Translations under genes and position numbers: made by a program
In this document: piece after piece, positions 1-64,000 of the stretch
Layout: each line of letters starts with the position of its first letter
Numbering within the stretch: the first letter of the stretch is position 1
Notes under the pieces: generated by a model
Databases searched by the model: none
Seen by the model: the letters and a program-made list of their open reading frames with translations, nothing else
What the model was told of the DNA's origin: nothing
Assembly: GCA_016839745.1 (NCBI GenBank)
Contig: JAEOTS010000044.1
Coordinates: forward strand, 30,286 to 94,285
Reading direction: 5' to 3'
From: Promethearchaeota archaeon
Lineage (GTDB): Archaea; Asgardarchaeota; Lokiarchaeia; Sigyniarchaeales; SOKP01
Length of the DNA stretch: 64,000 nt

Positions 1-8
1 TTTTAGAA

Positions 9-112
9 GGGAGGGTGGTCTAGCTTGGTATGATACAGTAAAACGATAAGTTTTACAGCTTAAGACTTGGCTGGGGGCCAAGTGGCCGGGGGTTCGAATC
101 CCTCCCCTCCCA
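9..112 (+). tRNA. tRNA-Pro(GGG) with 30-nt intron (35-64) at non-canonical position 25/26
   Basis: Acceptor GGGAGGG(9-15)/CCCTCCC(105-111); anticodon arm CTTGG-CTGGGGG-CCAAG(66-82); T arm GGGGG-TTCGAAT-CCCTC; removing 35-64 restores the D arm; BHB-like junction. Confidence 0.92.
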
Positions 113-262
113 TCTTAAATTCTTGAAAATTATGATTTTTAATTATTAACCGCATTTTTTGATACTAAAAATATTAATAGTTTACTGTAAATAGGCTATA
201 AATTTTTAAGGAGAAATAATCTATTTGTTATTTAAAAATCAATTAAAAATAAGTGAATTAAA

Positions 263-559
263 ATGAGTAAACTTCAAGAGTCAGATTTGTTAATGCGAAT
301 TATGGCAATTGCTAGTGGAATTGTAGCGTTAATTGAGGCAGTCTTAAAAATTATAGGCGTTGAAATTTTGTTTTGGTGGGGTTGGATAGGAGGTGCAGTT
401 GCGTTTGTTTTAGCAATCCTTGTGATTTTACTAGGGATCAGACCAATTCATTACACTCCCGTGTTTCTGGGCATTTTAGGCGTTGGAATCATATTTTTTG
501 GAGTTTTAATTGGTGGGATAATAGTCCTTATAGCTACTATTCTTGGAGCAATTACCTAA
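263..559 (+). CDS. small integral membrane protein (3-4 TM)
   Basis: ATG start, 98 aa, almost entirely hydrophobic Gly-rich helices. Confidence 0.7.
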   Translation: MSKLQESDLLMRIMAIASGIVALIEAVLKIIGVEILFWWGWIGGAVAFVLAILVILLGIRPIHYTPVFLGILGVGIIFFGVLIGGIIVLIATILGAIT

Positions 560-672
560 TTTTTTTTTCTTTTTACATTTTTTGCGAATCACGTAAGAGT
601 AAAAAATTTTTTATAATGAAAATTCTTAAATTTTCAATATACGATTACATGCATAATTTTAGGTATTGAAAT

Positions 673-1500
673 GTGACATATTTAAACATTAATTCGAGCG
701 TTAAACTGAATAATGGAGTATATATGCCTATTTTTGGACTAGGGACATGGCCTCTTAAAGGTAAAGCGGTATATCAGGCAGTTTTATGGGCTCTGGAAAT
801 TGGATATAGACTTATTGATAGTGCGTCTTTCTATGGAAATGAAAAACAGGTAGGAGAAGCTTTAGAGAAAACAAAAATTCTACGAGATGATATATTTATC
901 ACTACTAAAGTATGGAATAGCGATCAAGGTTATGAAAATACACTAGCTGCTTTTGATAGGAGCCTTAAACTATTAAATCTCGACTATATAGATTTGTATC
1001 TTATGCACTGGCCCGTAAAGGGATTAAGAAACGAAACATGGAAAGCTCTTGAAAAAATATATGACAATGGAAGAGTTAGGGCGATTGGGGTCAGTAATTT
1101 TACAATTCGGCATTTAGATGAATTAAAAACTACTTTAAAGTTAATGCCTACTGTAAATCAAGTAGAATTTTCCCCATTTTTATATCAGAAAGAGTTATTG
1201 GAGTATTGTAAATCAAATAAAATCGTCATAGAAGCTTATAGTCCTTTAACAAAAGCTAAGAAATTAAATGATTCAACTCTAATGACTATCGGGCAAAAGT
1301 ATAGCAAATCTCCGGCTCAAGTATTAATTAGGTGGGATTTACAACATGATATAGTTACTATTCCAAAATCGGGTGATAAGCAACATCTAATTGATAACGC
1401 TAATGTGTTTGATTTTAGTTTAGATGAATCTGATATGCGACAACTTGATGATTTGAACGAAGATTTTCGATTAATTGATGATCCAAACCTAATTGATTAG
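673..1500 (+). CDS. aldo/keto reductase (2,5-DKG reductase/glyoxal reductase-like)
   Basis: GLGTW, IDSASFYGNE, ITTKVW, DLYLMHWP, AIGVSNF, IPKS motifs. Confidence 0.95.
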   Translation: MTYLNINSSVKLNNGVYMPIFGLGTWPLKGKAVYQAVLWALEIGYRLIDSASFYGNEKQVGEALEKTKILRDDIFITTKVWNSDQGYENTLAAFDRSLKLLNLDYIDLYLMHWPVKGLRNETWKALEKIYDNGRVRAIGVSNFTIRHLDELKTTLKLMPTVNQVEFSPFLYQKELLEYCKSNKIVIEAYSPLTKAKKLNDSTLMTIGQKYSKSPAQVLIRWDLQHDIVTIPKSGDKQHLIDNANVFDFSLDESDMRQLDDLNEDFRLIDDPNLID

Positions 1501-1542
1501 AATTTTAATAAATTTACTCTTTAATTCTTAAAATTTTTGCCA

Positions 1543-2409
1543 TCAGTATGATTTTGCAAGAGCGAGAATAATTCCCCCAAAAATTTCTGAATAATCACCC
1601 ACGCGAGAAGTATCTATTATATTATAACCAATATCCATGTATATTGCCCCATATGCTTTACCTCCGCCTAAATGAACTAATGTGCGATAAATTAGATTTC
1701 CGGCTATCCCGTTAGGAGCTAAAATTAAGTTGGATTTATCCTTAATTGCATTTTCAATCAAAATCTCCACATGCTCTATTTCTAAATCTGGTTTTTCTAA
1801 CTTAAAAAAATCTATTAATTCTTTAGCTTCTTTTATGCTTTTATCTATATTAACATTTCTCCCAATATCTCCGAGCCTACCGCCACTTAAAACACTAATC
1901 CTCGGTTCAATATTTAAAGTATTTAATTCTATAAGTGCCTTCTTTATGAACACCTTTTTGCTGTTTAGATTATTACACTCGTCAATACCAACTGGACCAA
2001 AAAAGAATTGATGACCTGAATTTGTCTCTAATAAAGCTAAACGGTTTATTTCTGATATATTTAAAACTACATCAAGAGTTTTCAAGAATTTATTTGAACT
2101 TAAACTTCCTCTGACAGCACAAGATATGAGTTTATCATTTAAATAATTCAATAACTCAGATGTTGGATCACTTGAATCGATTAAAACTATAGTGTTTTCT
2201 TTTTCGTTTTCTTTGTACAAGGGAAATTTAGCGATTTCTTCAATTTGATTTTCAGTTCCAAAGAAAAAAAAGGAGGACTTATTAAATTTTAATATTTCCA
2301 AAGTAGCTTTTAGTATTTTGATGTTATGAGTAGCCGAATCGCCTAATCCAATCCCAATTTTTGATATTATATCTTCAGCTTTCTTCCTAAAAGCGTCTAA
2401 AATTGTCAT
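1543..2409 (-). CDS. mtxX: MtxX/Mmp4 family protein (methanogenesis marker 4; phosphate acyltransferase-like fold)
   Basis: AVRGSLSS, RLALLE, PVGIDE, LSGGRLGDIGR, APNGIAGNLIYRTL, DTSR motifs. Confidence 0.8.
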   Translation of the reverse strand: MTILDAFRKKAEDIISKIGIGLGDSATHNIKILKATLEILKFNKSSFFFFGTENQIEEIAKFPLYKENEKENTIVLIDSSDPTSELLNYLNDKLISCAVRGSLSSNKFLKTLDVVLNISEINRLALLETNSGHQFFFGPVGIDECNNLNSKKVFIKKALIELNTLNIEPRISVLSGGRLGDIGRNVNIDKSIKEAKELIDFFKLEKPDLEIEHVEILIENAIKDKSNLILAPNGIAGNLIYRTLVHLGGGKAYGAIYMDIGYNIIDTSRVGDYSEIFGGIILALAKSY

Positions 2410-2427
2410 TCAAATTCTCAATTGATT

Positions 2428-3537
2428 TTAAAAAATATTAAAAACTAAAAACGCGAGGATAATTGTTATGGCGTTATAAACGCCATGAGTGATCATAACT
2501 GCTATTAAATTTTCTTTCCTCCAATAATATAGCAAGCCAAGCAAAAGAGAAATCGCGAAAAAGGGAAAAAAGTTGAGAAGTAAGGAGATTACAAATGTTG
2601 TCACTGATTCTGGGTATAAGAATATTGCTATTAAGTGAACAGAAGAAAATATTAATGCCGTAACTAAAAGACCCCAGGTTTTACCTAAGCTTCGGACTAG
2701 TCCTTTTTGTAAAAAACCTCGAAATAAAACTTCCTCGGATGTACCTATAATCACTATCATTATAATAACTAACAAGATAATGCTAATAATATCTGAAGAT
2801 GCTATGAGTATATCTACTTCACCAGGAGTTCCAATTATGCCTGATATAATTTCATAACCGAAAATTACTGTTAATAACATTTCCATAGCAAATGACACGA
2901 AAAGAACTAATAGAACGCCTATAACAGCAAATCCTAATCCAATTAAAATTTCTTTAATAAGTTGGGTTTTATTAAAATCTTTTGTAGTAAATCCTAACAG
3001 TATTAATCGATTATTAATATTTGGTCTTTGTAAATATTTGCCAACATATAGAAACGGAACAATAAATAAGATTAATTCTATAAAGGAACTAAATATTATA
3101 AAATACGGATTAGCGATTATATTATTTAATTCATCTAAACTGAGTGAAAAAAACATAAAAATAAATAATCCCAAAAAAGCGATTAAGTTCATTAGAAAAA
3201 AAGCTGCTGCTGTCATTCCTACAGACTGCGGAATGCTCCATAATTTTTTATCTATCAGATTGGAGAGATCTTCCTCAGTGAGTTTTTCTCTTAACGGCTT
3301 ATATAATCCATACTTATAAGATTGATATGAACTAGGTGTTGGAGTGACGAGAGAAATAGTATCTTTGCGAGGGGGCATCCTCATATGGGTGTTAATATAT
3401 TGAAGATCAACACCACACTTAATACAGTATTGAATATGTTCAACTTGAGGTATCTTTGTCCCACATATTGGACAATAAGCCCATTTCAGCCTACTACGAC
3501 TCAGCTCGTCTAAATTCTTTTTCTCATTCATTCTCAT
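2428..3537 (-). CDS. CPBP (Abi/Rce1-like) intramembrane glutamic endopeptidase with N-terminal double zinc ribbon
   Basis: CPICG...CIKCG; EEVLFRG, FSSVH, HGVYN motifs; multiple TM helices. Confidence 0.9.
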   Translation of the reverse strand: MRMNEKKNLDELSRSRLKWAYCPICGTKIPQVEHIQYCIKCGVDLQYINTHMRMPPRKDTISLVTPTPSSYQSYKYGLYKPLREKLTEEDLSNLIDKKLWSIPQSVGMTAAAFFLMNLIAFLGLFIFMFFSLSLDELNNIIANPYFIIFSSFIELILFIVPFLYVGKYLQRPNINNRLILLGFTTKDFNKTQLIKEILIGLGFAVIGVLLVLFVSFAMEMLLTVIFGYEIISGIIGTPGEVDILIASSDIISIILLVIIMIVIIGTSEEVLFRGFLQKGLVRSLGKTWGLLVTALIFSSVHLIAIFLYPESVTTFVISLLLNFFPFFAISLLLGLLYYWRKENLIAVMITHGVYNAITIILAFLVFNIF

Positions 3538-3626
3538 TTTAAATTAAGATTGATTGTGATATTTACTTTAGTTTTATTATTGTTTCTGATTTAAAAGTAT
3601 AACGCGTATAAAATTGTTATGTCTAA

Positions 3627-5387
3627 CTAATGAGTAAAATAGCATATTAATACGTTATCTTCCCACTTTATTGGATTTACAAATCCAAATCGTTCGAATT
3701 GAATAGTTTTGTTTAAAGAGATATTAGTTAGGTTTATCTCTCCATTGCCTTTAGATATTGTTCCATCAGGTTTTAATATTGAAACTTGCACATTTTCTTC
3801 TTTGGAAACCCATTGAAAGATTGAAAATTCCCTATTTAATTCAAGACTATGAAAGCGGGATTTTATTAAATTCTTATTCAAGTCAACAGCTGTTATTTGA
3901 ATGTTTAATAAGTCTTTTAATCGAATTATTTGTCCGCTTTTTAACTTGATTGCATCTATATGTGCCAATAGGACTGTCAATTTATCGTTTTTTGCTGTAA
4001 CCTTAATTTTTCTCTTTCCCATTTTTGGGTTTGAAGGTAATAGTAATGGTTCCGCAGTGTATTCTGACAATGGCACATTTTCAATCTCAAGTTTGATCGG
4101 TTCTTCTACATAGAAGTATCTACTTGAAAGTCCGTCTATAATATCTTTGTTTTTCGAATATAACCATGATTCGTCAAAAATTATGCCCGTAGTCGACATT
4201 CCCAGCTCTAAAAGAGTTTTTTTTAGTGCTTCAGCCCTAATACCTCTCTTTTCTAACGATTGCAAGCTCCAAGTCCTAGGATCATCCCATCCTTCAAAAA
4301 TTCCTTCGTTAATATTGTTTCTGGATAGAGTTTTGCTTAACTTCATATTTGGAAACTTTATTCTACCGTAATGCAAAAATTCGCTCTTTTTCCAGTTAAA
4401 ATGGTCCCATATGAATTCTTCAATTACATCTTCTTTTACCAAGTCTATGCCCCTTAGAATATGTGTTGCACCTATTAAATGATCGTCAATTGCCCATGAA
4501 AATTCTAACATTGGCCAAGCGAAAAATTTGTTTTTAACTCGCGGATGTTCCGCTTCAGAAATTCTCATTATAATTTGATCCCGTAAGGCTGGATCTTTTT
4601 GATCCATACCTGTCTTTAGACGAACTACAGCTTCTGTTTCATGATATTTACCTGTCTTCATTTTATTCCATTCTTCAAGATTTGTAGGAATTGATTGATT
4701 TCTATGAGGGCAGTTTTTTTTTGGTTTCTTGTATTTATCCCTAAACTCAGTAGCACTACAGAAACAAACATATGCTATATCATCTTGAATAAGTTTCTTA
4801 CAATATTCGTAATATATTTCTAGCCTATCGCTTTTGTAATATACTTTGGAATATTCAACTTCCAACCATTTTAAACCGTCTTCTATTAATTCATAAGCTT
4901 CAGGGAGTACATACTTTGCTTTAGGGCTATTTCTCATAGATTTCGGGCTCCCGATTGTATCATCAAAGAATAGAATTAACTCCCCGTTATATTGGTTTGC
5001 ATATTCATTATTTAATATTACCATTCTCGCGTTTCCAATGTGTAAAGCTCCACTAGGATATGGTGCTAAGCGCATTATAATTTTATCGTAACTCTGAGTG
5101 TTAGGCAACTCTGGTAATTCTTTTTGTTCTTTGGTGGTAGCTTTTTTCTCGAAAGCTGTAGGATCTAATGCTAGTAATTTTTCTCGTTGTTCTTGTTCTG
5201 TCAGTTTAGAAATCTCTACGATCATCTCATCTACTAAGGGTTTGATATCATTTATCTGGGTTCTGAGTCCCGGTTTTTGACTCATTAATTTTCCCATAAT
5301 AGCCTTCAAATTCGGTTTCCCTCCAAATTTCACTGCATTTGTTAGACCAAAAATCCAAATTAGCCTTTTAATTTCAACAATATCCAT
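3627..5387 (-). CDS. gltX: glutamyl-tRNA synthetase (archaeal type)
   Basis: RLAPYPSGALHIGN (HIGH), THILRG, KLSKT (KMSKS), QFERFGF; start placed at ATG 5387 (MDIVEIK). Confidence 0.96.
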   Translation of the reverse strand: MDIVEIKRLIWIFGLTNAVKFGGKPNLKAIMGKLMSQKPGLRTQINDIKPLVDEMIVEISKLTEQEQREKLLALDPTAFEKKATTKEQKELPELPNTQSYDKIIMRLAPYPSGALHIGNARMVILNNEYANQYNGELILFFDDTIGSPKSMRNSPKAKYVLPEAYELIEDGLKWLEVEYSKVYYKSDRLEIYYEYCKKLIQDDIAYVCFCSATEFRDKYKKPKKNCPHRNQSIPTNLEEWNKMKTGKYHETEAVVRLKTGMDQKDPALRDQIIMRISEAEHPRVKNKFFAWPMLEFSWAIDDHLIGATHILRGIDLVKEDVIEEFIWDHFNWKKSEFLHYGRIKFPNMKLSKTLSRNNINEGIFEGWDDPRTWSLQSLEKRGIRAEALKKTLLELGMSTTGIIFDESWLYSKNKDIIDGLSSRYFYVEEPIKLEIENVPLSEYTAEPLLLPSNPKMGKRKIKVTAKNDKLTVLLAHIDAIKLKSGQIIRLKDLLNIQITAVDLNKNLIKSRFHSLELNREFSIFQWVSKEENVQVSILKPDGTISKGNGEINLTNISLNKTIQFERFGFVNPIKWEDNVLICYFTH

Positions 5388-5553
5388 TTCTAAAATCTCA
5401 CTTACAAGTTGGTTATTTTTAATTCTAAATTTGAAAGCTATTTGAGTATTAATAATAAACCTTTTCAAAAAAAATAAATCATTATTAAGATGATTAAAGG
5501 CTAATTAATATATTAGAGTAAGTATTGAAAAAAAGAATTTTAGGTGTGAAGGT

Positions 5554-5838
5554 ATTTTTTATCGCGGATATATATTGATCCGGCTAAAAGTTATTGGAAC
5601 TGAGTGGGAAGTTGTTAGTAGGTTAACTGGCTTAAAATCAAATAGCTCCGATGAAAATTGGAAAGTAACTTATATTACTCCTGTTTATGGGGGGTGGGAT
5701 TTGGTTGCGGAATGCACCTTTACTAAACTGCAAGAATTAGATAAAATCGTGACCTTTATTCGTGTAGATAAAGATTTATCTAGCTGGATTGAAGAAACTA
5801 CTACTCTGGTGTCTAGTAAACCGGATTATCCTAGATAG
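5554..5838 (+). CDS. Lrp/AsnC ligand-binding (RAM) domain protein; probable ATT start
   Basis: RGYILIRL...VYGGWDLVA...IEETTTLV pattern; first beta strand lies upstream of TTG 5575; AGGTG SD-like 7 nt before ATT 5554. Confidence 0.75.
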   Translation: MFYRGYILIRLKVIGTEWEVVSRLTGLKSNSSDENWKVTYITPVYGGWDLVAECTFTKLQELDKIVTFIRVDKDLSSWIEETTTLVSSKPDYPR

Positions 5839-5939
5839 CCTGATATGCTTCAGAGTTAGTGCTTTTTAAACATTAAAATTCTTAACAGAGAAATAAAGTA
5901 TTTTAACTATAATTCACGATTATTTATTAATAAATAAAT

Positions 5940-6042
5940 AGCCCAGTGGTCTAGTGGATAGGATACTTGCTTGCGGAGCAAGGGATCGGGGGTTCAAACC
6001 TCTTGAAATATCTTCAAGTGAGAACAAGTCCCCCCTGGGCTA
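5940..6042 (+). tRNA. tRNA-Arg(GCG) with 30-nt intron (5998-6027) in T loop, position 58/59
   Basis: Acceptor AGCCCAG/CTGGGCT; anticodon arm CTTGC-TTGCGGA-GCAAG; excision gives T loop TTCAAGT; GTTC/GAAC central helix flanked by AAA and AAG. Confidence 0.93.
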
Positions 6043-6048
6043 TATTTT

Positions 6049-6828
6049 TTAACTGATGTAATTTAATACTTCGTTTATAGATTTAATTTCTATTATATTA
6101 GGTATGGTGATTTCCCGTTCGTAAGGAAATTCATAATCTCTTTTTTTTAAAACAATTTGCATACCGACTCTATTAGCACCAACAGCGTCAGCAGCTTCAT
6201 CCCCTACCATAATACAATCTTTAGCTTCATGCTTTTCTAAACCCATCTTCTTTAATGTATATAAGAAAATATCGGGATTTGGCTTTCTTTTACCAAATTT
6301 AGCAGAAGTCACAATTACATTAAAAAATTGATCTAAATTATTGCTTTCGAGCATGTTTTTTATAGTTTTATGGTTTGGGTGATTGGAAATGAGACCTATT
6401 TTTAAGCTAGATATATTAGAAAGTGCTTCTAAAGTAGCTTTGGTTTCGTCAAAAGGTTTCCACTCGCTCTCTTCGCACGAATGATATAATTCTGCCATTT
6501 CTTCTAAAAATTCATCCTCAATAATATCGTAATTAATATTATATCCTTTTTCTTTCAAAATAGTTAACACCGTTCTAAACAATAAGGTAGTGGGGAACTC
6601 GTCTTTAGTTTTCATTGCTAATCTAAATGAATTTGCTCTTTTTTTGTTGAAAATATTTATGAAATCTTTAACCAATTCGTCATCTTCTTCTAATATGTCT
6701 TTATCTTTTAGAATATCAATAGATTTTAATAATCCCCTTTTAAAACAGTCGAAATATTTTTCAACTGATGGGTTCTCAAATGAAAACAGTGTAAAGCCAA
6801 AATCGAATATTATTCCCTTTACATTCAT
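6049..6828 (-). CDS. HAD-superfamily hydrolase
   Basis: FDFGFTL (motif I), ISN, RKPNPDIF, MVGDEAAD. Confidence 0.9.
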   Translation of the reverse strand: MNVKGIIFDFGFTLFSFENPSVEKYFDCFKRGLLKSIDILKDKDILEEDDELVKDFINIFNKKRANSFRLAMKTKDEFPTTLLFRTVLTILKEKGYNINYDIIEDEFLEEMAELYHSCEESEWKPFDETKATLEALSNISSLKIGLISNHPNHKTIKNMLESNNLDQFFNVIVTSAKFGKRKPNPDIFLYTLKKMGLEKHEAKDCIMVGDEAADAVGANRVGMQIVLKKRDYEFPYEREITIPNIIEIKSINEVLNYIS

Positions 6829-6959
6829 TCTAAATATATTAATTACATAAGTTAATATTAAGCTATCTCTCTATGAATTTAAAACACAATTTAATCCTGT
6901 ATATTAATAATTTAATAGATATATAAAATTGCGAATTAACTTAATATTTTAATTATAGC

Positions 6960-7490
6960 ATGTCAATTGATAAATGGCTCGATGACGACGACACAGTGGA
7001 ACAAAAAAAGAAGAGAGAGGAAATTTATAAATCGCTATCAAAAGAAGAAAAGGAAGATCTTAAACAGCAAAAAATTCGTGATTTGACAAAAAAGAGTAAA
7101 CAAAAGCATATTCTAAGCGTTGAAAAGAAAAATCTTTTAGAAAAAGCTTTAGAATTTAAAGACTGGCTTAATAATCGTACATACATAAAAGGAGATATAG
7201 AAAGAATTGAAACTTGGGTTGAAAATTTATATCTTATTCTTCGCGAGAGTATAAAAAACTATAATGGTCAATACAGTGAAGAAGACAAGAAAAATTTGAT
7301 AAAGAATTATAATTCTATACCAGTTAATTTCTTAGATGAAAAAACACGAATTGCTATTAACAAAAAACTCAAAGGTATAAAGAAAACAAATTCTGATGAC
7401 TATTATCTTAGAAAATTAAAAATTAAAGTAAGAGAAAAAATAAAAGAAGCGGAATATTATCAAATTTTAAGAGACATATTAGAGAGTTGA
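6960..7490 (+). CDS. hypothetical charged helical protein
   Basis: 176-aa ORF overlapping the start of the next gene (TTGA coupling). Confidence 0.7.
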   Translation: MSIDKWLDDDDTVEQKKKREEIYKSLSKEEKEDLKQQKIRDLTKKSKQKHILSVEKKNLLEKALEFKDWLNNRTYIKGDIERIETWVENLYLILRESIKNYNGQYSEEDKKNLIKNYNSIPVNFLDEKTRIAINKKLKGIKKTNSDDYYLRKLKIKVREKIKEAEYYQILRDILES

Positions 7491-8587
7491 ATTTGAGTTT
7501 GAAATTAATTTGTCCAATTGCAGGCGTAGGACATCGACTTCAGCCATTTACCTATTCAAAACCCAAAGCATTTCTTAAATTAGCTGGAAAAAGATTAATT
7601 GACCATATCCTTGTAAAGTTAAAAAGAACTTTCCCTAAAGGAACGGAGATAGTCTTTATTGTAGGATATAAAAAAAGACAGATTACAGAATATATTAATA
7701 ACCACTATTCTGATTACTTCAACCTTGAATTTATAGAGCAGAAACCGCTTGGTTTTTTGGCCGACACACCTTTTTTCAGCGGTCTTGGCGATGCAATATT
7801 ATTAGCGAAAGATTTTGTTAAGAATGATGATTGTTTTATTTTCCTAAGTGACAGACTCCCCATGGAAGATTATTCTTCTGTATTACTAACGTATCACCAA
7901 GGGAATTGCGATGCGGTTATTAATATTAAAAAGGTTGATAATCCTCAATTTTATGGTGTTACAGTCGTAGATGAAGAAATCAATTTAACAGGAATTGTTG
8001 AAAAACCACAAGAGTTTATTTCTGATTATGCTGTTTCTGGTGCTTATCTTTTTGGAAAGCGTTCCGTTTCTCGGTTATTCGAGCTTTTAGAAGAACAGAG
8101 TAAAGTAAAAATAACCAACGGAAATGAGCATCAATTAACACCAATAATAGAAAGTTTAATAAAAGAGGGTGTTCCATTTAAAGGGAATGTGATGCGAAGT
8201 GAAGTATTAGATTTTGGAAGACCTGAATCATTACTTGATGGCAATCGCTATTTATTATCTGAAACGAAACTAAAGGACCCCTTATTTGAAAGTTTGTTTC
8301 AAACGGGAAATATAATAGACTCAAAATTGATTCCTCCAGTTTTTATTGGAGAAAATGTTAAAATCAAAAATTCCATAATTGGTCCTAATGTTTCAATTGG
8401 TGATGATTTAGTGTTAGAAAAATGCATTCTTTCTGAATCTGTGATAGGAGATGGAGTATTTTTGAGAAAAATTATTTCTTCCAACAGTATTATTGGTGAC
8501 TATTCCATTTTAGAGGACCTAATTAAGAAAAATATCACTATCGGTGATTCTTCTTACATTACAACTTCTAAGATGAAATCTTTTTAA
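7487..8587 (+). CDS. sugar-phosphate nucleotidyltransferase with C-terminal left-handed beta-helix
   Basis: PIAGVGHRLQPFTYSKPK, VEKP, DFGRPESLL, hexapeptide repeats (IGPNVSIG). Confidence 0.9.
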   Translation: MNLSLKLICPIAGVGHRLQPFTYSKPKAFLKLAGKRLIDHILVKLKRTFPKGTEIVFIVGYKKRQITEYINNHYSDYFNLEFIEQKPLGFLADTPFFSGLGDAILLAKDFVKNDDCFIFLSDRLPMEDYSSVLLTYHQGNCDAVINIKKVDNPQFYGVTVVDEEINLTGIVEKPQEFISDYAVSGAYLFGKRSVSRLFELLEEQSKVKITNGNEHQLTPIIESLIKEGVPFKGNVMRSEVLDFGRPESLLDGNRYLLSETKLKDPLFESLFQTGNIIDSKLIPPVFIGENVKIKNSIIGPNVSIGDDLVLEKCILSESVIGDGVFLRKIISSNSIIGDYSILEDLIKKNITIGDSSYITTSKMKSF

Positions 8588-8609
8588 TAAATTAATAATA
8601 AGAAAAAAA

Positions 8610-10028
8610 TTATTCAAATTTTGGTCTTCGATCTTGCCAAGGAGCAATTTCTTCAAAAGCTTTTGAAACTTGGAGTACCGTTAAATCATCAAATCTCTTT
8701 CCAACAATCTGCAATCCAATTGGTAATCCCTCACTAGACCATCCACAAGGGACCGTAGCTGCAGGAAGTCCTGTTAAATTAAAAGCTGCTGAAAAAGGCA
8801 TCCATGCCGTTGGTGAAACCATTTTTCCATCAATTTTTGTTGGAAAAGAAATTCCTAATTCAAATGCAGGCAATGCTGTTGTTGGTGTCAGCAATAGATC
8901 GTAGTTTTTAAAGTACTGATGAAACTTTTCAAATATAATTTTTCGACGAGCTATTGATCTTGCAAAATCGGCCCCAGTAGCTTCTACTCCCGCTTCAACT
9001 GCCTTTACCAGATCGGGATGCATATTATCCCTCCATTCCTTTAATTTAGATCCCAAATCATATCCATATAAGACTGTGTGATATGTTAAAAGCATTCGTT
9101 CTGGATTTTTGATCTTAAATTTAGCGGGTTCAACACTCCATCCAAATTCCTCAAATTTTTGAACAGAATTCAAGAATTTTTCTTGAACATCTGAATCAAT
9201 AACTTTAGCAAATCCTAAATCTTGAGAATACCCGATTTTCAATTGCTTTGGTTTTTCTTCAAGTTCTTCTGAATAATTAATATTTTGATCTGGCAAAGAA
9301 TACATATCGCCATAATGTGGTCCTTTTATAGCATCCAACATCAAAGCGGCATCCTTCACATATCTTACAATTGGACCATAATGAATTAATGATTCAAGAT
9401 GTACCCCTGATACAGGATATACTGGAACTCTTCCAAAACTTGGTTTAATACCATAAACCCCACAAAAACAGGAAGGTGTTCTAATTGAACCTCCACCATC
9501 AGCACCTAAAGCTAGATATCCTATACCAGAAGCTATAGAGGCTGCTGCGCCACCACTAGAACCCCCCGAAGTTCTTTCCAAATTCCAAGGATTTCGAGTT
9601 TCTCCAAAAATTAGATTGTTAGTTACAGCTATAAATCCGAATGGGCTCATATTCGTTTTACCTAGGATGACAGCACCAGCATTTTTTAATCTTTCTACAC
9701 AGGCATCATCTTCATCTGGTATATTATGTTCATATAATTTTGATCCGAAAGTTGTTCTTATACCTTTAATTGGCATTTCATCTTTAATTGAAGTGGGGAT
9801 TCCATGTAAAGTTCCTAATTTTTCACCATTTTTAACTGCTTTATCGGCATTTTTAGCTCGTTCTCTAGCCCACTCAAATGTAGGTGTACAATACGCATTT
9901 ATTATCGGATTGATCTTTTCAAATCTTTCAATAACAATCTCCGTAATTTCCTGGGATGATAATTCTTGAGTTTTGATTTTTTCTCGCATCTCATATGCTG
10001 ACATAAAACAGATATCTTCTTTATTCAT
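8610..10028 (-). CDS. amidase signature family protein
   Basis: GIPTSIKD, GGSSGGAAA, GADGGGSIRTPS, PIGLQIVG. Confidence 0.93.
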   Translation of the reverse strand: MNKEDICFMSAYEMREKIKTQELSSQEITEIVIERFEKINPIINAYCTPTFEWARERAKNADKAVKNGEKLGTLHGIPTSIKDEMPIKGIRTTFGSKLYEHNIPDEDDACVERLKNAGAVILGKTNMSPFGFIAVTNNLIFGETRNPWNLERTSGGSSGGAAASIASGIGYLALGADGGGSIRTPSCFCGVYGIKPSFGRVPVYPVSGVHLESLIHYGPIVRYVKDAALMLDAIKGPHYGDMYSLPDQNINYSEELEEKPKQLKIGYSQDLGFAKVIDSDVQEKFLNSVQKFEEFGWSVEPAKFKIKNPERMLLTYHTVLYGYDLGSKLKEWRDNMHPDLVKAVEAGVEATGADFARSIARRKIIFEKFHQYFKNYDLLLTPTTALPAFELGISFPTKIDGKMVSPTAWMPFSAAFNLTGLPAATVPCGWSSEGLPIGLQIVGKRFDDLTVLQVSKAFEEIAPWQDRRPKFE

Positions 10029-10232
10029 AGTTTTTACCTCAATAGAATTAATATAGATATATTATTGATTATTTGAAGGATCTAATATAAATTAATATCT
10101 TTGTTTAGTAAAACAAATGTAAAAATCCAAAATTAAATTTTTAAGTTTAGAAAAACTATTAATTTACAATTTATTATTAATGTTATTCTGTGGTAGTTCA
10201 CATAGAATCTAAAAGCAACTTTTGATGTAAAA

Positions 10233-10928
10233 GTGAGAAAAAAACATAAGATCTTCTGTATAATCGGTCTATTCTATTTTTGTATATTCATTTCGTGCTT
10301 TAACTTAAATACTAAAGCACAGGATGAGGAGGATGACATCTATTCGGTAGGCTTTACTGAAGGAACTGAACTAATTTGGGAGGTAGCAGAATTAAATTTA
10401 ATGAGTTTCAGAGAAATTTTTGGATTTGAACCAAATTTTGAAATAGGAGATCAAAATAGAATGATCATAAGAGCAATTACTAGTTCCACAATTTATTGGT
10501 TAATAGAAATAGAATTTTGGGACTATAAAGATGATTGGGGTTTAAGTGGAAGAACACTGACTCTAAGGATGGGAAAAAGGCCCATTTATTACCAAGATTA
10601 TGTATTTAGCCTTTTTCCAGTTGAACAATATTTAGAAGAAACTATAGCATTATTACCTTCTGATTATTATAGAATGGGATTTTCCATATTCAAGCAAGGA
10701 AAAAGTGATACTGGCTTTGATTATTTGTGGAAAAAGGAATATGATTCTAGGGGAATTCTAATAACTGAGACTTTTTATGATGAATTTGATGAAGTTATTG
10801 TGAGATTGGAAGGGACTTTTCGATTTATACCTTTTGGAACAACATTTATCGGGTTTACATTGTTAGCAACTACAGCTATAATAATTGTTATGATGAAAAA
10901 GAAAAACTTTAGAATTAAAATGGTGTAA
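10233..10928 (+). CDS. secreted protein with C-terminal membrane anchor, unknown function
   Basis: N-terminal basic+hydrophobic signal; C-terminal TM followed by KKK. Confidence 0.7.
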   Translation: MRKKHKIFCIIGLFYFCIFISCFNLNTKAQDEEDDIYSVGFTEGTELIWEVAELNLMSFREIFGFEPNFEIGDQNRMIIRAITSSTIYWLIEIEFWDYKDDWGLSGRTLTLRMGKRPIYYQDYVFSLFPVEQYLEETIALLPSDYYRMGFSIFKQGKSDTGFDYLWKKEYDSRGILITETFYDEFDEVIVRLEGTFRFIPFGTTFIGFTLLATTAIIIVMMKKKNFRIKMV

Positions 10929-10967
10929 TCTTCATCATATTGATTAGAAAATTTGATTGGTAATAAA

Positions 10968-11375
10968 TTAAAATTTATAATCTTTTTGCCATTGTTTATA
11001 CCCAATTTGCCAAAGTTTTAGTCTAGGTTTATTTACTTTACTATCCACTTCAATTCCGGATTGAGGATTGGCCATAACTTTATGATAACGCTCAAAATAT
11101 TCCTCAGCACTTGAAGTCTCTTCAATCATACTTAAAATAGCTTTTTCTGTAAAAAAAAGGATTAAATCTGGTTTAATTTCAGGCTTATTTTTTGTCATCT
11201 CTAGCGAATTTTCATTCTTTTTGAATAAATAGAAGTTTAATTTGATATGGGTGTCATCAGTGGAATGTTCAGTAATACGGTACTCCCAACAGGCATTTAT
11301 GTGTAGATGCCTCATTAAATCCAATTGTTTAGAAAAAAACCCTTTTAATTTTGTGTACAATTCTTTAGTTTCCAT
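10968..11375 (-). CDS. hypothetical protein, probable divergent SCP2-like lipid-binding fold (paralog of 12930-13409)
   Basis: KPDLILFFTEKAILSMI...EEY...GY pattern shared with 12930-13409. Confidence 0.6.
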   Translation of the reverse strand: METKELYTKLKGFFSKQLDLMRHLHINACWEYRITEHSTDDTHIKLNFYLFKKNENSLEMTKNKPEIKPDLILFFTEKAILSMIEETSSAEEYFERYHKVMANPQSGIEVDSKVNKPRLKLWQIGYKQWQKDYKF

Positions 11376-11387
11376 CGTATGTAAAAT

Positions 11388-12881
11388 TCATTTTATCTTC
11401 TCTAAATTCAGTGGAGTACCGTCATAAATGTATTTTCCATAAACTAACTCTTGAGGATAATATTTGCAACCTGCAGGATAAGCAGAATCTTTAATTCCTC
11501 CTAAAGAGACCGTAATATCAACAAGCATTGGTCTTGCGTTAATATAAATGTTTGCAGCTTCTAATTCATTCTTAAAAACTTCAATATTGTTCAAGTTTGA
11601 AGTGTAAACTACTGCTCTCATACCATAATTACTTGCATTTGCTAACCTTATTGCTTCCTTCATGTCCTTAGCTTTAGTAATAGAACGAACAGGCCCAAAA
11701 GCTTCTTCTCTCCACAAAAATGGAGCCTTGGATAAATCTTCACACAATTCGGGATTAATTTCAACCAGAGTCGGCGTATAAAATAATCCATAGTCTTCTC
11801 CGGTATCAATTTTTTCACCGCCAGTATATATTTGGGCGTTATATTTCTTCGCATCTTCGACCATTACATCCATCATCATCAGGATTTTTCTACTTCCTAA
11901 AGGACCAATATCGACATCTGGATCGGTGGGATCCCCATATTTTAATTCCTCAATTTCTTTTATTAAACATTCGGTATATTCATCATATATATCTTGGTGG
12001 ACTATTATTCGCTTCATAGAGAAACATTGTTGACCGGAATTAGTATAACTAGCCATTGCATTCCATTTTGCTACTTGTTCTATATTAACATCATTCATAA
12101 CTAAACCTGCGTCGTTTCCAGCACACTCAAAAAAGAAGTTCTTAAATGGTTGAGTATACATTGAGACACCCATTGATTTATCGACGGTTTTTTTTAAAAA
12201 TTTACCATATCTTACTAAAATATCTTTTGCTGTATGAGATGATGTAATCGTCATTATTGTTTTTACTAATGGAGATTTGATAAATTCATCAACTGCCCAT
12301 TCTCCAGGAGCTATGACCAAATCTAAGGCTTCAAGAGCAGGAAAGTCCATTTCTTCCATCATAGAATAAGCTTCTAGCATCGTTAAAGGGCATGCGGTAG
12401 ATGGTTTTACTATAGCAGGGTTTCCAACTAAGTAATTTGCACCTAGTTGATAGAGTGGAAGACTTATAGGTGTATTGCGAGGAGAGAGACAGGCAGCCAA
12501 ACCGTGTGGAATTTGTCTTATTCTAACGAGTTGTTCTCCTTCTATACTAGTTAGAGGTTTTTCTTCTAAAAATTGATAATACCAATCACAAAATTTGAAA
12601 CCATTAGTTACTACATTTAATTCCCATTCAGAATACTTGATTGGTAATCCTCCTTCAGCTACAATCAAATCCTTCAATTTATTTTTATTAAATCGCAATT
12701 TGCTAGCAAACTTTGAGAGAAGTTGAGCTCGTTCAAAAAAATCCATTTCCTTTAATAAATCCTGATTTCTGTGAACTTTTTTAATTTTTTCGTTAACGGT
12801 TTTTATTGTATCGGCAGTTACAGTTCTTATAACTTCCCCTGTGAACTTATCTTTAATCTTTAAGTCTTGAGATTTTGACAT
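11388..12881 (-). CDS. aldehyde dehydrogenase family protein (divergent)
   Basis: PRNTP, VKPS, ECAGND, NSGQQC (catalytic Cys), EEAFGPV, GGIKDS. Confidence 0.9.
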   Translation of the reverse strand: MSKSQDLKIKDKFTGEVIRTVTADTIKTVNEKIKKVHRNQDLLKEMDFFERAQLLSKFASKLRFNKNKLKDLIVAEGGLPIKYSEWELNVVTNGFKFCDWYYQFLEEKPLTSIEGEQLVRIRQIPHGLAACLSPRNTPISLPLYQLGANYLVGNPAIVKPSTACPLTMLEAYSMMEEMDFPALEALDLVIAPGEWAVDEFIKSPLVKTIMTITSSHTAKDILVRYGKFLKKTVDKSMGVSMYTQPFKNFFFECAGNDAGLVMNDVNIEQVAKWNAMASYTNSGQQCFSMKRIIVHQDIYDEYTECLIKEIEELKYGDPTDPDVDIGPLGSRKILMMMDVMVEDAKKYNAQIYTGGEKIDTGEDYGLFYTPTLVEINPELCEDLSKAPFLWREEAFGPVRSITKAKDMKEAIRLANASNYGMRAVVYTSNLNNIEVFKNELEAANIYINARPMLVDITVSLGGIKDSAYPAGCKYYPQELVYGKYIYDGTPLNLEKIK

Positions 12882-12929
12882 AATTCTGATTTAAGTCTAT
12901 TTTTTAATTTTCTAATTTAAAAGAAATTT

Positions 12930-13409
12930 TTAAAGGTTTATTATACTACCATCATCTTCGAGGATTCCTGCAGTTTGAGCGAATTTTCCATATCCCATTT
13001 CAATTATTTTCTGAGTTCTTTCAAATAACATAAAATCTATCCATCCATTTTGCTCATTGGGTTCATTATAAAAGGAACCAAGAAGTTGCGCATATTCTAC
13101 ATTATCGTTTGTTTTTATTAACTTCTCTACCGCTTGTACTGAGAGAGCTAGTTCCAAATCAGGATTGTTTGCTTTCCCTGATTTTATTTCAATTCCTTCA
13201 CCATTCCGGTACACATTAAATACATCTATAGGAGTTCTCGCATCATATGATTCAATTGTGTCATATATAGCAAAATCAAAATGGGAACCAGAAATCAAAT
13301 CAGCAAATATCTCAGGATATTGTGCTAGAAATGTGGTGTATTTTTTTGCTAATTCTGTTTTGCACGCTTCTATATCGATAATTTGACTTGTTAATTCATC
13401 TTTTAACAT
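12930..13409 (-). CDS. hypothetical protein, probable divergent SCP2-like lipid-binding fold
   Basis: IEIKSGKANNPDLELALSVQAVEKLI resembles the SCP2 beta4-beta5-helix segment. Confidence 0.6.
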   Translation of the reverse strand: MLKDELTSQIIDIEACKTELAKKYTTFLAQYPEIFADLISGSHFDFAIYDTIESYDARTPIDVFNVYRNGEGIEIKSGKANNPDLELALSVQAVEKLIKTNDNVEYAQLLGSFYNEPNEQNGWIDFMLFERTQKIIEMGYGKFAQTAGILEDDGSIINL

Positions 13410-13427
13410 ACTTTTTGTAATCTTATA

Positions 13428-14426
13428 TTATTTTTTTCCTTCTTCATTATATTCTTTATACCACTTAATTGTTTCTTCTAAACCTTCTCTTAACGGAGTA
13501 ATCTTATAACCAAATTTATTAATGGCTTTTTTTGAAGAATAAGATCTATGATATTTAATTGCTCTAAGTGTAGGTCGTGTTAGAAAGGGGGTTTTCTTAT
13601 TGAACCATGCTTTGACTTCCAATAACCATGCATATGTCATCGCAATCGGAAACGGAAACTTTCTTGCTTTTTTATTTCTACTAATTTTGGCAATTAAATC
13701 AAGATATTCTTTAAATCTAACATTTTCGCCCCCAAGAATAAAATCCTCTCCAAAAAGATCTTCTCTGTTTAATACATCTGTTAAAGCGTTTGATATGTCG
13801 TAAACATATGTTAAACAAGTCATAGAGTCTCCCTTTCCAGGGCAAGCACCCAATGGAAAAAGTTTTCCCCTCATGATATCAAAGAGCATTCTGCCAAATA
13901 CATTAAAGTCTTCTGGACCGTATACAATTCCAGGATAGAAAATCATAACTTTCAATCCTTTTGGTATTAATTCTTTAACATTTTTCTTCGCTTGACATTT
14001 AGACTTCTCATATTCCATACAAAAAGTCTCATTTTCGTGAGTTTCATCAACTGGTTCTGGAGGAGTAGGCCCTAGTGCTGTAAAGGAACTAACATAAAAT
14101 AACTTCAAATTGTTTTGAAGAGCGATATTAGCGACATTTTCTGTCCCCTTTACATTAACATCATGGTAAATTGAATTGTCTTTAGCCCATATCCCTGTGT
14201 AAGCTGCAAGATGGTAAATGGCACTAACGTTATTCACAGCCTTTTCCAAACTGCTAAAATCTAGGAGATCGCCAATAATATATTCAACATTTTTAAGATC
14301 TTTAAAGTAATTAGTATTACTACTCTCTCTTACCAGTAGTTTTAAACTATGTCCTGAATCGTGCAATTTTTTAACCAAAGCTTTCCCGATAAATCCAGTA
14401 CCGCCAGTTACGAGTATATTCGTCAT
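13428..14426 (-). CDS. extended SDR/NAD-dependent epimerase-dehydratase, farnesol dehydrogenase (FLDH)/HpnA-like
   Basis: TGGTGFIG, HLAA, YVSSFTALG, FCMEYEKSK (YxxxK), YPGIVYGP; start placed at ATG 14426. Confidence 0.88.
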   Translation of the reverse strand: MTNILVTGGTGFIGKALVKKLHDSGHSLKLLVRESSNTNYFKDLKNVEYIIGDLLDFSSLEKAVNNVSAIYHLAAYTGIWAKDNSIYHDVNVKGTENVANIALQNNLKLFYVSSFTALGPTPPEPVDETHENETFCMEYEKSKCQAKKNVKELIPKGLKVMIFYPGIVYGPEDFNVFGRMLFDIMRGKLFPLGACPGKGDSMTCLTYVYDISNALTDVLNREDLFGEDFILGGENVRFKEYLDLIAKISRNKKARKFPFPIAMTYAWLLEVKAWFNKKTPFLTRPTLRAIKYHRSYSSKKAINKFGYKITPLREGLEETIKWYKEYNEEGKK

Positions 14427-14571
14427 TATTAGAAATATCCTAGTGCATATCAGTCTTAAATAAAAGAGAATCATTAAATCTTGTTTTTAAAACTTTTAAA
14501 ACAATTAATAGTATTAAAATAAGAGAAGTCTAGGAAGTTAGACAAACAAGTAGTAAATTCAAAAAGAAATT

Positions 14572-15435
14572 TTATTGCCCAATCCATGAGATAATATATT
14601 TTAGTTCCTTAGGTCGAGTAATATTTGGTTCTTTAAACTCCCATTCTCCTTTCATTCCGAGTTCTTTAGCACTTAAATCAAAATGACACACAGCTATCCC
14701 AATATCCAAACGAACAAATTGATTATAGGGTTTCGATTTTTTATCCTCTGAAAATTTTACATAGAAATGAAATATGTTCTGTTTATTTTCTTTTAGTATT
14801 CTCCAAGGTTGTTTATTTCCCGCTGATGGACCAATTCTAACCATTTCGAGTATTGTTTTATAATTACCAATTTCATCTTGTTCAATCTGAGAATTAAAAT
14901 CTCCGCTAAAAAATATTAGCTCCCAAGGTTTTCTTATTTTAGCTTTAGCTATCGATCGAATAAATTTTTCTTTCAATCTTCTAGTAGCGGGATATCCTAC
15001 AGGGCTTACAGCGGGAATTCTTTCGTCACTTTTAAGCTGGATAAATTCTGAAAATTGAGACCGGTTAAATGTTCCCCCTAACCAACATGTTCCCAAATTC
15101 AAGTCAGTAGCTGCCAATATTATAGCTTCAAAAATATAACCATAATTTTCGAGATTGTATTCCGCTATGTCAGTAGCTCCAGCGATGAATTCTTGAGCAC
15201 CTTTAATAAATCCGTATGTGCCAATTTTAACATTTTCTTCAGGATTAAAATCTGGAATACTTATTAATTGGAATCGAGGATTTCCACCTTGACTTTTAAA
15301 AGGACTATCAATTTCATTTAATCCTAAAATCTGCTCTAGATCATTTCTTAGGTTGTTAACCATTGCTTTATTCAAAAATGTTCTCCTGGAAGTGCGTTCT
15401 TTTATTACTTCAATAACTGATTTTGAAAATTGCAT
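14572..15435 (-). CDS. nitroreductase family protein (two-domain)
   Basis: IKERTSRRTF, LGTCWLGG, GPSAGNKQPW, DIGIAVCHF; start at ATG 15435. Confidence 0.88.
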   Translation of the reverse strand: MQFSKSVIEVIKERTSRRTFLNKAMVNNLRNDLEQILGLNEIDSPFKSQGGNPRFQLISIPDFNPEENVKIGTYGFIKGAQEFIAGATDIAEYNLENYGYIFEAIILAATDLNLGTCWLGGTFNRSQFSEFIQLKSDERIPAVSPVGYPATRRLKEKFIRSIAKAKIRKPWELIFFSGDFNSQIEQDEIGNYKTILEMVRIGPSAGNKQPWRILKENKQNIFHFYVKFSEDKKSKPYNQFVRLDIGIAVCHFDLSAKELGMKGEWEFKEPNITRPKELKYIISWIGQ

Positions 15436-15512
15436 TATCTTATATCTTAATTTAATTACTATTGTTTTCACTAAGGTTTGTAGTTTAATAACCTTAATTT
15501 TTATAATTTAAA

Positions 15513-15845
15513 CTAATCTGGAAAACATTTATTTACTTTAATTAGTGCATGTCTCAGATATTGCTTCATAAAATGCCTTTCACTATTACAATACTCCAAT
15601 TTTTGGGTATTTGTTAATTCGTTATAATTTTCTAAAAGCGAATGAACATCGTGAATCATAACCAAATATTCATTTTTTGCAGCGTCACACTTCTGAATTA
15701 ATAAATCATCGTTTATTAGGGGAGTAACTATAGGATTTCCATTTTGAAATTCTCCATTATTGATTAAGGGAGTAGTCTCAACAAGTTCTCTTTCAGATAA
15801 TTTATTTACTTCTGAATTATTAATAAAGCCTTTTGAAATGAATAT
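15513..15845 (-). CDS. putative 110-aa hypothetical protein with non-ATG (ATA/ATT) start, absent from ORF track
   Basis: Stop-free frame IFISKGFINNSEVNKLSERELVETTPLINN...VNKCFPD* between TGA 15848 and TAG 15513. Confidence 0.45.
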   Translation of the reverse strand: MFISKGFINNSEVNKLSERELVETTPLINNGEFQNGNPIVTPLINDDLLIQKCDAAKNEYLVMIHDVHSLLENYNELTNTQKLEYCNSERHFMKQYLRHALIKVNKCFPD

Positions 15846-15950
15846 TCATCTCGGAGAATTTTCAAATTAATGAAAATAAACCAAAATGCCTATTTAAAAA
15901 AAAAGCCTCTTTAAGTTTAGTAAAATTAAGATAAGATTAATTATTCAAGA

Positions 15951-16091
15951 TGGATTTTAGATCTTGAAGTATGGTTAAATGTAAGAGGCCATGGTTTAGT
16001 TGGTGTTGAAGATTGTTATCGAGTGACGGAATCTGGTACAGAAAGACTTTTCAAACTTGATAGGGAAATTGTAATTAAGAAAGGCGATTAA
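15951..16091 (+). pseudogene. 3' remnant of an M24 (Xaa-Pro peptidase-like) gene
   Basis: WILDLEVWLNVRGHGLVGVEDCYRVTESGTERLFKLDREIVIK aligns with the C-terminus of 20958-22082; no start, in-frame TAA at 15927. Confidence 0.85.
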
Positions 16092-16094
16092 TAA

Positions 16095-16874
16095 ATGCGA
16101 TTAAAAGATAAAATTGTTGTATTGACTGGAGCAGCATCGGGAATTGGCAGAGCTACAGCAAGATTATTTGCTAAAGAAGGTGCGATCCAGGTTCTTTCGG
16201 ATAATGATGAAGAGAATCTAAATGAAACTTATAAGCTTATTAATAACGATGCAAAAGAAAGAACGAAGATAACCGTTGTTGATGTAAGGAAACAAAATGA
16301 AGTAAAATCGATGATTAACCTAGCTATTGAAAAATATGGAAGAATTGATGTTTTAATTGTAAATGCGGGAGTTGTTAGAGTGGGTGATGTCGAAACTTTT
16401 CCCGACTCGGATTATGATTTACTCATTGATGTAAATATCAAAGGAACTCATTACACATGTAAATACGCGGTTCCCTATTTTAAAAAGCAAGGATATGGAT
16501 CAATTATTACGCTAGCTTCAGTTGCTGCCCATATAGGTCAAACTGCCCATGCGAATTATTGTTCAACAAAAGCTGCAGTATTAGGCTACACTAGAGCGTT
16601 GGCTTTAGATTTAGCACCATATAATGTTCGAGTGAATAGTGTAAGCCCAGGAGCAACTGACACACCAATGCTTCAGAGTGATGTCGCAAAACAGGCTAAA
16701 GATAGAGGATTAATGTATGAAGAAGTTAAAAGGGAATTTGAAGAAGAAGGTGTTATGGGAAGATGGGCAACTCCAGAAGAAATTGCCACGGGAATTCTAT
16801 TTTTAGCTACTGAAGAATCTAGTTATATGACTGGAGCAGATTTGAGATTAGATGGTGGCTGGACTACCAGATAA
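16095..16874 (+). CDS. classical SDR oxidoreductase
   Basis: TGAASGIG, VNAG, YCSTK, VRVNSVSPG, LDGG. Confidence 0.95.
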   Translation: MRLKDKIVVLTGAASGIGRATARLFAKEGAIQVLSDNDEENLNETYKLINNDAKERTKITVVDVRKQNEVKSMINLAIEKYGRIDVLIVNAGVVRVGDVETFPDSDYDLLIDVNIKGTHYTCKYAVPYFKKQGYGSIITLASVAAHIGQTAHANYCSTKAAVLGYTRALALDLAPYNVRVNSVSPGATDTPMLQSDVAKQAKDRGLMYEEVKREFEEEGVMGRWATPEEIATGILFLATEESSYMTGADLRLDGGWTTR

Positions 16875-16911
16875 AACTTTTTTATATTTTTATTTTTCAT
16901 GCCGAATGTAA

Positions 16912-17658
16912 TCACATTGTCATTCCACCGTCAATGGATAGACTAATACCCGTTGAAAATTCATTTAAGGCTAGAAATAATACCCCTTCCGCGATTTCCT
17001 CAGGGGTACCAAGTCTTTTCAATTTTTGTCTAGCTATAAATTGGTTTCTAGCTTCTTCAGGATCTTCATATTTGGATAACCTATTTGCTAGAGAAGGTGT
17101 ATCTGTTGTTCCAGGACAAATGGCATTAACACGTATGTTGTCTTCAAGATAGTCAGCTGCCATAGCGCGTGTTAATGATAACACAGCTCCTTTAGAGGCA
17201 GTATATGCTGCTCTATTGGCAACCCCCTTGAAGGCTACTGAAGAAGAATTATTTATTATTGTCCCTTTCGATTTTTTTAAATGAGGAACAGCATATTTTG
17301 AGACGAGATAAATTCCCCGTACGTTAACCGCCATTGTTCGATCCCAATCTTCAGTTGAAATGGCATCAACACTTCCAGGAAGAACGATACCGGCATTATT
17401 GAATAAAATATCTATATCTCCATAAATTTCTATAGTTTTTTCAATTAATCGTCTTGCTTCCTCTTCTATGGAAATGTCAGCTTGAACAAATATTGCTTCT
17501 CCTCCAGATAATTTAATTTCTGCTACAACATGCTTAGCGGACGGGGATAATGAATTACAACACACTTTTGCGCCCTCCTTCGCAAAAAGGAGAGCGGTTG
17601 CCTCACCAATACCGGCTCCAGCTCCCGTAATTACGGCAATTTTCCCTTTTAATTTCAT
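16912..17658 (-). CDS. classical SDR oxidoreductase (2-keto-3-deoxy sugar-acid dehydrogenase/BDH2-like)
   Basis: TGAGAGIG, NNAG, YTASK, ICPGTTDTPSL, FIARQ-x2-RLG. Confidence 0.9.
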   Translation of the reverse strand: MKLKGKIAVITGAGAGIGEATALLFAKEGAKVCCNSLSPSAKHVVAEIKLSGGEAIFVQADISIEEEARRLIEKTIEIYGDIDILFNNAGIVLPGSVDAISTEDWDRTMAVNVRGIYLVSKYAVPHLKKSKGTIINNSSSVAFKGVANRAAYTASKGAVLSLTRAMAADYLEDNIRVNAICPGTTDTPSLANRLSKYEDPEEARNQFIARQKLKRLGTPEEIAEGVLFLALNEFSTGISLSIDGGMTM

Positions 17659-17794
17659 TTTTTTTTACTTTAAGTTTTGAATAAGTAGAGATTAATTTTT
17701 TTAAAATCAATTAAAATTTGATTTTTATTTCATAAAACTTTAATGAAAAGAGAGTAATTTATTGATAAGAACTCATAATGCTAATTTGATTTAG

Positions 17795-19720
17795 ATGACA
17801 TTAAGAATTAAGAATAAGCAATTTGTTGATGATATAGGCCGAACAGTGCTACTGAGGGGTGTGAATTTAGGGGGAAGCTCAAAAGTTCCCGTAACTCCTA
17901 ATGGCGCAACACATATTAAAACGAATTTTACAGATCATAGAGATGTTTCTTTTGTTGGTCGACCATTCCCTTTAAAAGAAGCAGATGAACATTTTTCACG
18001 ATTAAAGCATTGGGGTTTTAATTGTCTTAGGTTTTTGGTAACCTGGGAGGCTATAGAGCATAGTGGCCCAAGAGAATACGATAAAGAATACTTAGATTAT
18101 CTTGAAGAAATTCTAAAGATTGCTGAAGAAAATGAGTTTTACATATTTATAGATCCCCATCAGGATGTTTGGAGTAGAATAACTGGCGGAGATGGTGCAC
18201 CAGGATGGACATTTGAAAAAGTAGGGTTAGATTATACGAAATTTGAATCCTCTGAGGCAACTTTTGTAATGCAATACAGATATAACCCTAATGACCTAGC
18301 TAAATATTCTTCAATGCATTGGATGGGGAATACCTATAGATTTGCTAATGGAACGATGTGGACATTATTCTTTGGAGGAAAAGATTTTGCACCTTCAAGT
18401 ACTATTGATGGAAAAAACGCTCAAGATTATTTGCAGAATCATTTCTTTGATGCTATGAAGCAACTAGCATTAAGGGTAAGAGATAATTCGCGTGTATTAG
18501 GATTTGATATATTAAATGAACCTCCTGAAGGATGGATTAGTAAATATGTTGATGGAAGTGAATGGGAGGGGAAGTCTGATGTATTAGGGCATGTTTTTAC
18601 TCCTATCGATGCAATGCTTACTGGGGCAGGGCATACTAGAACAATTGGATATCAAGAAATGAAAAGGTTTGGTATAAAAGAAACTCGAAAAGATGAGTTA
18701 AATCAAGGTAAAATTTCATGTTGGTTAGAAGGTTTTGAAGATATCTGGAAAAAAGAAGGTGTTTGGGGATTAGATGAGTTTGGAAATCCAAAAATTGAAA
18801 AAAATGAATATTTTGTTTATAAAAATAGAGAAAAAGTCGATTTTTACCGAGATTATTTTACCCCTTTCCTTAAAGGCTATACTAAAGCTATCCGAGATAA
18901 ATTTCCAGACGCTAGTATATTTCTTACAGGACCAATGGAGGGAGTGTTGAAAGGAGAGAGATTTGAATTAGAAATTCCACCTAATAGTGTACATGCTGCC
19001 CACTGGTACGATGTGGCAACAACTGGTACAAAAAAAGCAATGCTTAAAGCTAATTATAATTTAATTACAGGAAAACCAGTTATTGGCAAAGAAAACGTGC
19101 GACAAATGTTCATCTCGCAATTAGCAAAAATTAAAGCATACTCTAATTCTTTTTTTAATGGTATTCCGACCTTAATTGAGGAATTTGGATTGCCATTTGA
19201 TCTTAATAATAAAGAAGCTTATCAGAAATTAAAAACTGATCCGAAAGTAGCATGGGATACACATATAAAATTGCTAAATAACTATTATAACGCATTAGAT
19301 GCTAATTTATTACATGCATTACAATGGAATTATACCCCAGATAATACTAACGAATGGGGGGATTTATGGAATTTAGAAGATTTATCAATTTATAGCATCG
19401 ATCAAAGGGTTAATCCAGAGGATATTAATAGTGGTGGGAGAGCAATTAAGGGATTTTGTCGCCCACATTTTGTTCGTTGTACTGGCATTCCAAAAAAAAT
19501 GGATTTTCAGATGGAGGAAGGTATCTTTTATTTTGAGTTTGAAGGTGACATTTCTATAAAAGGCTCAACAATTCTTTTTATTCCAAGAATTCATTTTCCA
19601 AACGGTTATAATATTAAAGTGTCTGAGGGTGAAATTCAAAAAGATGAAAAAAATCAAGTAGTATCCATTTTCATTAAAGAAAATGGGATTCATACAATTA
19701 ATGTTATAAAAATCCAATAA
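17795..19720 (+). CDS. glycoside hydrolase family 5, endoglycoceramidase-related (EGCrP/Egh1-like)
   Basis: LRGVNLGG, SFVGRPFPL, TWEAIEH, DPHQDVWSR, GDGAPGWT, NEP (acid/base), HWYD, EFG (nucleophile), WNY. Confidence 0.9.
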   Translation: MTLRIKNKQFVDDIGRTVLLRGVNLGGSSKVPVTPNGATHIKTNFTDHRDVSFVGRPFPLKEADEHFSRLKHWGFNCLRFLVTWEAIEHSGPREYDKEYLDYLEEILKIAEENEFYIFIDPHQDVWSRITGGDGAPGWTFEKVGLDYTKFESSEATFVMQYRYNPNDLAKYSSMHWMGNTYRFANGTMWTLFFGGKDFAPSSTIDGKNAQDYLQNHFFDAMKQLALRVRDNSRVLGFDILNEPPEGWISKYVDGSEWEGKSDVLGHVFTPIDAMLTGAGHTRTIGYQEMKRFGIKETRKDELNQGKISCWLEGFEDIWKKEGVWGLDEFGNPKIEKNEYFVYKNREKVDFYRDYFTPFLKGYTKAIRDKFPDASIFLTGPMEGVLKGERFELEIPPNSVHAAHWYDVATTGTKKAMLKANYNLITGKPVIGKENVRQMFISQLAKIKAYSNSFFNGIPTLIEEFGLPFDLNNKEAYQKLKTDPKVAWDTHIKLLNNYYNALDANLLHALQWNYTPDNTNEWGDLWNLEDLSIYSIDQRVNPEDINSGGRAIKGFCRPHFVRCTGIPKKMDFQMEEGIFYFEFEGDISIKGSTILFIPRIHFPNGYNIKVSEGEIQKDEKNQVVSIFIKENGIHTINVIKIQ

Positions 19721-19795
19721 CGAATTTTATCCTTCCCTTTATCATTAGAGTTAATTAAATTTATATTAAATTATTACAAAATAATCGTTGTAATT

Positions 19796-20929
19796 TTATT
19801 TCCATTGCATTTTTCCGTAATTCTTTTGAGTCACGCTTTCTAAACCCTTTAAAACATTCTTCGTTCCCGTAGTTTTATAAATTTTCATTAATTCATCCAT
19901 CGTTGTAATTCTCCCGTTTTTAGCAGAAAGGTAGGAAAGAAGTACTACAGCGACTCCCTGTTTTGCTTGTTCTGGTGTAAATTCCGGTTCTTTATCTTCT
20001 AATATACATTCGGCGAAATACGCATCTTCATATCCCATGGAGATTTTATAATATTGTGGAAATGGTCCGTGTTCAATTGAGGGACTATAAAATTCACCTT
20101 TAACTTCAGCATCTGGATGTGAAGTGAGAACTCGAATGGGATTTTCCCATGAATGATCTTCAAGAATTGTTCCTCTGGTTCCATGTAACTCTGTCCTATT
20201 AGTTGGTAAATGAATAGTAACTGAGGAAATATCAACTGTTATCATTGCTCCATTCTTATATCTTAGTAGAATAATTGCGTTGTCTTCTCCTTTATTAGGG
20301 GGAGAATTCGTAGCCTTTCCTAACCAGCATTGTGCAGAATCAACTTCTCCCAAAAGCCAATTCAACAAGGTAAATTTATGAACACCTTGATCGGCAACAA
20401 CCCCACCACCTCCCTTATCGTAAGTAAAATTCCACGAATTAGGATCAAGAAATTGATCTGGACTAACATATGCTCCTTCATAAGTTCGGCCAAGAAAAAC
20501 TTCTCCAATATAATCACTTTCTATAATATCCTTCATGAACTGGTGAGCAGGAAGAAAACGGTGATTTTCGGCAATCATGAATTTAACACCAGCTTTTTTT
20601 GTTGCTGCTATCATATCATCACACTCTTCAAGTGTAGTAGCCATTGGTTTTTCACATATTATATGTTTTCCCGATTCTGCTACCTCAACAACTATATCTC
20701 TATGAAGATAATGTGGTACCATGATAAGAACTGCATCTATATCACTCTTAAGAAAATCTTCTAAAGTTGAATAAGTTTCTAGTTTAGAATACTTAGCAAC
20801 TCTTTTTAATTTTCTCTCATCGATATCGTATGCTGATATAAACTTAATCTTTGGATTTTTTTTAGAACCAAGCTTGTGGAAGCCCCACACAGCACCAGTG
20901 CCAATTATACCAAATTTCACATAATCCAT
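19796..20929 (-). CDS. Gfo/Idh/MocA family oxidoreductase
   Basis: GIIGTG, PHYLH, CEKPMA, GGGVVADQGVH. Confidence 0.93.
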   Translation of the reverse strand: MDYVKFGIIGTGAVWGFHKLGSKKNPKIKFISAYDIDERKLKRVAKYSKLETYSTLEDFLKSDIDAVLIMVPHYLHRDIVVEVAESGKHIICEKPMATTLEECDDMIAATKKAGVKFMIAENHRFLPAHQFMKDIIESDYIGEVFLGRTYEGAYVSPDQFLDPNSWNFTYDKGGGGVVADQGVHKFTLLNWLLGEVDSAQCWLGKATNSPPNKGEDNAIILLRYKNGAMITVDISSVTIHLPTNRTELHGTRGTILEDHSWENPIRVLTSHPDAEVKGEFYSPSIEHGPFPQYYKISMGYEDAYFAECILEDKEPEFTPEQAKQGVAVVLLSYLSAKNGRITTMDELMKIYKTTGTKNVLKGLESVTQKNYGKMQWK

Positions 20930-20957
20930 AAAATAATTCCTCTATCAATCTACAATT

Positions 20958-22082
20958 TTATTTTACAAAAATATTTTTATCCAAACTTGAAAGCCGTTCG
21001 CAGCCAGATTTGGTAATCCTATAGCAATCTTCTACACCAATCAAACCTTGATTTTTAAAATTTTGCCATATTTCAATATCTAAAACCATATTTGCTTCAA
21101 ATGGAATGTCTAGGGTTTTCATTGGACTAAATAAATGAATTTCCTCACATTCTAATCCAATACTATGCCCTATAATGAAACACCTTCCTCGCTTTGCTAG
21201 AGATTTATAAAAATTTTTAGCATTATTATACAACTCTTTAATATTTAAATCAGGCTTAATATTATTTAAACAGAATTCTTGTACTTTTATCAATCTATCC
21301 ATAATTTCTTCAGCACCATCAGGTACTTGACCTATCACGAGCTCCCTGCTGACATCTGAGACGTAACCTTTCCAAATAGTGCCAATATCAAACCTATTAA
21401 GATCTCCAGATTTTAAAGTATTTCCAACTCCAGGCGCTTCAGGATCAGAAGGTCCCAAGTTCATTGTAAGATGATCCCATCCTTCTGCACCTTCATCAAC
21501 GACAGTTCTTCTAGCAATTTGTAATAACTCTATGTCGCTAATTCCTTCATGAGCAGCATCAATCATCGCTTTTATTGCTTTTTCAGAAATTTCTGTAGAT
21601 TTTCGTATGCGTCTTACTTCCTCTTCTGATTTAACTAAACGCATGTCTAAAAATGCTTCATCTCCATTAATAAAATTCGCTCTTGGAAATTTATTCCTCA
21701 AATATTCAGACTGATAAGAAGGCATTAGAGATTCGTATCCAATATTTTTTTCTGCCAATCCCCATTTTTCAATTCTATCTGACACCTCTTTCATTGCTGC
21801 TGTAGGAGAAGCAATTCCACTTACATCGGTGACCCAAGAAAATTTATCTACACTACGATAAGTGATCCAGGTAATAAGACTTTCCTCGCCATCCCTCCGT
21901 AATAAAGATAGACTTGGATATTGATTGTATAGCACATATAAAATCGGATTTGGTGCTACATGTAATATCGGCAAGCCCGTTGTATAAAATATGTTTACTG
22001 GAGTAGATGCAACTAACACATCAATATCATATTTTTCTAAAACAGTGCACGCCTTTTCTTTATTAAAACCAATAGGGTCCAT
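20958..22082 (-). CDS. M24 family Xaa-Pro peptidase/creatinase-like hydrolase
   Basis: RLVKSEEE, D..YVSDVSR, GHSIGLE, GVED. Confidence 0.9.
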   Translation of the reverse strand: MDPIGFNKEKACTVLEKYDIDVLVASTPVNIFYTTGLPILHVAPNPILYVLYNQYPSLSLLRRDGEESLITWITYRSVDKFSWVTDVSGIASPTAAMKEVSDRIEKWGLAEKNIGYESLMPSYQSEYLRNKFPRANFINGDEAFLDMRLVKSEEEVRRIRKSTEISEKAIKAMIDAAHEGISDIELLQIARRTVVDEGAEGWDHLTMNLGPSDPEAPGVGNTLKSGDLNRFDIGTIWKGYVSDVSRELVIGQVPDGAEEIMDRLIKVQEFCLNNIKPDLNIKELYNNAKNFYKSLAKRGRCFIIGHSIGLECEEIHLFSPMKTLDIPFEANMVLDIEIWQNFKNQGLIGVEDCYRITKSGCERLSSLDKNIFVK

Positions 22083-22151
22083 ATTATATCAAATTTTTAA
22101 TTATTAATTTTCTTTAATTTGAAAGATAATGTTGATGTCAAATTACACTTA

Positions 22152-22502
22152 TTAATCTATATCCATAAAAACTTCTAATCTCTGTAATGCCCCCATATCT
22201 CCTTTTGTTTTAAGTTCTCCATCCATAAAAGCTTCCATCGGATCTACTTCTCCAGTGGCAATACCTACAAATAGATCTGAATTAACTTCTAAACCCATTT
22301 CTGCATCTTCATTATATCCATCCTCTAATCTCGCTGTTTTATTCTCAAAAATCATTTTTAGTTTGTAATCTATGTCTGGAAATACAAACTGCATAGTTTT
22401 GTTAAAATCTTCAAACTCGTCTGCAATTTCTGGTTCATCTAACATATTAACCCAAACATTAAGAGCATCTTTAACTTCTTCGGCAGTAGCCAATAATTCC
22501 AC
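22152..22502 (-). CDS. SCP2 sterol/lipid-binding domain protein
   Basis: GEVDPMEAFMDGELKTKGDM signature. Confidence 0.92.
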   Translation of the reverse strand: MELLATAEEVKDALNVWVNMLDEPEIADEFEDFNKTMQFVFPDIDYKLKMIFENKTARLEDGYNEDAEMGLEVNSDLFVGIATGEVDPMEAFMDGELKTKGDMGALQRLEVFMDID

Positions 22503-22653
22503 CTCTTATTTTATGTTAATTATACTATTTCTATTTAAACACATGTTATGAATTATGAGATATTTAGTTAATCTTATTTAAATACTTTGTAACACACATG
22601 TCGTTTGTAACTTGTATCTTTTGAAGGAAGTATTCATAATTCTATAATAATTA

Positions 22654-23448
22654 TTAAATTTTTCCTTGTTTTTTAAGCATTTCTAACACATCTTGTGGGT
22701 ATTTAGCTCTAAAGAAAGGCATGCTTGAATACCAATGGCTTAATATCTTAACTATCAATGATGCTTTGTTCTTTTTTTTATTTTTTTTGCAAAAATATAC
22801 TCTTCGGTATTTTTCAGCATATTTCCAACCGCTTACCCTCCTTCCGGCTAATCTTGTTTTTGGTTTATATGTCCATGTAGCATAATTTATTAACCAAAAT
22901 TGTGTTTTATGACAAGCAAGAAGTTGATCGATTAGCGAAAAAGCCTCCTTTTTAAAACCGAAGAAAAAATTTGGGCTTAATGTCGAATAAAAATAAAGAG
23001 TTGGAGCGAAGTCGATTAACTTGTTATGAATGCAGTAATATATTGCTTTACCTGTATTTACATGATCCATGTGATAATAAGCCGTATAAATTGCTTCTGG
23101 TGCGAAAATTATATCAGGTTTCTCTTCTTTTAAATATTCAGCAATTTTATTTACGAATTCTTTTGTAAATTCTACTAAACCATCAACATAACCAAAAAAG
23201 TGTATATTTTCTGGAGGTATCCCATGAATTCTTTGAGCATTGTATAATTCTTGAGTTCTAACTTTTGCCAGAAAATCACCTTTAAACTTATCATATTGAG
23301 CACCAGGAAGTCCATACTCACCTTTCGTGGTTGAGGCGATCTTAATTATATGCTTCTGTTTACTTTTTGTTGTAAGATAATGAATGAGGTGTCCGCAATT
23401 TAGCTCTAAATCGTCCGGATGAGGTTGAATGAATAAAATTTTTGCCAA
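22654..23448 (-). CDS. PIG-L/LmbE family deacetylase
   Basis: PHPDDLE, TKGEYG, RTQE, HMDH, HKTQ. Confidence 0.9.
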   Translation of the reverse strand: MAKILFIQPHPDDLELNCGHLIHYLTTKSKQKHIIKIASTTKGEYGLPGAQYDKFKGDFLAKVRTQELYNAQRIHGIPPENIHFFGYVDGLVEFTKEFVNKIAEYLKEEKPDIIFAPEAIYTAYYHMDHVNTGKAIYYCIHNKLIDFAPTLYFYSTLSPNFFFGFKKEAFSLIDQLLACHKTQFWLINYATWTYKPKTRLAGRRVSGWKYAEKYRRVYFCKKNKKKNKASLIVKILSHWYSSMPFFRAKYPQDVLEMLKKQGKI

Positions 23449-23458
23449 TTTTCTAACC

Positions 23459-24349
23459 TTACTTTATAGCTTCCAATTGTGCTTGTCTTTTCGCTAACAA
23501 AAACGAGCTTAACAAGATCAAAGAGACTCCAACAATTACATATATGATAGGAAAAATTGTAGAAGGCATTAGTGCAAAAACAAAGAAATATGCTATAATA
23601 GGTGTAATTTGTATAGGTACTTGCTGAATAGGAATCATTCGACTAGCGTTAGCTACTTGGAATGATTGTTGGATTTTCATAATCCCTAAGATACTAGCTG
23701 CAATTAAAATTACGGCACATGCTATAAACAAGAATATCTCGCCTAAAGACGCGTTTCCTCCAAAAACATGAGCGATAACAGCCATTAAAGGTGCAATCCA
23801 AAAATTAGTTAATGAAAATTGGAATCCTGAGGATATTGCTAATAATATTCCCTTTAATTTTTCAATTTTTCTTTGTAAAATCTCACATATCAATGAACCT
23901 AGAAATAAAGCAATAGTAAAAATAGTCATATTAAGTACAAGATCAAAAGCTAAAATGTCTATACCAGCAATATCTATACTTAATTCAGAAAGACCTAATA
24001 GAAAAATCGCTAAAATCATCACCACAATTCCTATAATTTCTTCCTTTTTTAAAGTCTCACCAACAATTTTAACAGATCCAATAGCAAGGAAAATTAAACC
24101 AAATGCCATCAAGCCGGGTATTATCGCGGGGCCTATATAAATTTGCGCGATCATGAAAAAAACTGAGCCTATTATAAGTTCCATTAACATCCCTGTTATC
24201 CAAAGAGGTTTTTTCACTAAACTTCTAAAGAATTTTGCTTCAGGGGGTACTTCATTAACTACCTTCTTTTGTAAGACTAAACCTATGTTATTTATACTTC
24301 CTGACAATATAGCTAAAAAAACACCTATAAAGTATGAAACACCATTCAT
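23459..24349 (-). CDS. DMT-superfamily transporter (NIPA-like)
   Basis: GLVLQKK, PLWITG, GETL, about 9 TM helices. Confidence 0.8.
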   Translation of the reverse strand: MNGVSYFIGVFLAILSGSINNIGLVLQKKVVNEVPPEAKFFRSLVKKPLWITGMLMELIIGSVFFMIAQIYIGPAIIPGLMAFGLIFLAIGSVKIVGETLKKEEIIGIVVMILAIFLLGLSELSIDIAGIDILAFDLVLNMTIFTIALFLGSLICEILQRKIEKLKGILLAISSGFQFSLTNFWIAPLMAVIAHVFGGNASLGEIFLFIACAVILIAASILGIMKIQQSFQVANASRMIPIQQVPIQITPIIAYFFVFALMPSTIFPIIYVIVGVSLILLSSFLLAKRQAQLEAIK

Positions 24350-24429
24350 TTTTCGATTACATCCCTTTTTCTTAGAATGAATACATATTTGTTTTTTGTC
24401 TATATAAAACTTATCTAAATGAATTTGAT

Positions 24430-25560
24430 TTAAACATTAAAATTCTTGACAATTTCTGATATTTTTTCTATTTTTCGAATATCTCCATTCGGGGAGAGTT
24501 CATCCGATACTCCAAGGATCAAATGCGGTGAAAATAATTTTAAAACCTTCTGAGTATATTCCTTGAGATAATTATCACTATATTCTGGTAAAAATAATAT
24601 AGAAGGTATTCCATCTAAAAGTATCTTATTTCCAATTGCATCTTTGATATCCTCCAAGCTGACATCACCTTGTGGTTTTGCAGTTAAAGCTTCAAATCCG
24701 TCAAAAGGTAAATATTCGAAATAAGGAAGAAAATCTCTAAGAGACCCATCAATATGAATATGACAGTACTTTCCCTTTTGATGAAGTTGATTTACTCGTT
24801 TTTCATAATAGGGTATAAGGTATTTCTCAAAATAATGTGGAGGGCTTAAATTTGAATCAAGATTCTCACCAAAATTAACTAATTGAATTGGAGAATTTGA
24901 TATCTGGTCATACATCTGATCATCCCAATCCTCTAAAAACATCATGAAATTCTCTAATTGGGATGGATAACGTTTTAAAAATAAGATAGTCCCTGTAAAA
25001 CCCATATACTCAGTAACTAATTTTTGATATGGAGATTTTAATAAATATGTACTGGTGACACAAGTTTCTCCAAAATGCTTTTCTGCTAATTCAAAATTCT
25101 TTTTTGAAAACAAAACATTTGTATTTTCTAAAATATATTGCATTGATTTAATATCAGCTAAAGTCTTTATTGGATATTCAGTTTTATGGCCTCCAAGTCC
25201 GCCACCAATTGATTCTACTTGTTTAAGCTTTCCAAGAGGAGTTTTGTGAATGGTGATAGTTTCTCCTTTCTTTGATCCATGTTCTCTTTGAACTTTAATA
25301 TGGGACAGAGGATCAATTATTTCATAGTATAATGGTAGATATAATGTTTCTTCTGAGTAACGTGGACTAACACCTAGTTCTTTGTAAATATCTAACTGAG
25401 TTTTACCATAATAATGAGTAGGGATTGCTTTTGAGTATTTTTTTTTTTGTTTTGAATAAATCTTATTTCCAAAGTACCAGTAATAAAGCCTTGGACTAAA
25501 GACAATTTTATGCGTCTTTTCTCTCGAAAAAGTTTTGAGAACTTCTTGCCGTAAAGTCAT
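24430..25560 (-). CDS. uroporphyrinogen decarboxylase/MtaA-CmuA superfamily protein
   Basis: TPLGKL, SPPHYFEKYLIPYY, HIDG, PQGDV, ILGVSDE. Confidence 0.8.
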   Translation of the reverse strand: MTLRQEVLKTFSREKTHKIVFSPRLYYWYFGNKIYSKQKKKYSKAIPTHYYGKTQLDIYKELGVSPRYSEETLYLPLYYEIIDPLSHIKVQREHGSKKGETITIHKTPLGKLKQVESIGGGLGGHKTEYPIKTLADIKSMQYILENTNVLFSKKNFELAEKHFGETCVTSTYLLKSPYQKLVTEYMGFTGTILFLKRYPSQLENFMMFLEDWDDQMYDQISNSPIQLVNFGENLDSNLSPPHYFEKYLIPYYEKRVNQLHQKGKYCHIHIDGSLRDFLPYFEYLPFDGFEALTAKPQGDVSLEDIKDAIGNKILLDGIPSILFLPEYSDNYLKEYTQKVLKLFSPHLILGVSDELSPNGDIRKIEKISEIVKNFNV

Positions 25561-25584
25561 TTTTTCTATGAAAACAAGTATATT

Positions 25585-26364
25585 TTATATCCCTAAGATT
25601 TTTCTAGCCTCAGAAGGATCTGCAGTTTCTCGTCCTAATTCCTTACTTAATCTTACCATCCGAGCTACAATCTCAGCATTATCTTTTGCTGGAACATTTT
25701 CTTTGATAAATGGATAATCTTCTGTACCAACACGCACATTTCCTCCATGCTGAATTGCTAACACTGCGATTTTGGTTTGATCTTTTCCCATAACACTAAT
25801 TGTATGCACACTATCTTTAGGCATATATTTGATTCTATGCAAATATTCATCTGCAGAAGGCGGAGACCAAGTTCCTCCGGGCCAATTAAAGAAAAGAGTT
25901 AAGATATAGGGGGGATCTAAAACTCCTTTATTGATTAAATGATTCAAATTCCAATAAGAACCAGTATGCCATATTTCCCATTCTATTCCGATTCTAAATT
26001 TTTTACATGAGATGCAATATTGTTCTAGTTCATCAAGATCATGGATGACATTTACACTCCCTTCTGGAAAGTGTTCTGCATGATGATTTGCAATGACAGA
26101 TAGCAAATCTGGCTTTGCATGAAAATCAGGACCCCGTTCTTCTATAGGATAACTAGACATACCTGCTTGGATTATGATATCACATCTTTCTCGAATTCTT
26201 TTGACAGATTCAATTTCTTCTCCTCTCGGAAGATGGATATGGGCAACTGCAGCTCCCGCTTCATAACATTTTACGACATCATCTATTAAGTCATCAGTAT
26301 TTTCAGCCCAATTTTTTAAATCAGGATAAATCCAAGAATTTGCTGTAGTGGCAGTAATTATCAT
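25585..26364 (-). CDS. beta-keto acid cleavage enzyme (BKACE/DUF849)
   Basis: IITA, AGAAVAHIH, GGNVRVGTED, NAEIV, ADPSEARKILG; start placed at ATG 26364. Confidence 0.9.
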   Translation of the reverse strand: MIITATTANSWIYPDLKNWAENTDDLIDDVVKCYEAGAAVAHIHLPRGEEIESVKRIRERCDIIIQAGMSSYPIEERGPDFHAKPDLLSVIANHHAEHFPEGSVNVIHDLDELEQYCISCKKFRIGIEWEIWHTGSYWNLNHLINKGVLDPPYILTLFFNWPGGTWSPPSADEYLHRIKYMPKDSVHTISVMGKDQTKIAVLAIQHGGNVRVGTEDYPFIKENVPAKDNAEIVARMVRLSKELGRETADPSEARKILGI

Positions 26365-26374
26365 TTTTTCAAAT

Positions 26375-27412
26375 TTATCTTGAAACACGACCAGATACAT
26401 CACCTTTCATTATTTTTCTTACTTCCTCAACTGTAACTAAATTAAAATCGCCAAAAATTGTGTGTTTTAGACACGAGGCGGCTACTGCAAAATTCAATAC
26501 TTCTTGTAAATCGTTTTTAAAATTCAGAAGCCCATAGATTAAACCGGCAACAAACGAATCTCCTCCGCCAACTCTATCAACAATATGAGTTATTTCGTAA
26601 TGAGGGCTGATAAACATATCGTTTCCATTATATATCAAACCTGCCCATGTATTATGACTAGCGGAAATTGACCCCCTAAGTGTAATTGCTACATTTTTCA
26701 AATTTGGATATTGTTGTGTTATAGTCTCCACAACATATTTATATTTTTCTGGATCTAACTTCCCCGAGGTAACATTCGTATCAGGAGCACTAATTCCGAG
26801 AACTTTTTCTGCATCCTCCTCATTTCCAATAGCGATTTCGCAATATTTCACTAATTCTGGCATGACATCTAGAGGTGATTTTCCATACTTCCACAACTTA
26901 CTTCGATAGTTTAAATCACAGGAAATTGTAATTCCCCTTCTTTTTGCTTCTTTAACTGCGCTAAGGCAAATTTCTGCTAAGTTTGGAGATATCGCGGGAG
27001 AAATACCTGTCCAGTGAAACCAATGCACATCCTTAAAAATAGCATCCCAGTCAAACATGCTCACATTAGCAGTTGCGATTGCAGAATTTGCACGATCATA
27101 AATCACTTTACTAGGCCGAGCAGACGCTCCAATTTCTAGAAAGTAGATCCCAATTCTATCTCCACCTCTTACGATTTTATCGGTATTAACTCCATATTGT
27201 CGCAAATATTGAATACATGCATCTCCAAGATTGTTTTTAGGTAATCTTGTAACATACTCAACGGGAATACCGAAATTTGCCAAAGAAACGGCAACATTAG
27301 CTTCCCCACCACCAAAGATAGCATCAAAGGATCTAGTTTGTGTAAATCTTCTGAAATATGGAGGGGATAACCTTAGCATAATTTCTCCTAGTGTGAGGAC
27401 TTTTTGACTCAT
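26375..27412 (-). CDS. kdgK: PfkB sugar kinase, 2-keto-3-deoxygluconate kinase-like
   Basis: GEIMLRLSPP, GGEANVA, YDRANSA, DLNYRSKLW, DRVGGGDSF, LKHTIFGD. Confidence 0.85.
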   Translation of the reverse strand: MSQKVLTLGEIMLRLSPPYFRRFTQTRSFDAIFGGGEANVAVSLANFGIPVEYVTRLPKNNLGDACIQYLRQYGVNTDKIVRGGDRIGIYFLEIGASARPSKVIYDRANSAIATANVSMFDWDAIFKDVHWFHWTGISPAISPNLAEICLSAVKEAKRRGITISCDLNYRSKLWKYGKSPLDVMPELVKYCEIAIGNEEDAEKVLGISAPDTNVTSGKLDPEKYKYVVETITQQYPNLKNVAITLRGSISASHNTWAGLIYNGNDMFISPHYEITHIVDRVGGGDSFVAGLIYGLLNFKNDLQEVLNFAVAASCLKHTIFGDFNLVTVEEVRKIMKGDVSGRVSR

Positions 27413-27524
27413 AATAATCATCTCAGCTTTAACATGATGATTAAAATTCACATACTTTTTAAACTTTCAATTTTAATATCGCAATTAAAACGATTAAAAA
27501 AAAAGGAGAAAATTTTATTTAGTT

Positions 27525-28091
27525 TTATATTTTTGAACCACAATTTTCGCAGAAATTACCTTCTTTAGGTAATTGATGACCACAATAAACGCAATACGCC
27601 TTTCCTTTAGTTTCCAAAGGTTCCGCAAGTTTTTTAGGAGGAACAACATAATCTTCAGACTTCACATATGCAACTTTTTCGCCGAGAATAATTTCGCCCG
27701 TTTCTGAATTAAAACGATACCTAATAATTCCTTTATTGCGTAGATCAATAAGAACTTGAAGTACGTCTTTAGGTTTAATTCCAACTTCAAGAGCAATATC
27801 CTCTAATTTATGGGTTCCTTGGTTACCACGGTCAAGTATCGCAACTTTAATAGCTTTTTGGAATTTCATGTTGGTATAATATTGCGAAAAACCTCCTAGC
27901 ATTATAAAGAAAGCAGGAATGAATAACCAATAACCCCAAGATCTAAGACCAATAAATTCGACATTAAATGCTAGGAAAAATAGAGATAGTATAGCAACGA
28001 ATAAAAATACTAAACCTACAGCAAAAGTTTCGATTGCAGCTTCATATTTTTTCTTAGAATAGTAGCGATTCTTATATCTATCATAAGACAT
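27525..28091 (-). CDS. membrane protein with winged-helix (PCI-like) domain and C-terminal double zinc ribbon
   Basis: 2 TM helices; LEDIALEVGI..V..L..L..KG wHTH; CVYCG...CENCG. Confidence 0.75.
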   Translation of the reverse strand: MSYDRYKNRYYSKKKYEAAIETFAVGLVFLFVAILSLFFLAFNVEFIGLRSWGYWLFIPAFFIMLGGFSQYYTNMKFQKAIKVAILDRGNQGTHKLEDIALEVGIKPKDVLQVLIDLRNKGIIRYRFNSETGEIILGEKVAYVKSEDYVVPPKKLAEPLETKGKAYCVYCGHQLPKEGNFCENCGSKI

Positions 28092-28258
28092 AATTTCTTA
28101 TCACTTCTTTGATTAACACATTTTTTGTTTTTAGAATCAATTTGTAAGTATTGAGATGATTCATTAATTTAAAAACATTTGGAGTCCAATATCTAGGAGG
28201 TACGTTAAAAATGTCAAAGAGTCTTTAAATGAAAGAAAATAAACAAATGAAAACTGGA

Positions 28259-29890
28259 TTAGAATATATCAAATGCCTTTCCCATCCAGTATACGACCAA
28301 GTAACTATTAGGTATTACTTGTCTTAATCCAAGATTATAAGTTTCATTATCACCACCAGGTCCAAAGAATTTACTACCTTCCCATAGGAAATGATGAACA
28401 CCCATTTCTGAGACTGTTAAAGGGAGTTTATAATGAATATCCCTTTCATCATCGCTCCAAATTTCAATTGTTTCTCCAACCCAGGAAAAAAGCGTTCCGT
28501 ATATATTGTTTTCAAAGAAATTAATCCATTTTACTCTACTCGGATCAACTTCCATACTAGAGATTTCTGGATTTAAACTGGTAGCTCTTGTAGAATTAGG
28601 TCTTACCGTTAAATTGTAATCTCTTACCCCATTTCCCCATCCTGAAGTGTTAAATCTCCACAATTGATCTAAAATATCCCATCGTATAGTTTCATCGTTA
28701 TATCTGGGATCCTCAAATAAAGAGGAGTCTTGTATTAGAGTCATAAAAGTAAGGTGAATGACATTAAAGAAGGCGTTTCGATGATATCTCAAGAAACTGT
28801 AAAAACCCTCTTCAAACCTCTTGATATAATGATGCTGTAAAAGTGGATTATCTTCTAGCATTATTAAGGCAAATTCCACATCCATACTAAAGGCAAGGGC
28901 ATAAGTATCGTACGCTGTGTTGCTTACTGAGCCCATGTGGCCATTATGCATTGACATTATTTTTGTTGCTGCGTAATTATAAAGAGAATCGTAAACATCT
29001 GGATACGCTGTAGCGCCAATTCGAAGTAGAGCTAGCTGCCACATACTTTCTCCTATTATTGGATTTAAATCAGATCCTACCGGTTCTCCGTTCCCACCTA
29101 ATACTAACCAGTTAGTTTTACGAAATCCCTCGATCATTTGAGCCGTTAATAATTTAATTCTTTCAACAGACCACCGACTATCCTCGTTAGCTTCAGGATC
29201 AATAAATCTTAAAACGCTTGCGAATCCCAAATAATACCCTGCTAACTCGTCACGGGATGTATGCAGCCTAACTCTCCAATTGCTATAAGGACCTGTTCCA
29301 TTAAAATGACGATAGTAAGGATCGAATAACCATTGGTGATATTTTCGATTTTCTGGAGCAGAAACAAATCTTGCCGGCATCCCAGGATATTCTGGTCCTA
29401 TACCTCCGTTAGGAGCAGCAAGCATGTTAGTAAAACCAGAAACACATTTTTTCACCATTCTTGTTGCATTTTCAAGCTCATTAGTATCACTGTTATCTAA
29501 TGCATATTTATAGCGCAAACATTGAGAGGCAAGTGTATATCCTAAATGTAGGGCACCGTTATCCGTTTGATGCCAAGTTCCAACTTCACTGTAAGAATCA
29601 TTGGTAAATGTAACATCAATACTAATGTTAGTAGGAATGTGCCATTTCTCTAATTGGTAATCGTATTTATCTGCCATTTGGTCTAAATATGTTTGATTTC
29701 CGATGATTTGGTTTAAAGGAGTGAAGTAGTTAGTATTTGGAGGGTCAAGACTTAATGTTAGTGAAGCCAAATCGTCAAGAATATATAGGCCAAAGCCTAC
29801 ATAGCCGAAAAAACTAATGACTGGAATAGAAAATAAAATTGTAATAACGATATTTTTCTTTAAAAGGTTTTTTCTCGTTCTTATTCGCAA
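28259..29890 (-). CDS. membrane-anchored extracellular hypothetical protein (helical, possibly alpha/alpha-barrel enzyme)
   Basis: N-terminal TM anchor, many NxS/T sites, aromatic-rich, SRDE motif. Confidence 0.65.
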   Translation of the reverse strand: MRIRTRKNLLKKNIVITILFSIPVISFFGYVGFGLYILDDLASLTLSLDPPNTNYFTPLNQIIGNQTYLDQMADKYDYQLEKWHIPTNISIDVTFTNDSYSEVGTWHQTDNGALHLGYTLASQCLRYKYALDNSDTNELENATRMVKKCVSGFTNMLAAPNGGIGPEYPGMPARFVSAPENRKYHQWLFDPYYRHFNGTGPYSNWRVRLHTSRDELAGYYLGFASVLRFIDPEANEDSRWSVERIKLLTAQMIEGFRKTNWLVLGGNGEPVGSDLNPIIGESMWQLALLRIGATAYPDVYDSLYNYAATKIMSMHNGHMGSVSNTAYDTYALAFSMDVEFALIMLEDNPLLQHHYIKRFEEGFYSFLRYHRNAFFNVIHLTFMTLIQDSSLFEDPRYNDETIRWDILDQLWRFNTSGWGNGVRDYNLTVRPNSTRATSLNPEISSMEVDPSRVKWINFFENNIYGTLFSWVGETIEIWSDDERDIHYKLPLTVSEMGVHHFLWEGSKFFGPGGDNETYNLGLRQVIPNSYLVVYWMGKAFDIF

Positions 29891-29968
29891 TTAAATCACA
29901 CTTAGTATGTTATTAAATTAAAACATCTCATTTCTATTGCTTTGTATTTAATTTTACTTTTTATCTAT

Positions 29969-30712
29969 TTAAATTTTTAATAGTTGGAGCCATGATGAAT
30001 TGTCTTTTAATTGCTCATATTTTTCTTTTGCTCCAATATCTCCTTTAAATTGACTTTTTTCCATCTTAATTACTCTTACTTTCCAATTTCGTTCTTTTAT
30101 CCCATTTAGTAGAGCGCTAGGTAACTCTATTTCGCCCCTTTCAGAAGGAGTAAGAGTATTTAGAACATAAAAAATTTCCTTAGATAAAATGAAAACTCCA
30201 CAATTGTTTAAATTTGTTTTTGAAGTCCCTCGTGGGGGTTTTTCAATTATATCTTTCAAAATAAGATCATCACAATAAATTGCGGCTCCCAAATAAGGGT
30301 CTTCTGTGTAATTTGCCACTAAAATGAAATCACGATTCTCATTTAGGTAAGTATCACACACATTTTTATAAATATCGTAAGGAACTAGTGTATCTCCCCA
30401 GGTTAGAAAAAAGTGATCATCAGTAATGGATTTTTCACAAAGCAATAAAGCCCCGCCTGTCCCATTTAATACTGTTTGCTCTATATATTCAATTTCTACA
30501 TTCCATTTTTTACCAGTTTTAAAGTAATCTATAATTTGCTCCTTACGATATCCTACAACTAAAATTATATCTCGAAAACCCGTATACCTTATACCATTTA
30601 TAATGTATTCTAAAAAGGGTTTCCCATGAACTTGTAGCATGGTTTTTTGTATCTTATCAGTATAAGGTTTTAACCTTTTTCCAAGACCAGCGCACAAAAT
30701 TATAGCTTTCAA
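29969..30712 (-). CDS. sugar-phosphate nucleotidyltransferase
   Basis: LCAGLGKRLKP, GTGGA, WGD, IEKP, SERGEIEL. Confidence 0.92.
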   Translation of the reverse strand: MKAIILCAGLGKRLKPYTDKIQKTMLQVHGKPFLEYIINGIRYTGFRDIILVVGYRKEQIIDYFKTGKKWNVEIEYIEQTVLNGTGGALLLCEKSITDDHFFLTWGDTLVPYDIYKNVCDTYLNENRDFILVANYTEDPYLGAAIYCDDLILKDIIEKPPRGTSKTNLNNCGVFILSKEIFYVLNTLTPSERGEIELPSALLNGIKERNWKVRVIKMEKSQFKGDIGAKEKYEQLKDNSSWLQLLKI

Positions 30713-31812
30713 TATTGTTCAACTCCAGTACTAGTTTTTAAGATATGAGCTTCTCCACCCGATTCTTCAATTGCGTTCTTAATTAAATATTCCTTATTGG
30801 GTAAAAGAGCAAACATCGTTCCACCAAATCCTGAGCCATTAATTTTCCCTCCAAAAGCTCCTGTTTTTAGACAATTTCTGAGCATCATATTAATTTTCTC
30901 AGTAGATATCTGAATGTTTTCATTTAATTGTTGTTGGTGAAGATTTAAAAGATTCCCGAGTTCTTGATAGAAATCAATATCGACATTCAATATCTTTTTA
31001 TTAGTTAATAAGGAATATTGCTTATCGATTAATTCTTTTGCTTTAAAAGTAATATCTCTATTAATAATATTTCCTATAATCTTTTGTTTAAACTCCTTTT
31101 TTAGATTGACCAAGTAAGGCTCAATATCTTCTAATTTTGTGTTAAATTGATTGAAATCTGGCATAATGTTTTTTATTATTTTAAACGCCTTTAATGTCGC
31201 ATTTTTCGTTTTTAGTAAATCATCCACAGTTGCTTTTTTTTCCTTAGAGTTACCTAATACAAAACCTCCTAATGTTAAGTAATATACAAATAAATAAGGT
31301 TTTGGGATTTCAGGTTTTAAAAAGATTAGGTTACCGAATACAGAGTTGAAATGATCCATCATGCCTCCTCCTTCTTTAAATTCCTTTACTTCTGTATTAT
31401 AACCCTCTAATGCCATTTGAAAAGAATCTAATTCTTTACCACTTACTAAATTTAAAAAATACAACCATGCAATAACTAAAGCAGAAGAACTTGCAACACC
31501 AGCGTTTATTGGTATATCGCCAGTAATTTTGATTTTATACCCTTTTTCAAACTTGCAGTTTCTCCGAATAAATTGATTATAACCACTTACTAAATAGTCT
31601 CGATTTGATGTATATTCCAATTCTCCGCTATTCAGTTGAAGTTCTATAGAAACATCTATATCTGGTTGATTAATTAAAAATTTTGGTTCTGGAATTCTTT
31701 CTGCTTGCAAATAAATATATTTAGATATCGCCATAGAGATAATTGGATAATTTAAATAGTCTTGATGCTCGCCAAAAAGGCATATTCTTCCTGGAGACTT
31801 TATATTTATCAT
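30709..31812 (-). CDS. GHMP kinase, galactokinase-like
   Basis: PGRICLFGEHQDY, IPINAGVASSSA, GGKINGSGFGG. Confidence 0.9.
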   Translation of the reverse strand: MINIKSPGRICLFGEHQDYLNYPIISMAISKYIYLQAERIPEPKFLINQPDIDVSIELQLNSGELEYTSNRDYLVSGYNQFIRRNCKFEKGYKIKITGDIPINAGVASSSALVIAWLYFLNLVSGKELDSFQMALEGYNTEVKEFKEGGGMMDHFNSVFGNLIFLKPEIPKPYLFVYYLTLGGFVLGNSKEKKATVDDLLKTKNATLKAFKIIKNIMPDFNQFNTKLEDIEPYLVNLKKEFKQKIIGNIINRDITFKAKELIDKQYSLLTNKKILNVDIDFYQELGNLLNLHQQQLNENIQISTEKINMMLRNCLKTGAFGGKINGSGFGGTMFALLPNKEYLIKNAIEESGGEAHILKTSTGVEQY

Positions 31813-32029
31813 TTTTTCTTATTTATCAAAGTCGAAATATTCGCATTTAATTTCTAATCAATTTTTTTAAGAATCTTTCTAATAAAAAGAATTCAGAGTA
31901 TGATTAAGATAATACAAGGATATTACTTTTTTTTTTCTTTTTTAGTAGTTAGATTTTATTGACGCATTAATTAGTGATTTTTCTTGGTATTTTTATAAAT
32001 ATCTAAAAAAGGTATGATGAGTTTAATTA

Positions 32030-32779
32030 ATGATACATGATTTTCTAATAATCAAAGACGGCTTACCATTATTATTTAAGAATTTTTCTATAACTAAAAA
32101 TATTTTTTCAGAAGCAGATTCATTAATACTGGTTTCTGGTTTTTTTTCTGCTTTAAACTCATTTTCTGACTCATTTGAAGATTTAGGAACGATTAGTGAA
32201 TTGAAATTATCTAACAATGAACTGAAGTTATCATTCTTAAAGGATTCAAGCATACCTAATCTAATATACATTGCCACATATGATGAAAAATCTAAACCAG
32301 TCAATGTTCTAAGGATTTTGAGAAAACTTTCTCGTACTTTTTTACAGAAATTTAGTATCGATGATATCGTAAATTGGAAAGGTAACATTAATGAGTTTAA
32401 ATCTTTTGACGATATATTAACGGCTTTTGTAGAAGAAGAATTAAGGGAGAGCGATACAGGATTTAAGGAACGAGTCGTGGCATTGTTTAAGTGTGTAGAA
32501 GAAAAAATCAATGAAGAAACAAATTTATTAACGCTAAAAAGTAAGTTAGATCCTCCACCTAACTTACCTAATTATTGTAATCAAATTCCTCGCTTTACTT
32601 CTCTTAAGAAAGTTAATCCAAAATATTTTCTAACAGGGGAAACTTCGCACAAAGTATTTTATCAAATTGACGGAAAGAAATCCATCAGGCAAATTACGGA
32701 AAGTTTGGATTTGAACCATGAACAAGTATATAATATATGCAAGAACCTCGTAAAATTTGGTTTTGTGAACTTAGCTTAA
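32030..32779 (+). CDS. longin-like domain + C-terminal winged helix protein (NPRL2-like architecture)
   Basis: FLIIKDGLPL...LVSGFFSALNSF longin pattern; IDGKKSIRQI...NLVKFGFV wHTH. Confidence 0.78.
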   Translation: MIHDFLIIKDGLPLLFKNFSITKNIFSEADSLILVSGFFSALNSFSDSFEDLGTISELKLSNNELKLSFLKDSSIPNLIYIATYDEKSKPVNVLRILRKLSRTFLQKFSIDDIVNWKGNINEFKSFDDILTAFVEEELRESDTGFKERVVALFKCVEEKINEETNLLTLKSKLDPPPNLPNYCNQIPRFTSLKKVNPKYFLTGETSHKVFYQIDGKKSIRQITESLDLNHEQVYNICKNLVKFGFVNLA

Positions 32780-33726
32780 GAATTATAACTAAAAATGTCA
32801 AAAATCCAAGCTCGCCCCCCTGCATCTTCAATAGCTCGAGCAACTTCTTTTTCTTTTCCAGGAGCAATCGCGAGCATGCAACCTCCGCCCCCTGCTCCCA
32901 TTTGTTTTGCCCCAAGAGCACCAGCACTTCTAGAAGCTAAGCAAAGTTTTAGGATTTTATCGGTTGCGGCATCTAGTATTATTTCCTGCTTCTGTTGCAT
33001 ATTCATAAGTTCTCCAAGTTTTTTGAAATCTTTAGTCAAGAGAGCTACTTTTCCTTGATAAACACATTCTTCAATCACTTTAAATGCTTCTAAAGTTTTA
33101 ACATCTTTCTCTTTAATTTTCTTTTTGATCCGATTTAATACTGATGCTGCTTTTCTATCCTCCATTGAATCTCCTACAACAATAGGAAGATAATTAACTT
33201 CTAGTTGCTCAACTTTCGGATTTTCGTCAGTATGAATAAATGTTATCCCCCCGTGAGCAATGCTATATTGATCCATTCTCCCGCATTGTATTCCTAAATC
33301 GTTATTTTCTCCTAAATACGCAAGTTCAGCAATTTCAATATTAGAAAGATTTAAAGAAAAAGCTTCGCTCATAATTTTTAGAAAACCTACTGATAATGCT
33401 GCTGAAGTAGATAACCCCACACCAATAGGAATGTCAGATTCAACTTCAAGATAAAATCCGTGGGTAATTTTATTTTTTAACCTTTCATACAAAACGCTCC
33501 AATAAGCTAGATCAATATCTCTTGGAGGCGAATCTTGTAAATTGAACTTAATTCTTTCATTGGTATCACGGCTATAGAATTCAATTGCATCATCGGAACG
33601 TGATTTGTAATAAAACTTCATCATTAGGTTAATAGCCATAGCTATAACTGGTTTTCCTAATAAATCTACTTTATCTCCGATAATACAGATACGTCCTGGA
33701 ATTTTAAGAAATAATTCTTTTTTCAT
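32776..33726 (-). CDS. GHMP kinase (galactokinase/mevalonate kinase-like)
   Basis: PGRICIIGDKVD, IPIGVGLSTSAA, CGRMDQY, GAKQMGAGGGG. Confidence 0.9.
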   Translation of the reverse strand: MKKELFLKIPGRICIIGDKVDLLGKPVIAMAINLMMKFYYKSRSDDAIEFYSRDTNERIKFNLQDSPPRDIDLAYWSVLYERLKNKITHGFYLEVESDIPIGVGLSTSAALSVGFLKIMSEAFSLNLSNIEIAELAYLGENNDLGIQCGRMDQYSIAHGGITFIHTDENPKVEQLEVNYLPIVVGDSMEDRKAASVLNRIKKKIKEKDVKTLEAFKVIEECVYQGKVALLTKDFKKLGELMNMQQKQEIILDAATDKILKLCLASRSAGALGAKQMGAGGGGCMLAIAPGKEKEVARAIEDAGGRAWIFDIFSYNS

Positions 33727-33816
33727 TTTTAAGATAAACTCAATTTTAACAAAGTAAGAATAAGGCTATCCAAATAAATATAAAATTAACAATACTTATT
33801 ATTTAAAATTATACAG

Positions 33817-34122
33817 TTATCCTTGAACTCTTTTTTGGTGTTGCTTTTTTCTTTTTTTTTCTCTATCATTGATTTCTTCTTCCAATTGTTTTAATTGAAT
33901 CTCATCTTTCCCCTCGAATTTGAAAGTTCCAACGATTTTACTTTCTTCTTTATCTCCTGCCTTACTAATTTTTTCAAAAGATATCTTAACGGGTTTGCCC
34001 TGCTCTAAGGCTAGATTGATGAAGTTAATAAATCCTAAGTGTTTTGAAGGAGGAATACTGAATTTAATAGATACATCTTTTTCCTTTTTAGTTGAAGTTT
34101 TCAGTACAAGTCGTAATTTCAA
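33817..34122 (-). CDS. hypothetical basic protein
   Basis: 101-aa ORF filling the intergenic space, protein-like composition. Confidence 0.65.
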   Translation of the reverse strand: MKLRLVLKTSTKKEKDVSIKFSIPPSKHLGFINFINLALEQGKPVKISFEKISKAGDKEESKIVGTFKFEGKDEIQLKQLEEEINDREKKRKKQHQKRVQG

Positions 34123-34233
34123 TAAAATTCACACAGCATGTTTTTTCTTGTATAATTTCATAATGAAATTTATATGGTATAATTAAGTATTATATATTAA
34201 AATTTACGATAGAATAAAGGGATTATAAGAGTT

Positions 34234-34857
34234 ATGGCGTCAAAATTTAGACTTCGTAGAATTTTCAAACCATTAGTTAAATCAGTAGCGAAAATTTTAA
34301 GTAAAATTGGTGTAAGTCCAAATCTTGCTACTTTTATAATGCTCAGTTTTTCTATTTTTAGTTTTGTCGCACTTGTATGTTTTTCTAATTTATTTCTATT
34401 CTCAATCCTCGTCTTCCTAACTGGATTTTTTGATGGAGTAGATGGAGCTATCGCAAGAATTAAGAGAAGAGCAACAATATTTGGAGGATTTTTTGATTCT
34501 GTAATGGATAGAATGAGCGAATTTGTAATTTTCTTTGCGCTTTTGTTTTATAGTTGGAATAGCTTATTATGGGGAATCATTGATATGAAGTTAATTATTT
34601 TCTTATCTTTTTTGAGTTCTATAATGATTAGTTATTTAAGAGCAAGGGCAGAGGTTTTTTTTAAGGGAGACTTCGATATCGGTATAATGGCTCGATCTGA
34701 AAGGTTATTTTATTTAGTTATTACTATGATGATTGCCAATTTTTATGGATATGTCAACGAGTTTTTATTTATTTTCATGCTCTTGGTGTTAGCTACAGCA
34801 TTCTTCAGATATTTTAAAATAGCGAAATTAATAAGAGATTACGAAAAAGAAAATTAG
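34234..34857 (+). CDS. CDP-alcohol phosphatidyltransferase (archaetidylinositol-phosphate/-glycerophosphate synthase-like)
   Basis: SPN, DGVDGAIAR..GGFFDSVMDR, SYLRARAE, RSER. Confidence 0.92.
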   Translation: MASKFRLRRIFKPLVKSVAKILSKIGVSPNLATFIMLSFSIFSFVALVCFSNLFLFSILVFLTGFFDGVDGAIARIKRRATIFGGFFDSVMDRMSEFVIFFALLFYSWNSLLWGIIDMKLIIFLSFLSSIMISYLRARAEVFFKGDFDIGIMARSERLFYLVITMMIANFYGYVNEFLFIFMLLVLATAFFRYFKIAKLIRDYEKEN

Positions 34858-34862
34858 CGCAT

Positions 34863-35576
34863 TCATCTATTAGTATTTAGCTCAATTATTAATTTATCTC
34901 CGTCTTTCAAAACGAAGTAGTCTCTTAAATAAGGCTCAGCTAAAATCTCAATTATATTTTTTTTGTGATGGGTTCTTTTAATATCAAGTATCGCAGCTTT
35001 AGTTTTTTCATCTGGATTGTCTATCCGTGAGATTGTACAATCGTAACAATCAACGACACCATATGTCCGTTCTGAATTATCGTCTTTGAATCCTGCAATA
35101 ACAACAGGTTTAATATTTTTTAGCTTCTCTCGTAATAATTCTATATTTGTGTTGTTTAACTCTAAATTTAAAGTTCCCTTATATGGTAAAAACCCTAATC
35201 TCTCTTGGAATTGATCGTAATACCCTTTAATTGACACATAATAAGCTCCTTCTTTCATTCCGCTCTGTACTGTGCCTAATATTACAATACTCTCTAGAAT
35301 ATTCTTTAAATTCTTATACATTAAAAGCATTACTTCACTGCCTTCTTTAGTTAAAACGATTTTCTGGGTTTTTTTTTCAATTTTTCTTTTAATCCAACCT
35401 AATTCAATTAGATCGCTGATTCTTCTTGAAGCAGTTTGTTGGCTCAAATTAAGAAGTTTTCCGAATTCGACACTGCTTATATTAATGGTTTGTCGGTGTT
35501 CTATATGTTTACAAAGTTGATATAGCGCAAACCAGTTAGCGTAGTTTTCCGGTGAAATTTCTCCTTCTTTGCTCAT
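34863..35576 (-). CDS. ribK: CTP-dependent riboflavin kinase with N-terminal wHTH
   Basis: SQQTASR HTH; GTVQSGMKEGAYYV, PYKGTLN, RTHH, LKDGD. Confidence 0.93.
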   Translation of the reverse strand: MSKEGEISPENYANWFALYQLCKHIEHRQTINISSVEFGKLLNLSQQTASRRISDLIELGWIKRKIEKKTQKIVLTKEGSEVMLLMYKNLKNILESIVILGTVQSGMKEGAYYVSIKGYYDQFQERLGFLPYKGTLNLELNNTNIELLREKLKNIKPVVIAGFKDDNSERTYGVVDCYDCTISRIDNPDEKTKAAILDIKRTHHKKNIIEILAEPYLRDYFVLKDGDKLIIELNTNR

Positions 35577-35592
35577 TAAATCACTAACAAAA

Positions 35593-36030
35593 CTATTTTT
35601 TATATTCCTTTATAATTTTTTTCTTAATAAGGCTAGAGGAATGAAGTTCATATTTATCATAATAAGTTTCTAACCTTTTTACTATTATATTATTTAGTCC
35701 TTTTTCTTCCAAGCCGCGTTTTAGAGTTTCTTGATTGTATTTTTGATCTGGGCCCAAAAAGATTATTTCTGGATTAATTTCTTCGACAGTTCTAAGTGTA
35801 TCGTTATCAGATCTTCCCAATCTAGCTTCTTTTACGTTCTTTATGCTCTTTATCATTTCTAATCTCTGATTTTCAGGAATTATAGGAGTCTCACCAGAAT
35901 ACAACTTTCGGTTTTTATCAGTCGCTACAATAACATAGACATCACCCATTTTAGCAGCTTCATTTATGAGAAATATATGCCCTGGGTGGAGAAGATCAAA
36001 TGTGCCTGCAATTAATACTTTCTTTGCTAT
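35593..36030 (-). CDS. ribL: FAD synthetase (cytidylyltransferase family); probable ATA start
   Basis: In-frame extension upstream of the listed ATG gives IAKKVLIAGTFDLLHPGH (HxGH); LGPDQ, SSSLIK; directly upstream of ribK. Confidence 0.9.
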   Translation of the reverse strand: MAKKVLIAGTFDLLHPGHIFLINEAAKMGDVYVIVATDKNRKLYSGETPIIPENQRLEMIKSIKNVKEARLGRSDNDTLRTVEEINPEIIFLGPDQKYNQETLKRGLEEKGLNNIIVKRLETYYDKYELHSSSLIKKKIIKEYKK

Positions 36031-36126
36031 TTTTTGTCAGCTCTCAGTTTATTACATTTAGTTTTAATTAATAATTCAAGGTTAAACTTATATTGTAGTT
36101 GATTTCAGAATATATTATTATCAGAA

Positions 36127-36741
36127 CTATCTTTCTCTTTCCTCCATACATTTCTTTAAATCACTCATTTGAAGTGATATTGATACATCACCTCTAGTTT
36201 TTTCAATAATATTTCTCGCTTGATCAGTTTTATGTCTTAAATCTTGAGTCAATCCAGAAGGATAATCAATTGAAAAAAGTTGAGTGTAGATATCATCCAT
36301 ACTTTCTAGGATATAGTTTAAATCTTCTACGATGGAATTCCGAATATTATCTAATGCATATCTTCTTAATTCCCCAATTACATCAGCAAGACCTAGTGCA
36401 TAATTTAAGGGTTTAATGTTCAAATCACTAGGTAATGGGAGAGGTTCTTTTGATACAATGGAATAAAACGCAACAGCTTCAGCATATTCTTGTTCTGGAG
36501 TTTTTAAATGCTTCAGAAAGACACCAGGGTTGCGATTTACCAATTCTAGCAATTCTTTATGTGTTTCTTGAACTTTTTGGAGTCTTTGGTGATATTGATT
36601 AAATTCTTTTCTATGGATACTCTTAATCGCAATGCTACAATCACGTATTAGCATACGAGTTAATTTTAAAATTCTCTCTCGATCTTGATCTAACTTATCC
36701 AATGTTTCAGATAATTCCGAAAAAATCTTATTAAGCCTCAT
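36127..36741 (-). CDS. translin family protein
   Basis: DQDRE, QEYAEA, YALGLADVIGELRR, LRHKTD. Confidence 0.9.
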   Translation of the reverse strand: MRLNKIFSELSETLDKLDQDRERILKLTRMLIRDCSIAIKSIHRKEFNQYHQRLQKVQETHKELLELVNRNPGVFLKHLKTPEQEYAEAVAFYSIVSKEPLPLPSDLNIKPLNYALGLADVIGELRRYALDNIRNSIVEDLNYILESMDDIYTQLFSIDYPSGLTQDLRHKTDQARNIIEKTRGDVSISLQMSDLKKCMEERER

Positions 36742-36859
36742 TCTTATAAATAAATATTTTAGTATTCCAATTTTAAATATATTTAATTATCAAAAGCAAG
36801 AAAAATATTTAGGATTTTTTATTAGAGAACATTTAGAAAAATGAAAAGTTGAAAATACT

Positions 36860-38929
36860 ATGAAAATTTTATTAATTCACTCTGAAGGAGTAGAAGTTAC
36901 AAAAAATAAGGAAGCCACGAGCAACCCACAAGAGTTCCCCGAAAATATAATTAAAATGGATGGTTTAATATTAGTTGCTTATGTATCCGTAGAGGATCAA
37001 GACTCTTATGATACAGATTTAATATCTAATCAGGGGGCTCAAGTGATAGAAGAAGCTATACTTCAAATAACTAATTTCCCCGAAAATATTAGACAAAAAA
37101 ACCAAGAAGTAAGAGAACATAATAAAAAAGTTGAGAGTGGCAAAATTAAAGGACAACAAAGAAAATTCTTCGAATTAATAAAAGATAGATCAATGTATAG
37201 AGTTGATAAAGTATTAGTGTATCCTTGGGCACACTTAAGTAAATTTCTTAGTAATGAGATAAATGCTATGGAAGTGTGTCCTAAAATAGCTAAAATTTTA
37301 AACGATAAAGGTATAGAGGCAAGCTATTCTCCATTTGGGTGGTATAAATCTTTTAAAATCAACTGTATTGGTCACGAAGTAGCTGAAATGTATAGAGATG
37401 TTAAATTAGCCATAAAACCAGAAGAACAAGTAAAAAATTCAGTCTTTAAAATCATTACGACAAAGGGAGAGGAAATTGATTTAAAATTCGACAAGGAAAA
37501 CAAGCTAATACTACCTGAAATCGATTCACTAATTGAAGATGAGGATTTTGAACACTTTTTAATGTCAGAATTAGGTTCTAGAAAAGTGGATAAAGCTATC
37601 GAACCTTCTCACATAAAAGTGATGAAAGAATTTGAATTAGTTGATTTTGATCCTAACACTGACGCTGGAAATTTTAGATGGTATACTAAAGGCGTAATTA
37701 TGAAAAACTTAATTAAAAACTTCATAGAAGAGAGATTAATCGATTACGGAGCAATTTTATTAGAAACCCCAATTATGTATACTGTAAAAAACAAAAAATT
37801 AACGGCTCAAACCGCTCGGTTTCCAGCCAGAAGTTATTGGTTAGAATCTGGTAAAAATAGATTTCTTTTAAGATATGCGAGCGATTTTCTACTCTTTGAT
37901 TTGTTTTCTCAAATGAATTTGAAACCACAATATTTTCCATTACGAGCATACGAATTTGAACAATATGATTTTCGGAGAGAACAGGAAGGTGAATTATCTG
38001 GACCGAGGAGATTAAGAGGTTTTATTATGCCTGATCTTCATACCCTTTGTAAAGATTTGAATTCTTCCATCAATGAGTTTATCCTTCAATATGAACTCAT
38101 CAAAAACCTTGAAAGAGATTTAGGTATAAAGAGTTTTGTTATATTTAGGGCAACACAAGCTTTTTATAAGGAAAATAAAGATTGGATTATAAATTTAATT
38201 AAATCAGAGAAAAATCCTGCCTTATTAGAGTTATGGGAAGATAGATATTACTATTATGTTCTTAAATTTGAAAGAAATGTGCTCTCAGCGCAACAAAAAA
38301 GTGCGACACTAGCTACTAATCAGATAGATGTTGAAAGTTCCTTGGAGTCAATGGTTGATAATGATGGTGTAGAGAGACAAAAATATAATATATCATTCCA
38401 GGATAATGATGGAAAGATAAAACACCCTATAATTCTTCATAATTCTCCAACGGGAGGATTAGAACGGGTTTTATGGGGTTTAATTGAATCCTCAATGCGA
38501 AATAAAGGTAGAACAGTCCCTGGATTCAAAACTTGGTTGTCACCAATACAAGTCAGGATTATTACAGTTAGTGAAGATCAAAATAAATATGCGGAAAAAA
38601 TTTTAGATATTATAAATAAATCAGGTTATAGAGCAGATTTTGACGATAGAGGTGAGAAATTAGGAAAGAAAATACGACAATCTGAAATTGAGTGGATTCC
38701 TTATACAATTATAATTGGAAAGAATGAAGAAGAACAACAAAATATCTCTATTCGCAAAAGATTAATAGGACAACCATTTGGTCCCAAAAAATCAACAGCT
38801 GAACAGATTAACAATATAAAAGTATCAAAATTAATAGAATTGCTCCAAGAAGATACCAAAAGTTTTCCAAAATATAAATTACCAATACCTTTCAGAAAAT
38901 TTTCGACTAAAATTTATTTTAGAAGGTAA
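36860..38929 (+). CDS. thrS: threonyl-tRNA synthetase (archaeal type, N-terminal editing domain)
   Basis: MKILLIHS, YPWAHLS, PFGWYKSF, FRREQEGE, MPDLHT, WLSPIQVR. Confidence 0.96.
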   Translation: MKILLIHSEGVEVTKNKEATSNPQEFPENIIKMDGLILVAYVSVEDQDSYDTDLISNQGAQVIEEAILQITNFPENIRQKNQEVREHNKKVESGKIKGQQRKFFELIKDRSMYRVDKVLVYPWAHLSKFLSNEINAMEVCPKIAKILNDKGIEASYSPFGWYKSFKINCIGHEVAEMYRDVKLAIKPEEQVKNSVFKIITTKGEEIDLKFDKENKLILPEIDSLIEDEDFEHFLMSELGSRKVDKAIEPSHIKVMKEFELVDFDPNTDAGNFRWYTKGVIMKNLIKNFIEERLIDYGAILLETPIMYTVKNKKLTAQTARFPARSYWLESGKNRFLLRYASDFLLFDLFSQMNLKPQYFPLRAYEFEQYDFRREQEGELSGPRRLRGFIMPDLHTLCKDLNSSINEFILQYELIKNLERDLGIKSFVIFRATQAFYKENKDWIINLIKSEKNPALLELWEDRYYYYVLKFERNVLSAQQKSATLATNQIDVESSLESMVDNDGVERQKYNISFQDNDGKIKHPIILHNSPTGGLERVLWGLIESSMRNKGRTVPGFKTWLSPIQVRIITVSEDQNKYAEKILDIINKSGYRADFDDRGEKLGKKIRQSEIEWIPYTIIIGKNEEEQQNISIRKRLIGQPFGPKKSTAEQINNIKVSKLIELLQEDTKSFPKYKLPIPFRKFSTKIYFRR

Positions 38930-39583
38930 ATGATTCTTATGACAATAAAGTGTATCATTATTGATTTAGGGGATGTTCTTATTGAACTGGATTTTAGTAG
39001 ATTTTTTAACGATGTGATAACACCATCTCCTTTTAATAAGCCTAAAACTCCTATTATGTTAGAATTTTTTCGTCAATCAGATACATATCATCAAGGTAAA
39101 ATTACTGATGAGGAATTTTATAAGCAAGCTTGTGAAATACTTGGAGTGTGTTCGCTTGATCAAAAACAATTTTACGCATCGTTTAATAGTATTATTAACG
39201 ACCTCAATTTAGATATGGTTAAATTAATTAGAAATATCAAGTCATCAAACAACTTTAAGTTAATCTGTATGTCAAATATTAATTCTAGCCATTGGAAATA
39301 CTTAAAAAAACAAAAATGGGATATTTGGGAACTATTTGACGAATTTATACTCTCTCATGAAATACATATGACAAAACCAGATCCAAAAATGTTTGATCTT
39401 GCTTTAAAAAAAGCGGGGTGCAAACCCGAAGAAGTTTTATTTATCGACGATGGTTTGAATAATGTGAGATCAGCCCAAGAAATAGGGATAAATTCAATAA
39501 GATTTATAGGATTGGATAATTTAGTAGAAGAACTACAAAAGTACAACATAAAATTTAGTTCAAAAAAGCGTAAAAATAAATAA
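38930..39583 (+). CDS. HAD-superfamily phosphatase (YihX-like)
   Basis: IDLGDVL, MSNIN, KPDPKMF, FIDD. Confidence 0.9.
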   Translation: MILMTIKCIIIDLGDVLIELDFSRFFNDVITPSPFNKPKTPIMLEFFRQSDTYHQGKITDEEFYKQACEILGVCSLDQKQFYASFNSIINDLNLDMVKLIRNIKSSNNFKLICMSNINSSHWKYLKKQKWDIWELFDEFILSHEIHMTKPDPKMFDLALKKAGCKPEEVLFIDDGLNNVRSAQEIGINSIRFIGLDNLVEELQKYNIKFSSKKRKNK

Positions 39584-39597
39584 CTTCTTAAAATTAT

Positions 39598-40128
39598 TTA
39601 TTCTTCAATCGAACTCATACAAGCTCGAGCAATTTTCTCAAAAGCTAATTCAACTTTTTCTCCCGTTTTAGCAGATGTTTCTAAATAGTCGCAATTTAAT
39701 CGTTTTGCTAGATCTTCTGCTTCTTGCCTTTCAACCTGGCGTTCCAAATCGATCTTGTTTCCTACAATGATCATCGGAATTGTTTTTTTCACGGTTTTTT
39801 TAATACTACTGACCCAACCAGGTAATTTCAAGAGCGATTGTGGGCTGGTTACATCAAATACCCCAAAAGCGGCATTACTTCCCTTAAAATAAATTGTACG
39901 TAGTTTAGCAAATTGATCTTGCCCTCCAATGTCCCATAATAAAAGTCTAATGTTGGTTTTATCGATTTCCACGTCTTTAATTAGGAAATTTGAACCAATG
40001 GTTTGCTTTAATTCAGGATTAAAGTAGTCCTTGATGTATCTAATAAGCAGCGACGTTTTACCTACATTACCAGGCCCAAATAGACACACTTTAAATTTAT
40101 ATGACATATTACTCAAAAGTTTCACCAA
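39598..40128 (-). CDS. Rab-like small GTPase
   Basis: GPGNVGKTS, TIGSNF, WDIGGQ, GNKID, ETSAK. Confidence 0.95.
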   Translation of the reverse strand: MVKLLSNMSYKFKVCLFGPGNVGKTSLLIRYIKDYFNPELKQTIGSNFLIKDVEIDKTNIRLLLWDIGGQDQFAKLRTIYFKGSNAAFGVFDVTSPQSLLKLPGWVSSIKKTVKKTIPMIIVGNKIDLERQVERQEAEDLAKRLNCDYLETSAKTGEKVELAFEKIARACMSSIEE

Positions 40129-40350
40129 TAGATTGCGTGCTCTATGTTTTGGTTGTAGAATGCTTACTTATCAACCTAAACAAGGAGAAATATAACAATT
40201 TATATTTGATTACTTTTACTATATTTCCTATTTATATCTTGTTACTTTTACTATATATAATTTTCTTAATGCTAAAATTAATACATATACACATTTTAAA
40301 GAGAAATACAAAAAAAAAGATTATTAGGATATAATTTCGACACTATTTCC

Positions 40351-41619
40351 TTATTTACGCTTCTTTTTCCCCATTCTTCCCATGGCAGCCATTAACCATT
40401 CCGGACTTCCAACGCCGTTGGCATATTCCATCCAAATATACATTAAGAACCCCATTAATCCTACATAAGTCAAGTTATTAATGAGGAAGAGTGCAATACC
40501 GAATTGCCTACTGAATAAGCCAAGAAAGATCTGATGTACAAAAAAGAGGCTTAACGAAACCTTACCGTAATATACCAACATTTTTACAAAGTTACCATAA
40601 TTTTTCTTTATATCAATAAAGTAGAAGCTAACAGAGATCACTAGTAACGCAGCTCCCAAATTATATAACATATTAGGGCCTCTACCTCTTATTAAAAATT
40701 CGGGTATCCCCGCCATTATGAAACCTTGGCTGTTTATGGTTGTTAATAAAAATATACTAGGATATTCTTTTAGTTCGCCTCCTAGGATTGTTCCAGAGCT
40801 ATAAGATTGAAATCCGAGTCCAATACCAACTAATATTAAGATTATGCTCCAAATCATAAAAATACGAAATAATCCCACATAAGCGTCGTGAGTTCCTTTA
40901 TTCATCGCTTCGTGTAAATATTCTCCAAAAATAGTAGAAATAAAACAAATAGCGAGTCCCGGAAGAAGGGGTACCATAGGATTTGGACCTATTACGATGT
41001 AATGGACTGCTATTACTACTAAATTACCGCCTTCCAATCCAGGCACAAAAATAAAATCTCTAATCGGATTAGAGAGAAGAACGATTAAAATGCCAATTAT
41101 TCCGCGATATAATTTTGGAAGTTTTAAAGCATAATAAGAAAAAATCTGCGAAAAGCCAATGAACATTAAAATATTCCACCCCCACAAATTTAAAGGAAAG
41201 GGAATTGTATATTTTTCTGCAGCTAGAGATGTGATGTTATAAATCGTAGCTATCAGAATAATTATGATTCCTCTCGAGAAAATCCGCATACGAATTACTT
41301 TACCGGGGAGGATATTTTTTTTATTTTTTATACTGAATATCACGCTTAAAGAGGACAAAAAAACAAATAGGGAGGGCCCTAGGAAATCTAATAATGTAAA
41401 TAATAATCCGTATAGATACCGATTTTCGCGATCCAACCAAATTGCAGCGGAATGCGCTAAAATTATAAAGACTATAGCAAAACCTTTAACAAAATCAATG
41501 CTCCCAATCCGTTTTGGAGATGCAAAATCTCGGATATCCTCTAAAGGGATTAATTCTTGTAAGTAATTGAATAGAGGAGGAGATTCCGTTGCGGTTCCAA
41601 ATTCGTTTTCAATCGACAT
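40351..41619 (-). CDS. HGSNAT/DUF1624-type membrane acyltransferase domain protein
   Basis: RIGSIDFVKGFAIVFIILAH, FVFLS, WNILMFIG, GKVSL, SPEW. Confidence 0.8.
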   Translation of the reverse strand: MSIENEFGTATESPPLFNYLQELIPLEDIRDFASPKRIGSIDFVKGFAIVFIILAHSAAIWLDRENRYLYGLLFTLLDFLGPSLFVFLSSLSVIFSIKNKKNILPGKVIRMRIFSRGIIIILIATIYNITSLAAEKYTIPFPLNLWGWNILMFIGFSQIFSYYALKLPKLYRGIIGILIVLLSNPIRDFIFVPGLEGGNLVVIAVHYIVIGPNPMVPLLPGLAICFISTIFGEYLHEAMNKGTHDAYVGLFRIFMIWSIILILVGIGLGFQSYSSGTILGGELKEYPSIFLLTTINSQGFIMAGIPEFLIRGRGPNMLYNLGAALLVISVSFYFIDIKKNYGNFVKMLVYYGKVSLSLFFVHQIFLGLFSRQFGIALFLINNLTYVGLMGFLMYIWMEYANGVGSPEWLMAAMGRMGKKKRK

Positions 41620-41762
41620 TTTTCTCTGATTAATGAAGATAGTGTTTTGAAATTTAATTTTAATAAAATATTCTTATCTTGTGAAAATTTAAACTTTTTC
41701 ATATAAAAGAAAATTTTTAGCAGCAAAAACACAAATGATAAAAGCAATTTCTAGAATAGCAA

Positions 41763-43166
41763 TTATTTATTTGAGTCTTCTTCCCGATCTTTTTTAATCT
41801 TATGAACCGTTTCTTTTATTTCTTCTTCGATTATGAGAAATTCTTTCTTGACTGTTTTTCCTGTTTTTTGTCCTATTCTTCCAACTTGAACCATAAGCCA
41901 CTCTGGTGACCCAACACCGCTATAAAACTCGTTCCAAATATACATTACAAAACCCCAAAACCCAAAATAACCGAAAATTACAAAGATATAAGCGATGAGA
42001 TCTAGGGCATTCAAAAATAGAGTTATAAAAACAAAGTGCAGTAGAAACAAGCTAAGTGAAACTTTTCCATAATAATTCATCATTGATATAAAATTGTTCA
42101 TTATCCTTTTCATATCTATAATGTAGAAACATACTGCAATAAGAATAAGGGCAAATCCTAAATTATATATCATGTTGGGAGCTCTTCCTCTTATTAAAAA
42201 TTCCCACATACCCGGATATGTAATTTCAGGTATAATACTCTGCGTTCTCGTAACATTTAAAAGATCTATATGAGGGTATTCATTTAGAGGTAACGTACCA
42301 ATCGTATAATCAGTAGCAACTAAAAATTCACTTCCAGGTACATAGGAATTTCTGCCAAGAAAAACTCCTACGAGAACTAAAAAAACACCCCAATACAAGA
42401 ATGTTCGAAATAGCTTTTTATAGGCTTTTTTAGTTCCTCCCATCATAGCCTCATATAGATATTCTCCAAAAATCGAAGATATAAAGCAAATTGAAATCCA
42501 AGGTAACAAAGGTGTCATAGGAGAGGGAGAAGTTATTATGTAGTGTAGAACAGTGCTTAATAAATCTCCAGCTTCTTTTCCCTGAAAGAGAAATTGCCTT
42601 ACTCCATCAGAAGTAAATATAATAATCAATCCGATAATAGCTCTAGCGACTTTACTAAGTTTTAGCGCGTAATAAGAGAAAATCTGAGATGCACCAATAA
42701 ACATCAGGATGTTCCACCCCCATAAAGTAGCAGGAAAGGAATAATCCGGAATTGTAAACTCTATAGACACTATGTTAAATATAACTGCTATGGTAATTAT
42801 CATTATTCCTCGCGAAAATATTCTATTTCTTATTACTTTTTCAGGTGTGGATTTTTTTCTTCGACGGATGCTAAAAACGACGCTTAAAGCCGATAAGAAA
42901 ACGAATAAGGATGGGCCAAGTATGTCTAAAAAGGAAAAAACAATCCCGTAAAGAAACTTCCAGTAAGGAACCAACCACGCCCCAGCTGTATGCGCTAACA
43001 TTATTAAAACAATTGCTACACCCTTAACGAAATCTATACTACTTATCCTTCTTGAGGAGGAAAAATCCCTAAGTTCCTCAACGGGTATTGCTTTTTTCAA
43101 ATAGTCAAAAAGAGGAATCGAGTCCAAGTCAATCTCGTTCTCTTCTTCTGATGACATGTTATTCAA
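41763..43166 (-). CDS. HGSNAT/DUF1624-type membrane acyltransferase domain protein (tandem paralog)
   Basis: Same motifs as 40351-41619; PLLPW. Confidence 0.8.
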   Translation of the reverse strand: MNNMSSEEENEIDLDSIPLFDYLKKAIPVEELRDFSSSRRISSIDFVKGVAIVLIMLAHTAGAWLVPYWKFLYGIVFSFLDILGPSLFVFLSALSVVFSIRRRKKSTPEKVIRNRIFSRGIMIITIAVIFNIVSIEFTIPDYSFPATLWGWNILMFIGASQIFSYYALKLSKVARAIIGLIIIFTSDGVRQFLFQGKEAGDLLSTVLHYIITSPSPMTPLLPWISICFISSIFGEYLYEAMMGGTKKAYKKLFRTFLYWGVFLVLVGVFLGRNSYVPGSEFLVATDYTIGTLPLNEYPHIDLLNVTRTQSIIPEITYPGMWEFLIRGRAPNMIYNLGFALILIAVCFYIIDMKRIMNNFISMMNYYGKVSLSLFLLHFVFITLFLNALDLIAYIFVIFGYFGFWGFVMYIWNEFYSGVGSPEWLMVQVGRIGQKTGKTVKKEFLIIEEEIKETVHKIKKDREEDSNK

Positions 43167-43276
43167 TAAATTATTGTTTTTTATTAGATGTATTTTAAGA
43201 CTTAAATTAATATTAGTATTTTAGTTTATACTATTTGAATGTTTATATAATAATTAAATCACAAATATGATAAACT

Positions 43277-43684
43277 ATGGATATCAAAAAATATTTAGAT
43301 TTCCGGTTATTGGGGTTAACTGGTTCGATATTATTGATACTGTCTCAATTTTTATCTTGGTTCTCTAACCAATCTTTATTACATATCTATATCATTACAA
43401 CGAGCGTAGCAATTGAAGATTCTTTTTTATATTTATTCCCATTAATATGCGGTGTAATATGTTTAATTGGGACTATTGTAATCATAGTTAATCTTGAATA
43501 TCGAATAAATTCTGTAATAATTAATTTCATAGGACTCGGATTCTTTTTAGTCTTTATAATAGAGATCATTCCAAGAGAATTCCTTTATCTTCCTAACGCA
43601 GAAATTGGTTTTTACTTTTCAATAATCGGATCAATTTTAATCTTCTTCGATATTATAAACATCCTCATAAGTAAAGAAAAATAA
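43277..43684 (+). CDS. 4-TM membrane protein
   Basis: Four hydrophobic segments. Confidence 0.7.
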   Translation: MDIKKYLDFRLLGLTGSILLILSQFLSWFSNQSLLHIYIITTSVAIEDSFLYLFPLICGVICLIGTIVIIVNLEYRINSVIINFIGLGFFLVFIIEIIPREFLYLPNAEIGFYFSIIGSILIFFDIINILISKEK

Positions 43685-43702
43685 TTAGGTAGGGATTTAA
43701 AA

Positions 43703-44599
43703 ATTAAGGAAAAAGAAGATATTAAAAAAAAAAATAGTGAACCTAATGATGTTGAAGCTCATTTTTACTACGCTTTAGGTCATGAACTGAGGAGAAAAAT
43801 TATTAACATCATTGGTGAAAATAAATACTCTTCATTTACTTATCTTAAAAAAGAATTGAAAGTAAGCACAGGCACTATTTACCATCATTTAGATACTTTA
43901 TCTCAACTGATAGAACAACAAGATGACAAGAAGTACTATTTGACGGAATTAGGTCTTCACGCTTATAATTCGTTAAAAGACAACATAGATAATATTCTTA
44001 CTCCAGATTTTAGCAAAAAAGAATTTAATTCACCTATTTTAAAAGTATTAATGCGTTTGACTCCAAAAAAGTATATTAACTACGAACACAACACAAAATA
44101 TCAGATTCTTATGATTTCGATCATTATTACATTAACGGGTGCAATACTTTGTGGTTTAAATGGCTTGTTTCCCTTTTTACTATTTTTTGGAGAATTCTTA
44201 ATTAATATCGAGCTTATCGATATAGTTCTTAAAATAATTCTCTCTCTTGCTTTTATAGGTAACATGTTTTTTTATTTTCTAATTAACGAAGGTATTTGTC
44301 GAATTTTTTATAAAAAAAAAGAGAATTCCTTGAAATTTTTGACATCATATGCAATTATCTTATTCCCATTAGATATTTACTTATTTTTACATTTGATCTT
44401 AATTTCTACCGGTTCTTTCGGTTTCGCTTCAGTTAAGATTTTAGATAATGTTCTTATGATTTTATTTCAAGTATGGGCTCTGTGGTTATTGACATACAAT
44501 TTAAGCGTAAATAAAAAATTGAAAATTGAAAACTCATTAATAGTATCACTCTTGGTTCACTATGGAGGATTTTCAATTGTTCTACTTATTGCTATTTAA
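43703..44599 (+). CDS. ArsR-like winged-HTH regulator fused to a multi-TM domain; probable ATT start
   Basis: Upstream in-frame extension FYYALGHELRRKIINII...SFTYLKKELKVSTGTIYHHL...YYLTELG; AGGTAGGG before ATT 43703. Confidence 0.8.
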   Translation: MKEKEDIKKKNSEPNDVEAHFYYALGHELRRKIINIIGENKYSSFTYLKKELKVSTGTIYHHLDTLSQLIEQQDDKKYYLTELGLHAYNSLKDNIDNILTPDFSKKEFNSPILKVLMRLTPKKYINYEHNTKYQILMISIIITLTGAILCGLNGLFPFLLFFGEFLINIELIDIVLKIILSLAFIGNMFFYFLINEGICRIFYKKKENSLKFLTSYAIILFPLDIYLFLHLILISTGSFGFASVKILDNVLMILFQVWALWLLTYNLSVNKKLKIENSLIVSLLVHYGGFSIVLLIAI

Positions 44600-45911
44600 T
44601 AACATCAAAATTGAAACTGTTAAAAATTGTCATTATTTGAGAGATTCTTTTATTCGATGACATCATATTCTTTGCTTTTGTTGAGATAAAACAAGAGTAT
44701 ATTAACTCTTTGTTGGTTTTCGAACTCTGTAAAGCTATGGGTGGAGTTACTATTTCTGGAACCAGTTTCATTAAATTAGGAACAATAACATTAATTATGT
44801 TCTTGAACGATTTATTTCCAGAGTATTTCAACTCTAATCGAGTGAAATGTGAAAACTTGTTTGGCTGTGATTTTGTCAATTCAATCTTAGATTTATATTG
44901 ATTAAACAGAAATTCTAAAGGGTTATAGTCCAATATGTTCCTAATACCTATATATGATGTGGTTAATCTTGGATTAATCTCAATAAAATAGATGGAATTG
45001 TCAGTTTTTTTTATAAAATCTAATCCAAAATAGCCTTGGAAATTTGTTAAGTCCATGGATTTTAAAATCTTTTCTAATTTTTTTCTTAAAACTTCATAAT
45101 TTTCTACAGGAGTAAATCCTCCCAAGTAGAGAGAATCTTTATTGGGATCTAGATTTTGTACATCTTGAGTATTTATACTCAGAATTATCGGATCCATAAC
45201 TCCAGTGTTTTTAGGGTTAGTTCTGTTAATTATCGAAATGCTCAAATCATCACCATCAATATATTCTTGAACTATATAGCTTCTAGCTACATCAAGTTTT
45301 GCTTTAGACCTTTCAAAAAACTGTAAGATCTGATCTTTAGCTTCAAAATGAAATATAAATTCTGAACCGGCACCATCTTCTGGTTTTATTATAATAGAAT
45401 TGCCGAGTTGATCAAATTTTTGAAGTATGAAATCCATATCAATAACGCTTCCTTTAAAAGGAATTTTATAAGATTTTGGGGAGTTCACTTTATTAATTAT
45501 AAAGTACTTGTAAGTTTCTAACTTAGAAGTTCCCAACCATACACCGTATAAATCTACACTTAAGATTTTTTTTTTATAGTCTTTTACTATTTGAGTTAAA
45601 TTATAGAGATGCTTTGAAAATTCTGGGGCAATTATAAAGCAACTTGTAGATTCTTTTACGCATTCAATATATTTTTCTAAAAAATCGTCCTTAGGTTTAA
45701 CAAGCTTTACAATATCAGAATATAAATAGCGAGATAAATGACTAATTCTTTTGTCTAACAATGTAGTAATCTGGAAGCCTAATTTTTTGAAATCTTCTGC
45801 AATAGTTCTTAACATAGCATAGCCTTCGCAAAATAAGGACGAAGGTATGTCAAGCTGATTATAACCCCCTCCTGACACAAATTCAAAGATAAAAAGTTTT
45901 TGATTAATCAT
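44592..45911 (-). CDS. ATP-grasp protein, tyramine--L-glutamate ligase (MfnD)-like
   Basis: IFEFVSGGG, EGYAML, IIAPE, KPEDGAGS, GYFGLD, EINPRLTTSYIG. Confidence 0.85.
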   Translation of the reverse strand: MINQKLFIFEFVSGGGYNQLDIPSSLFCEGYAMLRTIAEDFKKLGFQITTLLDKRISHLSRYLYSDIVKLVKPKDDFLEKYIECVKESTSCFIIAPEFSKHLYNLTQIVKDYKKKILSVDLYGVWLGTSKLETYKYFIINKVNSPKSYKIPFKGSVIDMDFILQKFDQLGNSIIIKPEDGAGSEFIFHFEAKDQILQFFERSKAKLDVARSYIVQEYIDGDDLSISIINRTNPKNTGVMDPIILSINTQDVQNLDPNKDSLYLGGFTPVENYEVLRKKLEKILKSMDLTNFQGYFGLDFIKKTDNSIYFIEINPRLTTSYIGIRNILDYNPLEFLFNQYKSKIELTKSQPNKFSHFTRLELKYSGNKSFKNIINVIVPNLMKLVPEIVTPPIALQSSKTNKELIYSCFISTKAKNMMSSNKRISQIMTIFNSFNFDVIK

Positions 45912-46015
45912 TTTTTATATAAATGAGTAATTTTCATAATTTTAAAATGGTTTTAAAATGAGATTAAATTATTGTAATTAGCTAAAATTTAAACAAAAAA
46001 CTGTAAGTGTAAGAC

Positions 46016-47263
46016 ATGCCTTTTTTTACAGATGATGTAATGCAAAGAATTAGATATCTGCATTATAAAATTAAAAAATTTGAAGAAGCTTTAGATAAAG
46101 AAGAAGAAAGTTTTAATTTGGACGATTTAAATCTTGTTTTAGAATACACTAAGACGTTAAATATTAACTATCAAAATGTAGATCATGTTAAACTTTTAAA
46201 AGATTTGGATCTTACACCAATATTTTTAGAACCATTAGAAAATAACAGAGAGATTCAAATAAGCGATTTAATGTTTGAGTGTGCTCGTGCATTATGGGTA
46301 ATGGCAAGAGCGTATTCTCATATCTCTGAAAAATTTGAAGATGAAGAGGATTGGGAAGATTCAATAATAGCGATGGTTGAGTGTAGTAAGATTTTTAAAA
46401 CTGGAGCCTATTTTAGTGCTGCATCAGTAAATCAGCATGATATAGGCGTAACCCTTTCATCTGAGAATCTCGAATTGAATTCAGAAGAAGCGCGAATTTT
46501 AGCACAAAGTATTGCAGCTCTCAAAGAAGAGAATTCTGGTAATATTTATTTCGCTTCGAAATTGTATGCAGGATTAAGCTCATTATCAAAAAGATTATTT
46601 TATTTGAAAAAGCACGAAGAAAAGAAAAAACAACAATTACGAGGACAATTTCACTTCGATATGGGCAAAGCATGCCAACTTAAAGCCCAAGCCTCTTTAG
46701 AATCCTCTATTACGAATATAAACAAAGATAAAGTTAGAAAGTTACAGCAAAAAGCTAATTTTTACTTCTTGAAATCAGAGGAAATTTGGAATGAAATGAT
46801 CAGTAGTGTTTCTGATTTGTCGAGCGAGGAGAAAAACAGCATAGAGCTAAATCTATCGGTTGTCAAAGATATCATGAAAGAAAACAAATTTGAGCCTTTA
46901 AACTACGAGGAAATTAAAAAAATTCAAGATCCTGAGCCTATAATTATTATCCCCGAAAACTTGGCTCCTTTTGTTCCAAAAAGTACAATTTATCTAACCA
47001 AATTTGTACCTAAGGATTTAAACATTAAAAGATTCAAATCGTTTCAAAAGAAGAAAATAGAACAAAAAATTCCATATAGTAAGCGAGAGAGATTAATAGA
47101 TAAAAAAGCAGGTATAGTAAGAACTATTAATGAATTGAAACTTTTAAAAGAAAACAAAGAAATCGATGTGGAAAAATTCGCTGAACTAATGGAAAAATAT
47201 TCAACTAAACTTAAAATGATAGAAACTGCTATAGGAAAATTAGCTCATTCAATCAAGCATTAA
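46016..47263 (+). CDS. hypothetical alpha-helical protein
   Basis: 415-aa ORF, helical-repeat-like composition. Confidence 0.7.
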   Translation: MPFFTDDVMQRIRYLHYKIKKFEEALDKEEESFNLDDLNLVLEYTKTLNINYQNVDHVKLLKDLDLTPIFLEPLENNREIQISDLMFECARALWVMARAYSHISEKFEDEEDWEDSIIAMVECSKIFKTGAYFSAASVNQHDIGVTLSSENLELNSEEARILAQSIAALKEENSGNIYFASKLYAGLSSLSKRLFYLKKHEEKKKQQLRGQFHFDMGKACQLKAQASLESSITNINKDKVRKLQQKANFYFLKSEEIWNEMISSVSDLSSEEKNSIELNLSVVKDIMKENKFEPLNYEEIKKIQDPEPIIIIPENLAPFVPKSTIYLTKFVPKDLNIKRFKSFQKKKIEQKIPYSKRERLIDKKAGIVRTINELKLLKENKEIDVEKFAELMEKYSTKLKMIETAIGKLAHSIKH

Positions 47264-47312
47264 TTTAGTTAGAAAAGGGTAATATAATCATATTTTTAAA
47301 CATTTTTTAGTT

Positions 47313-47789
47313 TTATTTTCGTTCTAAATAAATTTTTCTATTTTGGTCAATTTCAAACTCCCTTTCAGCCTTCTCTTTAAAGAGAAGATCGTAGATTTCT
47401 TTAAAGAGAATTCCAAGTAAGAGGGCTTCTATTATGAGGCTTAACCAAATTATCATTACTTGCAAATTATGTAAATCTAAAAACAAGAGCGAAGAAAAGA
47501 TGAAAACATGGGGTAAATATAATAAAGAAACTAAGCCTATCCGTTTGCCAAATTTGCGAATATGCTTATCTTCCAGTCTAAAAACTTTCTCAAATTTTAA
47601 AGCTTCTACTAAGTAGTAGATGCTAAAAATCATATTAACTATAGTCAAGAAAACAATGAAGTCTCTTTCTTTTGGTTCTAAGGCGATGTAAGGTTTTAGA
47701 AGTATTGAACTGAATAAAAATGTAAAAGAAAAAATGAATTGAATTGTTGATAATGAAATCAAGCCATCGCGGAAGTATTTGTAATCCAT
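47313..47789 (-). CDS. 4-TM membrane protein
   Basis: Hydrophobic segments, ATG start. Confidence 0.7.
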   Translation of the reverse strand: MDYKYFRDGLISLSTIQFIFSFTFLFSSILLKPYIALEPKERDFIVFLTIVNMIFSIYYLVEALKFEKVFRLEDKHIRKFGKRIGLVSLLYLPHVFIFSSLLFLDLHNLQVMIIWLSLIIEALLLGILFKEIYDLLFKEKAEREFEIDQNRKIYLERK

Positions 47790-47869
47790 TTTTTGTTAGT
47801 CCAAAATTAAAATTGAAATTTTATTAAAGATAAAAACAAAAAATGTATTATTAATTAAAATATAATTGT

Positions 47870-49573
47870 GTGTTTTCGATGAGTTATTTAAGTGAAGAAG
47901 AGATTGAAAATTTAAAATTAACGCATCCCAAAAAGCGAATATTACGCTATATATTTCTTTTAACCGGTTTATTCATCATTTTCTTAGGTTGTTTATTCAC
48001 CTTCATTGGTTTCGATTTTGAGATCACCTTTAACGGTTTTAATCTCTCATTGCTCATCAATATCTTAATCATTATATTTGGAGGAATAATTACATCTAAA
48101 TTTTATATTACACCTTACTATTTACGGGAGAATTCTTTAACATTTAAAAGAATGCGAGACCTAAGGGAACCCGTTGAAAGCTACATTAAATTCAATTCTT
48201 TTAGCATAATGAGACTTATAGCAGCATTAATTTTAATAATAAATGGAATAATATCTTTTCTTGTATTCGGAGATGATGTAGGTCACGAGGTAGAATTTGG
48301 AAGTGCTGTTGTTCTCGGAGGACCCTCATGGTTTTACGTCACTGGTCTTCCTATGTTAATAACTGGAGTTAGCTTGCTAATATATTTTATAATGAGTCCG
48401 TTTCGCGGTATTTTTTCTAAATCAAAGAATTTCTTCTTTTTCTATGAGATCAGACCAGGATTTGCGTGGTTAACAGAAATCCCTAAGGGAGATATCGAGG
48501 TTTTTCGGTATCAAAATAACCATTTAGGACCAAAACTAGCTTGGATTATTCTTATGTTTCCATTCATCGTTTTGCAATTAATGACTGCAATTCCCTTATT
48601 TGCTGCAGAACGAGCGGGTCCTGAGTTTGTATTGTCATGGACATTTTTATTATTATCCATTTTGGATATTATCGCCTTGGTTATTTTGATTTTTTTTCAA
48701 CAGAATTATTTTGAAATCGCTACAAAGGAGAAACTTTATGAAATGTGGTTTTCTCCAATCAAATTGAGGAGACAATCTCGATTTAAGGAAGAATTTAGTG
48801 AATTTTTAGAACGCACCTCGGAATCACGAAATTTGGACGATAATAACGACACTACAATATTTACGGAAGTAGAATCTTCTCATTTTCAATTGTTCAAATT
48901 ATTCTTTGGTTTTTTTTTGATAATTATCGCTATAATTATGCTAACCCAAATGGTATTATTTGGTCCTTTAGTTTGGTGGATTGCTTTAATTTATGGTTCA
49001 ATGCTCCTAATAAAAAGTCTTTTCTATGACTTTAGTAAAAAGGGTGGTGATGCATTTCAATTTAACAAAGAATCAAAAAAATTTAGGTTTGAACGTATTT
49101 TTAGTTTTAAATTTCATTATGTAGCTGCGGATAATGTTAAATCCATTACTGTGAGAAAATGGTATAGAAAATTAGATTTCTTTGATATCTTTGGAATTAG
49201 TTTATTATTAATTTACTTAACTCTTCAACAATTAGAAGGGTGGCTAACAGCAGACACAATAGTTTTGATACTTGATAATTTGATTAGTACATTTTTATGG
49301 ATAACGATAATTGTAATCAGCGTTTTCTATTTGTGCCTTCCCATTGATGTTTTTGAAGTAAAGACAGCTAGCATTACTTATAGAATACCAATTACTCTTA
49401 AAGTTAAAGATAACAAGCCTTTTTTCAAATATCTAAGCAATTTGAAAAACTTTCCTAAAGAAGTTTTAAAACCTGAGATGAAAAAAACATTTTTATTGAG
49501 AATGTCAATTGTGATTCTTCTCATCTTCGGAGCAATGATGTACGTAGCTTTTTACTATCTTTTTATCTTCTAA
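47870..49573 (+). CDS. polytopic membrane protein, possible internal duplication
   Basis: About 11 TM; TM pairs alternate with beta-rich loops (YFEIATKEKLYEMW / VFEVKTASITYRIP). Confidence 0.7.
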   Translation: MFSMSYLSEEEIENLKLTHPKKRILRYIFLLTGLFIIFLGCLFTFIGFDFEITFNGFNLSLLINILIIIFGGIITSKFYITPYYLRENSLTFKRMRDLREPVESYIKFNSFSIMRLIAALILIINGIISFLVFGDDVGHEVEFGSAVVLGGPSWFYVTGLPMLITGVSLLIYFIMSPFRGIFSKSKNFFFFYEIRPGFAWLTEIPKGDIEVFRYQNNHLGPKLAWIILMFPFIVLQLMTAIPLFAAERAGPEFVLSWTFLLLSILDIIALVILIFFQQNYFEIATKEKLYEMWFSPIKLRRQSRFKEEFSEFLERTSESRNLDDNNDTTIFTEVESSHFQLFKLFFGFFLIIIAIIMLTQMVLFGPLVWWIALIYGSMLLIKSLFYDFSKKGGDAFQFNKESKKFRFERIFSFKFHYVAADNVKSITVRKWYRKLDFFDIFGISLLLIYLTLQQLEGWLTADTIVLILDNLISTFLWITIIVISVFYLCLPIDVFEVKTASITYRIPITLKVKDNKPFFKYLSNLKNFPKEVLKPEMKKTFLLRMSIVILLIFGAMMYVAFYYLFIF

Positions 49574-49632
49574 AACGATTTTGGTACCTCATAAATAATA
49601 ACTAATTAATTTTAGTAGAAATTTTATACTTT

Positions 49633-49920
49633 ATGTCTGCTGACCAATTAAAATTAGTTTTATATATGAAAAATATGTTTTCTGATTTAATTTATATTAA
49701 CAGCATTATTGCGACTGAGTTAGTTAAAATAACTGAAAATTTAGCTGCTATAAGGCACGGAGAAGATTTTTTAGAAAAAAGTACTTGTACAACAGAACAT
49801 AATGAAATAAATCAGGAAATCTTAAACATATTAGACAAATATAACAAAAGTTCAAGCGAAGTTATAAGAATGGAACGCTTAAAAAAGCATATTTTGAAAC
49901 ATCTGGGTGAAAATAAGTAA
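49633..49920 (+). CDS. hypothetical protein
   Basis: 95-aa helical ORF, operonic with next gene. Confidence 0.65.
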   Translation: MSADQLKLVLYMKNMFSDLIYINSIIATELVKITENLAAIRHGEDFLEKSTCTTEHNEINQEILNILDKYNKSSSEVIRMERLKKHILKHLGENK

Positions 49921-49921
49921 G

Positions 49922-50362
49922 ATGCCTCAAAAAGAGGACAATTTTGATAGATTTGTTAAGGAACTTCAGCAAGAGATAATTGACAAAGAAGTAAGCGATT
50001 TTAACGAATATATTGTAAATCTGTTTCATAACCCTAAAAATTGGGGTAAACCTTCTAATTTTACTATTTCACATTCATATTTGGGACCACGGAAAAAGAC
50101 AATGGAATTTTATTTAACAATCAAAAACGGAATTATTGAAAAAGCAAATTTTTTTACTGATGGTTGTGGAGCTACAGTAGCAACAGGAAGCCAAGCTACT
50201 TTATTAATCGAGGGTAAAACCGTTGAATATGCGGAAAAATTGAAACCGGAAGATATTGACCTCGCATTACATGGCTTACCAGAGGATCATAAACATAGCC
50301 TAGAATTAGCAGTTACGGCTTTAAGGGATTTAATTGGAAAATTTAAAAAAAATAAAGGGTAA
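49922..50362 (+). CDS. IscU/NifU-N-like scaffold protein with degenerate Cys ligands
   Basis: HNPKNWG, FTDGCGATVATGS, GKT, GLPEDHKH. Confidence 0.85.
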   Translation: MPQKEDNFDRFVKELQQEIIDKEVSDFNEYIVNLFHNPKNWGKPSNFTISHSYLGPRKKTMEFYLTIKNGIIEKANFFTDGCGATVATGSQATLLIEGKTVEYAEKLKPEDIDLALHGLPEDHKHSLELAVTALRDLIGKFKKNKG

Positions 50363-50436
50363 AAATGTATAATAAAAATATAAGAAATGGAGTAATAACT
50401 TAAAATAAACAATTTAAAACAATATTGTGATATCTT

Positions 50437-51339
50437 ATGGAAAAGATCTTAATTGTAGGTCCGGCAAGTCAAATACTAGGAATTAGAATTGCTCAAGAGT
50501 TAAATATTAATTACTTTAATACTGAATCAAAAACATTCCCTGACGGAGAAAACTACCTCAGGATAAACTTAGATAATGAATCCTTGATTGAAGGGAAAGA
50601 AATTATAATAGTTCAATCAACAGGACCAAGTTCAAGTGGAAATCAAAACGCTCGTTTAATTGAGCTTCTCATGATGATCGATGCTGTCAAAAGGATGGGG
50701 GCTGAAAAAATCGTCGTTGTGATTCCTTATCTCGCATATGCTCGCCAAGATAAGATTTTTAGACCTGGAGAGTGTAAATTTGCTAATTTAGTGTTGTGTC
50801 TTATTGATTCTATGAGAGTAGACGAACTTTATGTGGTTGACGTACACGCTCCAAAAATCTTAGAAGAGGTTCAATGTAAATGGATTAACATTGATTCTAT
50901 GAAAATATTAGCCGACTATATTAAATCTTTAGATGTCAAAGAAATCGTAGTTGTGGCTCCAGATAAAGGCGCTGTTGAAAGATCAAAAGCATTTGCCAAA
51001 CATTTTGGAGAAGATGTGCCCGTAGATTACTTTGAAAAAGTAAGAGATGTAAAAACGGGAGAGATAACTATGTCTGGCAAATTAAGTTTAAAAAATAAAG
51101 ATGTAGTCGTTTCTGACGATATTATTGCTACGGGAGGAACAATGGCTAAAGCTATAAAACTCTCAAAAGAAAGTGGAGCTAATAGAGTATTTGCTGTCGC
51201 GACTCATGCTTTATTATTAGAAAATGCCAAGTTCAGAATTATCAAAGCAGGAGCTGATGAAATAATTGGCACTGATTCAATTGATAATGAAGCAAGTAAA
51301 GTTTCCTTAGCAAAAGCAATTGTAGATTACTTGAAATAG
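50437..51339 (+). CDS. prs: ribose-phosphate pyrophosphokinase
   Basis: FPDGE, PYLAYARQDK, DVH, APDKGA, DDIIATGGT. Confidence 0.96.
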   Translation: MEKILIVGPASQILGIRIAQELNINYFNTESKTFPDGENYLRINLDNESLIEGKEIIIVQSTGPSSSGNQNARLIELLMMIDAVKRMGAEKIVVVIPYLAYARQDKIFRPGECKFANLVLCLIDSMRVDELYVVDVHAPKILEEVQCKWINIDSMKILADYIKSLDVKEIVVVAPDKGAVERSKAFAKHFGEDVPVDYFEKVRDVKTGEITMSGKLSLKNKDVVVSDDIIATGGTMAKAIKLSKESGANRVFAVATHALLLENAKFRIIKAGADEIIGTDSIDNEASKVSLAKAIVDYLK

Positions 51340-51343
51340 GATT

Positions 51344-51886
51344 CTAATAATTCTTGATAATTTTTAAAATTAATTTTCTCGTAATTTTTTGAACTTTCTT
51401 TTTTGAGAGGTTATTATTTATCTTATAATTTGCATTATCAATTACATCATCTAAACCAAAGGCGATTTCGCGTTGGTCTCTTTCTCTTAGATCTTCAAAA
51501 GTGTTAGGATCATCTGGTCTTCCCCTATTCGAGAGTCTTTCAATTCTTACATTGTCATCAATTACTACTGCTACAATTGGAAATTTCCACGAGGTTCGAA
51601 AAGTCTTAACTTCGGCAATAGATCTCAAACCATCTATAAAAACAACCTCACTATCTAAATTTTTAATTAACGCTACGCATTTTTCAGCTATAATTTCTGG
51701 ACCGAATTTTTCTCGTAATTCTTGAGCAATTTTACCTAGATTTTCGTCTGTAGGTTCAATACCTCTTCCTTGCGCTTCGTTTCGTATTACATCACCCATC
51801 GTTATTATAACACCTAGATCCTTAATAGCTTTTAACACTGTTGATTTACCAGAACCTGGTAATCCACAGAAGCCAATAAGAATCAT
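51344..51886 (-). CDS. UPF0200 nucleotide kinase/dephospho-CoA kinase-like P-loop protein
   Basis: GLPGSGKST, MGDVIR, DGLRS, RGRPDD, RDQRE; start placed at ATG 51886 (51919 possible). Confidence 0.85.
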   Translation of the reverse strand: MILIGFCGLPGSGKSTVLKAIKDLGVIITMGDVIRNEAQGRGIEPTDENLGKIAQELREKFGPEIIAEKCVALIKNLDSEVVFIDGLRSIAEVKTFRTSWKFPIVAVVIDDNVRIERLSNRGRPDDPNTFEDLRERDQREIAFGLDDVIDNANYKINNNLSKKKVQKITRKLILKIIKNY

Positions 51887-52117
51887 TTTACGGGTAGAGT
51901 TTTCTCCAATCGGGCTCATAAGGGTGAGGATTCTCTTTATAAAATTCTTGGTTAGATGTGTAACAACTCTCGCAATATCATTGGAACTAAATCGTGAAGT
52001 GGTTTTAAAGTTAGATCTTTCTTATTAGTTAAAAAGATTGATAAATTTAAAAGTTTTAAATTTATCCAATAATATAGTTGAAACGATTAAGAATTTAGAA
52101 AATCATTTGATTATTTA

Positions 52118-53371
52118 ATGAACGGAAAAGAGAGTAACAGTAAAGAAGTGGAAAATAACAACCTTGATAATCGTCAAAACGAGAAGGAAGATTTAGAAGC
52201 TACAGCGTCAGATTCAGATGATTTTATTGAGATTTCGACTAAGGAACACTATATTCAGAAATTTGGAATTGATCCCGCCGAATCACCCATTTTTATATCA
52301 TATAACGCCTATAGGCGTATTGTTGGGTATGCTATGCGATATGGAAATGATGATCTACCACAAAGAAGTTGGCGAGAAGTCTACGGCATTCTAATAGGAT
52401 CGATAAAGGAAAATAAAGAAGTAATTATTAATGACGCGATCCCCGTAATGGTAGGAGGTAGAGCATATGTTGAATATAAAAGTAAGCATTACGTAGATAC
52501 TGCTCAATTTAACACTGCAATATATGAGAGAGCAGTCCAAGATAATAAAGAAGACTTCTTTGTAGGATGGTGGCATACGCATCCAGGTATCGGTTTTATT
52601 TTTTCGCCACGAGATATTGAAACTCAGTTGTTTTATCAAGGTGTAAATCCCTACGCAATTGCGGTAGTATTCGATCATTGTCAAAAAGGATCAAAATCTT
52701 ACTATCTTGGGATTGCTGGAATAAGGTTAAAAAATCCAGATCGGGGCATGTTTGCTACATATTCAAATGCTATTGAACTTAAATTCGAATTTGAAAAAGA
52801 AAAAATGGTTAAACAAGTCGAAAAAGACATAAAAGAGATTAATAAAAACATAGGAAATGCTTTGAAACAAATCAACTTTATTGATGAGGTATTGCGGAAA
52901 AAAGGCTTAGCTCAACTTCAAAGGAATTTCGGCCTCATAATGGTTTTAAAAAGAGATGTTAAAATTACTGAAGATGAATTAGAAGCTGAAGAGGATGATT
53001 ACTATTTGTATGAATGGGATCCTGAAATTGACAAAAAGATTTACAGAATTCCTAAATTTAGAGAAAAAATAGAAAAAGAAATAAAAAAATACGAAGAGAT
53101 TCTAATTAATCTGAAGAAAACCGATCAAACGACTGATTTTAAGAAAAAAAAAGCAAAATTTAGCAAAAAAATCAAGGAAATGTTGGTAAAACCAAATGAA
53201 TGGTATAAAAAAATAATAGGCGATTTTACTAAAAGCATTGAAATTATTTTTCCATTATTTGATTATTTAGATACAGACGAAAGAAAAATTATTGAACATT
53301 TTGAGGAAAGGAGCTCTGAATATCAAAAGATATTGGACGATCTCAATTCTCGTTCGGATTTTAACTTATGA
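52118..53371 (+). CDS. JAMM/MPN+ (Rpn11/CSN5-like) metalloprotease with C-terminal coiled coil
   Basis: EVYGILIG, GWWHTHPGIGFIFSPRD (E..HxH..S..D), AVVFD. Confidence 0.9.
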   Translation: MNGKESNSKEVENNNLDNRQNEKEDLEATASDSDDFIEISTKEHYIQKFGIDPAESPIFISYNAYRRIVGYAMRYGNDDLPQRSWREVYGILIGSIKENKEVIINDAIPVMVGGRAYVEYKSKHYVDTAQFNTAIYERAVQDNKEDFFVGWWHTHPGIGFIFSPRDIETQLFYQGVNPYAIAVVFDHCQKGSKSYYLGIAGIRLKNPDRGMFATYSNAIELKFEFEKEKMVKQVEKDIKEINKNIGNALKQINFIDEVLRKKGLAQLQRNFGLIMVLKRDVKITEDELEAEEDDYYLYEWDPEIDKKIYRIPKFREKIEKEIKKYEEILINLKKTDQTTDFKKKKAKFSKKIKEMLVKPNEWYKKIIGDFTKSIEIIFPLFDYLDTDERKIIEHFEERSSEYQKILDDLNSRSDFNL

Positions 53372-53558
53372 AATTCTAGATAAATTATAACACATAAGAA
53401 AAATTCATGGTTTTAATCAATAGATTATTAAAAGTACTGCTTTTTAATTACCGTGTTAATGAATGAATTTAAATAAATTTTATATTGCTTGGACAACTTT
53501 TATATTATAGTCTACTTTTAGATCAAACTTAGTAAACATATGGTAATGAGGTTCTTTC

Positions 53559-53882
53559 ATGCCTAACGATACAACACTTATAGTTAGAAATCGAACAGAT
53601 AGGGAAAAAACAATTAAAGATGCTATTTTTGCCTTTTCAGGGGGGACGAAATCATTATTAATAAAAGGTGAAGGAGAAGAGATTTCAACCGCTGTTGAAG
53701 TTGCTGAAATTTTAAAAAATCGCCTTTATCCTGGCGTAGAAATTGCTAATGTTTCACTAGGTAGTCGTCCTTATTTCGAAAGAAATCAACGTAGAAATTA
53801 TAGGAGAGACAATCAATCTAATAAAAACAAAAAAGATTTAATTTCTAATATCGAGATAACCATCTCTAAACCACAAATGTAA
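53559..53882 (+). CDS. Alba-family DNA/RNA-binding protein
   Basis: LIKGEGEEISTAVEVAEILKNR...VSLGS...ISNIEITI. Confidence 0.8.
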   Translation: MPNDTTLIVRNRTDREKTIKDAIFAFSGGTKSLLIKGEGEEISTAVEVAEILKNRLYPGVEIANVSLGSRPYFERNQRRNYRRDNQSNKNKKDLISNIEITISKPQM

Positions 53883-53891
53883 ACTTTATTT

Positions 53892-54059
53892 ATGACTTTT
53901 GATAATTTAGGCCCATTATTAGGCGAAACTAGGACAGTTGCGTTATGCCAAATATGTGGTGATTATATTTACAAACGAATTTACCAAGATGAGAATTCAA
54001 AAAACAGTGAAAAAACTGTCTTCGTATGTAAAAATTGTCTAAGAAACAACAAGAAATAA
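53892..54059 (+). CDS. 55-aa zinc-ribbon microprotein (not in ORF track)
   Basis: MTFDNLGPLLGETRTVALCQICGDYIYKRIYQDENSKNSEKTVFVCKNCLRNNKK; ATG 9 nt after the Alba stop. Confidence 0.8.
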   Translation: MTFDNLGPLLGETRTVALCQICGDYIYKRIYQDENSKNSEKTVFVCKNCLRNNKK

Positions 54060-54085
54060 TATTCACTTAGAATAAATTTATAGAA

Positions 54086-54901
54086 CTACAATTTGTTCTT
54101 CTCTCTTATGTTATTAAGATATTTTTCCCAATTAAAACTTAAAATAAATTGCATAATAGCTAGTGTAATAATTAGCATTAATGCTTCCGTTATTACACTC
54201 GAGACGTCGTCAACTTCGATCCCAGTAGCTCCAAATCCAAGCGATATCAATATAGGAAAAATCACATAGAAGACGGTGGTCACATTTTTTCCTAACCAAG
54301 CCCATAAAATACAGATAGGAAAGTTAATCTTTTTATCAGACATTCCTAAAGCGATCCATAACGGATCATCTGGTATAGGTAGAGCTGCTGCAATGAAAAT
54401 ATATATATGCATTGATTTTGGGTGATCTAGGACAAGTTTTCCAAATCCTTGGACATTGTTTAGCGTTCTTGATTGGGACTTACTTGCTACTTTTTTTGCT
54501 CCAATACCAATTAAGAATCCTACAAGTTCGCCTAAAGCACTTCCAAGTCCTCCAACAACTGCTAATACTAATATTTCTAACCAAAATGGACCATTTAATA
54601 GGATTTCGCCAAGATTTAATCCAATATTTGAATATCGGATAAAAATCGAATTAGAAAATGAGAAAAGAACAAATGGATAGGGTATTGGAAAGCCTACACT
54701 AGCATTTCCTAAAAGACAAATAAAAAACGCTACTAAAAGTGCGATAAAGTAGTTGGAACCTTCTGTATCACCTGCTATATTTTGTCTTGATTGAATTATT
54801 ACATTTTGAATAGCAGGAACTGTTAGAAATAAAATTAAGTATATTATAACTCCTAAGTAGAAAAAGGTAAAAACTACGGTCAATTTATTAGAGATAGCCA
54901 T
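54086..54901 (-). CDS. VTT/DedA-domain membrane protein (VMP1/TMEM41-like)
   Basis: FPIP, GLGSALGELVGFLIG, AAALPIPDD, GK motifs. Confidence 0.8.
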   Translation of the reverse strand: MAISNKLTVVFTFFYLGVIIYLILFLTVPAIQNVIIQSRQNIAGDTEGSNYFIALLVAFFICLLGNASVGFPIPYPFVLFSFSNSIFIRYSNIGLNLGEILLNGPFWLEILVLAVVGGLGSALGELVGFLIGIGAKKVASKSQSRTLNNVQGFGKLVLDHPKSMHIYIFIAAALPIPDDPLWIALGMSDKKINFPICILWAWLGKNVTTVFYVIFPILISLGFGATGIEVDDVSSVITEALMLIITLAIMQFILSFNWEKYLNNIREKNKL

Positions 54902-54929
54902 AATTATCTTCTTAAGCTCTCATTAATTA

Positions 54930-55307
54930 CTATTTTGCTTTATAAATTTTAGTGTTCAAGCCATTCGTAGCTTTTAGTAATATTTCTAGGTTATCAGATA
55001 CTAAACCTATTTTATTTACTTTATTAGGCATTTCAGTATTTTCCAGAAGTATAAGCAATTCATCAGTTTTAGGATTATAAATAATATCTCCTTTCTCAAC
55101 GCTTTTAACTGATTTTGGATTATATCCTTTATAAATTTCAATACCGGGAAGCGTCCAATAAGTTTTTGAGCCAAAACTAAATCGACCTCGTAAAATTATA
55201 GGTAATTTATCAACGATTGCGTCTGTGGATAATGGTGCGATGTGTCGTAGTAATTCACCATTAATAATTCCTATTCCGAAGAGATCTATCTTTATTCTTA
55301 CGGACAT
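54930..55307 (-). CDS. cyclophilin-like fold protein (DUF369-like)
   Basis: RHIAPLSTDAIVDKLP, VEKGDIIYNP, VNKIG. Confidence 0.7.
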   Translation of the reverse strand: MSVRIKIDLFGIGIINGELLRHIAPLSTDAIVDKLPIILRGRFSFGSKTYWTLPGIEIYKGYNPKSVKSVEKGDIIYNPKTDELLILLENTEMPNKVNKIGLVSDNLEILLKATNGLNTKIYKAK

Positions 55308-55421
55308 TTTCTTTTAAAATTGCACTTTCTTATTTAAATTTCATTTTGAGTAATAATATTAGAATCTATTAAACTTTCTCCTATTAATGGAGTGGATATA
55401 TTTCATAAATTAATAATTAAA

Positions 55422-55429
55422 TTTAAATA
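55422..55429 (+). promoter_or_regulatory. TATA box of the candidate ncRNA
   Basis: TTTAAATA ending about 23 nt upstream of the 5' strand of the terminal helix (55452). Confidence 0.55.
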
Positions 55430-55451
55430 GATGATTATGTATATGTCATAT

Positions 55452-55950
55452 TGGACAATAGTATAAATCATTGGATTATAATACAGAATTACAATTTAAA
55501 CAACGAGCTTGTTGTTGCAAAATTGATAAATGATTCTTAAGTTCTGGAGTTTTTTTCTTCAAACCAGAGTTAATACTTACGCCTTGATTACCATTCGGTT
55601 TTATTTAATTATGTTCTTATAGTGTTGTATCCTAAATTACAGGCAAGATTGATATTTGTTTAGGAGATTACTATTATTTATTACGCTGGAGCAATAATTT
55701 TGTAAAGAGAAGCAATTTAGTTAAAATTGACATGAAATAAAGTATAAATTGGAACATATTTGCTTGAACTCTTGTTGAATTTAGCAGTTTTTTTCGCTTG
55801 CTACACGAGACATTCAAACTTTATATGTCTTTAAAATAAAATTATTAGCCTCCTCAATAGAGCTTTGATCCAGATACGATTCATTGGAGTAAGAGATTGA
55901 TTTCCTTTGAAACATGTTTTCTGAGATAATCGGAGCTACTATTGTCCACC
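55452..55950 (+). ncRNA. candidate large structured non-coding RNA (~500 nt), family not recognised
   Basis: Perfect 12-bp terminal helix TGGACAATAGTA/TACTATTGTCCA, many nested helices with G-U pairs on the + strand, upstream TATA, downstream T11, no long ORF. Confidence 0.7.
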
Positions 55951-56820
55951 TTTTTTTTTTTCGTTCAGAATTTTAAAGTCTAGAGGAGTATCAATGTCAT
56001 AGAAATTATTCTCTGGACTAACCGATACGGCAAAAAAATGCTTTTCTCTCTCGAGCATTAAGTTTACTACTTCGCGAATAGTACGAAATTTGACTGAGCT
56101 AGCGAGATCTTTAATTGCTTTAACATATGCGTTGTTAAATATAAAAATGGGAATAACCTGTTTAATCACTTCTTGATTAGAAATGGAACTCAATTTTTCT
56201 TGAGAAATCTCTTTAACAATCGCTTTTGAGTCCTTTTCTTCAATTCTTAAATAAGAGATACTTTTTTCATATTTAGGGTAGTATTTTTCATACTTTTTTT
56301 TTAACATATCGGTTCTTATCTTCCTATAAAATATAATTGAATTATTGATAACTAACGAGTAGTTCTCTAATAAAAGGTTTAGAATTTCTTGAATTAGATT
56401 GAAATCAAAAACAGTATCTCCTGGAAAAACCATAAATAACTTATCTTCTTTAAAGATCTGATTATTTTTTGTAATACTTAAAAATGAAAATAGAGGACCT
56501 AATTTGTAATCATCTCCAGAACTATGAATAATGATAGAATCTTCACCATACTGGTTTTTTAATTGAGGAGAGTTTACAAAATCTGCAATTTGTTCCCCTA
56601 AATGTCCCGTTACCACAACGATTGGATCCAGCTTTAAACTTATTAAGTTAGAAATAATTAAAGAAAGAATAGATTGATTATTTAAAGATTCAACTTTAAC
56701 AAGCGGTTTTGGAATGTTTTTAGAGATATTTCTAGCGCGTGCACCTTCACCAGCACATAATATGACACTTGTGATTTTTTCCTTAAATTTATTCTTGCGT
56801 TGTAACAATAGGATTTCCAT
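55939..56820 (-). CDS. nucleotidyltransferase family protein (start uncertain)
   Basis: ILCAGEGARA..IPKPL, VTGH, PGD, YDIDT. Confidence 0.85.
   Translation of the reverse strand: MEILLLQRKNKFKEKITSVILCAGEGARARNISKNIPKPLVKVESLNNQSILSLIISNLISLKLDPIVVVTGHLGEQIADFVNSPQLKNQYGEDSIIIHSSGDDYKLGPLFSFLSITKNNQIFKEDKLFMVFPGDTVFDFNLIQEILNLLLENYSLVINNSIIFYRKIRTDMLKKKYEKYYPKYEKSISYLRIEEKDSKAIVKEISQEKLSSISNQEVIKQVIPIFIFNNAYVKAIKDLASSVKFRTIREVVNLMLEREKHFFAVSVSPENNFYDIDTPLDFKILNEKKKGGQ
55951..55961 (+). terminator. oligo(T) archaeal terminator
   Basis: T11 run immediately after the terminal helix + CC. Confidence 0.6.
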
Positions 56821-57706
56821 CCATATCGATTATGATTGTATGTTCCTGTTGCGCAACTGGGGCTCCAGTTATCTCTATTAATATAGGATAATGATCGAGG
56901 ATTTGTTTTCGCTTAAATGTATCAATTATCCTTTGTATTTTGTTTTTCGGAATAATGTTATTTTTTTCTAATAATCGTGGTGAAAAAGGTAGGTTTTTGG
57001 TTAAATCTTCTATTTTCTTCATATAGCTAATTTCTTCGTAGGGTAAATTCTTTTTTACTCTCTTAACAAAGCGGTAAATATAAGACATTTTGCCGTTGGT
57101 GACTAAACCTTTACCTGAAGTAGCAAATGGCTCACAAGCGTAGGCGTCCCCCGGTTTTAATACTTCATTATGACTTTTATCCTTTACATTAGGAATAAAT
57201 GGACCGGCATGCAGTTTAAATTGTTTTAATTCATGGCCTCCAAGATTACTAATTGGATTTAATCCATGGTTATGAATTTTATCTGCGATCACTTCGCCTA
57301 ATTCATACAACTTAGTACCAGGTTTAAAAATTTCGATCGCCGCATCAAGCGCCTCTTGGGCCGCATCTATGTAATTTTGAAGCTTTGGATCGCTATTAAT
57401 ATTAAAAGTAATTGCTGAATCAGCAATATATCCGTTAAAATGAGAGCCTAAATCAATTTTCAACAGTCCTTTATCAGGAACCACAGTAGGATCGTCGATA
57501 GTAGGACTATAATGAGCAGCATGCTCGTTTAACGACATATTAATTGGAAATGATAATTCGCATCCTTGATTTAATATTTCTTCTTCGCACTTATTGGCAA
57601 TTTCTAAAAAGGATGCTCTTGGTTTTATGAGTTTTTCAGCTAGCTTCTTAGCGGCTATAACTGCTTTTCCAGCGCTTAAATAAGACTCAATCCATTCTTC
57701 TGACAT
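56789..57706 (-). CDS. map: methionine aminopeptidase type II
   Basis: FPIN, AAHYSP, KIDLGSH, IADSA, NLGGH, CEPF, QQEHT. Confidence 0.96.
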   Translation of the reverse strand: MSEEWIESYLSAGKAVIAAKKLAEKLIKPRASFLEIANKCEEEILNQGCELSFPINMSLNEHAAHYSPTIDDPTVVPDKGLLKIDLGSHFNGYIADSAITFNINSDPKLQNYIDAAQEALDAAIEIFKPGTKLYELGEVIADKIHNHGLNPISNLGGHELKQFKLHAGPFIPNVKDKSHNEVLKPGDAYACEPFATSGKGLVTNGKMSYIYRFVKRVKKNLPYEEISYMKKIEDLTKNLPFSPRLLEKNNIIPKNKIQRIIDTFKRKQILDHYPILIEITGAPVAQQEHTIIIDMDGNPIVTTQE

Positions 57707-57737
57707 AATTATTCAAAAAATTACATTTGTTAATTGT

Positions 57738-59060
57738 TTAAGGTGTTAATCGTTCGGGTGTTCTTGGATACATCACTGCTTCTCGAATGTCATCTAGACC
57801 GCAAATGTATGTTATCCAACGGGCAATTCCTAATCCAAATCCTGCGTGAGGAGGCATCCCAAAATCAAATGCAATAAGGTGGGAGTCAAAAGAAGAAGCA
57901 TTCAAACCTTTGTTTTCTATGGCTTCTTCTAATTGTGCTCTATTATGAACTCGAGTGCCTCCAGATGTTAATTCGAGCCACCCCATTTGAAGATCAAACG
58001 ATTCACTATACTTAACATCTTTTGATGGTTGAATATAAAAAGGTTTTATTGTCATTGGCCAATGAGTTATGTAGTAGTATCCAGTTAATTCTTCTCCTAA
58101 TTTCCTATACGCTTCTGTCGAGATATCTTCTCCCCATTCAACAGAAATTTTGTATTTTTTTTCCAGTAATTCAAGAATTTCATCGTACCTATAGCGTGGA
58201 AGGGGTAATTCTGGAACGAGTGTTTTATCTTCCATGTTAAGAATTTTTAGAGCAGCCATGTTATTTCCTCTAATATTCGTTATTACGTTATGAACTAATT
58301 CCTCTAGTATTTTCAGAACATCATACATATTAACGAAGCTCATCTCTACATCCAATGTAAAAATCTCGCAGATGTGCCTTTTTGTGTGACTCTTTTCCGC
58401 TCTGAAAGCAGGGCTTATCTCAAATACCCTTTCATATACTCCACTTAATTGTTCTTTATACAATTGAGCAGATTGAACTAAGAATGCCTCTCTATCAAAA
58501 TACATAATAGGAAATAACTCAGTACCACCTTCTGTCGCGGAACCTATTATTTTTGGGGTTGTAATTTCAGTAAAATCTTGTTCACGTAAAAAACTCCTAG
58601 CTGATTTTAAGACTTGGCCACGAATCTCAAAAATTGCTTGATTTCTTAAGGATCGTAGATCCAAAGCCCTATTATTTAGCCTAAGATCAAGTTCTGATAT
58701 AGTTTCTCCAGTCATATCAATAGGAAGCTTTTCCGGGGTTCTATTCAATATTTTTATTTCTGACGGTATAATTTCAATTCCGCCTGGTGCCGTTTTAAAT
58801 TCTTTTACTTTTCCTTTTATCATTAAGCAGTATTGGTATCCTAGTTTTGCTTTTTCAAATAACTCATCGGATACAACTCCTTTTTTCAAAGTAATCTGCC
58901 GTTCTCCATATTTATCTTGCAAGCTTATAAACTTCAGACCGCCTAAATCTCGGAAATTTCTTACCCATCCACCTAGAATTACCTCTTGATCGCGTAATTC
59001 GGGGGTAACATCTCTGGTATAATGAGTTTTCCTCCATCCATCTAATTCATCAAAAGACAT
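57738..59060 (-). CDS. aspS: aspartyl-tRNA synthetase, archaeal, probably non-discriminating
   Basis: RDLGGL, ATEGG, QSAQLYK, FRAE, GMPPHAGFGLG, YPR; Pro in the APGG anticodon loop. Confidence 0.95.
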   Translation of the reverse strand: MSFDELDGWRKTHYTRDVTPELRDQEVILGGWVRNFRDLGGLKFISLQDKYGERQITLKKGVVSDELFEKAKLGYQYCLMIKGKVKEFKTAPGGIEIIPSEIKILNRTPEKLPIDMTGETISELDLRLNNRALDLRSLRNQAIFEIRGQVLKSARSFLREQDFTEITTPKIIGSATEGGTELFPIMYFDREAFLVQSAQLYKEQLSGVYERVFEISPAFRAEKSHTKRHICEIFTLDVEMSFVNMYDVLKILEELVHNVITNIRGNNMAALKILNMEDKTLVPELPLPRYRYDEILELLEKKYKISVEWGEDISTEAYRKLGEELTGYYYITHWPMTIKPFYIQPSKDVKYSESFDLQMGWLELTSGGTRVHNRAQLEEAIENKGLNASSFDSHLIAFDFGMPPHAGFGLGIARWITYICGLDDIREAVMYPRTPERLTP

Positions 59061-59149
59061 AGTAACCTTCTAATTTCATATTTTTATTTAAATTAAATTT
59101 GTAAAGGAAATTAAGAATAAATTTTTTGTCATCTTATAGTCGATTAATA

Positions 59150-60697
59150 ATGCCGAATCTAGATTGGAAGGGCAAAGATAATTTTCGAATATCTAACACC
59201 AATAAATCTCAACCTGTTTACCCTTTCCATATAAAGGAGTTGATTAGATACCCATTAATTGACAATATTGGAATACATAACGAAATGATTAAAAAAAAAA
59301 TGGAAGAATATCAAAAGAAAGAAGTATCATCCAAAGAGTGGGTTAATTGCTTAATCCAAGGAGATAATAAAGATATTATGTATTCTTTGCTCCAAATTTA
59401 CTCGAAAAAAATCAAATTAATTTATATCGATCCACCTTTTGCGACAGGAGGGAATTTCGAAGCCAAAATGTTTATAGGAGAAGAGGACTCGTTTGAAGTC
59501 AGGAAGGCTTATTCAGACTCTTGGAGTGGAGGTATTGATGCTTATATTGATTTTTTATATGAAAGATTAATTTTAATGAAGGAATTGCTCGCAGAAGACG
59601 GAAGTATTTATGTGCATTTAGATTGGCACATTTCACATTATATAAAAATAATAATGGATGAAATTTTTGGAAAAGAAAATTTTAAAAATGAGATAATCTG
59701 GGCGTATCCCGCAGCTTCAGCTAGAACGAGGAAGTTCTTTATCCGCTCTTTTGATACGATTTTATTTTATACGAAATCTAATGATTATACTTTTAACGAC
59801 GATCCTAACATTTATATGGAATACTCTGACCGAGTTAAGTTTGCTTTAAAAACTGACGATAATGGAACTTATTATCATCGCGGAGGTAGTCATAACGGTA
59901 AAAAACTCTCGCAAAAAGTATACATCTCAAATAAGGGAATCTTTCCTCGTGATGTTTGGACAGATTTACCTTATATCAGGGCAAATACTCCAGAATATCA
60001 AGCATTTTCCACGCAAAAACCTGAGAGATTGTTGAAGAGGATAATTCTTGCTTCTTCAAATAAGAATGATATTGTAGCAGATTTTTTCTGTGGAACTGGC
60101 ACAACATTAGTAGTAGCTGAAAAACTAGGACGAAGATGGATTGGCTCAGATATAGGAAAACACGCTATAAACATATGTCGTAAAAGAATACTTGATGTTT
60201 GGAATAGTAATGATCTCATAAATTGGGAACATAAATATCAAGAAATTCCCAAACCATTTAGAGTCTTAAGGATTAACAATAATCAGCAAGATAATGATAT
60301 TGATATAAGATTTATAACTGAAAGTGTTCAAGATAAATCAAAAAACTCCTTATTTCAGAATGTCAAATTTGATGTTAAAATATATAAAGACAAGAATAAT
60401 GTTCTAATTGATTTAATAGATTACTCCATTCCAAACGTAAATCTTATTAAAGAGAAGATAAAAAATAAGATAAAAAGTTTTTCTGATTGGATTGATAGTT
60501 GGACTATAGACTTTAATCATCGAAAAGATTATTTTATCTCGACTTGGATTTCATACAGAACGTTAAAGAATCGTAGATTGAACCTAACTTCAATTTTTCA
60601 TACCTATAGCAAACAAGGAAATTATTGTATAGCAGTAAAAGTAAATGATATTCTAGGAAATGAAATAATTCAAGAATACGAGATAAATATAGAATAA
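59150..60697 (+). CDS. orphan site-specific DNA methyltransferase (beta class, Mod-like)
   Basis: IYIDPPF (motif IV) before TQKPE and DFFCGTGTT (motif I); LDWKGK N-terminus; DSWTIDF C-terminal domain. Confidence 0.92.
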   Translation: MPNLDWKGKDNFRISNTNKSQPVYPFHIKELIRYPLIDNIGIHNEMIKKKMEEYQKKEVSSKEWVNCLIQGDNKDIMYSLLQIYSKKIKLIYIDPPFATGGNFEAKMFIGEEDSFEVRKAYSDSWSGGIDAYIDFLYERLILMKELLAEDGSIYVHLDWHISHYIKIIMDEIFGKENFKNEIIWAYPAASARTRKFFIRSFDTILFYTKSNDYTFNDDPNIYMEYSDRVKFALKTDDNGTYYHRGGSHNGKKLSQKVYISNKGIFPRDVWTDLPYIRANTPEYQAFSTQKPERLLKRIILASSNKNDIVADFFCGTGTTLVVAEKLGRRWIGSDIGKHAINICRKRILDVWNSNDLINWEHKYQEIPKPFRVLRINNNQQDNDIDIRFITESVQDKSKNSLFQNVKFDVKIYKDKNNVLIDLIDYSIPNVNLIKEKIKNKIKSFSDWIDSWTIDFNHRKDYFISTWISYRTLKNRRLNLTSIFHTYSKQGNYCIAVKVNDILGNEIIQEYEINIE

Positions 60698-60701
60698 TCT
60701 T

Positions 60702-62087
60702 CTATTTTACGATTTCACGTAATAGTAACGTTGCATAAGAGCCCTTCTGTAGAGAAAACTCGATTTTTAATTTATATTTATTCTGAAAAACCTCGTCTTC
60801 AGAATATTCCAAAATTTTTAAGCCTAAAGGTTTAGCAATTATCGGTCTAAATGATCCCTTGAACTCGTATGTTTCTAACAATTTATGGTTAAATATATCT
60901 GCAGATATTCCCTCATTATCAAGAATTTCTAATGCTAAAGATTTAATGGTTGGATACTCGTCTAAATTTGTATTATATCCAATTAATGGATATACTATTT
61001 TAGCTCGGTTTAAATCATAAGCTTCTTCGAGAAACTTATCGTACAATCCGTTGTATAAATATTTGATTTGAGTGATATTTCCATTCTCGTCGTCTAAAAT
61101 ATTAAAAATATCACCTTTAACGGGTTTGCTTAAAGAAATTCCTTTTTTATATCTCAAGGATATCATTTTGTTGAACAAATAAGATTGAAATGAACTAATC
61201 AGTAACTTAATAAGGTACTTAGGTAAGTGATTAATTGCTCCTTCGTAATCACGAGGATTATCTATTAAATATTTAATCATTATTCTTTCATAATTTAAAC
61301 CTTTAGGAAATGCATCGTACGCTTTTTCGAAATTACCTGTTTTTCTTAGATCTTCCCTTACTTCTCGAGATTGAGGTAATTCTGATGAATAATTTGTTAT
61401 AACAAACTCATCAAACGCCTTTTTAAATTCGTTTTCTAAAATAAATCTCCCTACTAGGTGTGAATTCGGTCTAAAAGTGCCAAATCTTTGAATCCCGTAG
61501 TAGTTTGGAAATCCTTGAGTGCGTAAAATCACTAATAAATCTTCTAATACTTTTTTTTCATTACCTTTATGTTCGATATTTCTAATAGTAATTTCAAAGT
61601 GGTTTCCCCAATTATTTCCTAATTTAACGGGATATTTTGAAGGGTTAATATTTCTGATAAAAATATCGTTTAATTTTAATTTCTTTAACTTTTCAACATG
61701 ATTTCCTTTAATTGAGGCTTGTTGAACGCTTATGGCTCGTTTATCCTTTAATCCCGCATATTCTATTGCTTTAGGTGCTATTCCCAAAGCACTGCTAATC
61801 AATCTTACCGCTTCGAATGTGTCTTTATTGATTTTCACAAGGTTAAAAGTAGTATAATTGTCTTTGGTTTCTTCAGAATAACTAGTGGGAGTGTAATCCT
61901 CGTTAATCTCTAGAACTCGTCCTGAGTAAGTGATCTCTTTAACGATAAAGTCCTTATAACGGTTTTTAATAGTTCCATGAATAGATTTTATTCCAGAAGT
62001 TGAAAATACTTCAATACCTACAATTTTTTCGACTTCTCTCTCGTTATTATTATTAAAGACGTGAACAATATCTCTATTTTCTTCCAA
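60702..62087 (-). CDS. truD: tRNA pseudouridine(13) synthase
   Basis: DFIVKE, AGLKDKRAIS, GNHF, PNYYGIQRFG, QSYLFN, GSYATLLLRE. Confidence 0.96.
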   Translation of the reverse strand: MEENRDIVHVFNNNNEREVEKIVGIEVFSTSGIKSIHGTIKNRYKDFIVKEITYSGRVLEINEDYTPTSYSEETKDNYTTFNLVKINKDTFEAVRLISSALGIAPKAIEYAGLKDKRAISVQQASIKGNHVEKLKKLKLNDIFIRNINPSKYPVKLGNNWGNHFEITIRNIEHKGNEKKVLEDLLVILRTQGFPNYYGIQRFGTFRPNSHLVGRFILENEFKKAFDEFVITNYSSELPQSREVREDLRKTGNFEKAYDAFPKGLNYERIMIKYLIDNPRDYEGAINHLPKYLIKLLISSFQSYLFNKMISLRYKKGISLSKPVKGDIFNILDDENGNITQIKYLYNGLYDKFLEEAYDLNRAKIVYPLIGYNTNLDEYPTIKSLALEILDNEGISADIFNHKLLETYEFKGSFRPIIAKPLGLKILEYSEDEVFQNKYKLKIEFSLQKGSYATLLLREIVK

Positions 62088-62111
62088 TTTTATTAGCCTA
62101 AAAGTATTATA

Positions 62112-62468
62112 TTATAGTAACTTTAAATCCCCAGTAACTTTATCTAAGGTTTCCGAGAGTGCAGGTCCTATTCCTAAAGCAGTGGTGGTTCCAGGAGCTA
62201 GCTGTGTTAACCCAGCGTCTCTAATTAAAAAAAAGGGGATTTTATTTTTTTCTAATTTAAAGACAATCTCATTAAGTTCTTCCATGCTACTTACTCTTAG
62301 AATAACCTTCTTTTGTCCGGTGTTTTTCCATTTTTTCCATGCTTCTTTATTTTTTATCCTAACCAAATCTGCTGATGATATCGAAGCATGGCACGACTGA
62401 GCACATTTTTTCCCTGTACCCATCTTTAAATCTGTCCGTATTAAGATGACTTGTTTATATTCATCCAC
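62112..62468 (-). CDS. pth2: peptidyl-tRNA hydrolase 2
   Basis: [31 protein letters not shown]. Confidence 0.97.
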
Positions 62469-62520
62469 AATATATTAAACCTACTCGATAATAAGAATTT
62501 GAGAAACAAAATAATTTAAT

Positions 62521-63030
62521 TTATTCAAATTCGATACGAATTGTTTTGTCAGTGAGCTCAAGAATTAATTCTTCAAGTTCTTCCTTGGTAAATAAGATTG
62601 CTTCTTGATCCTTTTTGGAAAGAACTCCTTTAAATTCAATATCTCCTGTGGCCAAAAAGATCTCATTTAACGAAATTAATTTGCTAGGAGCGATTAAACT
62701 TTCTAAAGCGGCTCTAAGGTTTTGGGTTCGTTCTATTAAAATTAAATCGTCCACTTCGTATGTTTCTTTTATCCAATTTATTAAATTTTGCGTGATTTTA
62801 ATCTTATCTTTCTTTCCGACAACAAATATGACGACATCCTCGAAATCGATTGCTTTAAAGAAAGAAACATTTTTTAGAAATCCAAATTTTTCTTCTTCTT
62901 CCAAAACAAGTAAATCCTTAGCTAAATCTAACTCAAATTGAGTAAGAACTCCCGTATCTAGTTTTTCTTGACAACTAGCACACAAAAATCCAGAATTTAC
63001 ACATGTTTTACACGCGGGAAGATTTTTCAT
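62521..63030 (-). CDS. archaeal NusA-like paralog with N-terminal CxxC-CxxC zinc motif
   Basis: LPACKTCVNSGFLCASCQEKL N-terminus, degenerate KH domains, synteny with pth2/truD. Confidence 0.8.
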   Translation of the reverse strand: MKNLPACKTCVNSGFLCASCQEKLDTGVLTQFELDLAKDLLVLEEEEKFGFLKNVSFFKAIDFEDVVIFVVGKKDKIKITQNLINWIKETYEVDDLILIERTQNLRAALESLIAPSKLISLNEIFLATGDIEFKGVLSKKDQEAILFTKEELEELILELTDKTIRIEFE

Positions 63031-63046
63031 TTAGCTTCTAATCCAC

Positions 63047-63250
63047 TTATAACTCGATAATATCACAAGTAAGATTTCTTACAAGTCTATCAGCAGTTGT
63101 AGGGTCCGTTTTATACGTATATAGTCGCTTTTTGGTTCTTAACTTCAACTTCACAACATCTTTTACTCGTTTAACCCGACAATGGACGGCAAACTCCGCT
63201 AATTCTAAAAACTTTTCCTCGTCAAATATCTCGCTTGGCAACTTTTTCAA
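63047..63250 (-). CDS. rpl38e: 50S ribosomal protein L38e
   Basis: PSEI...FLELA...RVKR...KLKLRTKKRLYT. Confidence 0.9.
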   Translation of the reverse strand: MKKLPSEIFDEEKFLELAEFAVHCRVKRVKDVVKLKLRTKKRLYTYKTDPTTADRLVRNLTCDIIEL

Positions 63251-63492
63251 CTTATTTGAAATTAATATAATTCTAACTTAAAGCTTAAAATTATTTATAA
63301 AATTTTAATTTTTACTTTATTTCTTTATCGCATGTAATCCTATATCAAAAAATTTTTTAGCTTGCAAATGTTTTACAATTTATTCTTTAGTTGAAACTTG
63401 AATAAGAACCTAATAAAATTGTTTCAAGAAGAATAGCAGTAAAATAATCATTAAATAAACCAAAATAGTTAGCAGATAAAGGAGAGTATTGT

Positions 63493-63654
63493 ATGCCCAT
63501 TGATGACCCATATAAAAGAAAGATAGCTAGACATCATTTATTAATGAAAACCGTATGTCGCAAATGCGGAGCTTTAAACCCCCTCAGAGCAAAAAAGTGT
63601 CGAAGATGCCGATCTAAAGATTTACGCCTAAAGAAAAGAGAACTACAGAAATAA
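63493..63654 (+). CDS. rpl40e: 50S ribosomal protein L40e (not in ORF track)
   Basis: MPIDDP...[28 protein letters not shown], 53 aa. Confidence 0.95.
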
Positions 63655-63827
63655 AGCGAGAAAAAACTTTTATTTGCTATACGAAATTTTACAAATCTCA
63701 TTATTTTCTACAAACACCCCTTTAAGTTTTAAAAAATAAAATTTTCGTAAACTTTTTTAATTTTATGACTTAGAGATCATTATATAACTAATAATTATTT
63801 TAAAAAATCAAATAGTGTGAATTTAAA

Positions 63828-64000
63828 ATGGCACAATTAGGCGGTCAACCTATCTTTATTATGAAGGAAGGGACCGAAAGAACACGTGGAAAAGATGCTA
63901 TGGAAAATAACATCGCAGCTGCGAAAGTTATCGCTGAAGCGGTGCGAACATCACTCGGACCTCGTGGAATGGATAAAATGCTCGTTGACCAGTTTGGCGA
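63828..64000 (+). CDS. thermosome (group II chaperonin) subunit, 5' part; runs off the window
   Basis: [16 protein letters not shown]...NNIAAAK...[15 protein letters not shown]. Confidence 0.96.

Follow-up and report, generated by a model that had tools for sequence, protein, structure and literature searches.

OLE, ROOL, GOLLD and the raiA motif are large orphan non-coding RNAs of bacteria. In archaea, to our knowledge, very few large non-coding RNAs are known beyond rRNA, RNase P RNA and SRP RNA. In the window (the whole 64,000-nt stretch of Promethearchaeota DNA analysed in this study), a 631-nt gap between a cyclophilin-like gene and a nucleotidyltransferase gene very probably holds a stand-alone non-coding RNA gene, which is predicted to run on the + strand from 55453 to about 55950, a length of about 500 nt. 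The RNA appears to represent an undescribed family of one Asgard lineage, and in type it is reminiscent of the orphan RNAs of bacteria. Like these RNAs as they are generally known, it is several hundred nt long, has its own promoter, is restricted to a lineage and is closed from end to end by a helix. It differs from them in being archaeal, in having no Rfam match to any of them, and in its far less conserved interior, in which no intricate conserved tertiary fold is evident. No description of the RNA was found in the literature, of which our coverage was incomplete.

Several other RNAs resemble it in part. The animal Pol III RNA 7SK has a short conserved end helix by its 3' hairpin and U-tract, and occurs in open and closed forms. 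The end helix of the archaeal RNA likewise lies beside a 3' hairpin and a U-tract, an analogy only, with no sequence match. Archaeal RNase P RNA (RF00373) has a closing helix of similar length; the RNA described here carries an ACC-U tail and, unlike RNase P RNA, does not conserve CR-I/CR-V and P4. RNAs bound by Alba-family proteins, such as the P3 domain of RNase P/MRP RNA and yeast telomerase RNA with Pop6/Pop7 (PMC11621453), also combine a small conserved core with size-variable arms, and there is an Alba candidate at this locus. In contrast to them, however, the present RNA is without P4, catalytic core, template or link to a reverse transcriptase, and we infer the binding. Expanded 5S rRNAs contain insertions of 13-109 nt (PMC7812874). 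By eye the three-way layout is shared with them, but the RNA would need about 380 inserted nt.

From its distribution among genomes, the RNA is best explained as a housekeeping gene of one Lokiarchaeia (Promethearchaeia) family. It is single-copy in the source genome and syntenic in 13 of the 13 sampled genera of this family; the relatives carrying the 3' motif of the RNA are Promethearchaeota (Lokiarchaeia) MAGs, including contig SOKP01000020. The two flanking genes are the same in 33 of 33 loci of the source genus, and the other genera were reached by following the neighbour genes. This yielded 71 distinct full-length copies from 11 genera, with lengths of 343-790 nt (median 483). Two further genera were added through a model of the promoter and 5' end, which scored 32-53 bits in seven of eight family genomes. 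In 72 other Asgard genomes the same model reached at most 21.5 bits, with partial matches, a range in which a diverged homologue could be missed; those borderline matches outside the family that were inspected lay inside ORFs or lacked the closing helix, and were rejected as homologues. A metagenome scan added 28 copies, all at the same locus. There, 28 of 30 pattern matches closed the helix and the other two were cut off, while 53 matches elsewhere gave only four weak chance closures. The RNA was not found at the cyclophilin-like and map loci of other families, and a loose pattern search across the phylum returned noise only. Pattern matches in viruses were not real; with one copy at one locus and no true viral copy, a multi-copy MITE or other mobile element was rejected. 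Two genomes contain two copies of the RNA with duplicated neighbours and are probably strain mixtures. In a genome of the sister family (L256:1535-1660, G050), a promoter and then a leader of about 125 nt, which a 15-bp helix closes, precede an ABC-transporter-like gene; this leader is possibly a cis-regulatory RNA and not a homologue of the large RNA.

The neighbourhood had been described as an aspS-map block in an earlier, sequence-only reading of this DNA, and the gap indeed borders the nucleotidyltransferase gene, followed by map and aspS. That reading had also reported that the gap holds no long ORF, and no conserved ORF was found in it. It had not noticed that the closing helix reaches, with its 3' strand, into the stop codon of the convergent gene (Table 1). 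In genus g19 the nucleotidyltransferase gene has been lost and the RNA is kept, and in genus g23 the cyclophilin-like gene upstream has been replaced and the RNA stays. Since the RNA outlives loss or replacement of either neighbour, it behaves as an independent gene. A conserved membrane-protein gene is located two genes from the RNA; the same protein is also encoded in genomes outside the family that do not have the RNA. Signs of insertion were seen at some loci. In L208/L244 (G341:C17), a transposase-like insertion, judged by eye, separates the RNA 3' end from the nucleotidyltransferase gene, and L243 (G348:C170:3200-5000) has two RNA 3' ends separated by an ORF, as if an insertion had occurred there together with a partial duplication.

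The ends of the gene are marked by a promoter and a terminator. In 65 of 71 copies, the distance from the start of the TATA box to the first G is 30-31 nt, in a search that allowed a wider range of spacings, and the start site was placed at G55453 because of this spacing. The promoter and terminator proposed from the sequence (TATA box, CC and T11) are present, and both the TATA spacing and the U-tract recur in the copies. The + strand orientation deduced earlier also agrees with the U-G wobbles in the closing helix, and folding of relatives favours the sense over the antisense strand in 11 of 13.

Comparison shows the closing helix, P1, to be under structural selection. A perfect 12-bp helix (55452-63/55937-48) had been claimed; it is present and supported, but only about 10 bp from G55453 are conserved, and relatives do not share the outer T-A pair. 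The ends pair at long range, with compensatory changes, over 340-790 nt. Changes on both sides occur at six of ten positions, and the A3-U pair is found in 71 of 71 copies, a set in which P1 pairing is partly built in by a search that demanded nine P1 pairs. In a 30-sequence alignment, 85.8% of the cells of the core (P1, the 3' arm and helix H5) are paired, against 38-50% for slid partners. Covariation, proposed earlier as a check, is present in P1 and the core: the core scored 0.149 against 0.109, and none of 500 shuffles reached the core score, although kinship inflates such counts. The strongest single observation is made in two genomes (L196 of G352 and L222 of G238), in which P1 has slid 5 bp outward into the U-tract. 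There, 9-10 closing pairs remain, and the start site is still 31 nt from the TATA box.

Table 1. Features of the RNA locus in the window (percentages are paired cells in relatives).
Feature	Position	Strand	Remarks
Family-specific Alba2-like paralog, candidate partner	53559..53882	+	1.6 kb from the RNA; 107 aa
Cyclophilin-like gene	54930..55307	-	divergent neighbour of the RNA; PF04126, score under cut-off
TATA box, A-rich (BRE-like) flank upstream	55422..55429	+	core invariant in alignment
Predicted start site G55453 and P1 5' strand	55453..55462	+	conserved, compensatory changes
CAWUGG motif	55469..55474	+	13-22 nt from 5' end; candidate recognition site
First hairpin with internal loop	55490..55525	+	register differs between lineages; analogues in relatives by eye
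Hairpin with U-rich loop	55543..55568	+	moderately conserved; 66% paired; U-tract recurs
Size-variable interior (domain II of the sequence-only reading and neighbours)	55570..55765	+	61-70% paired
Helix H5 (UCUUG/CGAGA) with U-loop hairpin	55770..55812	+	88% paired
Internal AAUAG copy, slip junction	55856..55860	+	can replace inner half of P1 5' strand
3' arm (domain III of the sequence-only reading), stacked on P1	55861..55937	+	outer helix 86% paired
P1 3' strand	55938..55947	+	overlaps stop codon of convergent gene; kept in g19 without that gene
ACC tail and T11 terminator tract	55948..55961	+	pyrimidine tract after P1 in copies; ACC itself not conserved
Nucleotidyltransferase gene	55939..56820	-	convergent neighbour of the RNA; PF00483/PF12804

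Beyond P1, only the short CAWUGG motif, located next to the base of this helix, is near-universal. It occurs in 71 of 71 copies, partly by search design, and is lost in the further copy L222; no covarying partner strand was found for it in the alignment. The interior tolerates deletions of 30-150 nt (L006, L010, L018, L041). Its most enriched motif is a 7-mer flanking H5, and the sequence of H5 and the 3' arm is common to about half of the genera. The outer helix of the 3' arm shows compensations in L203, L199 and L224; a kink-turn in this arm was rejected by eye, as the geometry does not fit. Of the 71 copies, 63 contain one or more internal stretches of at least six U, and eight contain none. 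Genera g1, g18, part of g22, g23 and g25 have the slip junction; g19, g20, g24, g82 and most of g21 lack it. Takeover of the inner half of P1 by AAUAG costs about 4-10 kcal/mol in copies with the junction, and the slipped state is fixed in L196 and L222. We read the junction as a folding intermediate or a terminator-side hairpin, not as a universal switch.

The nested three-domain fold of the sequence-only reading survives in part. All 17 of its motifs that were checked lie where it had placed them. The closing helix and domain III hold, with pair probabilities of 0.9-1.0 for most pairs plus comparative support, whereas several inner helices do not, most of them being lineage-specific. The pair probability is about 0.01 for the outer helix of domain I (65% of cells paired in relatives), 0.02-0.03 for the domain II stem (61%), 0.0 for the TTGAAT hairpin (67%), 0.27 for the TCTGG hairpin (66%) and 0.02 for the second CAATTT hairpin, and the GAGA (GNRA) loop is not conserved. 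The CAATTT/AAATTG stem of the first hairpin reaches about 0.9 in the source copy. On the suggested folding z-score, this copy is only modestly better than shuffles (z of -1.1 and -1.9), while relatives reach -1.9 to -6.0; thus, the case rests on comparison.

The earlier view that the gap encodes a stand-alone large RNA distinct from RNase P, SRP, tRNA and rRNA is supported. Rfam 15 covariance models, C/D and H/ACA models among them, gave no match inside the gap even at E<=10. Both RNAs that were to be sought elsewhere in the genome were found: a canonical RNase P RNA gene (G000:C130, 136 bits, RF00373 family) and an SRP RNA gene with helix 8, cut by the contig end (G000:C109). SRP RNA was rejected on this basis. 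A split 23S piece was discarded, as G194 carries the RNA plus a full-length large-subunit rRNA (model positions 1-2987). The RNA does not fit tmRNA, having A3-U and not G3-U70 and no conserved tag frame, and no SmpB was found over the cut-off in five genomes. Y RNA was also rejected, with no Ro60 (TROVE) partner in the four family genomes searched.

Alba2 proteins heterodimerise with Alba1. The Alba paralog encoded near the RNA, the one candidate partner that was identified, has Sso10b2/Alba2 as its closest structure and is nearer to chromatin Alba2 than to Rpp20/Rpp25. It is extra to canonical Alba, and shows a long basic, Arg/Asn-rich disordered loop and an acidic change at the usual basic motif. 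The paralog is present in 124 of 134 family genomes and in none of 26 other genomes of the class, a detected range that equals that of the RNA, although remote homologues give low scores with a protein of 107 aa. Canonical Alba alone is encoded in the two sister-family genomes that were checked. In eukaryotes, RNase P/MRP and telomerase RNAs are bound by heterodimers of Alba-family proteins (PMC11621453). The tiny conserved core and the arms, which vary twofold in length, suggest a scaffold, not a ribozyme or guide, and a length of 343-790 nt with few conserved blocks fits a scaffold over an enzyme core. We tentatively propose that this scaffold is bound by the family-specific Alba2-like protein, with a site at the closing helix and motif. 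The RNA itself would be non-catalytic. P1 would shield both of its ends, P1 and CAWUGG would form the single site that a protein must read, and the long AU-rich arms would serve as binding surface. Folding in about half of the genera probably starts with a complete hairpin of the 3' arm; invasion by the 5' end via a 4-bp toehold would then close the molecule. The likeliest partner would be the Alba2-like protein, probably as a dimer with canonical Alba, and its binding would resemble that of Rpp20/Rpp25 (Pop6/Pop7) to large RNAs.

Against an Alba partner, the shared range may merely mirror family-wide gene content, and the whole block is syntenic, so proximity is unspecific. The Alba and RNA genes are apart in g23, on different contigs or at a distance of about 9 kb, and no clear P3-type motif is conserved among the RNA copies. 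It is rather unlikely, though conceivable, that the locus encodes the first lineage-specific large ribonucleoprotein of Asgard archaea, made of a scaffold RNA of about 500 nt and a dedicated Alba heterodimer. If true, this would be an archaeal parallel to the Pop6/Pop7-bound eukaryotic RNAs (RNase P, MRP, telomerase), and Alba duplication and long variable RNA scaffolds would be coupled in relatives of the eukaryotic host. Another gene of the block (52118-53371 of the window) encodes a JAB/MPN-domain protein with a long charged C-terminal extension, and is syntenic with the Alba paralog in G194.

The same architecture would also fit a scaffold or decoy for another partner, such as an Lsm ring held by the U-rich loops, the membrane protein, or the RNA itself through self-assembly as in OLE, ROOL and GOLLD. 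We regard this as somewhat unlikely: the internal U runs and the membrane-protein gene two genes away speak for it, but eight copies lack such a run and the membrane protein is also found where there is no RNA. A ribosome-associated RNA, whether a much enlarged 5S paralog, an expansion segment that stands alone or a decoy of start codons, is improbable. By eye, the RNA shows the three-way layout, and short stretches of it resemble loop A, loop C and helix IV of 5S rRNA; nevertheless, the 5S profile gave a z of about 0.8 on the RNA, no better than shuffled or reversed controls in what is a low-power test, and no equivalent of 5S helix II covaries in the alignment. An intact, permuted 5S gene is also present, as is the full-length large-subunit rRNA of an RNA-bearing genome, and a giant 5S rRNA was rejected. 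The motif reads UUG in 92, AUG in 6 and UAG in 1 of 99 copies, as a start-codon decoy might, but the frames that follow it extend from 0 to 77 codons without conservation, which also removes a minigene starting at UUG/AUG.

An origin from tRNA, or tRNA mimicry, would explain the tRNA-like order of an acceptor-like stem, a D-loop-like GG and a T-arm-like block, with large insertions, in a family whose tRNAs carry many introns. Two sister-family genomes also have a tRNA-Arg(CCU) on the same strand downstream of map and the nucleotidyltransferase gene. The latter is a curiosity only; the remaining sister-family genomes are without a tRNA gene at that place. Instead of a conserved 7-bp acceptor, the RNA has in P1 an uninterrupted AU-rich helix of 10 bp; U8, T-loop, anticodon, discriminator and CCA are not conserved; no tRNA model matches and no SmpB was found in the five genomes searched, which makes this origin, including an intron-containing tRNA, very doubtful. 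Equally doubtful is a regulatory role through base pairing, as a guide or as an antisense RNA, directed at rRNA processing, mRNAs or the convergent operon. The conserved unpaired motif and the 3' end that overlaps the neighbour's stop codon would suit such a role, yet rRNA complements occur at chance level only, the motif has just six bases with a flank that varies among close relatives, and the RNA persists where the overlapped gene is gone and matches no C/D or H/ACA model. It is most improbable that the RNA is of a degenerate RNase P/MRP-like kind, in which 55541-47 and 55930-36 would form a P4 pseudoknot. These segments can pair (77% of cells) and resemble CR-I/CR-V by eye, and an Alba-family gene is nearby; however, the 3' segment covaries with a local partner, several genera lack both segments, no model of RNase P or MRP RNA matches, and the canonical RNase P RNA is encoded elsewhere. 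Just as remote is a non-functional locus in which a promoter and terminator are conserved or a mobile element has decayed. The weak z-score of the source copy and the highly variable interior would agree with it, but compensatory end pairing over 340-790 nt in a single copy at a fixed locus argues against it.

A single-locus gene with eukaryote-like size plasticity is kept across an Asgard family of more than 130 sampled species. This points to a core function in close relatives of eukaryotes, and the exact predicted ends, the universal elements and a named candidate partner make the question directly testable.

Other RNA genes of these genomes also showed unusual features. The 5S rRNA gene of the source genome (L053/L054, G000:C17, ~385-520, +) is circularly permuted, with the 3' half first; helix I is closed by a 4-nt loop, and an inverted repeat flanks the gene. 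The permuted form (also L069-L084) occurs in the family of the RNA and several others of the class, with an opening point that varies by lineage, and the sister family has canonical 5S. No description of a permuted 5S was found in the literature. A canonical 5S beside a bacterial 23S gene in L066 (G015:C263) is contamination in the MAG. The tRNA-Arg(CCU) genes of the sister family (L283 of G050, L291 of G054) lie downstream of map, the nucleotidyltransferase gene and a small Cys-rich ORF. In many tRNA genes of the source genome, introns sit at non-canonical positions, and ARAGORN misses these genes (16 tRNA genes detected, versus 21 by motif scan); one intron-bearing tRNA gene is located at the start of the window, at about 8-111.
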